Positions 1 through 10,445 of a stretch of DNA of 10,445 nucleotides are shown in pieces (within the stretch, counting starts at the first letter, position 1; every line of letters starts with the position of its first letter). The stretch comes from a virus. The stretch lies in UHGV virus genome UHGV-0096675. One strand, written 5' to 3'. The notes under the pieces are model-generated. The model was given only the letters and a program-made list of their open reading frames with translations, ran no database searches and was not told the DNA's origin. The position numbers and the translations under genes were made by a program.

Positions 1-417
1 GCGTAGACGGTCGATATCCTTCAGGATGCGTTTTTTACGCAGGTGTGCTTCGTCGATAATCAGCAGATCGATATTTTCAGGAAAAACACGACGAATAAGC
101 GTGTCGGCGCTGGCAATCTGAATTTTCCGGTCCGGATCGTTGTTCGGGTGATCCGCCCAGATATAACCGATTTCATCCCCCGGTAACCCGTACTCCACGA
201 ACCGATTAGCCGTCTGACCGATCAGGATGGTGTACGGTGCACAGAACAGGACACGCATACCACGGCTGACAAACCCGGCAACGATGAAGGCGGCCAAACC
301 CGTTTTACCGCTACCGGTTGGCGAGTACACCATGAAGGTGTCGTTTGCCTTCCAGTCACGGCGCAACATGTTTAGCGCTCGTTCCTGTGCAAAATTCGGC
401 GTGATCGTCAGCTCCAT
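1..417 (-). CDS. DEAD/DEAH-box (SF2) helicase, N-terminal part; 3' end of gene lies beyond window start
   Basis: Minus-strand ATG at 417..415 opens a frame that runs to position 1 with no stop (absent from the ORF track because it has no stop in the window). Translation MELTITPNFAQERALNMLRRDWKANDTFMVYSPTGSGKTGLAAF...LLIIDEAHLRKK carries Walker A (SPTGSGKT) and a DEAH-type Walker B (IIDEAH). It sits in the replication-gene position of the rightward early operon. Confidence 0.8.
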   Translation of the reverse strand, partial: MELTITPNFAQERALNMLRRDWKANDTFMVYSPTGSGKTGLAAFIVAGFVSRGMRVLFCAPYTILIGQTANRFVEYGLPGDEIGYIWADHPNNDPDRKIQIASADTLIRRVFPENIDLLIIDEAHLRKKRILKDIDRLR

Positions 418-734
418 TGTGCTGCCCCCGTGCTGATGAGATAATCATTTTGTGATGTGGTTTTCATGGATTCCCCCTCACATGGCTGGTGGCCTCCCCA
501 AAGGCTGCCAGCCCCACTTCTGATTCAGCTCCTCTGAAAAATCACTCTTCCAGGAAGAACCCTTTTCGTTTCTCAGCGCCTGAGCGCTTTGTACTACCTT
601 GCTGATACAGGCGTTTTTTTAAATTGCGCCCTTAAGACAGTGATCTACTTAACCAATGGATCTCTCCTGTTGGAAAAGCCCCTATTCCTGCCCCTACACC
701 CAATCCCCCCTTACCCCCCTTTCCCTCTTCCCCA

Positions 735-759
735 TAAAAACGTACTACTTCCCTAGTAC
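735..759 (-). terminator. Weak putative intrinsic terminator downstream of the cII-position gene
   Basis: On the minus strand, hairpin GTACTA/TAGTAC (plus coordinates 742-747 and 754-759, 6-nt loop) is followed by a 5-T run (complement of A736-740). The stem is AT-rich and therefore weak. Confidence 0.3.
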
Positions 760-845
760 ATATGAGGAGTTGGGTCAGTTGGTTGCCAACCTGAACAGGC
801 GCCTTTAAGCCTGCTTCTGTTCGGGTACCTTTAAACCCGAAACAA

Positions 846-1142
846 TCAGGAGCGCGATTGCGTTCCAGCCAGGGGAGGTTCGGCGGTATACCCCTGTAAA
901 GCCCTGCCCTGATTTCTCACAAACAGGCGAAGCCTTGTGTTTGCTTCATGCCTTGCCCGGTTCTCCTTGCGGTACGAAACGGGTTCGGCCTCGAACGTCT
1001 CCTGATACACAGCTGCATAACGCTGGATAGCTTTTTGTCGTGCAGTTGGTGTCAGGCTAAGTAACTGCTGCTTAATCCACTCGGCATCCGCTTGGCTAAA
1101 ATCGGAAGGTAAGATGCTGAGTAACTCAGGCGCTGGTTTCAT
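846..1142 (-). CDS. Hypothetical protein in the cII position (possible lysis-lysogeny regulator), function unknown
   Basis: ORF track minus ORF 846..1178; the track start at 1178 is a TTG, and the first ATG is at 1142 (MKPAPELLSILPSDF...). It overlaps the 3' end of cro by 17 nt and lies immediately downstream of cro as cII does in lambda. No motif recognised with certainty. Confidence 0.55.
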   Translation of the reverse strand: MKPAPELLSILPSDFSQADAEWIKQQLLSLTPTARQKAIQRYAAVYQETFEAEPVSYRKENRARHEANTRLRLFVRNQGRALQGYTAEPPLAGTQSRS

Positions 1143-1332
1143 CGCTTCGCCGCTTAGATGGGAATGCTTTGTTTTCAAAAGCTGAAACAGTCCCTTCCTC
1201 AGAAATCACAACAAAGATTTCCCGACCGGCTCTTAATGCTTTGCTTATGGCAATTTGCGTTACTCCGAGCGCTGCGCCAGCTCTTACCTGGCCGTGCTCT
1301 TTCACGTATTCCTTAAGAGTAATCTGGTTCAT
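1126..1332 (-). CDS. cro: Cro repressor (lambda Cro family)
   Basis: 68-aa product MNQITLKEYVKEHGQVRAGAALGVTQIAISKALRAGREIFVVISEEGTVSAFENKAFPSKRR... aligns by eye along its whole length with lambda Cro ([66 protein letters not shown]). RBS GAGGA lies 5 nt upstream of the ATG on the minus strand. It is divergent from cI. Confidence 0.9.
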   Translation of the reverse strand: MNQITLKEYVKEHGQVRAGAALGVTQIAISKALRAGREIFVVISEEGTVSAFENKAFPSKRRSDETSA

Positions 1333-1424
1333 ACGTCCTCTACGATTAAATACTACTAAAAGTATTAAAATGAAGGGTACTATAGGTAGGAGACATAATC
1401 AAACTTTTGGTATTAAATCAGCCC
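1333..1424. promoter_or_regulatory. OR-like divergent promoter/operator region with three 11-bp dyad sites (TACT-N3-AGTA) at 24-bp spacing
   Basis: Sites at 1354-1364 TACTAAAAGTA (perfect dyad), 1378-1388 TACTATAGGTA (1 mismatch) and 1402-1412 AACTTTTGGTA (2 mismatches), with starts exactly 24 bp apart. -10-like TATTAA at 1411-1416 sits just upstream of the cI ATG, suggesting a leaderless or short-leader PRM-like start. Confidence 0.6.
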
Positions 1425-2126
1425 ATGGAAAAGAAAAGCAGATTGACCACAGAGCAGCTTCAAGACGCAACGCGTCTAAAAGCTTTGTATGACTCGAAGA
1501 AAAAGGAGTTAGGGATCACGCAGGCTGATATGGCTGACGAACTGGACATATCTCAAGGTGCGGTCGGTCACTACCTGAATGGGCGAAACCCACTGAATCT
1601 TCCAGTTGCAGCAAAGTTTGCGAAACTGCTTCATGAGCCGATTTCGAGTTTCAGCCCCGCTCTTGCTAAAGAAGCTGAGCTGTTATCTCAGGTATCAAAC
1701 GTTACTTATCATGGCCCGGCCAAGCCGCGAGGGACATACCCGCTTATTAGCTGGGTAAGTGCTGGAGCATGGTGTGAGGCTATAGAACCGTACACACTCA
1801 AAGACATTGATGAATGGTACGATTCCGATGCACACATTGAAGGTCAAGGGTTCTGGTTAAAAGTCCAGGGAGACTCAATGACTTCTCCTGTTGGTATGAG
1901 CATACCTGAAGGCATGTACGTTTTAGTCGACACCGGAAAAGAGCCAATCAATGGGAGTTTAGTTGTTGCCAAGCTTACCGACGCTAACGAAGCGACATTT
2001 AAAAAGCTTGTAATCGACGCTGGAAAAACTTACCTCAAGCCATTGAATCCTCAGTATCCTCTCATCCCAATCAACGGCAATTGCAGGATCATCGGTGTCG
2101 TTGTTCAAGCTATGATGTGGCTCTGA
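1425..2126 (+). CDS. cI: CI repressor (lambda CI family; N-terminal HTH plus C-terminal S24 LexA-like autopeptidase domain)
   Basis: ORF track 1407..2126 begins at a TTG; the ATG at 1425 gives MEKKSRLTTEQLQDATRLKALYDSKKKELGITQ..., matching the lambda CI N-terminus ([34 protein letters not shown]). Ala-Gly cleavage site (VSAGAW), catalytic Ser (QGDSMTSP) and Lys (TFKKL) are present, and the C-terminus ...PLNPQYPLIPIN... matches lambda ...PLNPQYPMIPCN.... Confidence 0.92.
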   Translation: MEKKSRLTTEQLQDATRLKALYDSKKKELGITQADMADELDISQGAVGHYLNGRNPLNLPVAAKFAKLLHEPISSFSPALAKEAELLSQVSNVTYHGPAKPRGTYPLISWVSAGAWCEAIEPYTLKDIDEWYDSDAHIEGQGFWLKVQGDSMTSPVGMSIPEGMYVLVDTGKEPINGSLVVAKLTDANEATFKKLVIDAGKTYLKPLNPQYPLIPINGNCRIIGVVVQAMMWL

Positions 2127-2144
2127 TTTAGCTACTAACAGTAC

Positions 2145-2176
2145 AAAGCCTGTCCTCTCGACAGGCTTTTTTTTAT
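2145..2176 (+). terminator. Rho-independent terminator downstream of cI
   Basis: Perfect 8-bp stem AGCCTGTC (2147-2154) / GACAGGCT (2160-2167) with a 5-nt loop, extendable by two A-T pairs, followed by a run of 8 T. Confidence 0.8.
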
Positions 2177-2218
2177 TTCTTTACATTTCAACAAGTAAGC
2201 ATTCAACCAACACAAAAC

Positions 2219-2260
2219 TATACTTTTAGTATTGCAGATACTAAAACATCTAGTATTATT
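2219..2260 (+). promoter_or_regulatory. PL-like early promoter with CI-type operator dyads
   Basis: Perfect dyad TACTTTTAGTA at 2221-2231 is the reverse complement of the OR site at 1354-1364. A second partial site AACATCTAGTA lies at 2245-2255, 24 bp downstream. -35 TTGCAG (2232-2237), 16-nt spacer, -10 TATTAT (2254-2259), so the operators flank and overlap the promoter. Confidence 0.55.
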
Positions 2261-2291
2261 CATTTCATCGGCAAATAACGGAGCTAGTGAG

Positions 2292-2612
2292 ATGACGACT
2301 AACCCTACAATCAAAAAATTATATCAGCTTGTTGATATACCAGATTTTCGCTACAGCAAAGATTGTTCAAGTATTGATTATGGAGATATTGCATCAGATT
2401 GCGATACTAAAACAGTGTCTATCTTTGAAGCTATAAACCATATTAGCTTAAACATTTTTTCCATTGCAGAAGATAAAGAAATCAGCAAAGAAAAGATATT
2501 AAACCTTTCCTGTATCATCGCTGACCTTACTGAAATTGGAATGGCGACCAATAAAATTGGTCAAGCAGCATCATACCTTTCCGGATTAAAGGATGGCAAT
2601 CATGGCTCATGA
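2292..2612 (+). CDS. Hypothetical small mildly acidic protein (106 aa), AT-rich early gene
   Basis: ATG at 2292 (the track start at 2232 is a TTG inside the promoter) with GGAG about 10 nt upstream. Product MTTNPTIKKLYQLVDIPDFRYSKDCSSIDYGD... has no recognised domain. Base composition is visibly much more AT-rich than the flanking prophage genes. Confidence 0.55.
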   Translation: MTTNPTIKKLYQLVDIPDFRYSKDCSSIDYGDIASDCDTKTVSIFEAINHISLNIFSIAEDKEISKEKILNLSCIIADLTEIGMATNKIGQAASYLSGLKDGNHGS

Positions 2613-2796
2613 ATTCTCGTTAGAACAAGCAAAAGAAAAAGCTCATCAGGCAGAAATAATCTGCCTAATGATGGAGGCATACCCAAATAAAATGGATGAT
2701 TCAGAAATCGAGGCAATAGCATCTTTATTAAGCAAGTTAACCGGGGATGTTTGTGCCTGGTTAATTGAAGAGCAAGCCATTAGATCCAACGCTTAG
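2602..2796 (+). CDS. Hypothetical small acidic protein (64 aa), AT-rich early gene
   Basis: ATG at 2602 with AAGGA 8 nt upstream (the track start at 2593 abuts the RBS). It overlaps the upstream gene's stop (2610-2612). Product MAHEFSLEQAKEKAHQAEIICLMMEAYPNKMDDSEIEAIASLL... is Glu/Asp-rich. Confidence 0.5.
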   Translation: MAHEFSLEQAKEKAHQAEIICLMMEAYPNKMDDSEIEAIASLLSKLTGDVCAWLIEEQAIRSNA

Positions 2797-2867
2797 TTTT
2801 TTTAGATTCCTAAATAAATAACAGCTTTATTGCTGAGGGGATTCCATACACTTTTTTAGGAAAAACC

Positions 2868-2966
2868 ATGATAAACATCAACGCCTTTAAGACTGCAAAG
2901 TTATTTTGTTCAGCCGGTTACTGGGATATCGCGAATTTATATCTTAGGAAAGCATACGGGAGATAA
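2868..2966 (+). CDS. Possible small ORF (32 aa), uncertain
   Basis: ATG at 2868 with AGGA 6 nt upstream; MININAFKTAKLFCSAGYWDIANLYLRKAYGR; stop TAA at 2964-2966, 3 nt before the next gene. Below the ORF-track length cutoff; supported only by RBS and context. Confidence 0.2.
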   Translation: MININAFKTAKLFCSAGYWDIANLYLRKAYGR

Positions 2967-2969
2967 ATC

Positions 2970-3194
2970 ATGTCAACACAAGATCGCCAAGACGTGCAAG
3001 GTGTGAATATTAAAGCTGAACAACTTAACTTCCTCATGCAAACAATTCACGCTCACCATAAGGATTTTGACTGCCATCAACTTGACGGCCTTTTAGGTCT
3101 GGCTTATGACCTTGCCGGGTCGGTATATAGCTGGACCGAGGAAGAGGAAAGGATCGTATTAGCAAATGAAGATGCACAACGAAAGGTGTATTAA
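2970..3194 (+). CDS. Hypothetical protein (74 aa)
   Basis: ATG at 2970 with GGGAG upstream. First gene of a tightly packed, translationally coupled chain. No recognised domain. Confidence 0.6.
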   Translation: MSTQDRQDVQGVNIKAEQLNFLMQTIHAHHKDFDCHQLDGLLGLAYDLAGSVYSWTEEEERIVLANEDAQRKVY

Positions 3195-3560
3195 ATGGAT
3201 AATTTAATCACTACGTATCGCCGACGAATTTTAAAGGCTGCGTTATTACGCCACCAGCGTAAAACCGGAAGCACCTGCATCATTATTAATATGCCTAAAG
3301 AGGGGATAAACACTGTCGAATTAACAGAAATACTGCTTGATGGTCTGTTGAGACGATTCGAAAAGTTGGCTCTCAGTGAATACGGGAATATTGACGGCGT
3401 AAAAGCCATCAGAGGAATTTACAGCAACGCCGTAGATGTGAATGGCAGCGGTGAGTTCCTGACAGAAAGCGGAAAGGCATTAATCGACGATCTCATTGCT
3501 GAGCTGGTCGAGTTCGCCAAGAAACAAAAATCAGTCACAGCGGAGACAAGCCATGAGTGA
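3195..3560 (+). CDS. Hypothetical protein (121 aa)
   Basis: ATG at 3195 immediately follows the upstream stop TAA (3192-3194); AAAGG RBS upstream. No recognised domain. Confidence 0.6.
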   Translation: MDNLITTYRRRILKAALLRHQRKTGSTCIIINMPKEGINTVELTEILLDGLLRRFEKLALSEYGNIDGVKAIRGIYSNAVDVNGSGEFLTESGKALIDDLIAELVEFAKKQKSVTAETSHE

Positions 3561-3765
3561 TCAGACACCAATTATCACGCACGAACCAGTAAATATCGTG
3601 CTGACAATCGAGAACGGGAAGGTTATCCACACGCGGCCGGTACATAACGGCGAGGTTACTGCATCGCTGGAGACGTTTTTATGGATGGCTGAACAAGCCG
3701 GTTACACGATCACCCCACCTGCAGGAGAGAAGGACAATGGCCCTGACAGCGATACGAATTCCTGA
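3553..3765 (+). CDS. Hypothetical protein (70 aa)
   Basis: ATG at 3553 (the track start at 3496 is a TTG) overlaps the upstream stop (ATGAGTGA) with GGAG 7 nt upstream. MSDQTPIITHEPVNIVLTIENGKVIHTRPVHNGEV.... Confidence 0.5.
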   Translation: MSDQTPIITHEPVNIVLTIENGKVIHTRPVHNGEVTASLETFLWMAEQAGYTITPPAGEKDNGPDSDTNS

Positions 3766-3955
3766 GTGGGTGCACCTGCAGGCGGTCCATGTCCTCCGCC
3801 AGTTCAGAGCCAAGCGTATTCATCCCTGCCGTATGCACGGCTCCGGAAACCTGAGCCTGAGGGTTAATCGCCGCTGGCGGCTGCTGTCCCGAGACGGTGG
3901 CCAGAACTGGGAAGTAATGAGCCATGAACGATACAGCAAACTGAAGGACAGATAA
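3737..3955 (+). CDS. Hypothetical basic Arg/Trp-rich protein (72 aa); weak resemblance to RelE/HigB-type toxin C-terminal region (speculative)
   Basis: ATG at 3737 preceded by GGAGAGAAGGA; codon third positions are GC-rich as in neighbouring genes. ...IHPCRMHGSGNLSLRVNRRWRLLSRDGGQNWEVMSHERY resembles, by eye only, the conserved C-terminal region of HigB-like toxins. Confidence 0.45.
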   Translation: MALTAIRIPEWVHLQAVHVLRQFRAKRIHPCRMHGSGNLSLRVNRRWRLLSRDGGQNWEVMSHERYSKLKDR

Positions 3956-4050
3956 TGAAAGCATTCTTCCTTTCTCTGCTGTTTGGCCTGTTGCTGGTGT
4001 CCGTCGTGTTCGGCGCGCTGATTGAGTACAAATTTTTGATGAATTTCTGA
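3955..4050 (+). CDS. Small hydrophobic single-pass membrane peptide (31 aa)
   Basis: ATG at 3955 overlaps the upstream stop (TAATG) with AAGGA 7 nt upstream. MKAFFLSLLFGLLLVSVVFGALIEYKFLMNF is about 21 consecutive hydrophobic residues followed by a short charged tail. Its stop overlaps the next start (TGATG). Below the ORF-track length cutoff. Confidence 0.4.
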   Translation: MKAFFLSLLFGLLLVSVVFGALIEYKFLMNF

Positions 4051-4484
4051 TGGTGTTCAAGATGGCAAAAGATTTTTTCGACGTGGCGAGAGTACCCGCG
4101 GATCGCGTTGCAGCGAGGGTAATCAGTAAGGGCATTGATTGGCAGCCAAACAAAAAACGCGAGCAGGGGGATAGCGAAACACCACTCCCTACTCTTGATA
4201 TAAATCAAATGGACCGAACGCAGCGGGAACAGTTTGATTTATTCCAAGGGAGAACTTTCGGGCGAATGACCGTAATTGGGATCGCCGCTATCAAACAAGG
4301 CGACAGTATGCGTTACGTGGTTCGTTGCGCCTGCGGTACATACACATATCGGAGAGCAAAGGCGATTAAAAATCCGAAGAACAACATGGATTGCTGTGAT
4401 TACTGTAGACATCTGCTGCATTTGAAAAGGAATGAAATCCATCGCCGAACAGGTAAAAACCTCAAGTGGGAGGATTTGCCGTGA
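4050..4484 (+). CDS. Hypothetical protein with putative Cys-cluster zinc ribbon (144 aa)
   Basis: ATG at 4050, coupled to the upstream peptide gene. C-terminal cysteine cluster ...RCACGTYTYRRAKAIKNPKNNMDCCDYCRH... (CxC...CCxxC). An alternative start is ATG 4062. Confidence 0.5.
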   Translation: MVFKMAKDFFDVARVPADRVAARVISKGIDWQPNKKREQGDSETPLPTLDINQMDRTQREQFDLFQGRTFGRMTVIGIAAIKQGDSMRYVVRCACGTYTYRRAKAIKNPKNNMDCCDYCRHLLHLKRNEIHRRTGKNLKWEDLP

Positions 4485-4789
4485 CTAAACACCAAGACAT
4501 TATTAATCGCTGGACCCGTTTAGCGGTGGAGGCCAAAGAGCTGGGGCTCGCCACCATTCCCATCGACCCGGAAAAAATGTTGATGGTACTGGGGGAGCTG
4601 CCGTCCAGTTCGGCGGAAAAGTCCGCCGATTGCCAGAATGACTATCAGGCTGCGATCGACATCTTGCGCGACAGAGCTGCTCGCGAACTAGATGGTGGTT
4701 TTCGCGCTCATCACAACGCCCTGATTTATGCCGCTAATGAACTGGAAAATGCCCAGGCTTTCGGGCAGGAGGTCAGCCATGAGTCTTGA
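4481..4789 (+). CDS. Hypothetical protein (102 aa)
   Basis: GTG at 4481 with strong RBS GGGAGGA 7 nt upstream, overlapping the upstream stop (GTGA). The ORF-track start at 4466 is another in-frame GTG without an RBS. Confidence 0.5.
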   Translation: MTKHQDIINRWTRLAVEAKELGLATIPIDPEKMLMVLGELPSSSAEKSADCQNDYQAAIDILRDRAARELDGGFRAHHNALIYAANELENAQAFGQEVSHES

Positions 4790-4988
4790 CTGTGTACCCC
4801 TTTCTACGTACTGCAGGGACGCGGGGGAAACGGTAGAAGCCGTTAACAAACGGATACAAAGGGGGTTATGGAAGGAGGGAGTACATGTATTAAAAGTCGA
4901 TGGCGTTAAAGAACGCTGGATTGACTTAACGGAGGTTTCGAAGTGGGCAAGAAAGAACAAGGATCATTATCTCTCCCAAGAGGAATAA
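4779..4988 (+). CDS. xis: Excisionase (Xis-like, recombination directionality factor)
   Basis: ATG at 4779 with GGAGG 8 nt upstream. The 69-aa product MSLDCVPLSTYCRDAGETVEAVNKRIQRGLWKEGVHVLKVDGVKERWIDLTEVSKWARKNK... is a small basic protein directly upstream of int and overlapping it by 46 nt, as xis does in lambdoid phages. Confidence 0.65.
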   Translation: MSLDCVPLSTYCRDAGETVEAVNKRIQRGLWKEGVHVLKVDGVKERWIDLTEVSKWARKNKDHYLSQEE

Positions 4989-6115
4989 CCATCCGCCAGC
5001 ATAAAACTGGCGACACTCTGGTTATCACTTTCACATACAAAGGGGTTCTGTGCCGGGAGCCCCTCTCCAAAATGGAAGCAAACGCGCGCGGTGTGAAGTA
5101 CGCCGAGCGCCTGCTCGGGGAGATACAAAACCAGATCGTCAGTGGCACCTTTGAATATGCGAAATATTTCCCCAACTCCAAAAAACTGGAGCTTTTCGGG
5201 GGGGTGAAGAAAACCAAAAACATAAAGTCTTACCTGGACGAGTACCTGAAAATCTGCCAGAACCGCAACCTGTCCCCGTCGACTATCAACGGTTATGAAA
5301 AATGCCTGTCGGCGCTGTCAGCCCTGCATAAACTCCACGTGTCAGAACTGACGCCAGCGGTCCTTAAAAACTGGATAGCCAGCCGGAAAACAAAGCTGAA
5401 AACGACCAGGAATAACCTTTCGTTTCTGCGCAGCGCCATCGATGAAGCTGTTACGGATGGCCTGCTGACCATTAACCCGGTAACCCTCGTCAGCGCCAGC
5501 CGGTACCACGTGATCGACAGCAGCCCGAGCGCCGACGATTACGAGGTTGACCCGTTCACGCCAGCGGAAACCCTCGCCATTTACCAGAGCTGCAGGTACC
5601 CGGAATGGGAAAACCTGTTCCGCTTTGCTTTCAATACCGGTCTGCGGAGCTCCGAACTGTGCGCGCTGCGCTGGCCTGATCTCGACACCATCGCGAACAC
5701 AGCCCACGTTCAGGCGGCCAGTGTCGTAGGGGTACTTAAAGGCACCAAGACAAAAGCCGGTACCCGTAAGGTGGAGCTGAACAGTGAGGCGCTGGCGGCC
5801 CTGCAGGCGCAGAAGCAATACACCTTTATGAAAAGTGAGTTCATATTCAGCGACCCGAAAACGGGAGAACCCTGGGCGAACGCCGACGCTATCCGTAAAA
5901 AAGCATGGGTGCCGACCCTGAAAAAAGCTGGCGTGCGCTATCGTAACCCGTACCAGACGCGGCACACATTCGCCACCAAGCATATTAGCCAGGGCGTTAA
6001 CCTCTTCTGGCTTGCCGGACAGATGGGCCACAAAGGACCGGAAATGATATTCCGCAACTACGGTAAATACCTGGCTGAATATGACGGTAAAACCGCGATT
6101 TCAGCCGCGCTGTAG
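4943..6115 (+). CDS. int: Tyrosine integrase (lambda Int family) of the lambdoid prophage
   Basis: GTG start at 4943 with GGAGG 7 nt upstream; 390 aa. Carries the conserved tyrosine-recombinase catalytic region (...GLRSSELCALRW..., ...RHTFATKHISQG..., ...FRNYGKYLAEY...). Its 3' end points at the ssrA-type att core, the lambda-like arrangement. Confidence 0.92.
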   Translation: MGKKEQGSLSLPRGITIRQHKTGDTLVITFTYKGVLCREPLSKMEANARGVKYAERLLGEIQNQIVSGTFEYAKYFPNSKKLELFGGVKKTKNIKSYLDEYLKICQNRNLSPSTINGYEKCLSALSALHKLHVSELTPAVLKNWIASRKTKLKTTRNNLSFLRSAIDEAVTDGLLTINPVTLVSASRYHVIDSSPSADDYEVDPFTPAETLAIYQSCRYPEWENLFRFAFNTGLRSSELCALRWPDLDTIANTAHVQAASVVGVLKGTKTKAGTRKVELNSEALAALQAQKQYTFMKSEFIFSDPKTGEPWANADAIRKKAWVPTLKKAGVRYRNPYQTRHTFATKHISQGVNLFWLAGQMGHKGPEMIFRNYGKYLAEYDGKTAISAAL

Positions 6116-6237
6116 CGGGGGAAATATTTCAAAATGTTGGACAGAATCAGGACGTTAGACAGACCTCAATATGCACGTAAAATGCACTTGAGGTATATAA
6201 CAGCAAGAGAATTGTTTATTTTCAATGAGTTAAATAC

Positions 6238-6274
6238 ATTTCGGACGCGAGTTCAACTCCCGCCAGCTCCACCA
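6238..6274 (+). other. ssrA (tmRNA) 3'-end fragment: acceptor/T-arm copy ending in CCA, serving as an att core and element junction
   Basis: ATTTCGGACGCGAGTTCAACTCCCGCCAGCTCCACCA matches the 3' terminus of enterobacterial tmRNA as I recall it (...AUUUCGGACGCGGGUUCAACUCCCGCCAGCUCCACCA) except for one G-to-A change. No upstream tmRNA body is present: the int stop is only 122 bp upstream. Confidence 0.8.
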
Positions 6275-6308
6275 AATATTGATGTACTGAAGTTCAGTAA
6301 AGTCTACT

Positions 6309-6342
6309 AAGCCCGCACAGCACAAGCTCTGCGGGCTTTTTT
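6309..6342 (+). terminator. Rho-independent terminator downstream of the ssrA fragment
   Basis: 9-bp stem AAGCCCGCA (6309-6317) / TGCGGGCTT (6330-6338) with a 12-nt loop, followed by a T-run through 6342. Confidence 0.7.
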
Positions 6343-6360
6343 ACGTCTATTGTAGTCTAG

Positions 6361-6436
6361 TGAGAATTGCTGAGAACTACGAGTTATGGCACCCTGAATG
6401 GGACCCACGAAGATGGGTCCTAAAATCGAGGGTCCC
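6361..6436. promoter_or_regulatory. Repeat cluster in the intA leader (candidate regulator or integrase binding sites)
   Basis: Direct repeat TGAGAA at 6361-6366 and 6371-6376. Inverted repeats GGGACCC (6400-6406) and GGGTCCC (6430-6436), with a third near-copy GGGTCC at 6415-6420. The region is open in the ORF track (GTG 6360) but lies upstream of the homology-supported ATG at 6441. Confidence 0.3.
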
Positions 6437-6440
6437 AAAC

Positions 6441-7670
6441 ATGGCCAAAATCGCTAAGAAGCTCACTGACACTGAAATCAAAAGCACCAAACCTGCCGAA
6501 AAAGAGGTTAACCTTTTTGACGGCGATGGTTTGCTGTTGCGAATCGCTCCCCTGGCGAAGGGAGGGAAGAAAAATTGGTATTTCAGATATGCAGTGCCTG
6601 TGACCAAAAAGCGAACTAAGGTGAGCTTAGGAACCTATCCTCACCTTACACTTGCGAAGGCACGAGCTTTACGTGATGAATACTTGTCGTTGCTTACAAA
6701 TGGTATAGACCCCCAAGTTCATAACAACCAAAAAGCCAATGCACTGAAAGATGCCACGGAACATACATTTCAAGCAGTAGCCAAGAAGTGGCTTGATGAG
6801 AAAGTCAAAACGTCAGGCATCTCCCAAGATCATGCTAACGACATCTGGCGAAGCCTAGAGAGAAATATCTTTTCCACATTGGGTGATACCCCAATTAAGG
6901 AGATTCGCCCTAAAATGCTTAAACAGCATTTAGAACCCATAGAAAAACGAGGTGTCCTTGAAACACTTCGCCGCATCATATCCCGCCTGAATGAAATTTT
7001 CCGCTATGCAGCAACAGAAGAACTCATAGAATTCAACCCGGCAGACAACCTGGGGCAACGGTTCAGCAAGCCAAAAAAACAGAATATGCCAGCATTACCC
7101 CCTTCCGAACTCCCTCGCTTCTTGGTTGCTCTAAACAATGCTTCTATCCGTTTGGAAACAAGGCTACTGATTGAGTGGCAACTTCTCACATGGGTTCGCC
7201 CAGGTGAAGCTGTTCGCACAAGATGGTCAGATATTGATATTGAAACTGGCATGTGGAACATCCCGGCGGAGTTTATGAAAATGAAGAAGCCTCACAAAGT
7301 TCCACTGAGCAAAGAAGCTTTGCGAGTTTTGGATTTAATGAAAGTCATCAGCGGGCATAGAGAGTGGGTGTTCCCCAGTATCAAAGCTCCACTCAATCAC
7401 ATGCATGAACAAACAGCTAATGCGGCCATAATCCGTATGGGTTTCGGAGGTGAGCTTGTAGCTCACGGTATGCGATCCATTGCTAGAACGGCTGCTGAGG
7501 AGTCTGGCAAGTTTAGGACTGATGTCTTAGAAGCCGCCCTTGCCCACTCGAAGAAAGATGAAATAATTGCAGCCTACAATCGTGCAGAGTATCTCACTGA
7601 ACGGGTGGTTCTCATGCAATGGTGGAGTGACTATGTTTCGTCTCAAAAATGCAAAGTTATTGCCGCATAA
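6441..7670 (+). CDS. intA: Tyrosine integrase, P4-like IntA family (CP4-57 IntA-like)
   Basis: ATG at 6441 with GAGGG 8 nt upstream. The product MAKIAKKLTDTEIKSTKPAEKEVNLFDGDGLLLRIA...DIWRSLERNIF...ALETLRRI...MWQLLT...HGMRSIARTA...LEAALAH...AYNRAEYL...MQWWSDYV aligns by eye, from memory, with E. coli CP4-57 IntA. The track start at GTG 6360 adds 27 residues not supported by that alignment. Confidence 0.9.
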   Translation: MAKIAKKLTDTEIKSTKPAEKEVNLFDGDGLLLRIAPLAKGGKKNWYFRYAVPVTKKRTKVSLGTYPHLTLAKARALRDEYLSLLTNGIDPQVHNNQKANALKDATEHTFQAVAKKWLDEKVKTSGISQDHANDIWRSLERNIFSTLGDTPIKEIRPKMLKQHLEPIEKRGVLETLRRIISRLNEIFRYAATEELIEFNPADNLGQRFSKPKKQNMPALPPSELPRFLVALNNASIRLETRLLIEWQLLTWVRPGEAVRTRWSDIDIETGMWNIPAEFMKMKKPHKVPLSKEALRVLDLMKVISGHREWVFPSIKAPLNHMHEQTANAAIIRMGFGGELVAHGMRSIARTAAEESGKFRTDVLEAALAHSKKDEIIAAYNRAEYLTERVVLMQWWSDYVSSQKCKVIAA

Positions 7671-7733
7671 CTCTCCCATGATGGATTAACTATCTTGATT
7701 TAGTTAAAGAATTAATAATCACACCATTAACCT

Positions 7734-7781
7734 ATGTGGACTAAGCATAGCCATTTACAAATGGGGACATTGAGTCCACAT
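7734..7781. repeat. 48-bp dyad-symmetric element (nested inverted repeats around a central AC) upstream of the recombinase operon
   Basis: Outer arms ATGTGGACT (7734-7742) / AGTCCACAT (7773-7781) and inner arms CCATTT (7751-7756) / AAATGG (7759-7764) share one symmetry centre at 7757/7758. The intervening 8-nt segments are not symmetric. No downstream T-run, so it is not a typical terminator. Confidence 0.5.
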
Positions 7782-7952
7782 AACGAAAGCTGTCGGTCAT
7801 ATCAGCTAAATAATTCACATCTCTTCTCGATTATCATACACCTCGAAGATCTACCAAATTCGCTCTAATCAATGATAAAACAGTTGAATTCGGTTAAAAT
7901 TTGATCAATTTTATCCACTACATTGTATTGAATCATCCATGAGGTTTCGTGC

Positions 7953-9509
7953 ATGGCTAGCGAAAATGAAAAAAATCATAGAGTTAGGGTCGCGCAGTAC
8001 TTGAGGATGTCTACCGACCATCAGCAATATTCTTTACATAATCAGTCCGAATATATCAAAGATTATGCTGAAAAGAACAATATGGAAATCGCTTATACCT
8101 ACGATGATGCAGGTAAGAGCGGAGTCAGTATCGTAGGCAGGCATTCTTTGCAGCAGTTACTTAGCGATGTAGAACAAAAGAAAATAGATATACAGGCTGT
8201 ATTATTTTATGATGTGAGCCGTTTTGGTCGTTTTCAAAATAGTGATGAAGCGGCATATTATTCCTTTCTATTTGAGAGAAATGGTGTAGATCTTATATAT
8301 TGTTCCGAACCTATACCCACTAAAGATTTCCCTTTAGAGTCCTCTGTTATACTGAATATAAAAAGATCTAGTGCTGCATATCACAGCAGGAATCTATCTG
8401 AAAAGGTATTTATAGGGCAAGTAAATTTAATAAAGCTTGGTTATCATCAAGGCGGTATGGCTGGTTATGGGCTGAGACGTCTTTTAGTAGACGAAAATGG
8501 CATAGCTAAAGAAATATTGAGTTTCCGCAAAAGAAAGAGTATTCAAACAGATAGGGTAATATTAATTCCGGGACCAAAAAATGAAATAAAAATTGTAAAT
8601 AGAATATATGATCTCTTTATAGATAATAACGTCCCAGAATTCATTATTGCTGAGAGATTAAATGAACAGAACATACCTGCAGAAAATGGAACATTATGGA
8701 CTCGTGCAAAAATACATCAAATTTTGACAAATGAAAAATATATTGGAAACAACATATATAACAAAACCTCATCTAAATTAAAAAGTAGGCTTGTAAAAAA
8801 CCCCAAACATGAATGGGTTAGATGTGACAAGGCATATAAACCTATTATTTCAAAGAAAAAATACAATAAAGCTCAAGAAATAATTCAGCTCCGATCCATT
8901 CATTTGACTAATGAAGATCTATTAGAAAAACTAAAACAAAAATTAGAATCTAATGGAAAACTATCAGGCTTTATCATTGATGAAGATGATACAGGCCCTT
9001 CATCTTCTGTTTATAGAACCCGATTTGGTGGTCTTTTAAGAGCATATACTTTGATTGGTTATAAGCCAGAACATGATTACAGCTATCTCAAAATAAATGA
9101 AGCACTAAGATCATTTTACTCAGAGATAATTGAGGATTTTAAGGGTGAAATTTTAAAAAGTAACTGTCATATAGACGAGTATAAATATGCCCCAATGCTT
9201 TACATCAATGATGAGTTTTTAATTTCCGTCCTTGTTACTAAATGCATACATATGAAATCAGGTAAACTTAGATGGAAAGTCCGGTTTGATAACTCACAGA
9301 AAGCAGACATAACAATTGTTATACGAATGAATTCACAAAATATTTCACCTCTTGATTTTTATATCATACCAAAGATTGAAAACGAATATAATAAAATGTG
9401 CATGACGGAAACAAACAACATTCGATTAGATCTCTATAGATTTGATAATCTTGATAAACTTCTACAAATTATTACTCGCATGAAAGTGAGGGAACTATAT
9501 GCTGCCTGA
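7953..9509 (+). CDS. Large serine recombinase-like protein (resolvase/invertase N-terminal catalytic domain plus recombinase domain; no canonical zinc ribbon seen)
   Basis: ATG at 7953 with GAGG 8 nt upstream; 518 aa. N-terminus RVAQYLRMSTDHQQYSLHNQ fits the serine-recombinase catalytic motif (Y-x-R-x-S-T-x-x-Q), and ...IQAVLFYDVSRFGRF... fits the conserved D-x-S-R-x-x-R motif. GGMAGYGL resembles the start of the recombinase domain. No CxxC pairs are present. Confidence 0.85.
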   Translation: MASENEKNHRVRVAQYLRMSTDHQQYSLHNQSEYIKDYAEKNNMEIAYTYDDAGKSGVSIVGRHSLQQLLSDVEQKKIDIQAVLFYDVSRFGRFQNSDEAAYYSFLFERNGVDLIYCSEPIPTKDFPLESSVILNIKRSSAAYHSRNLSEKVFIGQVNLIKLGYHQGGMAGYGLRRLLVDENGIAKEILSFRKRKSIQTDRVILIPGPKNEIKIVNRIYDLFIDNNVPEFIIAERLNEQNIPAENGTLWTRAKIHQILTNEKYIGNNIYNKTSSKLKSRLVKNPKHEWVRCDKAYKPIISKKKYNKAQEIIQLRSIHLTNEDLLEKLKQKLESNGKLSGFIIDEDDTGPSSSVYRTRFGGLLRAYTLIGYKPEHDYSYLKINEALRSFYSEIIEDFKGEILKSNCHIDEYKYAPMLYINDEFLISVLVTKCIHMKSGKLRWKVRFDNSQKADITIVIRMNSQNISPLDFYIIPKIENEYNKMCMTETNNIRLDLYRFDNLDKLLQIITRMKVRELYAA

Positions 9510-10395
9510 AAAAAATGAATTCCCAATAATTCAAATTGAGATTGCAAAAATAAAATTTCTTAACCCACGAACAAGAAATAAGGTAGTGCATGAAGAAATA
9601 AAGGAAAGCATAAAAAAAAGAGGATTAAGCAAGCCTATAAGCGTAAGAGCTATTGATGAAGGCGATTTCAAATATGCTTTAATTTGTGGTCAAGGGAGAA
9701 TAGAGGCTCTCGTTGCATTAGGTGAAACTATTATTCCAGCAATTATAAGAGATGTATCAGAAGAAGATGCTTACGTTATGAGTTTAGTTGAAAACATTGC
9801 AAGGAGAAGACCACGTTCTAATGAGTTATTACAGGTGATTAAAGACATGAAAATCAGAGGACTTTCAGACTCCGAAATAAGTGAGATTACTGGATATTCA
9901 TCGAACTGGGTGAGCAGTATTAATATGCTACTTGATAAGGGAGAGCATAAACTTCTCTCAGCAGTCGAACGGGGTAATTTGCCTCTGTATCTCGCAGTGC
10001 AATTTGCAAGATGTGAAACTGAGGAAGCACAAGATATTCTTACCGAAGCATATGATAAAAAATTAATAAAAAGTCGGGACATTATAAAGATAAAACACAT
10101 TCTAAATCAAAGAACAGTTGGGAATAAAGGTGCAAAAGCAGCCGGATTTTATTATCACAAACCATCAAAAAGGATGACTTCAGAGGAGTTGATTGAGCTT
10201 TATGAAAATAGTATCGCTGAACATAAATCTGTTTATAACAACTCAAAATTCATAAAAACCAACCTACTAATAGTAAATGAGATTTTTAACATCATAATGA
10301 TGAATAAAAGCTTTCAACATATACTTGAACAAGAGAATCTTTCAGAACTACCATCTCAGATATTAACCCCAGTAAACAAAGAGGTATTAAAATGA
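9499..10395 (+). CDS. ParB/Srx-like N-terminal domain protein with HTH (divergent ParB box: GQGRIEAL instead of GERRxRA)
   Basis: ATG at 9499 overlaps the recombinase stop (ATGCTGCCTGA) with GAGGG 7 nt upstream; 298 aa. ...PISVRAIDEGDFKYALICGQGRIEALVALGETIIPAIIRDVSEEDAYVMSLVENIARR... matches ParB N-terminal domain architecture, followed by an HTH-like segment (LSDSEISEITGYSSNWVSSINMLL). The C-terminal 100 or so residues are uncharacterised. Confidence 0.8.
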   Translation: MLPEKNEFPIIQIEIAKIKFLNPRTRNKVVHEEIKESIKKRGLSKPISVRAIDEGDFKYALICGQGRIEALVALGETIIPAIIRDVSEEDAYVMSLVENIARRRPRSNELLQVIKDMKIRGLSDSEISEITGYSSNWVSSINMLLDKGEHKLLSAVERGNLPLYLAVQFARCETEEAQDILTEAYDKKLIKSRDIIKIKHILNQRTVGNKGAKAAGFYYHKPSKRMTSEELIELYENSIAEHKSVYNNSKFIKTNLLIVNEIFNIIMMNKSFQHILEQENLSELPSQILTPVNKEVLK

Positions 10396-10445
10396 TTCAG
10401 ATACGTTTTGGCGATAATTTTATTTACCTGGAAACTAATAAGTTA
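10392..10445 (+). CDS. Hypothetical protein, 5' part only (third gene of the operon; continues beyond window end)
   Basis: ATG at 10392 overlaps the upstream stop (ATGA); MIQIRFGDNFIYLETNKL... remains open to the window end, with the same AT-rich composition as the upstream genes. Confidence 0.4.
   Translation, partial: MIQIRFGDNFIYLETNKL

Follow-up and report, generated by a model that had tools for sequence, protein, structure and literature searches.

Genomic context of the non-coding region

The DNA analyzed here is a 10,445-nucleotide stretch of the virus genome UHGV-0096675 (the window), in which the early operon is read from the minus strand. A gene-free region separates a gene of the phrog_852 family from the gene of an SF2 helicase resembling RadD (Table 1). 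The G-run tract lies within this region, ~600 nt downstream, on the minus strand, of the early promoter region on the cro side. The helicase fragment matched Pfam ResIII/DEAD, and a full-length relative contained ResIII and Helicase_C. The protein was similar to RadD in the PDB (6jde; E value, 4e-21) and to the NCBIfam RadD profile (E value, 1e-27, under the profile cut-off). In relatives, the helicase gene is followed by genes for a Toprim/Zn-ribbon (DnaG-type) primase and a Q-like antiterminator. Among the genes examined beside the helicase and primase, no origin-binding initiator was recognized; only the SF2 helicase and the Toprim primase were found.

Table 1. Coordinates of the genes, repeats and predicted structures in and around the gene-free region.
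Feature	Position	Strand	Description
phrog_852 gene	846-1142	minus	~98 aa from ATG 1142; mechanical ORF from TTG 846-1178
Gene-free region	418-845		between the upstream ORF stop (TGA 848-846, minus) and the helicase ATG (417-415)
Hairpin hp1	821-840	minus	stem (U)CGGGU / ACCCG(A), 8-nt loop UUAAAGGU; read from the sequence
Hairpin hp2	795-814	minus	stem GCAGGC / GCCUGU, loop UUAAAGGC
Left 19-bp imperfect palindrome TGTACTAGGGAAGTAGTAC	742-760		GTACTA N6 TAGTAC; then GTTTTTAT, in this lineage only
Homopurine G-run tract	679-733	minus (sense/non-template)	seven G3-G6 runs
G core GGGGGGTAAGGGGGG	705-719	minus	two G6 runs, 3-nt A/T spacer
Invariant block CTTTTCCAACAG	667-678		kept in all lineages including Xenorhabdus (alignment)
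Invariant block CCATTGGTTAAGTAGATCAC	640-659		two GATC sites near; kept in all lineages (alignment)
GGCG-(A7-containing loop)-CGCC hairpin	610-630		predicted from sequence; Fels-1 has the compensated stem GGGCA...TGCCC
Right 19-bp repeat TGTATCAGCAAGGTAGTAC	591-609		14/19 (74%) identical to the left palindrome
Block G TTCTTCCTGGAAGAGTGA	542-559		palindromic core TCTTCC-T-GGAAGA; TGGAA-AG invariant in all lineages
Hairpin GGCUGGCAGCC-UUUGGGGA-GGCCACCAGCC	484-513	minus	repeat search; MFE and centroid structures
Strong SD GAGGGGGA	472-479	minus	
19-codon upstream ORF MKTTSQNDYLISTGAAQWS, then stop	408-467	minus	TGA overlaps the helicase start (ATGGAGCTGA)
RadD-like SF2 helicase, N-terminal 139 aa	1-417	minus	cut by the window edge

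The gene upstream of the region had been called a cII-position gene in an earlier reading made from the sequence only. The gene is not a CII homologue, and the label holds in a positional sense only: the product belongs to phrog_852 (PHROGs; E value, 7.6e-39), a family without assigned function. It had no match in Pfam or NCBIfam, and none of its 454 homologues is named. Its AF2 model is helical (pLDDT 71.6), with the Arg-rich segment RKENRARHEANTRLR forming a predicted helix in a central or C-terminal position, and a Foldseek search of this model against the PDB gave no fold match, known RNA-binding folds included. The cro and phrog_852 ORFs overlap, and a genuine CII-like gene is present upstream of phrog_852 in a sister lineage. 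The helicase gene lies downstream of phrog_852 in all 72 sampled close relatives (80-100% identical).

The absence of any meaningful ORF from 418-845, as had been claimed, was upheld on both strands. Stop-to-stop frames over the G core ranged from 2 to 148 codons in 17 relatives, close relatives were separated by frame-breaking 1-nt indels in the G and T runs, and no frame in 418-845 was kept among relatives as in a protein-coding gene. The antisense ORFs at 589-756 and 656-808 were rejected as genes on account of these indels and non-conserved frames, as were a 23-aa ORF with a TTG start and several mini-ORFs that begin within the G tract.

Composition and conservation of the G-run tract

The minus-strand runs are, in order, G4 (733-730), G3, G6 (719-714), G6 (710-705), G3, G4, and G4 (682-679). 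Their number agrees with the at least seven runs of G3-G7 described from the sequence only, but the upper length was slightly overstated, since the runs measure 3-6 nt. The G runs are invariably on the sense/non-template strand of the early operon, and C is nearly excluded from it. The pyrimidine dominance described for the plus strand at 663-735 was also borne out (C37, T20, A11, and G5 in 73 nt). The maximum |C-G| per 73 nt was 36; 1000 shuffles reached no more than 29, and the remainder of the window no more than 21. A canonical G3+N1-7 quadruplex motif was found at a single site in the 10.4-kb window, as overlapping matches at 733-691 on the minus strand, with a G4Hunter magnitude (25-nt window) of 2.4 at the G tract; the G-quadruplex pattern proposed earlier is thus predicted here as well. 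The skew was said to continue at 460-530, but the GC skew there is far weaker, only about -0.18. The remainder of the gap has no G skew, the GC content of the gene-free region is 0.48-0.52, and its sole A/T feature is an A7 run. The observation of G runs in 418-845 was itself confirmed as genuine.

Mean pairwise identity of the G tract (664-738) was 0.963 and that of the whole of 418-845 was 0.83-0.96, compared with 0.70 at third codon positions of the helicase gene and 0.95-0.97 at its positions 1 and 2. The tract is therefore kept in related prophages far better than synonymous-like helicase sites, indicating a functional, selected non-coding element. Judged by these alignments, it is under strong purifying selection.

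The most widely kept part of the tract is the core GGGGGGTAAGGGGGG, which is identical in phages of Escherichia, Yersinia, and Cronobacter and in many Enterobacteriaceae prophages. Variants in Xenorhabdus-type and other lineages were G6TTG6, G5-6TTTG5-6, G5TAAG5, G7TTAG8, and G5AAAG5, and the Fels-1-type counterpart was GGAGGGGAGGGGGAGGAG. The minimal shared feature is two G5-8 runs with 1-3 A/T between them, which is structural rather than a fixed word. This G5-8 W1-3 G5-8 core extends from Escherichia through Xenorhabdus, despite a helicase that is only 66-67% identical there.

An exact 15-mer scan of IMG/VR yielded at least 120 matches, which is about the chance expectation for any 15-mer. 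Many of them were coding (PPLPP/TPLTP, replication-organizer genes) or Shine-Dalgarno-like in 5'-UTRs, and the raw count is therefore no evidence. As a separate observation, the core complement in the form C5-6 W C5-6 N2-6 G4-6 recurs beside iteron-like repeats in the replication-organizer genes of unrelated phages, in varying reading frames. The G runs of those genes are on the template strand, a polarity opposite to that of the tract in the window.

Covarying hairpins and the leader RNA alternative

The tandem sense-strand hairpins hp1 and hp2, which correspond to three weak 21-nt repeats in the region, have a loop, UUAAAGGY, that is invariant across the lineages having them. Their stems occur as the covariants CAGGC/GCCUG, CUGAC/GUCAG, CCGGGC/GCCCGG, and GGUC/GACC, and approximately 10% of stem cells are G.U, pairs that form on the sense strand only. 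For hp1 and hp2 pooled (44 distinct variants), 90.3% of cells were paired compared with 70.4% in shuffles (0/500), slid controls gave 28-48%, and the covariation score was 0.638 compared with 0.264 in shuffles. RNAalifold supported pairs at columns 122:137 (UA5/AU4/GC4) and 124:135 (GC5/AU5/GU2/UA1). By these comparative measures, part of the region works as structured sense-strand RNA. The earlier reading offered a transcription-activated origin (through an R-loop or a G-quadruplex-prone non-template strand), a structured leader, and an ncRNA, and it is supported in part; of the structured leader, the sense-strand structure is sustained by two covarying hairpins.

The main alternative to the replication reading given below is that the early operon has a regulatory RNA here, either a leader or a 3'-UTR, and we regard it as somewhat unlikely. 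According to this alternative, the transcript itself would be the active form, its UUAAAGGY hairpins, G-rich segment, and downstream pyrimidine block controlling read-through by nut- or put-like antitermination, processing, stability, or replication-gene expression, and the Arg-rich phrog_852 protein might bind the hairpins. The invariant loop, the covarying stems, and the sense-only G.U pairs are what it would predict, and phrog_852, with its Arg-rich helix, always adjoins the hairpins. The overlap of cro and phrog_852 leaves no room further upstream for a nutR/tR1-type site, which also counts in its favor. The 428-nt sense RNA folded better than shuffles (z = -3.2), but the antisense strand folded at least equally well (z = -4.7). 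RNAalifold further proposed a helix between UUCUUCCU in block G and the second G6, in which some changes are compensatory, but this long-range G6:pyrimidine helix is mostly G.U, and the conserved blocks outside the hairpins are invariant and do not covary. Moreover, Xenorhabdus-type modules have the G core without the UUAAAGG hairpins, and the predicted phrog_852 model is unlike known RNA-binding folds.

Searches for known RNA signals bear on the same alternative. Rfam 15 gave only two chance-level matches in 300-1400 at E values up to 10 (3.6 and 8.3), far under gathering scores. The weak hairpin followed by U5 at 759-734 would suit a leader, but as an intrinsic terminator it has only an AU-rich 6-bp stem (GUACUA-N6-UAGUAC) and was missed by the terminator scan, whose only find within the gene-free region was hp2, on the plus strand and with a T tail of poor quality. 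The U run after the GUACUA palindrome is absent from the L008, L009, L010, Fels-1, and L158 types. In a nut system, a conserved boxA (CGCTCTTA-like) would be expected 5-10 nt 5' of a short hairpin whose pentaloop is GNRA-like, and the N protein would carry its Arg-rich motif at the N terminus; the loop here is the 8-nt UUAAAGGY, and no N-like protein was identified. The nut reading of the boxA-like CGCTCCTGA in the window was rejected because it is not conserved in relatives, and the non-conserved boxA-like CGCUCCUGA likewise weighs against an antiterminating leader.

Palindromes, invariant blocks and the regulatory DNA alternative

The left palindrome is a candidate site for a dimeric protein, as judged from its sequence. 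It lies 151 bp from the right 19-bp element, with one of the two on each side of the G unit, and Xenorhabdus-type relatives carry a palindrome of another type, TTTAGACGTCTAAA, at its position. The T-run that follows it is not conserved. A CI/Cro operator was rejected for this GTAC palindrome, which is retained in heteroimmune phages (ENT39118); the CI/Cro operators of the window itself are ATACT-N3-6-AGTAT, with a spacing unlike that of the GTAC palindrome. The blocks at 640-678, which take the form AGCCAA ... TTAAATAGATC in Xenorhabdus, are a poor sigma-70 match.

Block G marks the 3' edge of the module. The genes beyond it differ by lineage, which makes this site an insertion hot spot, and in Fels-1-type phages block G lies inside a 123-aa ORF (LLEEQF). 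Since the gene after the module can be the helicase, the 123-aa ORF, an HNH ORF, or a 59-aa ORF, the module is not a translational leader dedicated to one gene. The segment at 460-530 is a distinct sub-module consisting of a predicted hairpin and the 19-codon upstream ORF. It is also present directly 5' of Fels-1-type helicases, and a 114-bp block of it is common to 38 further E. coli genomes. The upstream ORF and the helicase gene are probably translationally coupled, as their overlap suggests. The first ~30 nt of the SD/upstream-ORF element are invariant and the upstream ORF is truncated in YP3, so that the peptide itself is probably unimportant.

These features admit an alternative, which we consider unlikely, in which the region is double-stranded regulatory DNA. 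The palindromes and blocks such as TTCCTGGAA would be operators for a phage DNA-binding protein that loops DNA or represses or activates an internal promoter of the replication genes, and the G tract would have a spacing or structural role. Such operators would fit the palindromes at both unit borders, which are jointly swapped for another type in Xenorhabdus-type phages, the palindromic TCTTCC-T-GGAAGA block invariant in all lineages, and the near-fixed spacing of the invariant blocks (TTCCAA, 15-17 nt, TTAAGT). However, a scan of 300-1500 found no sigma-70-like promoter on either strand, and the candidate hexamers read from the sequence lack the key -11A and -7T; inspection by eye for sigma-54, sigma-32, and sigma-E consensus sequences gave nothing convincing or conserved. 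The retention of the palindromes in heteroimmune phages argues against CI/Cro operators, and a spacer role would leave the top conservation and strict strand polarity of the G tract unexplained.

Distribution of the module

The order of the module is the phrog_852 gene, the module itself, and the genes for the RadD-like helicase and DnaG-type primase. None of 72 + 114 loci had phrog_852, the module, and the helicase apart; because they never separate, the partner served by the module cannot be told from co-variation. Of 114 distinct helicase loci, 89 had the G core or its Fels-1 form, and none of these (0/89) had a winged-helix gene. In a sister lineage, the place of the G tract is taken by a winged-helix initiator-like gene and repeats. 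The 152-aa product of this gene has weak similarity to families of replication initiators or DnaD-like proteins, and the 17 loci that encode it together with two 20-bp repeats were all (17/17) without the G tract. This exclusion could stem from just two or three ancestral events. Some other lineages have, at the equivalent position, a G run that is weaker and precedes ~90 nt of AT-rich DNA, and others have A/T runs together with 15-bp direct repeats.

Of 5426 complete E. coli genomes, 42 contained the entire element, which was also found in many other Enterobacteriaceae and in Xenorhabdus. A plasmid collection gave six matches, and the one looked into was a 42.9-kb circular whole prophage-like genome; as this record carries an integrase, it does not demonstrate a minimal replicon. 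A distant blastn search against phages returned the same family only, HK022 and HK97 not being among the matches. No paper on the G-run element or its replicon was found in the literature.

A candidate transcription-driven replication-initiation region

From these features, we tentatively propose that ~590-845, with the G tract at its center, may be the cis-acting replication-initiation region of a helicase-primase lambdoid replicon, working through a transcription-driven R-loop or hybrid G-quadruplex. We hold this to be the most plausible of the readings considered, a realistic possibility that falls somewhat short of probable. Early rightward transcription from the cro-side promoter would cross the homopurine, G-run-rich non-template strand, and the purine-rich RNA would form an unusually stable hybrid (R-loop) with the C/T-rich template. 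The two G6 runs may, together with the displaced strand, lock this R-loop in a hybrid DNA:RNA G-quadruplex. The duplex would thus be opened without an origin-binding initiator, offering an RNA 3' end and/or displaced ssDNA at which the phage RadD-like SF2 helicase, the DnaG-type primase, and host replication proteins could begin DNA synthesis. The bracketing 19-bp palindromes would bind a putative phage protein that positions or regulates initiation, and the upstream hairpins would act within the transcript. The phrog_852 protein could also be an initiator.

We infer R-loop or G-quadruplex formation, priming, and origin activity from computed properties and comparisons. In nearest-neighbor energies, which largely restate the G-run content, the hybrid-minus-duplex ddG at 737-677 was about -27 kcal/mol per 61 nt (z = -5.4), compared with -17 at the second-ranked site; this hybrid preference is the strongest in the window and holds for sense transcription only. 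A G-rich non-template strand, a hybrid favored by these computed energies, and an upstream promoter, as expected of an R-loop origin, are found together at the tract. The comparative context, namely the lack of a recognized initiator and the exclusion with the winged-helix gene, favors an origin-type role, and the origin-like features of other lineages at the equivalent position point the same way. Against this reading, the window has no iteron array: only two 19-bp repeats were found, with no AT-rich unwinding element and no O- or Rep-like protein. A ColE1-type antisense RNA gene, with promoter and terminator over the hairpins, was not found on either strand of 300-1500. The hairpins with sense-strand G.U pairs fit a regulatory leader equally well, and the G-run polarity of replication-organizer genes is opposite.

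Three further explanations address the composition or the coding capacity of the tract. Management of Rho by composition seems quite improbable; it proposes that an untranslated gap that is G-rich and C-poor in the sense RNA blocks Rho loading, and that the C-rich, G-poor antisense RNA is an efficient rut site keeping antisense transcription out of the cro/repressor region. The C37/G5 count in 73 nt of the plus strand has rut composition, reversed on the sense strand, and 428 nt of untranslated RNA lie within the operon. Nevertheless, composition alone needs no 96% identity, cross-genus core, or fixed flanking blocks, and outside the tract the untranslated gap has no G skew. A decoy RNA is very improbable. 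Its purine tract, with GGA motifs and the Shine-Dalgarno-like UAAGGGGGG, would sequester CsrA or 30S early in infection, and nine GGA motifs per ~330 nt of sense RNA, together with the ability of UAAGGGGG, judged from the sequence, to pair with the 3' end of 16S through a helix containing one G.U, would suit it; the GGA number, however, is that given by G richness alone, the motifs lie outside hairpin loops in the predicted fold, the element is single-copy per phage genome, and relatives lend no support. Least probable of all is decayed coding sequence or small real genes, for although two ORFs of 38-41 aa are annotated here on the antisense strand of phage Fostie, some E. coli genomes have a PGAP-called 'hypothetical protein', and TCCTGGAAGAG (~541-575) is common to the window and the start of the 123-aa ORF of Fels-1-type relatives, which the window lacks, no frame is conserved across the 1-nt indels and the conservation far exceeds that of neutral or decaying sequence.

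Implications and comparison with known systems

We know of no account of how helicase-primase phages without a recognizable initiator choose their replication start. The G-run element is a compact candidate of ~250 bp for this choice and a sharp sequence marker of replicon type for prophage annotation. If the proposed R-loop or hybrid G-quadruplex reading is true, the element would provide a natural case of a G-quadruplex with an R-loop in an enterobacterial virus with a tractable host, and would link RadD-like SF2 helicases to origin processing. A broader proposal, which we consider rather doubtful, is that Hendrixvirinae-related lambdoid prophages of Enterobacterales have an initiator-free origin, in which a transcribed G5-8 W1-3 G5-8 tract forms an R-loop or hybrid G-quadruplex used by helicase and primase. 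If so, the mechanisms of mitochondrial CSB II and ColE1 would have a counterpart in bacterial viruses, and the double-run motif in unrelated replication-organizer genes would be a general, hitherto unnoticed origin element. Even under the leader RNA alternative, the paired UUAAAGGY hairpins would be a new conserved RNA motif beside the widespread phrog_852.

The region resembles lambda nutR and HK022 put in having small early-transcript hairpins past the cro-side genes of a Hendrixvirinae-related lambdoid phage, with an Arg-rich small protein adjoining. It differs from them in its lack of a conserved boxA, its 8-nt loop in place of the boxB pentaloop, the absence of an Rfam match, the central or C-terminal position of the Arg-rich segment, and the lack of a conserved downstream terminator. 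The retroviral polypurine tract is a purine-only RNA ending in G6, whose RNase H-resistant hybrid serves as a primer. The window likewise has a purine-only stretch with G6 runs, but no reverse transcription is involved and the likeness is only in nucleic-acid chemistry.

The lambda origin consists of iterons and an AT-rich region inside the O initiator gene, and local transcription is required. The element here is similarly placed downstream of the cro/cII position at the head of the replication genes, and its core complement recurs beside the iteron-like repeats of replication-organizer genes. Unlike lambda, it is intergenic and has no O-like initiator, four-iteron array, or AT-rich block, and its G-run polarity relative to transcription is opposite to that of lambda-type and replication-organizer genes.

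The ColE1/pMB1 origin is reportedly initiator-independent, with RNA II, transcribed from ~500 nt upstream, forming a persistent hybrid. This hybrid is said to depend on G-rich sequence in the RNA and C-rich sequence in the template, and to be regulated by upstream stem-loops with recognition loops. Here, the G6-containing tract, ~600 nt from the early promoter, has hairpins with conserved loops on its upstream side. In contrast to ColE1, neither an antisense gene of the RNA I type nor a promoter was found and there is no sequence similarity; ColE1 uses RNase H, Pol I, and PriA, whereas the phage brings its own SF2 helicase and primase and the element lies inside an operon.

In CSB II, at the mitochondrial origin OH, two G runs are split by one A. 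The tract described here belongs to another domain of life and another polymerase and has no sequence homology to CSB II; it spans ~55 nt with seven runs and palindromes on both sides, with additional G runs around its G6-TAA-G6 and a helicase gene directly downstream. At CSB II, the nascent RNA and the displaced non-template strand with its G runs form a hybrid G-quadruplex that can stabilize an R-loop at a transcription-primed origin, and freeing of the primer has been proposed to require a helicase (PMC3488243). As at CSB II, two long non-template G runs with a short spacer are located downstream of a promoter.

Gene order and genomic context

The window takes in the left-hand portion of a lambdoid prophage, in which a minus-strand operon leads from cro through a phrog_852 gene and a gene-free stretch into an SF2 helicase gene (see table). 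The genes at 6360-10395 point to another mobile element, inserted in tandem with the prophage. A clean intrinsic terminator, AGCCTGTCCTCTCGACAGGCTTTTTTTT, was observed after the repressor gene within 2126-2270, followed by PL-type operators ATACTTTTAGTAT and ATACTAAAACATCTAGTAT, which match the OR operators at 1340-1400. The nearest sequenced phages were Escherichia phage Fostie, Yersinia phage YP3, and Cronobacter phage ENT39118 (Hendrixvirinae), in which genes for a Toprim/Zn-ribbon primase and a Q-like antiterminator lie downstream of the helicase. The helicase, previously called replicative, is similar to E. coli RadD (PDB 6jde, E 4e-21) and is not of the hexameric replicative type.

The gene that the sequence-only reading had placed in the cII position turned out to be phrog_852. 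This family is widespread (454 homologues found), and its Arg-rich segment, RKENRARHEANxRLR, does not vary; the protein is helical in the AF2 model (pLDDT 71.6), and a search for a family, name, or fold match returned none. In one sister lineage (L422 316-1801, and L418-L438), a real CII-like gene (phrog_191) precedes phrog_852, followed by a spacer, a winged-helix gene, and the helicase. This gene order shows phrog_852 to be a gene separate from CII and a member of the replication gene group.

Features of the window and of related loci
Feature	Position	Strand	Remarks
cro	1332-1126	minus	Pfam Cro
phrog_852 gene	1178/1142-846	minus	~98-110 aa; overlaps cro
Gene-free stretch	845-418	minus	within the operon
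Tandem hairpins	840-821, 814-795	minus	invariant 8-nt loop UUAAAGGY; covarying stems
19-bp imperfect palindrome	760-742		related copy at 609-591, 151 bp apart; 14/19 positions same
Invariant blocks			CTTTTCCAACAG, CATWGGTTARGTAGATC
A-run hairpin			after invariant blocks
Palindromic block (block G)	542-559		TTCCTGGAAGAG; closing end of module
19-codon upstream ORF	within 408-479	minus	MKTTSQNDYLISTGAAQWS, then stop; very strong SD GAGGGGGA; stop/helicase-start overlap ATGGAGCTGA
SF2 helicase, start of gene	417-1	minus
CI-type repressor	1407-2126	plus
Prophage integrase	4943-6115	plus
Second tyrosine integrase	6360-7670		directly past prophage integrase
Large serine recombinase	7953-9509
ParB/RepB-like gene	9499-10395
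phrog_1347 ORF, 123-133 aa	L006 2130-2498 (Fels-1), L004 2128-2502, L018 2369-2770
L422 spacer, 230 bp			two 20-bp repeats containing GACAGGATCTGTC
L422 winged-helix initiator-like protein, 152 aa			between spacer and helicase
Organizer-gene loci (IMG/VR)	L104-L223, L224-L321		e.g., L208, L212, L228-L231, L242, L275, L281, L285-L300

Composition and conservation of the G tract

The plus-strand polypyrimidine tract described from sequence was borne out, with 37 C and 5 G at 663-735. The largest absolute C-G difference per 73 nt was 36, compared to maxima of 29 in 1000 shuffles and 21 in the rest of the window. The minus strand (the sense, non-template strand) carries seven G runs of 4, 3, 6, 6, 3, 4, and 4 at 733-679; the number proposed earlier, at least seven, thus stands, but the upper length of G7 does not, the longest being G6. 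The G4Hunter magnitude was 2.4, and the predicted quadruplex-forming pattern is the sole canonical quadruplex motif in 10.4 kb. The same skew, said to continue at 460-530, is only weak there.

Conservation in related prophages, which the sequence-only reading had named as a check, was found. Among 17 loci with helicase proteins 87-97% identical, the mean pairwise nucleotide identity of the G tract (664-738) was 0.963, that of the whole non-coding stretch 0.83-0.96, and that of helicase codon positions 1 and 2 0.95 and 0.97, respectively; codon position 3 scored 0.70 in both the helicase and phrog_852. The G tract is under selection. A search of 5426 complete E. coli genomes located the whole tract in 42, and 38 more had only the helicase-proximal 114 bp in common. 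The conserved core consists of two G5-8 runs with 1-3 A/T between them (TAA, TT, TTT, TTA, or AAA), in place of which Fels-1 carries GGAGGGGAGGGGGAGGAG; in all cases, relative to the early operon, the G runs occupy the non-template strand.

Evidence bearing on a proposed replication function

The best-supported reading, held tentatively and at less than even confidence, is a cis-acting replication-initiation region using an R-loop or hybrid G-quadruplex. Transcription through the homopurine G-run tract would generate one of these structures, which may then initiate replication; mitochondrial CSB II is a known counterpart (PMC3488243). The preference for RNA:DNA hybrid over duplex was strongest at 737-677 (-27 kcal/mol per 61 nt, z = -5.4; next best -17) and was confined to sense transcription, as calculated with nearest-neighbour RNA:DNA and DNA:DNA parameters after Sugimoto 1995 and SantaLucia 1998.

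No origin-binding initiator was recognised among the replication genes adjoining the module (the conserved non-coding unit between phrog_852 and the next gene). Of 114 distinct helicase loci, 89 had the G core or its Fels-1 form, none of them with the winged-helix gene, and 17 had the 152-aa winged-helix protein and two 20-bp repeats in the same position, none of them with the G tract. This protein showed weak similarity to replication-initiator or DnaD-like PHROGs (E 5e-7 to 1e-4). Seven remaining phrog_852 loci, first scored as coreless, were rechecked: two were pattern misses (an N inside a run; G5-AGTAAGA-G5), in two, ~90 nt of AT-rich DNA came after a weaker G run, and three showed direct repeats (15 bp) together with A/T runs and a GTAC palindrome. 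The last locus, a Colwellia prophage, had none of the G core, winged-helix gene, or repeat features. This survey suggests that, in every lineage, the interval from phrog_852 to the following gene is a cis-acting replicon hub. In Colwellia prophage L023 (2500-2800; helicase 53% identical), no G tract was seen upstream of the helicase, and a GC-rich, hairpin-rich segment of ~250 nt has the look of structured RNA.

A similar motif in replication-organizer genes

The exact core 15-mer (G6TAAG6, 705-719) occurred in at least 120 IMG/VR contigs, approximately the number expected by chance for any 15-mer, and many matches were coding or Shine-Dalgarno-like. The non-random class comprised replication-organizer genes of unrelated phages, annotated as "primosomal protein I" or "replication initiation protein", in which the core complement lies where the N- and C-terminal domains meet, directly after iteron-like tandem repeats. 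In an unbiased sample, 16 of 71 distinct homologues had the motif C5-6, W2-4, C5-6, N2-6, G4-6, which is the complement of the core plus an inverted G run. Its reading frames differ (peptides TPLTP, PPLPP, TPLPP, PPTP, TPQPP, NPQTP, and APLNP), and GC-rich genes of homologues 54-64% identical retain the exact 15-mer with its rare TTA codon. These sequence patterns suggest selection at the nucleic-acid level (DNA or RNA) near phage origins, possibly for a hairpin or triplex-capable origin element. The link to the window element is suggestive at most, because the G runs there lie on the template strand.

Module architecture and alternative readings

The module was resolved by comparing divergent lineages (window type, L158 type, L139, Fels-1 type, and Xenorhabdus types). 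The covarying sense-strand hairpins fit a regulatory leader RNA, somewhat unlikely in our estimate, as well as they fit the origin reading. Pairing was found in 90.3% of cells among 44 distinct variants versus 70.4% in shuffles (0/500), with a covariation score of 0.638 versus 0.264 and slid controls at 28-48%, figures that tilt slightly towards pairing because the variants were chosen by position and obvious non-hairpin matches dropped. Approximately one-tenth of the cells are G.U, workable on the sense strand only. The next gene after the module varies by lineage: the helicase directly, a 123-aa PD-(D/E)xK-like ORF, an HNH endonuclease ORF, or a 59-aa ORF. The module is therefore not a translational leader of any one gene.

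In the window type, the module is followed by a hairpin and the upstream ORF. All relatives, Fels-1 among them, share the first ~30 nt of this ORF without change, and the ORF is truncated in YP3; from its sequence, translational coupling seems more likely than a functional peptide. The phrog_1347 ORF, with a PD-(D/E)xK-like motif (IDCLV...AIEVDK) and weak NERD and REase Pfam hints, occurs between module and helicase in prophages of the Fels-1 type and in some from Xenorhabdus; it is absent from the window, yet block TCCTGGAAGAG is common to the window and the ORF start. HNH/NUMOD-like homing-endonuclease ORFs were also observed after block G, ahead of the helicase gene (L019 1790-2674, L021 2124-3023, and, downstream of the module, L151). 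This interval appears to be an insertion hot spot.

A protein-bound regulatory DNA region is a less probable reading. The two 19-bp copies flank the G unit on both sides, and Xenorhabdus-type phages have another palindrome, TTTAGACGTCTAAA, at these borders. A CI/Cro operator was rejected: the palindrome is retained in heteroimmune phages, and the window operators are ATACT-N-AGTAT, with other spacing. Scanning of both strands gave no sigma-70-like promoter, and neither an iteron array nor an AT-rich block is present in the module. That the composition is Rho-related is improbable, and a decoy RNA is very improbable. The module has no conserved terminator, and no boxA is conserved among the lineages compared. 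No Rfam family matches the module. Decayed coding sequence is the least credible: stop-to-stop frames over the core span 2 to 148 codons, and no ORF is conserved among relatives, which show single-base indels in T and G runs. The sequence-only reading had likewise seen no ORF of meaningful length.

The origin, leader, and other readings are compatible with one another and not mutually exclusive. As judged from sequence comparison, the non-coding module is strongly conserved, well delimited, and directly testable. The literature searched gave no account of this element, nor of where replicons of this type begin replication; should the origin reading hold, the element would be a transcription-primed R-loop origin in a setting from which none has been reported. 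The proposed mechanism also has known counterparts in the RNA II origin of ColE1 and in retroviral polypurine tract chemistry. A ColE1-like system would combine RNA-acting hairpins with a cis-acting R-loop-prone tract.

Follow-up and report, generated by a model that had tools for sequence, protein, structure and literature searches.

The window analyzed in this study, a stretch of 10,445 nucleotides from UHGV virus genome UHGV-0096675, carries three short dyads in a 92-bp gap between two divergent genes. This arrangement raises the question of which proteins would recognize these dyads, and with what specificity. As set out below, the dyads are best read as operator cores (OR1, OR2, and OR3) in a switch of the lambda type between lysis and lysogeny, with HK620-type specificity, located in a prophage adjoining an apparent 3' fragment of ssrA. 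We estimate the probability of this reading at approximately 0.85.

Three Dyads Between Divergent cI and cro Homologues

The genes flanking the gap and the dyads located in it are:

1126-1332, minus strand: cro homologue, 68 amino acids, lambda-Cro fold, recognition helix T-Q-I-A-I-S-K
1354-1364, centre 1359: dyad 1, TACTAAAAGTA, no mismatches to TACT-N3-AGTA
1378-1388, centre 1383: dyad 2, TACTATAGGTA, one mismatch to TACT-N3-AGTA
1402-1412, centre 1407: dyad 3, AACTTTTGGTA, two mismatches to TACT-N3-AGTA
1425-2126, plus strand: cI homologue, 233 amino acids, HTH domain and S24 autopeptidase domain (Pfam HTH_3 and Peptidase_S24)

The layout expected of a lambdoid switch, namely a short intergenic region from which cI (HTH plus S24) and cro are transcribed divergently, was thus found, and the centres of the dyads were spaced by exactly 24 + 24 bp. 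An initial annotation had proposed a tripartite, OR-like operator between the cI and cro homologues, and layout, spacing, and conservation all supported that proposal. Recurrence of the first dyad as its reverse complement at 2221-2231, also proposed earlier, was confirmed (it reads TACTTTTAGTA). Exact copies of TACTNNNAGTA were found at four positions in the window (1354, 2133, 2221, and 10265), as compared to 0.07 expected from shuffles; those at 2133 and 10265 were absent from the earlier list. When the tolerance was raised to one mismatch over the whole window, the site at 1378 was the sole addition.

The cro product matched the Pfam family Cro (PF09048, E 1e-20) and aligned in register with lambda Cro structures (E 5e-13). 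Similarly, the cI product could be aligned to lambda CI (3bdn, E 3e-50) over the full length and in register. Residues Q44, N52, and N55 of lambda CI, as well as its K3/K4 arm, were kept, while residue 45 was changed from Ser to Gly. The alignment also revealed an Ala-Gly site (VSAGAW), a GDSMT serine, and a TFKKL lysine, whose roles in autocleavage are taken from lambda CI. Since this Ala-Gly/Ser/Lys machinery is kept, the prophage should be SOS-inducible.

Related Loci and the HK620 Immunity Family

A protein search of a phage collection with the N-terminal domain of CI retrieved, among others, HK620, HK140, HK630, mEpX2, and HF4s, with identities of about 62-72%; HK140, HK630, mEpX2, and HF4s carry the same cI as HK620. 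The GenBank record of HK620 (AF335538) annotates OR1-3 and OL1-3 as 17-bp sites, together with pR and pL. Its publication is given in PMC2629481 as Clark et al. (2001), J Mol Biol 311:657 (pmid 11518522). Annotated sites in this record include:

HK620 OR1: GAATACTACAGGTATTC
HK620 OR2: CAATACTCAGGGTATTT
HK620 OR3: AAGTACCTTAGCTATTA
HK620 OL1: AAATACCTACAGTATTC
HK620 OL2: AAATACCTTGGGTATTT

In a sample of 80 genomic loci encoding CI relatives, 15 shared the recognition helix QGA(V/I)GHYLNGRN (14 by pattern, plus locus L004 with a V-to-I change) and were taken as the family. Two of these encode a CI identical to that of the window, and the others originate from Yersinia, Providencia, Pantoea, Siccibacter, Enterobacter, Morganella, and Scandinavium. 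CI identity of related loci to the window was roughly 50-80%, and a CI with 100% identity was present in genomes of Pseudocitrobacter cyperus and Enterobacter asburiae. Three sites were found in 14 related loci and in Escherichia phage Fostie, centred approximately 66, 42, and 18 bp upstream of the cI ATG. Each of the 15 family loci had three dyads ahead of cI, with ranges of -64 to -69, -40 to -44, and -16 to -20. In four Morganella prophages (L013-L016) with the same CI helix and three operators, no lambda-type cro open reading frame was found in the expected upstream place; the divergent gene of these prophages may belong to a different type, or its start may be more distant.

A symmetrised family matrix was constructed from 10 of the 15 loci; the window, L004, L005, L007, L011, L015, Fostie, and HK620 were left out. 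The best upstream site scored at least 16.5 bits in all 15 family loci, versus at most 9.2 bits in the 65 others. In the latter, CI is alike in its C-terminal domain only and the dyads are different, some of them presumably 434-like and P22-like. The motif was therefore concluded to follow the DNA-reading domain, as it is present with the N-terminal domain and its helix and absent where the C-terminal domain alone is shared. On the 3.3-kb locus of HK620, which did not contribute to its training, the matrix returned OR1-3, OL1, and OL2 at their exact annotated coordinates and nothing else. The search of other prophages for the dyad, which had been put forward as a means of assigning an immunity group, consequently led to the HK620 family, by operators as well as CI helix.

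Operator Frame and Ranking of the OR Sites

The consensus operator, TAATACY-N3-RGTATTA, comprises 17 bp with a central base pair and holds information at seven positions per half, with three free bases. Comparison with the relatives indicates that the dyads are the inner cores of predicted 17-bp operators:

1351-1367: OR1, TACTACTAAAAGTATTA, core 1354-1364, centre 1359, -66 from the cI ATG; matrix score 17.5 bits, best in the window
1375-1391: OR2, GGGTACTATAGGTAGGA, core 1378-1388, centre 1383, -42; matrix score -1.7, inner core only
1399-1415: OR3, TCAAACTTTTGGTATTA, core 1402-1412, centre 1407, -18; matrix score 13.9 bits, second in the window

The top four matrix matches in the 10.4-kb window were OR1 (17.5 bits), OR3 (13.9 bits), and two sites beyond cI, at 2218-2234 (12.4 bits) and 2242-2258 (11.7 bits), referred to below as OL2 and OL1. 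All four follow the HK620-type operator form nAATACY-N3-RGTATTn, with scores of 11.7-17.5 bits; OR2 retains the core only. Mismatches to TAATACY over both halves amounted to one in OR1, two in OR3, and five in OR2, and the matrix ranked the sites as OR1 > OR3 >> OR2. The low rank of OR2 in the 17-bp frame is due to conservation of its core only. These results led to revision of two earlier claims. The graded affinity series deduced from 0, 1, and 2 mismatches proved an artefact of scoring the inner core alone. A half-site much shorter than lambda's 17-bp operators was not supported, given the seven informative positions per half in the relatives and the 17-bp sites in the HK620 record. The family model predicts OR2 to be intrinsically weak, much as lambda's, and OR2 would, like lambda OR2, rely on cooperativity.

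The OR2-equivalent site of Fostie scored 12.7 in the matrix, and Yersinia OR2 was, like that of the window, reduced to the core. In OR3, the core reads AACT-TTT-GGTA in the window versus AACT-AAA-GGTA in Fostie and Yersinia; the spacer varies and both half-sites are kept. The left half of OR1 contains a TAC duplication at 1349-1357 (AATACTACT), which is common to Fostie and absent from the Yersinia relative. It creates two overlapping left half-sites, one with an N3 spacer in the 17-bp register and one with an N6 spacer in an 18-bp dyad, AATACT-N6-AGTATT. The latter register, centred at 1356, was rejected for OR1 based on its matrix score of 3.3, versus 17.5.

The residues that read the DNA were compared with the half-site. 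According to a published Cro recognition code, Gln at H1 goes with A2, Ala at H3 with A5, and Lys at H6 with C6 (PMC6649833). The Q-I-A-I-S-K segment of the window's Cro helix aligns with lambda Q27-S28-A29-I30-N31-K32, and the code predicts nAnnAC for the helix TQIAISK, while the half-site actually seen reads TAATACY. The 17-bp frame is supported by position 2, which the Cro code predicts although the 11-bp dyad described initially does not reach it. In lambda CI, Gln44 contacts A2, Asn55 contacts G6', and Ser45 reads the C:G pair at position 4. In the window, Gln44 and Asn55 are kept alongside A2 and C6, and Gly45 occurs alongside T at position 4; we infer that CI residues 44, 45, and 55 match these operator positions. 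Since CI and Cro of lambda rank their sites in opposite order (PMC6649833), one consensus match is unable to describe the binding of both proteins.

OL Sites, Putative PL, and a Dyad Before the cI Terminator

Beyond cI, the following features were found:

2133-2143 (17-bp frame 2130-2146): core dyad, TACTAACAGTA, between the cI stop codon and the terminator; matrix score -4.3, core only
2145-2177, plus strand: intrinsic terminator after cI, 10-pair stem followed by a T run
2218-2234, core 2221-2231: OL2-like site, CTATACTTTTAGTATTG, over the PL -35; third-best match in the window, 12.4 bits
2232-2259, plus strand: putative PL, read from the sequence as TTGCAG (2232-2237), a 16-bp spacer, and TATTAT (2254-2259)
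2242-2258: OL1-like site, TAAAACATCTAGTATTA, located between the two hexamers of PL (-35 and -10), with a spacing of 24 bp to OL2; fourth-best match, 11.7 bits

The operator sequence thus recurs at a second early promoter beyond cI, with two sites instead of three. Of the earlier statement that a dyad is shared with the PL-like region, the site at 2218-2234 was retained, while the second site, at 2242-2258, had been missed. A counterpart of the OL2-like site was found in Yersinia and HK620. A third OL site, sought approximately 21 bp upstream of 2226 as in relatives, was not found (matrix score -29.8); most relatives and lambda have three OL sites, versus two in the window. The sequence TTGCAG-N16-TATTAT also occurs, in the same arrangement, in Yersinia locus L006, and the annotated pL of HK620 is the counterpart of the putative PL. 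This promoter would drive early-left genes from 2292.

The core dyad at 2133-2143 is located 88 bp upstream of OL2. It was kept in a 94%-identical E. coli prophage although the flanking bases differ, and was absent from both Fostie and Yersinia. Its status as an operator is uncertain. The exact TACTAATAGTA at 10265-10275 falls within the AT-rich gene for a ParB-like protein on the neighbouring island and scored -1.9 in the matrix; it was rejected as an operator and is probably due to chance.

In three loci (L008, L010, and L011, from Providencia, Siccibacter, and Enterobacter prophages), additional genes, comparable to rexAB in lambda, separate cI from the three OL sites, which are found 1.7-2.4 kb past it. 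OL follows cI after only about 0.1 kb in Yersinia, Pantoea, and the window. The distance between OR and OL is therefore highly variable within one immunity family.

Putative Promoters and Proposed Switch Mechanism

Two promoters were assigned to the intergenic region:

1390-1425, plus strand: putative PRM, -35 GAGACA (1390-1395), 17-bp spacer, -10 TTAAAT (1413-1418), predicted start at 1425 (the A of the cI ATG) or close to it
1347-1355, minus strand: putative PR -10, TAGTAT (1355-1350) or TATTTA (1352-1347), over the cro-proximal half of OR1, by analogy with HK620 pR

Over 600-3000, a consensus scan for sigma-70 promoters and terminators detected the cI terminator, but neither a promoter within 1333-1424 nor the proposed PL. 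Candidate hexamers do exist, and the operator offsets are as in lambda. In view of the silent scan, the promoter positions therefore rest on analogy. The GAGACA hexamer is common to the window, Fostie, and Yersinia. In the proposed layout of PRM, OR2 abuts the -35 and OR3 lies over the promoter. The -35 of PR is a poor match, at the edge of OR2. No Shine-Dalgarno sequence is present before the cI ATG, and the cI mRNA is probably leaderless.

By analogy with lambda, each 17-bp operator would be recognized by the CI homologue and by the Cro homologue, each as a dimer. CI bound to the strong OR1 would help to fill the weak OR2 through dimer-dimer contacts, thereby blocking PR, whose putative -10 lies over OR1. 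From OR2, centred 42 bp upstream of the cI start, CI would activate PRM, and binding of Cro or excess CI to OR3, which lies over PRM, would shut off cI. Binding of CI to OL1 and OL2, over PL, would repress that promoter, and RecA-stimulated cleavage of CI would result in prophage induction. Cooperative CI binding and bistability are plausible components of this scheme.

Alternative Interpretations

An unlikely alternative is that the window, Fostie, and Yersinia represent a sub-lineage in which the HK620/lambda switch has been rewired. This interpretation would combine a core-only OR2 that can be filled only cooperatively, two OL sites, an extra site before the terminator, the OR1 TAC duplication, and altered Cro helices. 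The pre-terminator site occurs in the window and close relatives and the TAC duplication in the window and Fostie, while Cro helices of the window, Fostie, and Yersinia have Thr at H0 and Ile or Met at H2, instead of His and Thr. If this interpretation were correct, these changes could alter the discrimination between sites by CI versus Cro.

The main competing interpretation, which is distinctly unlikely, is that the switch operates with two sites, with OR2 and the dyad at 2133 as decayed remnants and neither cooperativity between OR1 and OR2 nor activation of PRM from -42. The matrix scores of these sites (-1.7 and -4.3) and the equally truncated OR2 of Yersinia are consistent with such decay. 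A precedent is provided by phage 933W, whose repressor was reported to bind adjacent sites non-cooperatively (PMC3317979), so that not all lambdoid switches are cooperative. However, the OR2 core has only one mismatch in eight specified bases and occupies the exact midpoint, -42, as in every relative and in lambda. Moreover, OR2 of Fostie, in the same module, still scores 12.7, and the C-terminal domain of CI aligns over its full length with that of lambda CI. In lambda itself, OR2 is intrinsically weak and filled cooperatively, which also counts against a two-site switch.

Binding of the dyads by a protein other than CI or Cro, either another phage regulator or a host factor, is very improbable. 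Across the 80 loci, the motif tracks the N-terminal domain and helix of CI rather than its C-terminal domain or the neighbouring genes. In addition, the Cro code fits the half-site, and the HK620 record labels such sites OR and OL.

The possibility that an intergenic region as AT-rich as this one (33% G+C) contains such palindromes by chance, which is the probable explanation of the exact core dyad at 10265, can be considered effectively refuted by the conservation of the dyads across genera with varying spacers and by shuffling at the region's own composition. In 5000 shuffles of the 92-bp intergenic region, scored for dyads of arbitrary 4-mers around an N3 spacer at all periods of 20-26 bp, the observed total of three mismatches was matched once (P about 2e-4). 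The initial observation of three evenly spaced dyads with 0, 1, and 2 mismatches and a 24-bp period was thereby upheld. In the 17-bp frame, none of 2000 shuffles was as good as the observed value.

Genomic Context of the Proposed Switch

Genes for a helicase and for a primase lie upstream of the switch, an arrangement also found in phages Fostie and YP3. The region past the cI terminator contains genes without a known function, together with those for an excisionase and for an integrase (4943-6115). Two small early-left proteins, encoded at 2593-2796 and 2970-3194, are probably paralogues of unknown function, since each matches both phrog_1478 and phrog_8959.

Between the helicase start and a phrog_852 gene, a 428-bp stretch without a convincing gene (419-845) was about 90-95% conserved in YP3, Fostie, and the E. 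coli prophage, despite the different immunity module of YP3. Within it are several hairpins, an extended run of pyrimidines (about 690-735), and the sequence GTACTA-N6-TAGTAC (742-759), a dyad of which the outer GTAC...CTAGTAC is retained by all four. This dyad was rejected as an operator because of its wrong spacing and its conservation in YP3. The stretch may represent a replication origin for the helicase and primase, or a non-coding RNA. Searches of the window with Rfam (including 419-845) and with ARAGORN yielded no matches and no complete tmRNA gene.

Just past the prophage integrase, ggacgcgagttcaactcccgccagctccacca at 6246-6276 presumably corresponds to the 3' end of ssrA (tmRNA), which it resembles. 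Further along are genes for a second integrase (6360-7670) and for a serine recombinase (7953-9509), and then a ParB-like gene (9499-10395). This arrangement suggests two mobile elements in tandem at an ssrA attachment site.

Comparison With Known Switches

The closest counterparts of the switch were found in prophages and in one phage isolate. Prophages of P. cyperus, E. asburiae, and E. coli have an OR identical to that of the window, and Escherichia phage Fostie (PP925832) carries the same module with three sites, including the OR1 TAC duplication. The same module and three sites also occur in prophages of Yersinia massiliensis and Yersinia vastinensis. None of these Fostie, P. cyperus, E. 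asburiae, E. coli, and Yersinia records carries an operator annotation, and cI of Fostie is labelled as a hypothetical protein. A literature search on Fostie, YP3, ENT39118, and phi467 returned nothing useful.

CI and Cro are homologous to their lambda counterparts over their full length, and CI keeps the autocleavage residues. As in lambda, the predicted operators span 17 bp around a central base pair, and the spacing of OL sites is 24 bp. The A of the lambda cI ATG is also the PRM start. Relative to this A, the centres of OR3, OR2, and OR1 are at 19, 42, and 66 bp in the lambda record, versus 18, 42, and 66 bp in the window. The lambda half-site consensus is TATCACC; it has A2, A5, and C6 in common with TAATACY and differs at positions 3, 4, and 7, and residue 45 of CI is Gly in the window versus Ser in lambda. 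OL and OR are separated by 0.87 kb in the window, which has no rex genes, versus about 2.4 kb in lambda. The family matrix found no site in the lambda immunity region, and the two phages should therefore be heteroimmune. The earlier view that the specificity is distinct from that of lambda thus stands, but this specificity is not new. Comparison of operators and proteins identifies it as the already known HK620 type.

Three OR sites with a spacing of about 24 bp are common to HK620 and the window, and the annotated pR -10 of HK620 overlaps OR1, as does the putative PR -10 of the window. The same DNA-reading residues were found in both repressors and both Cro proteins. The CI proteins are 63% identical, with an identical recognition helix (QGAVGHYLNGRN), and the Cro proteins, both with the lambda-Cro fold, are 44% identical and share Q/A/K at H1/H3/H6, with T/I in the window versus I/C in HK620 at H0/H2. 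Unlike HK620, the window has an OR2 reduced to its inner core, a TAC duplication in OR1, two OL sites instead of three, and a core-only dyad before the cI terminator. Its cro leader is shorter, with 27 bp from the OR1 centre to the cro ATG versus 39 bp in HK620. The surroundings also differ, in that the window carries a helicase/primase replication module and is not P22-like; homologues of N, cII, and O were not recognised in the window by Pfam or PHROGs.

By these comparisons, the prophage, which is of an Enterobacter/Pseudocitrobacter type, falls into the HK620 immunity family, as does phage Fostie, and possible cross-immunity with HK620, HK140, HK630, and mEpX2 is predicted. No new mechanism is revealed; the value of the locus lies in annotation and in the comparison of operator-repressor co-evolution, to which about 15 natural sets of operators, repressor, and Cro are added that are in line with the published Cro recognition code.

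Follow-up and report, generated by a model that had tools for sequence, protein, structure and literature searches.

Accessory hotspots are found in temperate phages and their satellites, as exemplified by those of P2 and P4 (PMC9122126). The locus described here lies behind the cI gene of a prophage in UHGV virus genome UHGV-0096675, of which we analyzed a stretch of 10,445 nucleotides (the window). It resembles the P2/P4-type hotspots in that a fixed slot between conserved flanks, here the leader of a PL-type promoter on the left and a 32-codon gene, orf32, on the right, is filled with unrelated alternative cassettes. It differs in that its cargo encodes proteins of 60 to 170 amino acids behind a repressor-controlled lytic promoter, and not lysogen-expressed multigene defense systems; PADLOC gave no match.

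The regulatory counterpart of this locus is the PL operon of phage lambda. In both, cI is followed by a promoter that has the orientation of cI and operators of OR sequence, and this promoter drives a string of small, mostly nonessential early genes that ends in xis and int. Unlike in lambda, there is no N gene and no nut site, the operon contains no terminators, and nothing of the rex type separates cI from PL; the small genes are unrelated to ral, kil, cIII, and ea10.

Two described phages contain orthologs of the first two genes of the locus, orfA and orfB. These are STM0898.7n/STM0898.6n of Fels-1 and gp36/gp35 of the Klebsiella phage KPP5665-2, with 53 to 56% identity for orfA and 48 to 50% for orfB. 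In both phages the pair is located directly behind the repressor gene and is followed by the same downstream genes as in the window, whereas repressor, operators, and integrase are different. KPP5665-2 gp36 is labeled a “recombination-related exonuclease,” a label to which Pfam, NCBIfam, and PDB searches of the orfA family lend no support. A further relation exists to loci for Icd-like inhibitors of host cell division (NF033153), which are known from P1, P4-like elements, and PICI-like satellites. In three elements, members of the orfB family lie directly behind Icd-like genes or are joined to them in a fusion; however, orfA and orfB themselves gave no match to the Icd-like model in an NCBIfam scan, and the link is one of adjacency only.

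RESULTS

Regulatory region behind cI

The cI transcript is closed by an intrinsic terminator (Table 1) with a predicted folding energy of −14.9 kcal/mol (z = −6.1); none of 200 shuffled sequences folded as well. A terminator is present at the equivalent place in each of the relatives, differing in sequence and canonical in form. This supports the proposal of an earlier sequence-only reading of this DNA that the genes behind cI are not cotranscribed with it.

Table 1. Features of the PL region and the early genes, with positions in the window
Feature	Position	Strand	Remarks
Exact TACT-N3-AGTA sites	1354, 2133, 2221, 10265		In OR, just past the cI stop codon, in the PL region, and in an unrelated island, respectively
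Dyad TACTAACAGTA between cI stop codon and terminator	2133..2143	.	Exact TACT-N3-AGTA; identical in L002
Intrinsic terminator closing the cI transcript	2145..2177	+	10-pair stem (2145-2169), then T-run
Operator, perfect 13-bp palindrome ATACTTTTAGTAT adjoining the −35 element	2220..2232	.	12-mer TACTAAAAGTAT in common with OR (1354-1365)
PL-type promoter	2232..2259	+	−35 TTGCAG (2232-2237), 16-nt spacer, −10 TATTAT (2254-2259); position as in relatives
Second, weaker operator half-match AAACATCTAGTAT in spacer and −10 element	2244..2256	.	3 mismatches to operator word
Leader	2262..2291	+	Shine-Dalgarno GGAG (2280-2283); semiconserved junction CATCGGCAAAyAACGGAGC
orfA, 106 aa; extended N-terminal segment and long helical hairpin	2292..2612	+	phrog_2583, E 1e−41
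orfB, 64 aa; helical hairpin, 11-nt overlap with orfA	2602..2796	+	phrog_1478, E 7e−30
orf32, 32 aa, basic (pI 9.7); right-hand anchor of the variable slot	2868..2966	+	
orfD, 74 aa; orfB paralog in the same AT-rich early block	2970..3194	+	phrog_8959, E 9e−29

The window contains 4 exact copies of the word TACT-N3-AGTA where 0.07 are expected, and 0 of 200 shuffles had as many. A 12-mer, TACTAAAAGTAT, is common to OR (1354-1365) and, on the opposite strand, the PL region (2220-2231), and weaker copies of the operator word are present at 1378-1388, 1401-1413, and 2244-2256. The last of these, the second operator half-match of the PL region, can alternatively be parsed as ATACTA-N7-TAGTAT (2238-2256). 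Measured from center to center, the operators at 2220-2232 and 2244-2256 are 24 bp apart, which is the spacing of the sites in OR. The dyad next to the cI stop codon is possibly a distal third operator, a function that we infer only.

With 3 of 6 positions matching the consensus, the −35 element of the window is weak, and the promoter fell below the threshold of a consensus scan and was not called. When aligned on the conserved leader, however, it coincides exactly with the TTGACx-17-TATxxT promoter of the relatives. The leader junction itself is retained, with at most 4 mismatches in 20 positions, in 23 of 76 relatives. At least 6 immunity types have their own terminator and their own operator word, the latter both in OR and by the TTGACx-17-TATxxT promoter before orfA. 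The PL-like promoter overlapped by OR-type dyads, which the sequence-only reading had pointed out, is recovered in relatives as well: it follows cI, runs in the direction of cI, and is overlapped by operators of OR sequence, as in a CI-repressed PL operon. Since every relative examined repeats the layout with operator words specific to its immunity, CI-repressed early expression appears to be the best reading of the region. A scan of the plus strand between positions 2292 and 5000 found no terminator-like sites.

The leader of about 25 to 30 nt contains no nut-like site (boxA/boxB), and its fold (−7.7 kcal/mol, z = −0.43) is no better than that of shuffled sequences, which led us to reject a 5′ untranslated region hairpin hiding the start codon; the 5′ arm of this hairpin is probably upstream of the transcription start. 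No Rfam match was found in the region. We also discarded an antisense unit in orfA and orfB, formed by a promoter-like sequence (2599-2570) and a terminator-like hairpin (2671-2643) on the minus strand, because neither is conserved and both are thus attributed to chance.

An exchangeable slot behind PL

What separates the PL leader from orf32 is an AT-rich slot for the exchange of cassettes, and orfA-orfB is one of its several cargoes. We surveyed the slot in 80 of 447 IMG/VR relatives and found orfA with orfB in about 23 of them and unrelated cassettes in all others; different cargo can follow one type of cI. The clearest case is L002, a near-identical prophage with the same cI, cro, helicase, orfE, and int. 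Its slot flanks are 91 to 99% identical to the window, and promoter, operators, and leader are identical through the Shine-Dalgarno sequence, yet a different gene follows, and another cassette takes the place of orfA and orfB. In YP3, a phage isolated on Yersinia ruckeri Yr3, orfA is present without orfB and without orf32. Both cases agree with the view of the sequence-only reading that the genes are accessory. The two genes also part company elsewhere, as orfA occurs without orfB in L010, and orfB occurs without orfA in L059, L095, L096, and L097.

Among the occupants of the slot, the pair is the most common and the most widespread, being found in phages of Salmonella, Klebsiella, Erwinia, and Yersinia. 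The order orfA, orfB, orf32 is kept behind at least 6 different S24 repressors in Fels-1 and in prophages of Klebsiella, Citrobacter, Kosakonia, and Erwinia. We rejected a relationship of orfA or orfB to the alternative cargo proteins: an hmmsearch against these returned nothing below an E-value of 0.1, and hhalign produced only weak links (orfD to C16, 42 to 63%). Some alternative cargoes are regulator-like, including an S24-only protein similar to the C-terminal domain of CI (phrog_6201) and helix-turn-helix (HTH) proteins. These cargoes hint at a slot that could serve the lysis-lysogeny switch.

The region from 2219 to 2966 has a GC content of 0.353, compared with 0.499 in the rest of the prophage part, and the AT-rich stretch continues through orfD and orfE to about position 3400. 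The difference in composition had been noted before and taken as a sign of horizontal acquisition. In 12 of 12 relatives checked, however, the GC content of the slot is 0.34 to 0.40 irrespective of the cargo. Because the slot is AT-rich whatever it carries, AT-richness is no marker of recent import.

orfA, orfB, and their relatives

The orfA family comprises 40 homolog clusters, which belong to the Enterobacterales without exception, and the orfB family comprises 36 clusters. Both genes are under purifying selection (pN/pS of 0.36 for orfA and 0.38 for orfB, with synonymous sites saturated). In the relatives orfB starts at the ATG corresponding to position 2602, not 2593, and is preceded by a conserved AAGGA. 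This AAGGA and the ATG overlap the stop codon of orfA in all relatives; the overlap is a translational coupling of the two genes.

AlphaFold predicts confident helical hairpins for both products (pLDDT of 86 for orfA and 93 for orfB), which is at odds with their earlier description as low-complexity proteins. Likewise, they had been called mildly to strongly acidic. The mild part of this statement holds (pI of 4.80 for orfA and 4.51 for orfB), and the strong part does not, the net charges being only −5 and −7. The structural neighbors of both proteins are dimerization or binding hairpins only, a generic fold for which the fold search is little informative. Comparison with N, Ocr, ArdA, Ral, Kil, CIII, and anti-CRISPR proteins gave no match in sequence or fold, and searches of Pfam, NCBIfam, PADLOC, and PDB sequence profiles were empty. 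The PHROG families of orfA, orfB, and orfD are all labeled “unknown function,” and in the literature on STM0898, ECs1579, and anti-defense genes downstream of repressors we did not find functional data on these genes. A common origin of orfA and orfB was dismissed on an hhalign probability of 0.3%.

Neither product is an N antiterminator. Residues 1 to 25 of orfA include one arginine and three lysines, and residues 1 to 20 of orfB include two lysines and no arginine, which leaves both without an arginine-rich N terminus, as the sequence-only reading had maintained. A nut-like leader is missing as well, and homology to an antiterminator was found neither in Pfam, where orfA has no family, nor in PHROG, where its matches are to families of unknown function only.

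A paralog of orfB is present in the same block. orfB and orfD each cross-match the PHROG family of the other, and hhalign relates them with a probability of 80 to 93% (E-values of 1e−5 to 3e−7). The helical-hairpin genes, among them orfB, orfD, C16, and families related to these, amount to about 90 clusters at 50% identity. Genes of the orfB family directly follow Icd-like (NF033153) genes in L095, a P4/PICI-like element, and in pKP187 (L097), and a Providencia protein contains an orfB-family part fused to an Icd-like domain. In P0158 the NF033153 match is confined to residues 20 to 62, upstream of the orfB-like part. Of the plasmid matches examined, L096 turned out to be a Fels-1-like prophage, L095 a satellite-like element, and L097 what remains of such an element; none of the three is a leading region, and a plasmid leading-region context was therefore rejected. 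Hence, orfB relatives are present in a P4/PICI-like satellite and in a plasmid remnant, both of which are devoid of this phage switch, and the orfB/orfD hairpin family is common to prophages and satellites, where it adjoins Icd-like genes.

An overlooked 32-codon gene

The most conserved element of the slot region is orf32, which none of the annotations and gene callers examined had picked up. It is found in 12 loci and in 79 of the 80 IMG/VR relatives, has the consensus MINKxAFKTAxLFxSxGYWxIAxLYLxKAYGR, and ends 0 to 4 nt before the next start codon. With a pN/pS of 0.37 and synonymous sites saturated, it is under purifying selection. The open reading frame, put forward as merely possible in the sequence-only reading, is therefore a real gene. 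A likeness to lambda Kil, suspected by eye, was confirmed neither by hhalign (probability of 0.2%) nor by the Pfam scan, in which no Kil family appeared, and NCBIfam and Pfam gave no match that would make orf32 an ANR-family or TPR-like protein.

DISCUSSION

Our work marks out, in a widespread group of Enterobacterales prophages, a slot for cassette exchange that lies immediately behind PL. We hypothesize that the window contains the start of the leftward PL operon of a lambdoid prophage of the Fels-1 type, a phage type with a helicase/primase replication module, a Q antiterminator, and no N, and that orfA and orfB encode immediate-early, nonessential protein binders; we lean toward this explanation with modest confidence. 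The cI transcript would end at the terminator behind the gene. Some 60 bp beyond it, a putative σ70 promoter with its −35 and −10 elements under the CI operator dyads would be shut by CI in the lysogen. Upon induction or infection PL would fire at once, and its transcript would presumably meet no further terminator up to xis and int. The first products would be the coupled orfA and orfB proteins, followed by those of orf32 and then orfD. Judging from the predicted structures, the orfA and orfB proteins may be small and stable hairpins of helices that lack features of catalysis or DNA binding. Most likely, they would act stoichiometrically, each binding a host protein or one from a competing element and thereby blocking or redirecting it, and their aim could be host takeover or counter-defense. 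The pair is probably dispensable for the phage life cycle. Because it is found behind very different repressors, and because orfB has relatives in satellites that lack the switch, its target is probably outside the phage's own switch.

Why does a phage place these genes first behind PL? A role against restriction or other defenses, with the proteins acting as DNA mimics of the Ocr or ArdA type or as inhibitors like Ral or the anti-CRISPRs, would suit this logical place for counter-defense as well as the variability and exchangeability of the slot, which are features of anti-defense loci. The acidity of both proteins points in the same direction, but it is mild and falls short of the charge of a DNA mimic, and neither the profile searches nor the comparison with the solved Ocr, ArdA, Ral, and anti-CRISPR structures revealed any resemblance. 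The candidates singled out by the sequence-only reading thus do not look like known anti-restriction proteins; as far as the sequences can tell, an anti-defense role does not appear to be indicated, and we regard one of these known types as unlikely. Regulation of lysis and lysogeny, by an antirepressor, a commitment factor, or a CIII-like protector of the protein in the cII position, strikes us as improbable as well. A CI-repressed first gene that antagonizes CI would make a commitment switch, and the regulator-like alternative cargoes are consistent with such a function. However, orfA-orfB follows at least 6 unrelated immunity types, some with repressors that have no tblastn similarity to the cI of the window, L002 has this cI and cro but not the pair, and the satellites carry orfB relatives without this switch. 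Moreover, no lambda CIII family turned up for orfB in the Pfam scan, and orf32 is unlike Kil.

The proximity of the orfB family to Icd-like genes in L095 and L097, its fusion to such a domain in the Providencia protein, and the position of orfA in Fels-1-type phages, which is that of Icd in those elements, would fit a growth or cell division inhibitor, with a Kil/Icd-like orfA and orfB as its coupled modulator, and so would the overlap of the two genes. Adjacency is, however, the sole evidence for this explanation, orfA does not resemble Icd, and the orf32 family does not resemble lambda Kil; we consider it improbable. Since orfA stands alone in YP3 and L010, as does orfB in L059, L096, and the satellites, a strict pairing of toxin and antidote is unlikely. 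For a type II toxin-antitoxin pair, which we rejected, the gene overlap alone fits, as there is neither strict co-occurrence nor a match to a toxin or antitoxin family. The neighborhood of cI in other lambdoid phages is a known site of exclusion and defense genes, and a weak promoter-like sequence (TCGACA-18-TACATT, 2158-2187) lies upstream of the operators. Both would be compatible with a module expressed in the lysogen, analogous to rexAB, sieB, or bstA beside cI. Yet the strong terminator parts the genes from cI, the conserved promoter is located under the operators, and PADLOC found no match to these tiny hairpins, which have no effector domain, so that we hold such a module to be very improbable.

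The immediate-early binder explanation that we favor has a limited reach. Helical hairpins are too generic for informative fold searches, and hence “binder of a host or rival protein” would, on the models, describe a class and not a mechanism. A bolder proposal, which we put forward only tentatively and think less probable than not by a clear measure, is that the slot is a hotspot for counter-defense and host takeover, that the hairpin genes represent a new class of immediate-early inhibitors, and that orf32 is a core early factor. The hairpins, which are shared with P4/PICI-like satellites, would then be directed against immune systems or conserved proteins of the Enterobacterales.

The regulatory layout is nothing unusual for a lambdoid phage, and the gene families have already been catalogued. 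Should a host pathway or immune system turn out to be blocked by any of the small proteins, the slot becomes a list of further candidates; otherwise, it holds one more dispensable set of early genes. Among the members of the slot group is the genetically tractable Fels-1 of Salmonella LT2. The orfA homolog of Fels-1 is annotated with a start inside cI.

An exchangeable slot behind cI

The AT-rich segment at 2219-2966 holds orfA, orfB, and the 32-codon orf32, all three of which are, on sequence evidence, real genes. A GGAG lies 8 nt before the start of orfA; orfB starts at ATG 2602, not 2593, behind a conserved AAGGA and with an 11-nt overlap with the end of orfA, an arrangement present in every relative compared. 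The PHROG matches of orfA and orfB are to families of unknown function (E-values of 1e-41 and 7e-30), their homologs (40 and 36 clusters) occur exclusively in Enterobacterales, and the median pN/pS is ~0.36 to 0.38 for all three genes (pairwise Nei-Gojobori), with synonymous sites saturated. The product of orf32 keeps its length (32 to 36 aa; consensus MINKxAFKTAxLFxSxGYWxIAxLYLxKAYGR), and its stop codon lies 0 to 4 nt from the following start. The gene is present in 79 of 80 IMG/VR relatives and absent from all annotations and gene calls examined.

Two public annotations of orfA orthologs look wrong. The annotated start of STM0898.7n in Fels-1 (6767-7318 of locus L004) falls inside the repressor gene, and the label "recombination-related exonuclease" of gp36 in Klebsiella phage KPP5665-2 (6992-7306 of locus L005) finds no support when the homologous orfA family is searched against Pfam, NCBIfam, and PDB.

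The gene order cI-orfA-orfB-orf32-(orfD)-orfE-orfF-ParE-like recurs in most relatives, with 50 to 57% protein identity in the distant ones. We surveyed 80 IMG/VR loci anchored on orfE, and the stretch from cI to orf32 measured 550 to 1,225 nt in nearly all of them. Its cargo was orfA plus orfB in ~23 loci, other small proteins and an S24-only "CI C-terminal domain" gene in ~31, and HTH or other proteins in ~21; loci with the same cI type can differ in cargo, and no occupant is as common or as widespread as orfA-orfB. A near-identical E. coli prophage (L002) lacks both genes within flanks 91 to 99% identical to those of the window, and the isolated Yersinia phage YP3 has orfA without orfB or orf32. 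Hence, the pair is accessory, as the sequence-only reading proposed, if the word is taken to mean a cassette that can be exchanged. The segment has a GC content of 0.353 versus 0.499 in the remaining prophage part. The argument from AT-richness to recent import fails: the slot has a GC content of 0.34 to 0.40 in 12 of 12 relatives checked, whatever its cargo, so a low GC content characterizes the slot throughout this phage lineage and does not mark a recent import.

An alternative cargo in L002 (5352-5744) and ~30 IMG/VR loci is a lone S24 peptidase domain of 130 aa without HTH (phrog_6201, "CI-like repressor"). Its similarity is to the C-terminal domain of an immunity type other than that of the resident cI, and it could possibly be a dominant-negative protein or an antirepressor.

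Features of the window discussed in the text
Feature	Position	Strand	Remark
Helicase fragment	1-418	-	
cII-position gene	846-1178	-	
cro	1126-1332	-	lambda type, PF09048
TACT-N3-AGTA	1354		OR
cI	1425-2126	+	S24/HTH
TACT-N3-AGTA	2133		just past cI stop
Terminator stem	2145-2169		
TACT-N3-AGTA	2221		PL region
PL	2232-2259		TTGCAG-16-TATTAT
PL leader	2262-2291		tcatttCATCGGCAAAcAACGGAGCc..ATG
orfA	2292-2612	+	106 aa
orfB	2602-2796	+	64 aa
orf32	2868-2966	+	32 aa
orfD	2970-3194	+	74 aa
Acidic ORF	3553-3765		70 aa, phrog_340
ParE-like toxin gene	3737-3955		PF24732, E 7e-20
Hydrophobic ORF	3955-4050		31 aa
xis		+	ends, with the integrase, the small-gene run downstream of cI
Integrase	4943-6115		
attR	~6243-6274		ssrA 3' end
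P4-type integrase	6441-7670		
Large serine recombinase	7953-9509		
TACT-N3-AGTA	10265		unrelated island

Predicted control by a PL-type promoter

The window derives from a metagenome contig (ENA ERZ826963 NODE_2493). The prophage immunity region and left arm lie on the window's + strand. Judged by this layout, lambda's leftward direction corresponds to the + strand, and the cassette occupies lambda's PL/N position. Every element described earlier was found where it had been placed. The 10-pair terminator stem is followed by a T-run (-14.9 kcal/mol, z = -6.1; no shuffled sequence was as stable). The four exact TACT-N3-AGTA sites compare with 0.07 expected in the window, and the 12-mer TACTAAAAGTAT is common to the cro/cI operator region (OR) and the PL region. 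With weaker copies included, OR has three sites spaced by 22 to 24 bp and PL has two spaced by 24 bp, one abutting the -35 element and the other inside the spacer and -10 element.

A consensus promoter scan made no call at PL because the -35 element matches at just 3 of 6 positions, and it is the comparison with relatives that settles the predicted assignment. The loci compared (among them Fels-1, KPP5665-2, YP3, and prophages found in Citrobacter, Kosakonia, Pseudescherichia, Erwinia, and Superficieibacter) span at least six unrelated S24 repressors. In each, the cI-orfA spacer has a canonical terminator with a sequence of its own, an operator word that recurs in the OR of the locus concerned (e.g., AATACATAACGTA, TACTATAGTATTAA, AATCGCTTTAGCGATTG, and TAACACATATT), and a TTGACx-17-TATxxT promoter whose distance to a semi-conserved leader is constant; PL of the window sits exactly at this promoter's position. 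L002, with cI as in the window, is identical over the whole promoter stretch through the Shine-Dalgarno sequence. Because the layout recurs in relatives and is identical in L002, the proposed CI-repressed, immediate-early expression of orfA and orfB is well supported by comparison. A scan of 2292-5000 gave no terminator-like site on the + strand; therefore, an N-type antiterminator is neither present nor needed, and the earlier view that the locus has no N was correct.

The PL leader is found with at most 4 mismatches per 20 nt in 23 of 76 relatives. The first genes directly behind it are of several kinds, as are the operator types in front of it. Its role may be that of a junction at which cassettes are exchanged by recombination, or of a functional 5' UTR. 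Antisense to orfA and orfB, the - strand at 2570-2671 has a promoter-like TTGCCA-18-TATGAT (10/12) and a terminator-like hairpin, without conservation in relatives and probably due to chance in AT-rich DNA. The cI ORF as listed begins at TTG 1407; most relatives and gene callers prefer ATG 1425. A -10-like TATTAA (1410-1415) lies only ~7 to 10 nt upstream of the cI start, and thus cI transcripts started at the maintenance promoter may lack a leader, as they do in lambda.

Hairpin proteins and their possible targets

AlphaFold models OrfA as an extended N-terminal segment and a long hairpin (H30-59/H66-103; pLDDT of 86) and OrfB as a simple hairpin (H7-26/H33-63; pLDDT of 93). Neither protein is of low complexity, as had been supposed, and of the suggested mild to strong acidity only the mild holds for both. 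The structure comparisons suggested earlier gave only generic hairpins (LapA4, prefoldin, EsxA, ING4, PadR, and histidine-kinase DHp domains), with no significant Foldseek hit, and searches of PDB sequence profiles, Pfam, NCBIfam, and PADLOC returned nothing; the structure tests lend no support to a DNA-mimic or anti-restriction role. OrfA is unrelated to OrfB. The latter is a paralog of OrfD: each matches the PHROG family of the other, and hhalign of the pair gives a probability of 80 to 93%. Their superfamily is small (90 clusters among 1.84 billion representatives), with nearly all members stand-alone proteins of 60 to 80 aa.

Three new findings are the most useful: the exchange slot with its limits, the conserved, unannotated orf32, and the ties of the orfB/orfD family to satellites and Icd-like loci. 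Members of the orfB family also lie directly 3' of Icd-like genes (NF033153) in other elements. A P4/PICI-like element (L095) has the order int-alpA-icd-icd-orfB-like-...-primase-ssb-capsid, a remnant on plasmid pKP187 is the second case of an orfB-like gene after an Icd-like gene, and a Providencia protein, the third case, fuses an orfB-like part to an Icd-like domain. L095 and a prophage of the Fels-1-like kind in a plasmid from Salmonella (L096) carry several such small genes in tandem array, whose sequences by eye resemble further hairpins. The adjacency to Icd-like genes is the sole basis for a rival reading of orfA and orfB as a division inhibitor and a modulator, and orfA without orfB and orfB without orfA both occur. 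The best-supported mechanism, based on the models, is that OrfA and OrfB would be immediate-early, dispensable hairpin proteins acting by stoichiometric protein binding. Because the orfB family is present in elements without the CI/Cro switch of the window phage, and because the pair follows many unrelated repressors, the target is more likely to be a protein of the host or of a rival element than the phage's own CI/Cro circuit.

Further genes of the operon and the attachment site

The acidic 70-aa ORF overlaps the ParE-like gene. Together they probably form a toxin-antitoxin pair inside the PL operon, and most relatives conserve it. Directly 3' lies the strongly hydrophobic ORF MKAFFLSLLFGLLLVSVVFGALIEYKFLMNF, called by a metagenome gene caller. 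The ssrA 3' end (partial tmRNA match within 6073-6342; by eye GGACGCGAGTTCAACTCCCGCCAGCTCCACCA) marks the prophage attachment site, and a short stretch after it in the same interval matches the 5' portion of IsrM. Beyond it, the segment at 6441-10445 is a tandem integration at ssrA, in which an AT-rich island (GC content of ~0.3) behind the P4-type integrase carries the serine recombinase and two ParB_N/RepB-like genes.

Follow-up and report, generated by a model that had tools for sequence, protein, structure and literature searches.

The viral genome UHGV-0096675 raises a question in a stretch of 10,445 nucleotides, referred to here as the window: whether a reading frame of only 31 codons, encoding a very hydrophobic peptide, is a gene at all, and if so, what its product might do. 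The frame lies exactly where the initial annotation had placed it (3955-4050, plus strand), starting with ATG at 3955-3957, ending with TGA at 4048-4050 and encoding the product MKAFFLSLLFGLLLVSVVFGALIEYKFLMNF. It is recognizable as a membrane micropeptide gene from the list of open reading frames, its homologues, a coding signature and a gene caller. The gene immediately upstream (3737-3955, plus strand) encodes a 72-residue ParE-like toxin-domain protein, identified by profile matches (PF24732, phrog_1525). Its stop codon, TAA at 3953-3955, shares one base with the ATG of the peptide in a TAATG junction (3953-3957, plus strand), and a Shine-Dalgarno-like GAAGGA (3943-3948, plus strand) lies within its 3' end, 6 nt before that ATG. 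Hence the ribosome binding site and upstream overlap from which translation had originally been argued are both present, and the start overlap is kept in relatives. The downstream gene (4050-4484, plus strand) encodes 140-144 residues with a profile match to phrog_18493 and a weak similarity to HNH endonucleases. The junction before it (4048-4064, plus strand) contains the stop of the peptide and two candidate downstream starts, ATG at 4050 and ATG at 4062. In the window, the A of TGA (4048-4050) is also the A of ATG (4050-4052), as the initial annotation noted when it described a TGATG overlap, but this second overlap is not conserved: ATA replaces the overlapping ATG in one related locus (L048), and a gap of 8-11 nt is usual. 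In L048, the only start available to the homologue of the downstream gene is the ATG equivalent to 4062 in the window. Because of this, and because the PHROG profile alignment of the 144-residue downstream frame begins at residue 7, the downstream gene may start 11 nt past the stop of the peptide.

Comparative data bear directly on the first part of the question. A total of 104 homologues was found, comprising 62 distinct DNAs and 46 distinct peptides, and the homologous prophages reside in gut bacteria of the genera Escherichia, Citrobacter, Enterobacter, Trabulsiella and Pseudocitrobacter. All of them are open at 30-34 codons; conservation of the frame in related prophages, the lack of which the initial annotation had named as a refutation, was thus found in 104 of 104. 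Across 28 aligned codons, the frame of the peptide accumulated 44 synonymous and 54 non-synonymous distinct variants, when 25% synonymous would be expected (p = 2e-5), and the same variant test was not significant in any of the other five frames. Furthermore, the sense +1 and +2 frames always contained stops, and the antisense frames were open in only 33-39 of the 62 DNAs. In a set of members collected without reference to the C-terminus, codons 20-28 showed 11 synonymous against 2 non-synonymous distinct variants (p = 3e-6). Taken by themselves, the N-terminal 19 codons had a weak synonymous excess (p = 0.018) that was equalled by the +1 frame (p = 0.011), and pooled pN/pS did not separate the two frames. 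As these last two measures did not tell the frames apart, the coding case is built on the C-terminal codons of that independent set, on the comparison of all six frames and on the integrity of the frame, and the coding signal comes mainly from the C-terminal third, that integrity and the hydrophobicity of the product. With regard to the latter, the best 19-residue Kyte-Doolittle window of the peptide (2.71) is the highest among the 74 ATG-initiated open reading frames of at least 25 residues in all six frames of the window. The gene caller applied to the source contig did call the 31-residue frame. Conserved RNA structure was not detected at the gene (folding z-score 0.15), and Rfam, tRNA and tmRNA scans of the window gave no match, so that neither an att-site RNA gene nor any known RNA element is present there.

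Judged on this comparative evidence, the 31-codon frame is a real gene and not a chance frame. The opposite view, that it opened by accident between genes or is a side effect of a gene encoded on the other strand, could appeal to RefSeq/PGAP, where the 100-nt stretch is without annotation in all five E. coli records inspected, and to the two long antisense reading frames that overlap the peptide gene in the window (3710-4153 and 3864-4208, minus strand). However, every one of the 104 copies is intact, the coding signature is confined to the frame of the peptide, the antisense frames are broken in 23-29 of the 62 distinct DNAs, and the gene caller that recognized the peptide in the source contig left the antisense frames uncalled. 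We regard this view as extremely improbable and, as far as sequence comparison can speak, already contradicted.

The annotation history of the gene is uneven. The initial annotation had described it as unannotated and as below the length cutoff of standard ORF calling. The first description is true of the RefSeq/PGAP records but not of GenBank, where relatives are entered as hypothetical proteins, nor of two deposited phages or the Entero67K catalogue; the second is only partly true, given the call made in the source contig. The phage entries, likewise hypothetical proteins, are CUW01254.1 (31 aa, MKSFLLSMLFSLLLASVVFGTLIEYKFLMNY) from the Stx2f-converting phage phi467 (LN997803.1), the reference Stx2f prophage (PMC11489412), and XNS37525.1 (31 aa, MMKLFIFSIIVSLLLAATVIGALIEYKFLVR) from Escherichia phage LMessi (PP925823.1). 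Like the copy in the window, both occupy the same place in a cI-to-int operon and overlap the upstream gene, but their upstream and downstream neighbours are different. These were the only two of 50,697 deposited phage records in which two blastn searches found a homologue; a tblastn search of the phage collection gave no match, but its low-complexity filter probably masks the peptide and diverged copies could be missed. A plasmid collection had no match to the gene. In Entero67K, cluster 'Citrobacter_76875', a row in Table S2 of 'The Cryptic Bacterial Microproteome' (Fesenko et al., 2024; PMC11188072), is the same family. Its representative, MKPFLLSMLFGLLLVAVVFGALIEYKFLMNY, is identical to variants recovered here and is listed there as an 'intergenic' smORF of RefSeq genome NZ_CP011132.1, and the RNAcode/EvolScore pipeline of that study classed the cluster as coding (PMC11188072). 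The row in question, one of 67,297 clusters, carries no prophage context, coupling, motif or function (PMC11188072). A full-text literature search for the motif ALIEYKFL found no paper, the motif being present in one supplementary table, and a literature search on phages LMessi and CharmingMan returned nothing relevant. Similarly, no significant match of the peptide to a characterised family was obtained in Pfam, NCBIfam, PADLOC or PHROGs, and a PDB sequence search was also empty; the only sub-threshold matches were to PsbX (16 bits against a cut-off of 25; Pfam, E up to 1) and phrog_15251 (E = 0.48). RefSeq drops a gene under demonstrable purifying selection that older GenBank annotations keep.

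The predicted product is dominated by a hydrophobic, putatively membrane-spanning segment at codons 4-23 (3964-4023, plus strand), recognized by hydropathy, codon pattern and AlphaFold2. Residues 5-23 have a Kyte-Doolittle value of 2.71 and a summed Hessa score of -3.07, the GRAVY of the whole peptide is 1.72, and the second codon positions in the segment are almost invariantly T. AlphaFold2 predicted one helix spanning residues 2-30 (pLDDT 97). Hydropathy and structure prediction thus agree with the original description of a single-pass hydrophobic peptide. There is a K on the N-terminal side of the segment and an E and a K on the C-terminal side, and from these charges the membrane topology cannot be called.

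Across the family, conservation is divided sharply along this helix. The members conform to the pattern M-K-x-F-(hydrophobic)15-G-A-L-I-E-Y-K-F-L-x-x, with 30-34 codons and approximately 17 hydrophobic residues before LIEYKFL, and the peptide of the window follows the pattern with LIEYKFL at residues 22-28. The hydrophobic N-terminal two-thirds is the variable part: residues 3-19 vary with an entropy of up to 2.6 bits, and residues 20-28 are invariant except for position 21 (A, with one S). These latter residues form a near-invariant juxtamembrane motif, GALIEYKFL (codons 20-28, 4012-4038, plus strand). Among members from viral contigs that had been ascertained by a pattern covering the transmembrane part only, LIEYKFL was intact in 49 of 50, and the third codon positions within the motif do vary (40% for E and 32% for Y). 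A helical-wheel test of residues 3-19 revealed no conserved face, 4028 of 5000 shuffles being at least as periodic, and hence nothing indicates a packing interface within the membrane. A phmmer search of 1.84 billion protein representatives (clustered at 50% identity) returned only three matches, all close relatives, and neither distant homologues nor larger proteins containing the motif. By these searches, the family is young and narrow, and part of the invariance of the tail could consequently reflect limited divergence. Two fusion or deletion variants, L074 and P0046, were also seen.

The genomic surroundings of the gene vary, with one constant feature. Its neighbours come from 5 unrelated gene families upstream and 9 downstream, which make up 14 different pairings, and in every locus inspected its start overlaps the stop of the upstream gene, mostly by 4 nt (ATGA) and in a few homologues by 1 nt. 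In every upstream context, a purine-rich stretch (GGAGG, AAGGA or GGGGTGA) lies at the same distance from the ATG. As this overlap of 1-4 nt is present in every relative, ribosomes would probably reach the peptide frame by coupling to the upstream gene. At the usual downstream junction, the Shine-Dalgarno sequence of the following gene contains the stop codon of the peptide, with a gap of 8-11 nt before the next start. BLAST homology between the window and other prophages ends at position 3959, at the start codon of the peptide. Of 105 loci, only 7 have the phrog_18493 gene as the next one downstream, and 74-81 have a homologue of xis or int at a distance of 0.1-2.1 kb beyond the peptide gene. 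The ParE-like gene directly precedes the peptide gene in only 19 of the 105, with a homologue within approximately 3 kb upstream in 85 of 105; a toxin-antitoxin pair formed by this neighbour and the peptide was rejected on the first of these counts. The frame might also serve only to relay ribosomes from the upstream to the downstream gene, its product being functionless or rapidly degraded, and both the start overlap found at all loci and the usual position of the stop, 8-11 nt ahead of the next start, are what a relay would have. However, a relay needs neither an amino-acid motif that is held invariant through synonymous changes (11 against 2) nor conserved hydrophobicity, and the sequence of the module is kept while both of its neighbours are swapped. 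We therefore consider a pure relay highly improbable.

The position of the gene in the window suggests when it might be expressed. A CI-type repressor with HTH and S24 peptidase domains (1407-2126, plus strand) and a divergent Cro (1126-1332, minus strand) were identified. Directly after cI there is a hairpin with a T-run that resembles an intrinsic terminator (2145-2169, plus strand; consensus scan), and beyond it a palindrome, TACTTTTAGTA (2221-2231), the putative CI operator at the early-left promoter. A second copy of this palindrome occurs between cro and cI (1354-1364), and chance alone would give the pattern 0.1 times. The same operon ends in an excisionase (4779-4988) and a tyrosine integrase (4943-6115; together 4779-6115, plus strand), giving the order cI, terminator, operator/promoter, about ten small genes, xis and int. 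The placement of the peptide in a phage early operon, proposed by the initial annotation, is supported by this arrangement. Promoter and terminator calls were made by consensus scans only. On the plus strand from 2600 to 6100 these found no promoter-like site, although a weak promoter could escape such a scan, and near the peptide gene they found none on either strand within approximately 1 kb. The gene lies approximately 1.7 kb downstream of the cI terminator and the operator-like palindrome and is probably part of an early-left operon under repressor control. As a member of that operon, behind the terminator and operator, it would probably be silent in a lysogen and transcribed after induction or infection.

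What, then, might the peptide do? Our best reading, to which we would give about an even chance of being correct, is that of a micropeptide which is anchored in the membrane and, once the prophage is induced, binds one particular envelope protein through its conserved juxtamembrane tail. The 31-residue protein would be essentially one alpha-helix, with a basic MK N-terminus, a hydrophobic span of approximately 20 residues and an 8-residue interfacial tail containing LIEYKFL. The span would anchor the peptide in the inner membrane and, because it has been free to drift within hydrophobic residues while the tail has remained unchanged, it may be an anchor only, with the tail making the sequence-specific contact. 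The partner of the tail, modulated during lytic development, would be an envelope protein conserved among enterobacteria or possibly a membrane protein of the phage itself. A specific post-induction interaction appears to fit the variable span, the invariant tail and the operon position better than would a toxin of generic action or expression in the lysogen. A precedent in architecture is SidA of Caulobacter crescentus, a 29-residue inner-membrane division inhibitor that binds FtsW (PMC4211646). It is similar in size and likewise has one hydrophobic helix and almost no soluble part, but it is encoded by a chromosomal SOS gene of an alphaproteobacterium and not by a phage. SidA is induced on inactivation of a LexA-type repressor and acts by binding a membrane protein specifically, not by damaging the membrane, and this is the working model we favour for the peptide. 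A positional precedent comes from lambda, where cIII targets the membrane protease FtsH. Lambda Kil targets FtsZ through ZipA (PMC3961180). Both proteins are small, are encoded between the immunity region and xis-int, as is the peptide, and are made only after derepression, each having one host-protein target; unlike the peptide, they are 47 (Kil) and 54 (cIII) residues long, soluble or amphipathic, and have no transmembrane segment. The peptide had no match to the Pfam families for Kil and cIII in a scan at E up to 1. By the same argument from conservation, the peptide might resemble host small membrane regulators of the KdpF, CydX, AcrZ, MgtS or SidA type, which bind a specific larger membrane protein and modulate it.

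Several other functions have to be weighed against an anchored tail with a specific partner, among them membrane depolarisation, host killing and superinfection exclusion, which the initial annotation had suggested. Type I toxins such as TisB, IbsC, ShoB, DinQ and Hok/Gef are single hydrophobic helices of 19-50 residues that act at the inner membrane, and a purely hydrophobic peptide like IbsC needs no specific partner to be toxic. The peptide, which is very short, extremely hydrophobic (GRAVY 1.72, Kyte-Doolittle 2.71) and predicted by AlphaFold2 to be a single helix, might similarly be a non-specific membrane-active toxin or host-killing peptide that inserts into the inner membrane on induction and dissipates the proton motive force, in the manner of TisB, IbsC, ShoB or Hok. 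Its operon is probably expressed only once the host is committed to lysis, and the variants L074 and P0046 suggest that the peptide is dispensable for carriage of the prophage, both of which would suit a toxin. However, whereas type I toxins come with a dedicated promoter, an antisense RNA antitoxin and recognizable families, this gene sits within an operon and is translationally coupled there. It has no significant match to Hok/Gef, Ldr, Ibs, TisB, ShoB or DinQ or to any other toxin family of Pfam, NCBIfam, PADLOC or PHROGs, the consensus scans placed no promoter-like site near it on either strand, and its RNA folding is not unusual in a way that might hint at an antisense antitoxin. Furthermore, its helix contains no charged or strongly polar residue before E24, a generic disruptor needs no invariant, sequence-specific tail beside a drifting hydrophobic core, and early depolarisation would be expected to starve phage replication. 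On balance, we consider a generic toxin unlikely. Nor is the location that of a holin or pinholin, which would lie in a late-transcribed lysis cassette beside an endolysin or spanin; the gene lies between cI and xis-int in the early-left operon, with no lysis gene in the window.

A role in the lysogen, as a superinfection-exclusion or defence peptide that keeps incoming phages from delivering their DNA or from using a receptor or transport protein, seems more doubtful still. Exclusion is a common role of small prophage membrane proteins, according to a review (PMC11436027), and the gene resembles accessory genes in being a mobile module found in many genomic contexts. Nevertheless, with neither a promoter-like site nor a terminator of its own in the consensus scans, it does not look like an autonomous transcription unit of the kind seen in prophage morons; its translation is in all cases linked to that of an early gene, and it has no PADLOC match. 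Moreover, as it lies approximately 1.7 kb behind the cI terminator and operator-like palindrome, in a tightly packed operon ending in xis-int, it should be repressed in the lysogen. A variable hydrophobic N-terminal part followed by an invariant C-terminal part is also the classic pattern of a precursor, and the N-terminal part could be a signal peptide cut after V18-F19-G20, releasing the 11-mer ALIEYKFLMNF to the periplasm or medium. Such a cut fits the signal-peptidase rule, with V, I, A or G at position -3 (V18 here) and an invariant G at -1. For the catalogued family member, the labels in Table S2 are divided, with Phobius calling a signal peptide, SignalP non-signal and TMHMM nonTM (PMC11188072). 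However, the hydrophobic stretch of approximately 17-20 residues is anchor-like, the region before the cut is hydrophobic, with no polar c-region or helix breaker, AlphaFold2 gave one uninterrupted helix, the freed 11-mer would itself be hydrophobic and no receptor-like gene travels with the peptide gene; we consider this precursor very unlikely. Equally slim is the chance that the invariant C-terminal part is the active entity, either as that exported 11-mer or as an anchored tail inhibiting one essential enterobacterial envelope machine (for example, the late divisome or FtsH). Of these two versions the exported peptide is the more novel, as it would mean that temperate phages of Gram-negative hosts make a periplasmic or extracellular peptide.

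As it stands, the result is a solid but ordinary one: a small hypothetical gene that is real and conserved. Membrane proteins consisting of a single short helix form a known class, most of which are uncharacterised, and to our knowledge there are few from phages with a defined target. If the tail of the peptide does bind a conserved envelope protein, this would provide a new tool of phage origin for probing or inhibiting that protein and would add a function to a poorly understood, accessory part of the early-left operon. The family is tractable, having 31 residues and a sharply bounded invariant motif to mutate, and it is present in the culturable phages LMessi and phi467 and in sequenced lysogens such as E. 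coli UMNK88 and MS 115-1.

The 31-codon reading frame at 3955-4050 (+) is a real gene. Its product, MKAFFLSLLFGLLLVSVVFGALIEYKFLMNF, is read from an ATG at 3955 to a TGA ending at 4050. The start shares one base with the stop of the upstream 72-codon ORF (3737-3955; TAA at 3953-3955), giving a TAATG junction, a Shine-Dalgarno-like GAAGGA (3943-3948, +) lies 6 nt 5' of it, and the A of the peptide's TGA is the first base of an ATG at 4050 (TGATG) that opens a 144-codon frame. On re-reading, the initial annotation had described the ORF accurately in its coordinates, Shine-Dalgarno sequence and overlaps, and the single hydrophobic helix it proposed is also predicted here: mean Kyte-Doolittle hydropathy over residues 5-23 (2.71) is the highest among the 74 ATG-ORFs of at least 25 aa in the six frames of the window, and the AlphaFold2 model is one unbroken helix over residues 2-30 (mean pLDDT 97). 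The peptide region showed no unusual RNA structure (folding z = 0.15) and no match in an Rfam scan.

The coding status of the gene is supported by comparison of its relatives. All 104 prophage homologues are open over 30-34 codons (62 distinct DNAs, 46 distinct peptides), and their lengths differ by whole codons at the C-terminus. Codon position 2 is T almost without exception through the hydrophobic stretch, and position 3 varies even within the tail motif LIEYKFL (GAG/GAA 40%, TAC/TAT 32%). Searching IMG/VR viral contigs with a degenerate DNA pattern for GALIEYKFL gave 90 matching stretches, and 88 of these lie within intact 30-34-codon family ORFs; the others were a chance match inside a 183-aa protein (locus L011) and a deletion fusion (locus L074). 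In species-representative genomes the same pattern gave 10 matches, all 10 to family members, in Citrobacter, Pseudocitrobacter, Enterobacter and Trabulsiella. As this survey had required the motif, we made a second with a pattern from the transmembrane part only. Of its 52 matching stretches in viral contigs, 50 belong to the family; 49 of these keep LIEYKFL unchanged, the exception being a Y-to-S singleton, and G-S-L replaces G-A-L in four copies. Over all collected loci this pattern returned 58 members, whose C-termini comprise 17 distinct DNAs; codons 20-28 of this set carry 11 synonymous versus 2 non-synonymous distinct variants (22% synonymous expected; p = 3e-6); across the same codons the other two sense frames contain stops and show no significant synonymous excess. 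When 28 aligned codons were compared in six frames, the excess appeared in the ORF frame only (p = 2e-5), and the antisense frames are broken in 23-29 of the 62 distinct DNAs. The N-terminal 19 codons alone, a part that tolerates many hydrophobic substitutions, do not separate the frames (ORF frame p = 0.018, +1 frame p = 0.011). Independently, Table S2 of Fesenko et al. (PMC11188072) lists a family member among the Entero67K smORF clusters that RNAcode or EvolScore classed as coding. Two long minus-strand ORFs (3710-4153, 147 aa; 3864-4208, 114 aa) cross the peptide gene and its neighbours, and are probably spurious because the gene caller left them out on the source contig (18.8 kb, from an ENA metagenome; the window makes up its first 10.4 kb) and because antisense frames are interrupted in many relatives.

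The initial annotation had the gene translationally coupled on both sides. Upstream, this holds: the peptide ATG overlaps the preceding stop in every locus despite five unrelated upstream families, mostly as ATGA and as a single base (TAATG/TGATG) in the window and a few others, with a purine-rich Shine-Dalgarno sequence 5-10 nt 5' of the start across the family. With nine downstream families, the flanks form 14 combinations. Homology of the window to many E. coli prophages stops at 3959, that is, at the peptide start codon, a break that places a mosaic recombination joint on the gene boundary. Nucleotide homology to phages AsXd-1, phi467, LMessi, CharmingMan and Fraca also breaks within a few bases of the start codon. 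Since the overlap is kept across exchanged neighbours and homology breaks at the start codon, the start/stop overlap is part of the module, and its conservation is good indirect evidence that the peptide is translated by coupling. Downstream, the claim was not borne out. Usually 8-11 nt separate the two genes and the stop codon falls within the next Shine-Dalgarno sequence (TGAGG); the TGATG overlap occurs only with the 144-aa neighbour, and one locus (L048) has ATA in place of the overlapping ATG, so that the conserved start of this neighbour is the position matching 4062. The start of the 140-144-aa downstream protein (phrog_18493; 4050-4484) is thus ambiguous, at 4050 or 4062; its C-terminal half is rich in cysteine (RCACG...CCDYCRH) and weakly resembles HNH endonuclease PHROGs. 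Two rearrangements were also seen: at L074 (6266-6352) a deletion has left a fusion in which 12 codons from the start of the 74-aa upstream gene run into the final 16 of the peptide (MKIQHQDYGAVA-AVVFGALIEYKFLIGF), and in one protein (P0046) the upstream product reads through into the entire peptide. From these, both genes seem dispensable for prophage carriage.

The early-operon position proposed for the gene is supported by its surroundings. Pfam and PHROG scans identified Cro (1126-1332, -), a CI-type repressor with HTH and S24 peptidase domains (1407-2126, +), a series of small + strand genes between cI and xis-int, an excisionase (4779-4988) and a tyrosine integrase (4943-6115). By consensus scan, a strong terminator-like hairpin (2145-2169) lies directly 3' of cI, with no promoter-like sites on the + strand over 2600-6100 and no terminator-like sites over 2170-5600; for this reason we read the peptide gene as an internal member of a lambda-pL-like operon, which these scans suggest should be off in the lysogen and on after induction. 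The palindrome TACT(W4)GTA (chance expectation 0.1 occurrences in the window) lies in the cro-cI intergenic region (1354-1364) and just past the cI terminator (2221-2231), and these copies are probably repressor operators, one per early promoter. A third copy at 10265-10275, within a ParB-like gene, is probably due to chance. Within 3553-3955, a 70-aa gene (phrog_340, weak anti-repressor-like matches) shares 29 nt with the start of the upstream 72-aa gene, whose product has a ParE-like toxin domain (PF24732) and has homologues encoded upstream of the peptide in 85 of 105 loci; the two could be a toxin-antitoxin-like pair within the early-left operon.

What the peptide does may be approached through its pattern of conservation. 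Entropy per residue reaches 2.6 bits (residue 3), lies between 0.2 and 1.7 bits over residues 4-19, and falls to zero at residue 20 and over 22-28, with 0.2 bits at residue 21 (A, one S). The two main subfamilies are unlike at most span positions (LLFGLLLVAVVF versus IIVSMLLAATVI) and identical in the tail, and no helical periodicity was found in the variable part. As read from the alignment, constraint runs as a gradient along the peptide and favours no single helix face. The hydrophobic span would then be a membrane anchor and the short juxtamembrane tail the functional element, a pattern that favours sequence-specific contact over generic membrane damage. The toxin or exclusion roles first suggested are somewhat disfavoured by this pattern together with the operon position. 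It is unlikely that the span is instead a signal-peptide-like leader releasing a conserved exported peptide: V18 and G20 satisfy the -3/-1 rule and Phobius labels a family member a signal peptide, but SignalP is negative for a family member (both in the entries of PMC11188072), the hydrophobic region is long, the AlphaFold2 helix is continuous and no partner gene co-occurs. Interest would be higher if the invariant tail binds an essential envelope protein or is exported.

Searches of Pfam, PHROGs, NCBIfam, PADLOC and PDB sequences gave no significant match to the peptide. A holin is ruled out by context, because the gene sits in an early operon, and its organisation is not that of a typical moron or exclusion gene, since it does not form a separate transcription unit; unlike type I toxins, the peptide has no family match, no nearby promoter-like site on either strand by consensus scan, and no structured RNA. 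Its nearest functional analogues, in mode of action and not membership, may be peptides aimed at one specific host protein. Lambda cIII targets FtsH. SidA, a 29-aa inner-membrane protein, stops division by binding FtsW (PMC4211646), and lambda Kil, from the early left operon, affects FtsZ through ZipA (PMC3961180). The family itself belongs with small phage membrane peptides, without a characterised family.

The gene had been described as unannotated, which is correct for RefSeq, where all five records opened leave a gap of about 100 nt exactly over a 31-33-codon homologue. However, it was called by the gene caller applied to the source contig, appears in the Entero67K row, and is deposited as a hypothetical protein in LMessi (XNS37525.1) and phi467 (CUW01254.1), the two of 50,697 deposited phages found to carry it. 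Family variants occur on hundreds of contigs by exact look-up, one named variant coming from Klebsiella aerogenes, and their NCBI/UniRef labels are only 'hypothetical' or 'uncharacterised protein'. Filter-free phmmer against 1.84 billion representatives gave three matches, all close relatives, one of which is fused to the upstream gene by read-through; a plasmid collection held no copy. The family is already deposited, as hypothetical proteins, and catalogued in bulk. By BLAST, the region is present in about 15-20 of 5,426 complete E. coli genomes, and the strain names of several matches suggest STEC. Phi467 is the reference Stx2f-converting prophage (PMC11489412), from an HUS-associated E. 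coli strain, and its homologue (L108, 5142-5237; LN997803.1, 28754-28849) carries GTLIEYKFL.

A second mobile element starts directly past the phage integrase (6116-10445; up to 14050 in locus L107). It encodes a P4-type integrase (6441-7670) and a large serine recombinase (7953-9509); it also has a pair of ParB/RepB-like genes, after which comes a type I restriction-modification methylase subunit. No tRNA or tmRNA genes were detected in the window. In E. coli relatives the phage adjoins intA or ypjA, in the vicinity of the CP4-57 island, and this points to tandem insertion at a single site.

Follow-up and report, generated by a model that had tools for sequence, protein, structure and literature searches.

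The spacer between the two integrase genes of this DNA is, in all likelihood, a hybrid attachment site, in which the attR of a temperate phage integrated in ssrA is joined to the attL of an IntA-type island that was already resident there. The window (the whole stretch of DNA that was analysed) comprises the first 10,445 nt of an 18.8-kb metagenome contig (sample ERZ826963) with about 3.4x coverage, the contig starting at window position 1. A previous reading of the sequence alone, hereafter the sequence-only reading, had placed the int end at 6115, the intA start at 6441, a spacer of 325 bp between them and a distance of 122 bp from the int stop to a copy of the ssrA 3'-end, and all of these values were exact when the open reading frames were checked. 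Each of the two elements carries its own integrase gene (4943-6115 and 6441-7670), and the 325 nt that separate them (6116-6440) contain the following features:

6116 to 6237, plus strand: P arm of the phage, which is the attP arm nearest to int and here makes up the left side of the prophage attR, recognised by its homology to the int-core interval in LMessi, 25-07338, DX6 and E94
6129 to 6145 and 6147 to 6163: direct repeats in the P arm
6238 to 6250, plus strand: phage-borne ssrA-like extension with 12 matches and the A6250 mismatch, outside the exchanged segment
6251 to 6274, plus strand: common core GTTCAACTCCCGCCAGCTCCACCA, from the tmRNA T loop through the CCA end, identical in attB, attP, attL and attR
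6275 to 6440, plus strand: left arm of the island, between the end of ssrA and the first base of the integrase gene, nearly identical to that of WCHEC020031
6309 to 6342, plus strand: intrinsic terminator carried by the island, with 13-nt arms (6309-6321 and 6326-6338) that are 92% complementary and a T run
6388 to 6436, plus strand: GGSACCC repeats, candidate arm sites of the island integrase, with direct copies from 6388 and 6400, an opposite-strand copy from 6430 (palindrome GGGTCCC) and TGGGTCC at 6414-6420

Positions 6238-6274 (ATTTCGGACGCGaGTTCAACTCCCGCCAGCTCCACCA) correspond to the final 37 nt of E. coli ssrA with 36 of 37 matches, the mismatch being A6250, where the gene has G. This 37-mer had a single match in the window when up to three mismatches were allowed and none in 200 shuffled sequences, and it lies on the plus strand, in the orientation that ssrA has in the tandem genome E94. 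As had been proposed, it stands outside any complete tmRNA gene: ARAGORN found none in the window, the Rfam tmRNA model RF00023 reached 20.8 bits on the window, below its threshold of 47, and to the left of the fragment lies sequence with homology to the LMessi attP arm. The 37-nt copy described earlier is present with its one mismatch, but the working core is a block of 24 bp (6251-6274) and not of 37. An ORF of 58 aa at 6134-6310 was treated as spurious, because its halves come from different elements (phage arm, core and island flank).

Within tmRNA, the 24-bp block comprises the T loop together with the 3' half of the T stem, and extends over the acceptor 3' strand with CCA; it was found with four combinations of flanks:

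attB, in WCHEC020031: ...gcgG, 24 bp, aatattg
attP, in the IMG/VR contigs L009 and L019, with a variant in LMessi: ...gcgA, 24 bp, cttttgatagg
attL, in 25-07338 and E94: ...gcgG, 24 bp, cttttga
attR, in the window: ...gcgA, 24 bp, aatattg

Since all four att flanks sort as expected, the strand exchange of the phage is confined to 6251-6274, and the block fits the combined T-loop / T-acceptor junction class of Islander (PMC4383910). The P' arm bears a terminator-like hairpin 121 nt past ssrA, which is the replacement hairpin in lysogens. In the free Escherichia phage LMessi, int, P arm, core and P' arm follow in this order and are succeeded by tail genes. A ATGCACGTAAAATGCAC motif is found in both the P arm and the P' arm, and the phage-side repeats contain GTTRGAC; both the P-arm repeats and ATGCACGTAAAATGCAC are candidate arm-type or accessory sites for the phage integrase. 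Together, the four sites constitute a clean natural att set for a family of phage integrases targeting ssrA, with an exchange window of 24 bp, and could serve anyone in need of an integrase with a defined and conserved enterobacterial target.

The A at 6250 was shared by the attP contigs L009 and L019 and by the lysogens 25-07338 and DX6 at their attR; at the attL of these two lysogens, which holds the intact ssrA, the base was G. A6250 is a marker brought by the phage, and it stays out of the working ssrA gene. Other variants to the left of the core were found in the LMessi and E94 phages. A core with this A variant, in which A replaces G in the T stem, was likewise seen behind a second, unrelated phage arm (...AACAATATTTTTCAGYAAGTTATATCGTT) in the IMG/VR contigs L007, L010, L016 and L023-L025, as well as in Trabulsiella odontotermitis (L039) and Enterobacter soli (L040), so that the variant is common to different ssrA-targeting phages.

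To the left of the spacer, the window contains these phage genes:

1126 to 1332, minus strand: Cro (PF09048)
1407 to 2126: cI-like gene with HTH_3 and Peptidase_S24 domains
4779 to 4988, plus strand: xis (excisionase), 69 aa, matching phrog_2917 with E = 1.1e-40 and overlapping the int start
4943 to 6115, plus strand: phage tyrosine integrase, 390 aa, with the Pfam domains Arm-DNA-bind_2 and Phage_integrase and a match to the phrog_1 integrase

The Cro gene and the cI-like repressor gene upstream of int mark this side of the window as belonging to a temperate phage, of which it comprises the early and integration region. The 69-aa gene at 4779-4988 was likewise called in the source contig. The phage integrase differed by 3 aa from that of the 25-07338 prophage, which is the closest complete prophage and bears genes for baseplate J, a sheath initiator and a spike. 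The difference from the integrase of the E94 prophage was 45 aa; this prophage is a more distant relative with a lambda-like, non-contractile tail and HK97 capsid, tape-measure and gpJ genes. Genes for a non-contractile lambda-like tail were not found within the window. The term lambdoid, used for this phage in the sequence-only reading, suits the regulatory and integration traits in the window (divergent cI/cro, and a xis-int pair beside att) but not the tail, which is contractile in the closest complete prophage. The contractile tail of the 25-07338 prophage and the lambda-like one of the E94 prophage show that the int-att module passes between phage types, a clear module exchange. The rest of the phage genome was mosaic, with a best match of 95.7% identity across 81% of window positions 1-6280.

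Some further observations were made in the phage region. A single ssrA int-attP module was seen on phages with differing structural genes (L038, corresponding to 25-07338; L001 and L003, to E94; L035, to LMessi). The interval between the repressor gene and xis contains a homologue of ParE-like toxins (PF24732) at 3737-3955 and, at 4050-4484, a 144-aa protein with a weak match to HNH endonucleases (phrog_374). Rfam matches to rnk_pseudo and suhB at 2093-2183 were set aside as due to chance, being sub-threshold (E about 0.8-0.9) and lying mostly on a terminator hairpin.

On the other side of the spacer, the island begins with the following genes:

6441 to 7670, plus strand: P4-family (IntA-like) tyrosine integrase, 409 aa, with the Pfam domains Arm-DNA-bind_3, Phage_int_M and Phage_integrase
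7953 to 9509, plus strand: large serine recombinase, 518 aa, with the Pfam domains Resolvase and Recombinase
9499 to 10395, plus strand: ParB-like protein with the Pfam domains ParB_N and RepB

The left limit of the island was evident from comparison with WCHEC020031, which carries the island only: from 6238 to the window end there were 4 differences in 3563 nt, A6250 being one of them. In every comparison the island started directly after CCACCAA, and the sequence past CCACCAA varied among strains with a different downstream neighbour. The terminator that had been noticed within the spacer is indeed there, as a hairpin with a T run and a fold energy of -20.4 kcal/mol. WCHEC020031 has it at the same position, directly after ssrA, so that it is the ssrA terminator in island-only strains; it belongs to the island and not to the phage or the chromosome. 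Before the ATG of the integrase gene, the arm of the CP4-57 type (L005 12036-12088) has a layout matching that of the GGSACCC repeats, with two direct copies and one inverted, the motif being TAGGCACCT instead. The heptamers differ by IntA type and their layout is kept, as expected of arm sites that evolve with the integrase.

The island integrase was 100% identical to WP_001062342.1 and scored 444.6 bits with the NCBIfam model NF007246 (cut-off 434). The name P4-like IntA island, given to the element from the sequence alone, agrees with this score and with the P4-family domains, but the protein shares only 49% identity with the CP4-57-type IntA and so is a member of the P4 family rather than an IntA orthologue. 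Neither are the two integrases unrelated, as had been stated: they are distant tyrosine recombinases of different subfamilies, with 25% identity over 235 aa (E = 1e-5) and different arm-binding domains.

The order of recombinase and then ParB after the integrase gene was also found in WCHEC020031 and E94. Beyond the window (L036 10392-16115), the island encodes a type I restriction-modification system, and two adjacent ParB/RepB-like proteins of 298 aa were counted in all. Since site-specific recombinases of two families, tyrosine and serine, occur together in the island, it may consist of one element nested in another. PADLOC assigned no defence system to the recombinase and ParB-like genes of the island or to the two accessory ORFs of the phage, its sole match being a weak, methyltransferase-like one on the second ParB-like protein.

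The spacer could alternatively encode a small RNA of its own, similar to IsrM of Salmonella, that starts at a promoter-like sequence (6156-6183), includes the tmRNA fragment and ends with the island terminator. The promoter-like sequence (TAGACA-16-TAAAAT) has 10 of 12 matches, the terminator is strong, and a partial Rfam match to IsrM was obtained at 6265-6342 (E = 2e-10). However, this match to RF02763 scored 46.3 bits, the gathering score being 376, with 272 model positions missing, and its alignment consisted of 8 nt of the 5'-end and the terminator only; promoter-like sites numbered 2, when 0.9 were expected from shuffled sequences; and the left and right parts of the presumed RNA come from different elements that meet only in tandem strains, and do not make up a conserved unit. 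An RNA gene in the spacer is accordingly a decidedly unlikely reading. The match at 6265-6342 aligned the first 8 and the last 50 or so positions of the model, and the terminator of the island is nearly identical to that of IsrM, which suggests that the 3'-end of IsrM comes from the ssrA-replacement terminator of IntA-type islands.

In view of the coverage of only about 3.4x of the source metagenome contig, the assembly could have used the shared core to link a phage end and an ssrA-island flank that belong to different strains. The exact pairing of this phage variant with the island was absent from the complete E. coli genomes, where the best sequence across the junction was 89.9% identical, and a scan of one genome per species gave no exact match for an A-variant core joined to the island flank, the core by itself being present in Trabulsiella odontotermitis and Enterobacter soli. 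Against this, an independent metagenome contig assembled from another sample (L037, ERZ28657433) carried an identical junction, with 0 mismatches in 2247 nt and reaching 31 nt into the island flank, and the same architecture was found in finished genomes with a related phage (E94 and DX6). A shared block of 24-37 nt is also shorter than typical assembly k-mers. With an identical contig from an unrelated sample and the recurrence in finished genomes, an assembly chimera is very unlikely, its probability being close to negligible, and the junction is real.

The sequence-only reading had taken phage and island for separate elements, not one element with two att copies, and complete E. coli genomes with the island only, with the phage only and with both in tandem all exist. 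In WCHEC020031 (island only), smpB is followed by an intact ssrA, a 100%-identical 409-aa integrase, the serine recombinase and ParB. In 25-07338 (phage only), an intact ssrA is followed by a 39-kb prophage, int, a core fragment and then ypjA. In E94 (tandem), a related prophage of about 40 kb is situated between an intact ssrA at its far end and the same island, and in DX6 the same phage arm adjoins a CP4-57-type integrase. The 28 IMG/VR contigs with an A-variant core had 12 different right flanks: CP4-57-type in 13 of them, the ypjA side in 2, attP (P' arm) in 2, and nine others in the remaining 11; the window-type P arm met most of these flanks. The phage P arm was present in 17 of 5426 complete genomes. 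When the junction was used as query, 521 E. coli records matched at an identity of at least 99%, the best of these covering the island half only.

The data could also be read as a single composite element with two integrases and only two att copies, the internal ssrA fragment being a fossil. The integrase genes are co-oriented and 325 nt apart, and the related genomes showed no att copy delimiting the island. Nevertheless, phage-only and island-only genomes are known, the integration module of the free phage LMessi has the core as its end, and next to it come the P' arm and tail genes rather than the island, and the flanks sort into the clean att quartet, so that this reading is already contradicted and retains next to no probability. 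The window therefore holds the ends of two independent elements.

The hybrid site can be accounted for by a few steps. The attP of the phage holds a copy of the tmRNA 3'-end, and the phage integrase swapped strands inside 6251-6274. The intact ssrA, about 39-40 kb away in the related genomes, would have kept the bacterial 5' part of the gene and gained the P' arm with the replacement terminator, and the displaced 3' fragment, now behind the P arm and A6250, would have stayed joined to the island. The island terminator (6309-6342) no longer ends ssrA and probably blocks read-through from xis-int into the integrase gene of the island. It may act as an insulator between the two int genes, from which a block rather than a coupling is expected.

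The parsimonious order has the island arriving before the phage. Arrival in the reverse order, with the phage in ssrA first and the island entering later into the displaced 3' fragment at the phage attR, is conceivable, because a second element can enter either of the restored cores of an occupied site (PMC7192596), and A6250, located to the left of both crossover windows, is uninformative in this respect. However, the island is common after an intact ssrA and nearly identical there (the 521 records and the 4 differences in 3563 nt mentioned above), whereas the phage arm is rare (17 genomes) and stands beside many different neighbours. Furthermore, the island is shortened by IS elements and lacks an attR in the related genomes, which speaks for a long-established, fixed element and against a recent arrival. 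The reverse order is consequently unlikely, and insertion of the phage next to a resident island is preferred.

The island has a length of about 17 kb in WCHEC020031 and E94, where it ends in IS elements by the ygaQ pseudogene. No att copy was detected at its far end in these two genomes, either as an exact 11-mer or as a 21-mer match with up to 4 mismatches. The source contig was retrieved as L036 (16.1 of 18.8 kb), and the far end of the island lies beyond this part. At least in WCHEC020031 and E94, the island is a fixed remnant, and its current mobility is doubtful. Cross-mobilisation of the tandem elements had been put forward from the sequence alone; with the IS truncation and without a far-end att copy in the related genomes, it is unlikely and has to be considered speculative. 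We give a slim chance to the idea that the two elements are functionally coupled, with the phage mobilising or destabilising the island, or that they produce, in tandem strains only, a chimeric small RNA made of a phage promoter, the tmRNA fragment and the terminator. Were it true, phage induction would drive transcription or recombination across the core and could remove or destabilise an island that has no far-end att of its own. Nothing beyond the adjacency of the genes supports such coupling or such an RNA.

Among known systems, the island side of the junction can be compared with the cryptic prophage CP4-57 (IntA/AlpA) of E. coli K-12. There, as here, a P4-family integrase gene co-oriented with ssrA starts about 165-200 nt past its CCA end, and the element supplies the terminator and has repeated heptamers just before the integrase start. 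The CP4-57 core, which is the last 15 nt of ssrA (attL CCGCCAGCTCCACCA, attR CCGCCAGC-CCACCA), falls within the 24 bp used by the phage. The cargo of CP4-57 is entirely different from that of the island in the window, with its serine recombinase, two ParB-like proteins and type I restriction-modification system, and no alpA was seen in the window. Because of its position after CCACCAA, its P4-family integrase and the location of the K-12 CP4-57 core within the 24 bp, the island probably uses the last 15 nt or so of the same core (6260-6274). The proposal that both elements use the same tmRNA core is thus borne out for the phage by the att quartet, and for the island it follows from position and from the likeness to CP4-57.

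The two elements differ in that CP4-57 keeps a 14-nt attR without T357, whereas the window-type island has no attR in the related genomes. Excision of CP4-57 removes T357 of ssrA and inactivates tmRNA (PMC10107115), and the K-12 att cores, with an attR that lacks T357, agree with this published loss. The far-end copy of CP4-57 in K-12 (L041 22673-22686) does not have T357, the T is present in the fragment that the phage has displaced in 25-07338 (L004 12234-12258), and both copies are followed by an identical ypjA-side flank, indicating that the T357 deletion is specific to the attR of CP4-57 and does not belong to the ancestral site.

On the phage side, LMessi and the ssrA prophages of 25-07338, DX6 and E94 share the same module of int, P arm, core and P' arm and the same 24-bp site. 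Junctions of the same type are present, though unannotated, in finished E. coli genomes. The analysis sets exact boundaries, the phage ending and the island beginning within 6251-6274, and assigns the terminator and the repeats before the integrase gene to the island, in a type of arrangement that gene callers and island finders often merge; its significance beyond annotation is small.

As a whole, the arrangement resembles the tandem arrays described by Islander/TIGER. Islander recorded 125 arrays of at least two elements, the tmRNA gene being the most enriched target (PMC4383910). Unlike the resolved Islander arrays, the one described here has a second member without a detectable terminal fragment in the related genomes, and a strict rule might not count the island. 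As in those arrays, a displaced 3' fragment lies between the elements, each of which has its own tyrosine integrase, and in the related genomes E94 and 25-07338 the intact target gene is at the outer end. Tandem arrays of diverse integrative elements at tRNA and tmRNA genes are already textbook knowledge, those at the tmRNA gene having ample precedent in enterobacteria, and the present arrangement does not differ in kind from the known ones.

Follow-up and report, generated by a model that had tools for sequence, protein, structure and literature searches.

A three-gene unit beside intA

The window analysed here is the whole 10,445-nt stretch of the virus genome UHGV-0096675. At its right end lie three overlapping genes, which we call REC, ParB1 and ParB2, downstream of the gene for the integrase IntA (Table 1). 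The REC and ParB1 reading frames share 11 nt, and ParB2 begins within an ATGA overlap with ParB1. The complete ParB2 gene is found in E. coli ST540 (locus L001, 22793-23689), and the RefSeq annotation of E. coli ST540, of T7 Express and of BL21(DE3) likewise shows the trio. The trio is one translationally coupled, conserved unit. Neither REC-ParB nor ParB1-ParB2 fusion proteins were found; overlong REC entries considered as possible fusions proved to be start-site artefacts or, in the case of P0242, to carry a degenerate duplicated catalytic domain.

Table 1. Features of the window (positions in nucleotides from its first letter)
Feature	Position	Strand	Description
ssrA 3'-end copy, left att core of the island (context only)	6250..6274	+	Agrees with GGTTCAACTCCCGCCAGCTCCACCA at 24/25 positions; by chance, no such match would be expected
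IntA, P4-type tyrosine integrase (adjacent to the trio but outside it)	6441..7670	+	Pfam Arm-DNA-bind_3, Phage_int_M and Phage_integrase; NCBIfam PRK09692, 3e-133
Imperfect 50-bp dyad of doubtful function	7733..7782		Inverted repeat; 24-nt arms 75% complementary, 2-nt centre AC
Imperfect GATC-centred palindrome AAAATTTGATCAATTTT	7896..7912		~45 nt ahead of the first REC codon; putative operator or loading site for a clamp
REC, large-serine-recombinase-like	7953..9509	+	518 aa; catalytic domain, recombinase domain, conserved ~200-aa C-terminal region without zinc ligands
ParB1, predicted ParB/Noc/KorB fold	9499..10395	+	298 aa; N-terminal NTP-binding-type domain, HTH, long helical C-terminus
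ParB2, first 18 codons, cut by the window end	10392..10445	+	More divergent second ParB/RepB paralogue, predicted; 298 aa in full

A preliminary description of this DNA, made from the letters of the window, had reported three genes with ATG/stop overlaps and a G+C content below that of the integrase gene. The reading frames and the RefSeq annotation agree with the former, and the values of 0.29-0.38 for the trio vs 0.43-0.47 for intA confirm the latter. The same description had placed an ssrA att core beside a P4-like IntA, where we indeed find the core copy. The RefSeq start of intA coincides with that in Table 1, and positions 6073-6342 give weak partial Rfam matches to tmRNA and an IsrM-like RNA. 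REC had been judged unlikely to be the island's integrase, and the adjacent tyrosine integrase at tRNA/tmRNA sites accounts for integration. The third gene, left there as unknown, turned out to encode a predicted ParB/RepB paralogue and not a new fold. Overall, the earlier interpretation is partly supported.

The recombinase

Large serine recombinases form a lineage that includes phage, ICE and transposon integrases, and their zinc-ribbon DNA-binding domain normally enables them to read att sites unaided. REC matches the Pfam families Resolvase (PF00239; residues 14-152, 7.7e-22) and Recombinase (PF07508; residues 210-312, 6e-22), the latter domain aligning with residues 189-305 of SPbeta SprA; this part of the REC model has a pLDDT of 84-96. 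Residues Y16-R18-M19-S20-T21 and D87-S89-R90-G92-R93 are invariant among 25 to 41 homologues, which bears out the complete catalytic N-terminus recognised earlier. Judged by its sequence, REC is thus a member of the large-serine-recombinase lineage with intact catalytic residues.

A zinc ribbon, which the preliminary description had not recognised in this protein, did not emerge from a profile search either (no zinc-ribbon family at E ≤ 0.01). A conserved Cys quartet is absent from the alignments of 25 or 41 homologues, in which C431 is the only conserved Cys. Profile matches of REC to the PDB are confined to residues ~3-312, and the C-terminal ~200 aa, conserved within the REC family alone, have no PDB sequence match. 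An AF2 model built from database homologues reached moderate confidence (pLDDT 64.7). Its top Foldseek matches are the SPbeta SprA, Bxb1 and PhiC31 integrases, the alignments to full-length integrases being long and of high rmsd. In serine integrases, a coiled-coil motif governs synapsis and directionality; the REC model predicts helices at residues 320-402 with a pLDDT of only 34-75. Because confidence in the C-terminal model is low, a loss of intrinsic DNA reading by REC is not established.

The ParB-like pair

ParB1 matches the Pfam families ParB_N (PF02195, 1.4e-13) and RepB (7.5e-8) and exceeds the cut-off of TIGR00180 (60.6 bits vs 58.45). Its AF2 model has a pLDDT of 90.6, and the best Foldseek matches, over about 200 columns, are Noc, CTP/CDP-bound ParB and KorB. 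ParB2 matches RepB at 6e-24, ParB_N weakly and Noc in a profile comparison at 1e-9. When the two proteins were compared with hhalign, the probability was 97% over 247 columns. Both are therefore predicted to be DNA-binding proteins of the ParB/Noc/KorB fold and paralogues of each other.

The canonical CTP-binding box II, G-E-R-R-x-R-A, occurs in neither protein; of its residues, both retain the G and a single R, and as a rule also the A. The degenerate box 'GQGRIEA', already noted in the preliminary description, is conserved as C-G-Q/E-G-R-x-E(-A/S), and the box III equivalent E-N-x-A-R (ENxxR) is likewise conserved, being kept in ParB1 only. At the box II position, ParB2 has the invariant motif D-G-H-L-R-x-E(-A).

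The upstream region

Between intA and REC lie the dyad and the palindrome listed in Table 1. The surroundings of the dyad had been suggested for a test of inversion or excision, and we reject the dyad as a recombination site: its right arm carries uncompensated changes in five near-identical relatives (L004, L005, L006, L009 and L010), a second copy of its half-site is absent from 43 kb, and nothing equivalent occurs in other lineages. Downstream of ParB2, the right arm recurs over 14 nt; this repeat lies within an IS3 remnant and does not exceed chance. A single odd junction came up, inside the dyad of strain EC2641, and it is an IS903B insertion.

At the position of the palindrome, a AAAWTGATCAWTTT-like motif is kept in 8 gammaproteobacterial subgroups, the upstream regions of which are otherwise unalignable. 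The one other match to the palindrome in 43 kb, with 2 mismatches, lies inside ParB2 and corresponds to the chance rate. A parS-like array was not found upstream of the operon, where this GATC-centred palindrome is single. A structured 5' UTR in the window was considered and discarded (z-score -0.65).

Distribution and genomic settings

The trio spans Alpha-, Beta- and Gammaproteobacteria, and over 6,600 clusters (90% identity) among the 8,000 candidates tested belong to the family at E ≤ 1e-30. Every genome locus but one with sufficient DNA upstream has the order REC-ParB1-ParB2, as do 24 of 25 distant IMG/VR loci. Whether the three genes always occur together was a question raised by the preliminary description, and this constancy answers it; the third gene, too, is conserved. 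The settings comprise tRNA/tmRNA islands beside P4-type integrases, ICE and IME borders, and megaplasmids. No fourth protein is conserved overall among the distinct contexts that we counted, 51 downstream and 45 upstream. A ParA-type family is not among the 25 most frequent families of the 149 downstream and 132 upstream neighbour proteins, and the annotated E. coli, pAtC58 and other loci contain no ParA gene.

In E. coli, the trio is present in 662 of 5426 complete genomes (12%), always on the chromosome and in a constant single place linked to intA. Copies in eight Enterobacteriaceae genera point to very recent spread, with ParB2 proteins 97-100% identical and a nucleotide identity of 92-99%. 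This spread at high identity, together with the occurrence in 12% of E. coli, means that the function of the trio bears on the persistence and movement of small islands. In this species, ParB2 is often truncated (P0030). We counted 90 plasmid records with the trio, 58 of them conjugative and including pAtC58 and Sinorhizobium megaplasmids; the plasmid-borne ParB-like genes of the trio lie outside the replication region. Intact copies reside in E. coli BL21(DE3) (NC_012971.2, 2624036-2627371), the tiny decayed island of BL21 consisting of the integrase and the trio only, and on pAtC58 of Agrobacterium (A. fabrum) C58, and the system is therefore directly testable by simple genetics.

Limits of the cassette

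The conserved cassette measures ~3.6-4 kb and sits in dozens of unrelated contexts, where it ends abruptly only tens of bases from its coding ends. The Scandinavium and Erwinia copies, 97% identical, share DNA only from -203 to +22 around the trio; E. coli-type copies diverge from 51 nt after ParB2 onwards, and in a Rhodobacterales group the right limit is constantly just past the terminal hairpin. On pAtC58, the cassette (regulator plus trio, ~3.86 kb) lies between imperfect 34-nt direct repeats (20/26 in the best 26-nt window, z 3.7), and its two flanks are found separately in other plasmids.

Serine integrases act on a pair of att sites, with a 2-bp crossover, that flank a mobile segment. 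Across 40 loci, no att-like terminal inverted or direct repeats are shared, and only pAtC58 and the cases with integrase remnants stood out. Insertion at a fixed integrase codon was rejected: the remnants begin at different distances from the HxxR histidine, 28 and 62 residues ahead of it, and there is no single insertion site. The 3' remnants of integrase genes beyond the trio fit decay of tandem islands as well as insertion. Empty sites, circular junctions, inversions and alternative junctions were not seen; in E. coli, no evidence of inversion or excision came to light.

A structured RNA in the GC-rich clade

In a GC-rich clade, the cassette is accompanied by an additional, divergent gene for a small HTH-like regulator, which is specific to this clade, and by a structured RNA of ~150-245 nt with strong covariation directly 3' of ParB2. 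None of 4227 Rfam covariance models matches this RNA at E ≤ 1 (searched in L088 10800-11400). Our own covariance model finds nothing in gamma loci, beta loci or pAtC58, and an E. coli counterpart was dismissed when the model gave no hit in the window or the E. coli loci. Promoter repeats are conserved in the alpha lineages, alongside the divergent regulator. The RNA motif, which has good covariation support and is absent from Rfam, is a find separate from the trio itself.

Possible functions of the trio

We tentatively prefer to see the trio as a self-contained, horizontally mobile recombination cassette, the ParB-like pair serving to regulate, target or license the recombinase, although we put this at somewhat below even chances. 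ParB1 and ParB2 would form a hetero-oligomeric, nucleotide-gated DNA clamp, the nucleotide probably being CTP. Loading on the GATC-centred palindrome in the operon promoter, the clamp would repress the operon as KorB does, and it would deliver, target or license REC, which has no zinc-ribbon domain of its own. REC, in turn, would catalyse conservative recombination, with movement of the cassette, or rearrangement or resolution of the carrier element, as the outcome. The ParB-like pair may thus do for REC what other recombinases have done for them by NTP-switch target selectors (MuB, TnsC) or directionality factors, and the GC-rich clade would add its small HTH-like regulator and 3' RNA to the machinery. 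In favour of this reading are the family and fold of REC, the constancy of the trio, the ParB/KorB type of its partners, the discrete limits, the conserved promoter palindrome and the very recent spread. Against it speak the want of att-like repeats shared by the cassette ends, the failure to see an empty site, a circle or an inverted or alternative junction, and the one intA-linked place in E. coli. The cassette could also be mere cargo moved by its carriers.

The setting of the trio suggests other uses. In anti-phage or anti-plasmid immunity, the clamps would recognise or load on invader DNA, for example at the partition sites of plasmids and phage-plasmids or at DNA ends, and REC would be the effector that breaks or scrambles the DNA of the invader or, abortively, of the host. 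Consistent with this are the patchy occurrence in 12% of E. coli genomes, the invariable location on mobile elements, adjoining an integrase where defence cargo collects, and islands such as that of BL21, which, made up of integrase and trio, look like single-payload islands. In what appears to be a minority of the 51 contexts, recognised defence genes are among the first three genes downstream, namely type I and III restriction-modification (R-M), MADS mad2/mad3, GajB-like and AbiEii/AAA_21 genes, and the D-G-H-L-R motif of ParB2 resembles the DGQHR/DGQQR class known from DndB and DUF262 proteins. The argument is nonetheless one of neighbourhood throughout, and the same neighbours would be equally expected of any cargo or core island gene. 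The frequency of truncated ParB2 alleles in E. coli speaks against immunity, and we know of no large serine recombinase that serves as an immune effector. Nor does a scan of REC and ParB1 against PADLOC-DB v2.0.0 point to defence: REC matched no family at E ≤ 0.1, and the only match of ParB1, MTase_II at E = 0.01, is at chance level. We therefore consider an immune function rather unlikely. Searches of the accessible literature by accession, motif and keyword found no description of the trio either; in these searches, the combination matches no named system, and the preliminary description could not assign it to one. With the third gene conserved and no confident match of this kind, none of the outcomes that the preliminary description had listed as refuting its proposal was seen.

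Were the trio to maintain its carrier, a plasmid or an excised island, REC would act on multimers or cointegrates of that carrier and resolve them, while the ParB-like pair binds a centromere or silences genes, with a ParA from host or helper or with none. The 90 plasmid records, the location at ICE and IME borders and the RepB and ParB domains would suit such a task, for which RK2 parCBA, where a resolvase and two accessory proteins stabilise a plasmid, is a precedent. Yet no linked ParA-type ATPase was seen in any context, the upstream site is one palindrome and not a parS array, and the carrier plasmids would be expected to own partition systems of the repABC type. REC, moreover, is of the integrase lineage, whereas resolution systems use small resolvases and res sites, and the cassette has survived in islands that, like that of BL21, are decayed and immobile; maintenance thus appears improbable to us. 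Least credible is a phase-variation switch, raised in the preliminary description, that would flip a promoter or segment of neighbouring cargo such as R-M genes. Invertases do occur among serine recombinases, R-M genes lie directly downstream at several loci, and a dyad precedes REC. However, this dyad is not conserved, the neighbours are not conserved, no segment is flanked by an inverted pair of sites, and the E. coli match rows sampled from the 662 genomes include no inverted variants. We regard such a switch as very improbable.

A bolder reading we consider possible but on balance unlikely. The trio may exemplify a new class of recombination machine in which a pair of ParB-type nucleotide-switch clamps replaces the zinc ribbon and decides where and when REC cuts, joined in the GC-rich clade by the structured RNA, and which is put to use either as a new kind of mobile cassette spreading into genomic islands and plasmids or as a new form of defence against plasmids and phages. 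Genome engineering makes much use of large serine recombinases, the targeting of which is thought to be wholly built into the enzyme. A zinc-ribbon-less family strictly tied to two ParB/KorB-type clamps would show another way to direct such enzymes and, if this is true, the roles of the ParB-CTPase fold extend beyond segregation and transcription control.

Comparison with known systems

In sequence and fold, REC is matched best by the large serine recombinases or serine integrases (PhiC31, Bxb1, SPbeta SprA, TP901-1, TnpX and CcrB), which have in common with it the catalytic domain with its Ser nucleophile, the long alpha-E helix and the recombinase domain. Unlike these, REC has neither a zinc-ribbon Pfam match nor a Cys4 motif, its C-terminal ~200 aa are its family's own, its gene is always followed by two ParB-like genes, and no att sites were identified. 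ParB1, for its part, shares with the ParB/Noc/KorB clamps the ParB N-domain, the HTH fold and the GxxR and ENxxR motifs, and the palindrome in the promoter of its own operon recalls autoregulation of the KorB type. It departs from them in its box II (G-Q/E-G-R, not G-E-R-R), in having no ParA or parS array, in the presence of two paralogues instead of a homodimer, in the long helical C-terminus of RepB type and in the coupling to a recombinase. Among such CTP-dependent DNA clamps is BisD, an activator of ICEclc (PMC12409273). The RepB model of repABC plasmids (PF07506) is matched by both ParB1 and ParB2, but repA and repC are not adjacent, and the trio is chromosomal in E. coli and lies outside the replication region on plasmids.

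Two operons resemble the trio in their arrangement. In Anabaena, xisF-xisH-xisI comprises a large serine recombinase gene and, downstream of it, two small accessory genes that are required for the control of excision; the trio resembles it in the logic of the operon. XisH and XisI are, however, unrelated to ParB, and the Anabaena genes excise one developmental element, whereas the trio is widespread on mobile elements. The parCBA operon of RK2/RP4 likewise combines a serine recombinase with two accessory proteins in three genes of a mobile element. The recombinase of RK2, ParA, belongs to the small resolvases, and the ParB of RK2 is a nuclease that is not of the ParB/Spo0J fold; homology to the trio is probably limited to the catalytic domain of the recombinase.

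Conservation and genomic setting of the trio

The three overlapping genes that adjoin the P4-type tyrosine integrase gene encode a large-serine-recombinase-like protein (REC), a ParB/Noc/KorB-fold protein (ParB1) and a second, divergent ParB/RepB protein (ParB2). Their overlapping arrangement, noted in the preliminary description, was confirmed, as was their lower G+C content (0.29-0.38 versus 0.43-0.47 in the upstream integrase gene). A ParB2 profile scan, with one genome per species, returned 80 loci from Enterobacterales, Rhodobacterales, Hyphomicrobiales, Burkholderiales and other groups. In all loci with sufficient upstream sequence except L030, REC, ParB1 and ParB2 follow in this order on a single strand, abutting or overlapping. 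Database gene calls for distant members give the same gene overlaps, of 1 to 4 nt, and 24 of the 25 distant IMG/VR matches with enough sequence contain the full trio, bearing out the proposed unit of three genes.

Farther left of the P4-type integrase, the window carries a second integrase and phage-like genes, a tandem arrangement at ssrA in which positions 1-6115 look like a prophage integrated in tandem. IMG/VR prophage calls extend from such tandem prophages into the island, which accounts for the E. coli-type 'viral' matches. The att junction (6073-6342) matched tmRNA partially (20.8 bits) and also resembled IsrM, at 46 bits well short of the gathering score; the same IsrM-like stretch also lies downstream of intact ssrA in E. 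coli ST540 (L001).

Coordinates of features in the window and in retrieved loci
Feature	Sequence	Position	Strand	Remark
CI/LexA-like repressor ORF	window	1407-2126		HTH and GDSM serine-peptidase motif, read from sequence
Second tyrosine integrase	window	4943-6115		Pfam Arm-DNA-bind_2 and Phage_integrase
ssrA 3'-end copy	window	6250-6274		upstream of trio; 24/25 match
Dyad	window	7733-7782		upstream of REC
GATC-centred palindrome	window	7896-7912		~45 nt upstream of REC start
REC ORF	window	7953-9509	+	518 aa
ParB1 ORF	window	9499-10395	+	298 aa
ParB2 ORF	window	from 10392, past window end	+	ATGA overlap with ParB1 ORF
Divergent small gene	L002	7041-7424	-	
Divergent small gene	L094 (pAtC58)	6083-6490	-	
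Divergent small gene	L088	6721-7401	-	
34-nt direct repeat	L094 (pAtC58)	~6043-6076		
34-nt direct repeat	L094 (pAtC58)	~9924-9957		
3' RNA	L088	10927-11170		
3' RNA	L038	10902-11150		
3' RNA	L059	10893-11135		
Integrase 3' remnant	L007	10947-11231		
Integrase 3' remnant	L008	4337-4624		
Integrase 3' remnant	L025	6937-7347	-	
Integrase 3' remnant	L031	~10998		
Integrase 3' remnant	L035	11114-11566		

Among the loci we distinguished 51 downstream and 45 upstream contexts, across which no protein family beyond the three is generally conserved. Recurrent neighbours include tyrosine integrases, small HTH regulators, ParE, MobA relaxases and helicases, together with restriction-modification components, MADS mad2/mad3, GajB-like and AbiEii-like proteins. 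At many loci a tRNA or tmRNA gene comes first, then the integrase and then the trio, whose orientation varies; other loci sit at the border of a T4SS-bearing element. In Morganella L027, the trio (7573) follows tRNA-Arg(CCT) (6950-7024) at a distance of ~550 nt with no intervening integrase; its close relative L031 has the order tRNA-Arg, integrase, trio. At E<=1e-20, a ParB2 homologue occurs in 90 plasmid records, including pAtC58 of A. fabrum C58, where it belongs to a full, intact trio. In the phage collection, a single record has a homologue.

In Scandinavium, Erwinia and a MAG, whose copies are 95-97% identical, the shared DNA runs only from -203 to +22 relative to the trio; among E. coli-type copies divergence sets in 51 nt past ParB2, and the right limit is constant in the Rhodobacterales group. 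The left (AbiE genes) and right (Fic gene) flanks of the pAtC58 cassette are found apart in other plasmids; the breakpoints lie about 17 nt and 40-50 nt beyond its ends. In pAtC58 the trio and its probable regulator are bracketed by a direct repeat of 34 nt that matches imperfectly (20/26 in the best 26-nt window, z 3.7) and whose core resembles a tRNA T-arm (GGTTCRAYTCC, opposite strand); no tRNA gene is present. The cassette behaves as a discrete unit occurring in many contexts. Just past the trio, opposite the intact integrase, degenerate 3' fragments of P4-type integrases occur in several independent lineages. They begin at differing codons and were not taken to prove a fixed site of insertion; they could reflect tandem-island decay or non-uniform recombination within integrase genes.

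Of 5426 complete E. coli genomes, 662 carry window-type trio DNA, in each case on the chromosome, and the plasmid collection contains no high-identity copy of it. RefSeq labels the products 'recombinase family protein' and, twice, 'ParB/RepB/Spo0J family partition protein'. E. coli B derivatives, among them BL21(DE3), carry an intact trio; there the island is pared down to ssrA-intA-trio-IS1. Downstream of the trio, E. coli ST540 carries an IS3 remnant and then a complete type I restriction-modification system (hsdM, hsdS, hsdR; L001 25101-31064); T7 Express and BL21(DE3) lack the hsd region and have an IS1 copy instead. E. coli and Salmonella often carry truncated ParB2 alleles (P0030, 178 aa, 386 member sequences; P0007, 245 aa, 794 members), which suggests cassette decay in some lineages.

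The three proteins

REC combines a resolvase catalytic domain with the 'recombinase' domain typical of large serine recombinases and is weakly similar to CcrB, CcrC and IS607 enzymes (NCBIfam). All members of two alignments, of 25 and 41 homologues (41-61% identical to the window REC), retain the serine nucleophile motif (Y16, R18, M19, S20, T21) and D87/S89/R90/G92/R93 unchanged, in agreement with the complete catalytic N-terminus noted earlier. The earlier remark that no zinc ribbon is recognisable also stands: REC matches no zinc-ribbon family, and a Cys quartet is conserved in neither alignment. Within the family, the C-terminal ~200 residues are well conserved, but the PDB offers no sequence match for them. 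The AlphaFold2 model is of moderate confidence (pLDDT 64.7; >84 in the recombinase domain), with the SPbeta, Bxb1 and PhiC31 integrases as top Foldseek matches. The family is large: among 8000 candidates tested, 6603 clusters (90% identity) scored E<=1e-30. One variant, P0242 (659 aa), has an additional degenerate N-terminal resolvase domain without the Ser motif.

ParB1 matches ParB_N and RepB, scores above the TIGR00180 cut-off and is modelled confidently (pLDDT 90.6), with Noc, CTP/CDP-bound ParB and KorB as top structural matches. Box II (G-Q/E-G-R) and box III (E-N-x-A-R) are each kept across the family, and the reading of gene 2 as ParB-type with a degenerate box stands. The 131 representatives (50% identity, E<=1e-30) are each ~295 aa, with no fusions among them. 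The third gene, by contrast, had been considered unknown. The full ParB2 sequence, taken from E. coli ST540, matches RepB strongly and ParB_N weakly, has an invariant D-G-H-L-R-x-E motif, and aligns with ParB1 over 247 columns at 97% probability in a profile comparison, which shows the two to be paralogues along their entire length.

Candidate regulatory elements and a structured RNA

The dyad upstream of REC is a real inverted repeat, as previously described, but it is unconserved even in 98%-identical relatives and was set aside as a functional site. Upstream regions from eight gammaproteobacterial subgroups, which cannot otherwise be aligned, have a single motif in common, the GATC-centred palindrome; it is a candidate operator or loading site. 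In the GC-rich, mostly alphaproteobacterial lineages the conserved promoter region is a different one and contains repeated TTTCGGAAA-like motifs. A small, divergently transcribed HTH-like gene lies 100-430 nt upstream of REC in about 37 GC-rich loci, pAtC58 among them; its product (about 110-135 aa; motif W-x-G-A-N-E-K/R-T-V-K-N-W-F), in some cases fused to a DeoR-type HTH, is likely a clade-specific cassette regulator.

Immediately 3' of the ParB2 stop, and thus beyond the window, 37 loci of the GC-rich clade share an element of about 150-245 nt, ending in a GC-rich hairpin, that is better conserved in nucleotide sequence (84-91% identity) than the coding regions; it is missing from the E. 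coli cassette. Covariation is strong: RNAalifold predicts several hairpins, with compensatory changes in 23 of 50 pairs. In 97 independent metagenomic copies (L095-L203), aligned by fitting to the RNA model and hence biased towards the structure, pairing holds in 97.6% of cells and double changes occur at 21 of 34 pairs; shuffled and slid controls came nowhere near the observed pairing. The abundant G-U pairs are compatible with the operon strand only. Reciprocally, a ParB2 homologue ends 6-90 nt upstream in 95 of 113 metagenomic occurrences of the 5' motif, and several of the remainder keep ParB2 remnants. The RNA has no match in Rfam 15, and its motif sequence was not found in the searchable literature.

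Discussion

The make-up of the cassette suggests conservative site-specific recombination under the control of nucleotide-switch DNA clamps. To our knowledge, all characterised members of the REC lineage move a DNA segment. Given this, and the discreteness of the cassette in many contexts, our tentative preference is for a self-contained cassette for recombination or mobility, whose ParB pair would autoregulate the operon and target or license REC; this reading is plausible, if somewhat short of an even chance. Its main rival, an immune function, draws on the neighbourhood and the patchiness of the trio and is rather unlikely. A maintenance role is improbable, since both a ParA and a parS array are missing and REC belongs with the integrases rather than the resolvases, and an inversion switch is very unlikely indeed.

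The earlier view that the recombinase/ParB-like pair could be assigned to no named system holds for the trio: PADLOC, scanned with REC and ParB1, has no model for it, and we found no description of the combination in the searchable literature. REC, ParB1 and ParB2 each belong to a known superfamily; their obligate combination is, as far as we could find, new, as are the loss of the zinc ribbon from REC and the associated 3' RNA.
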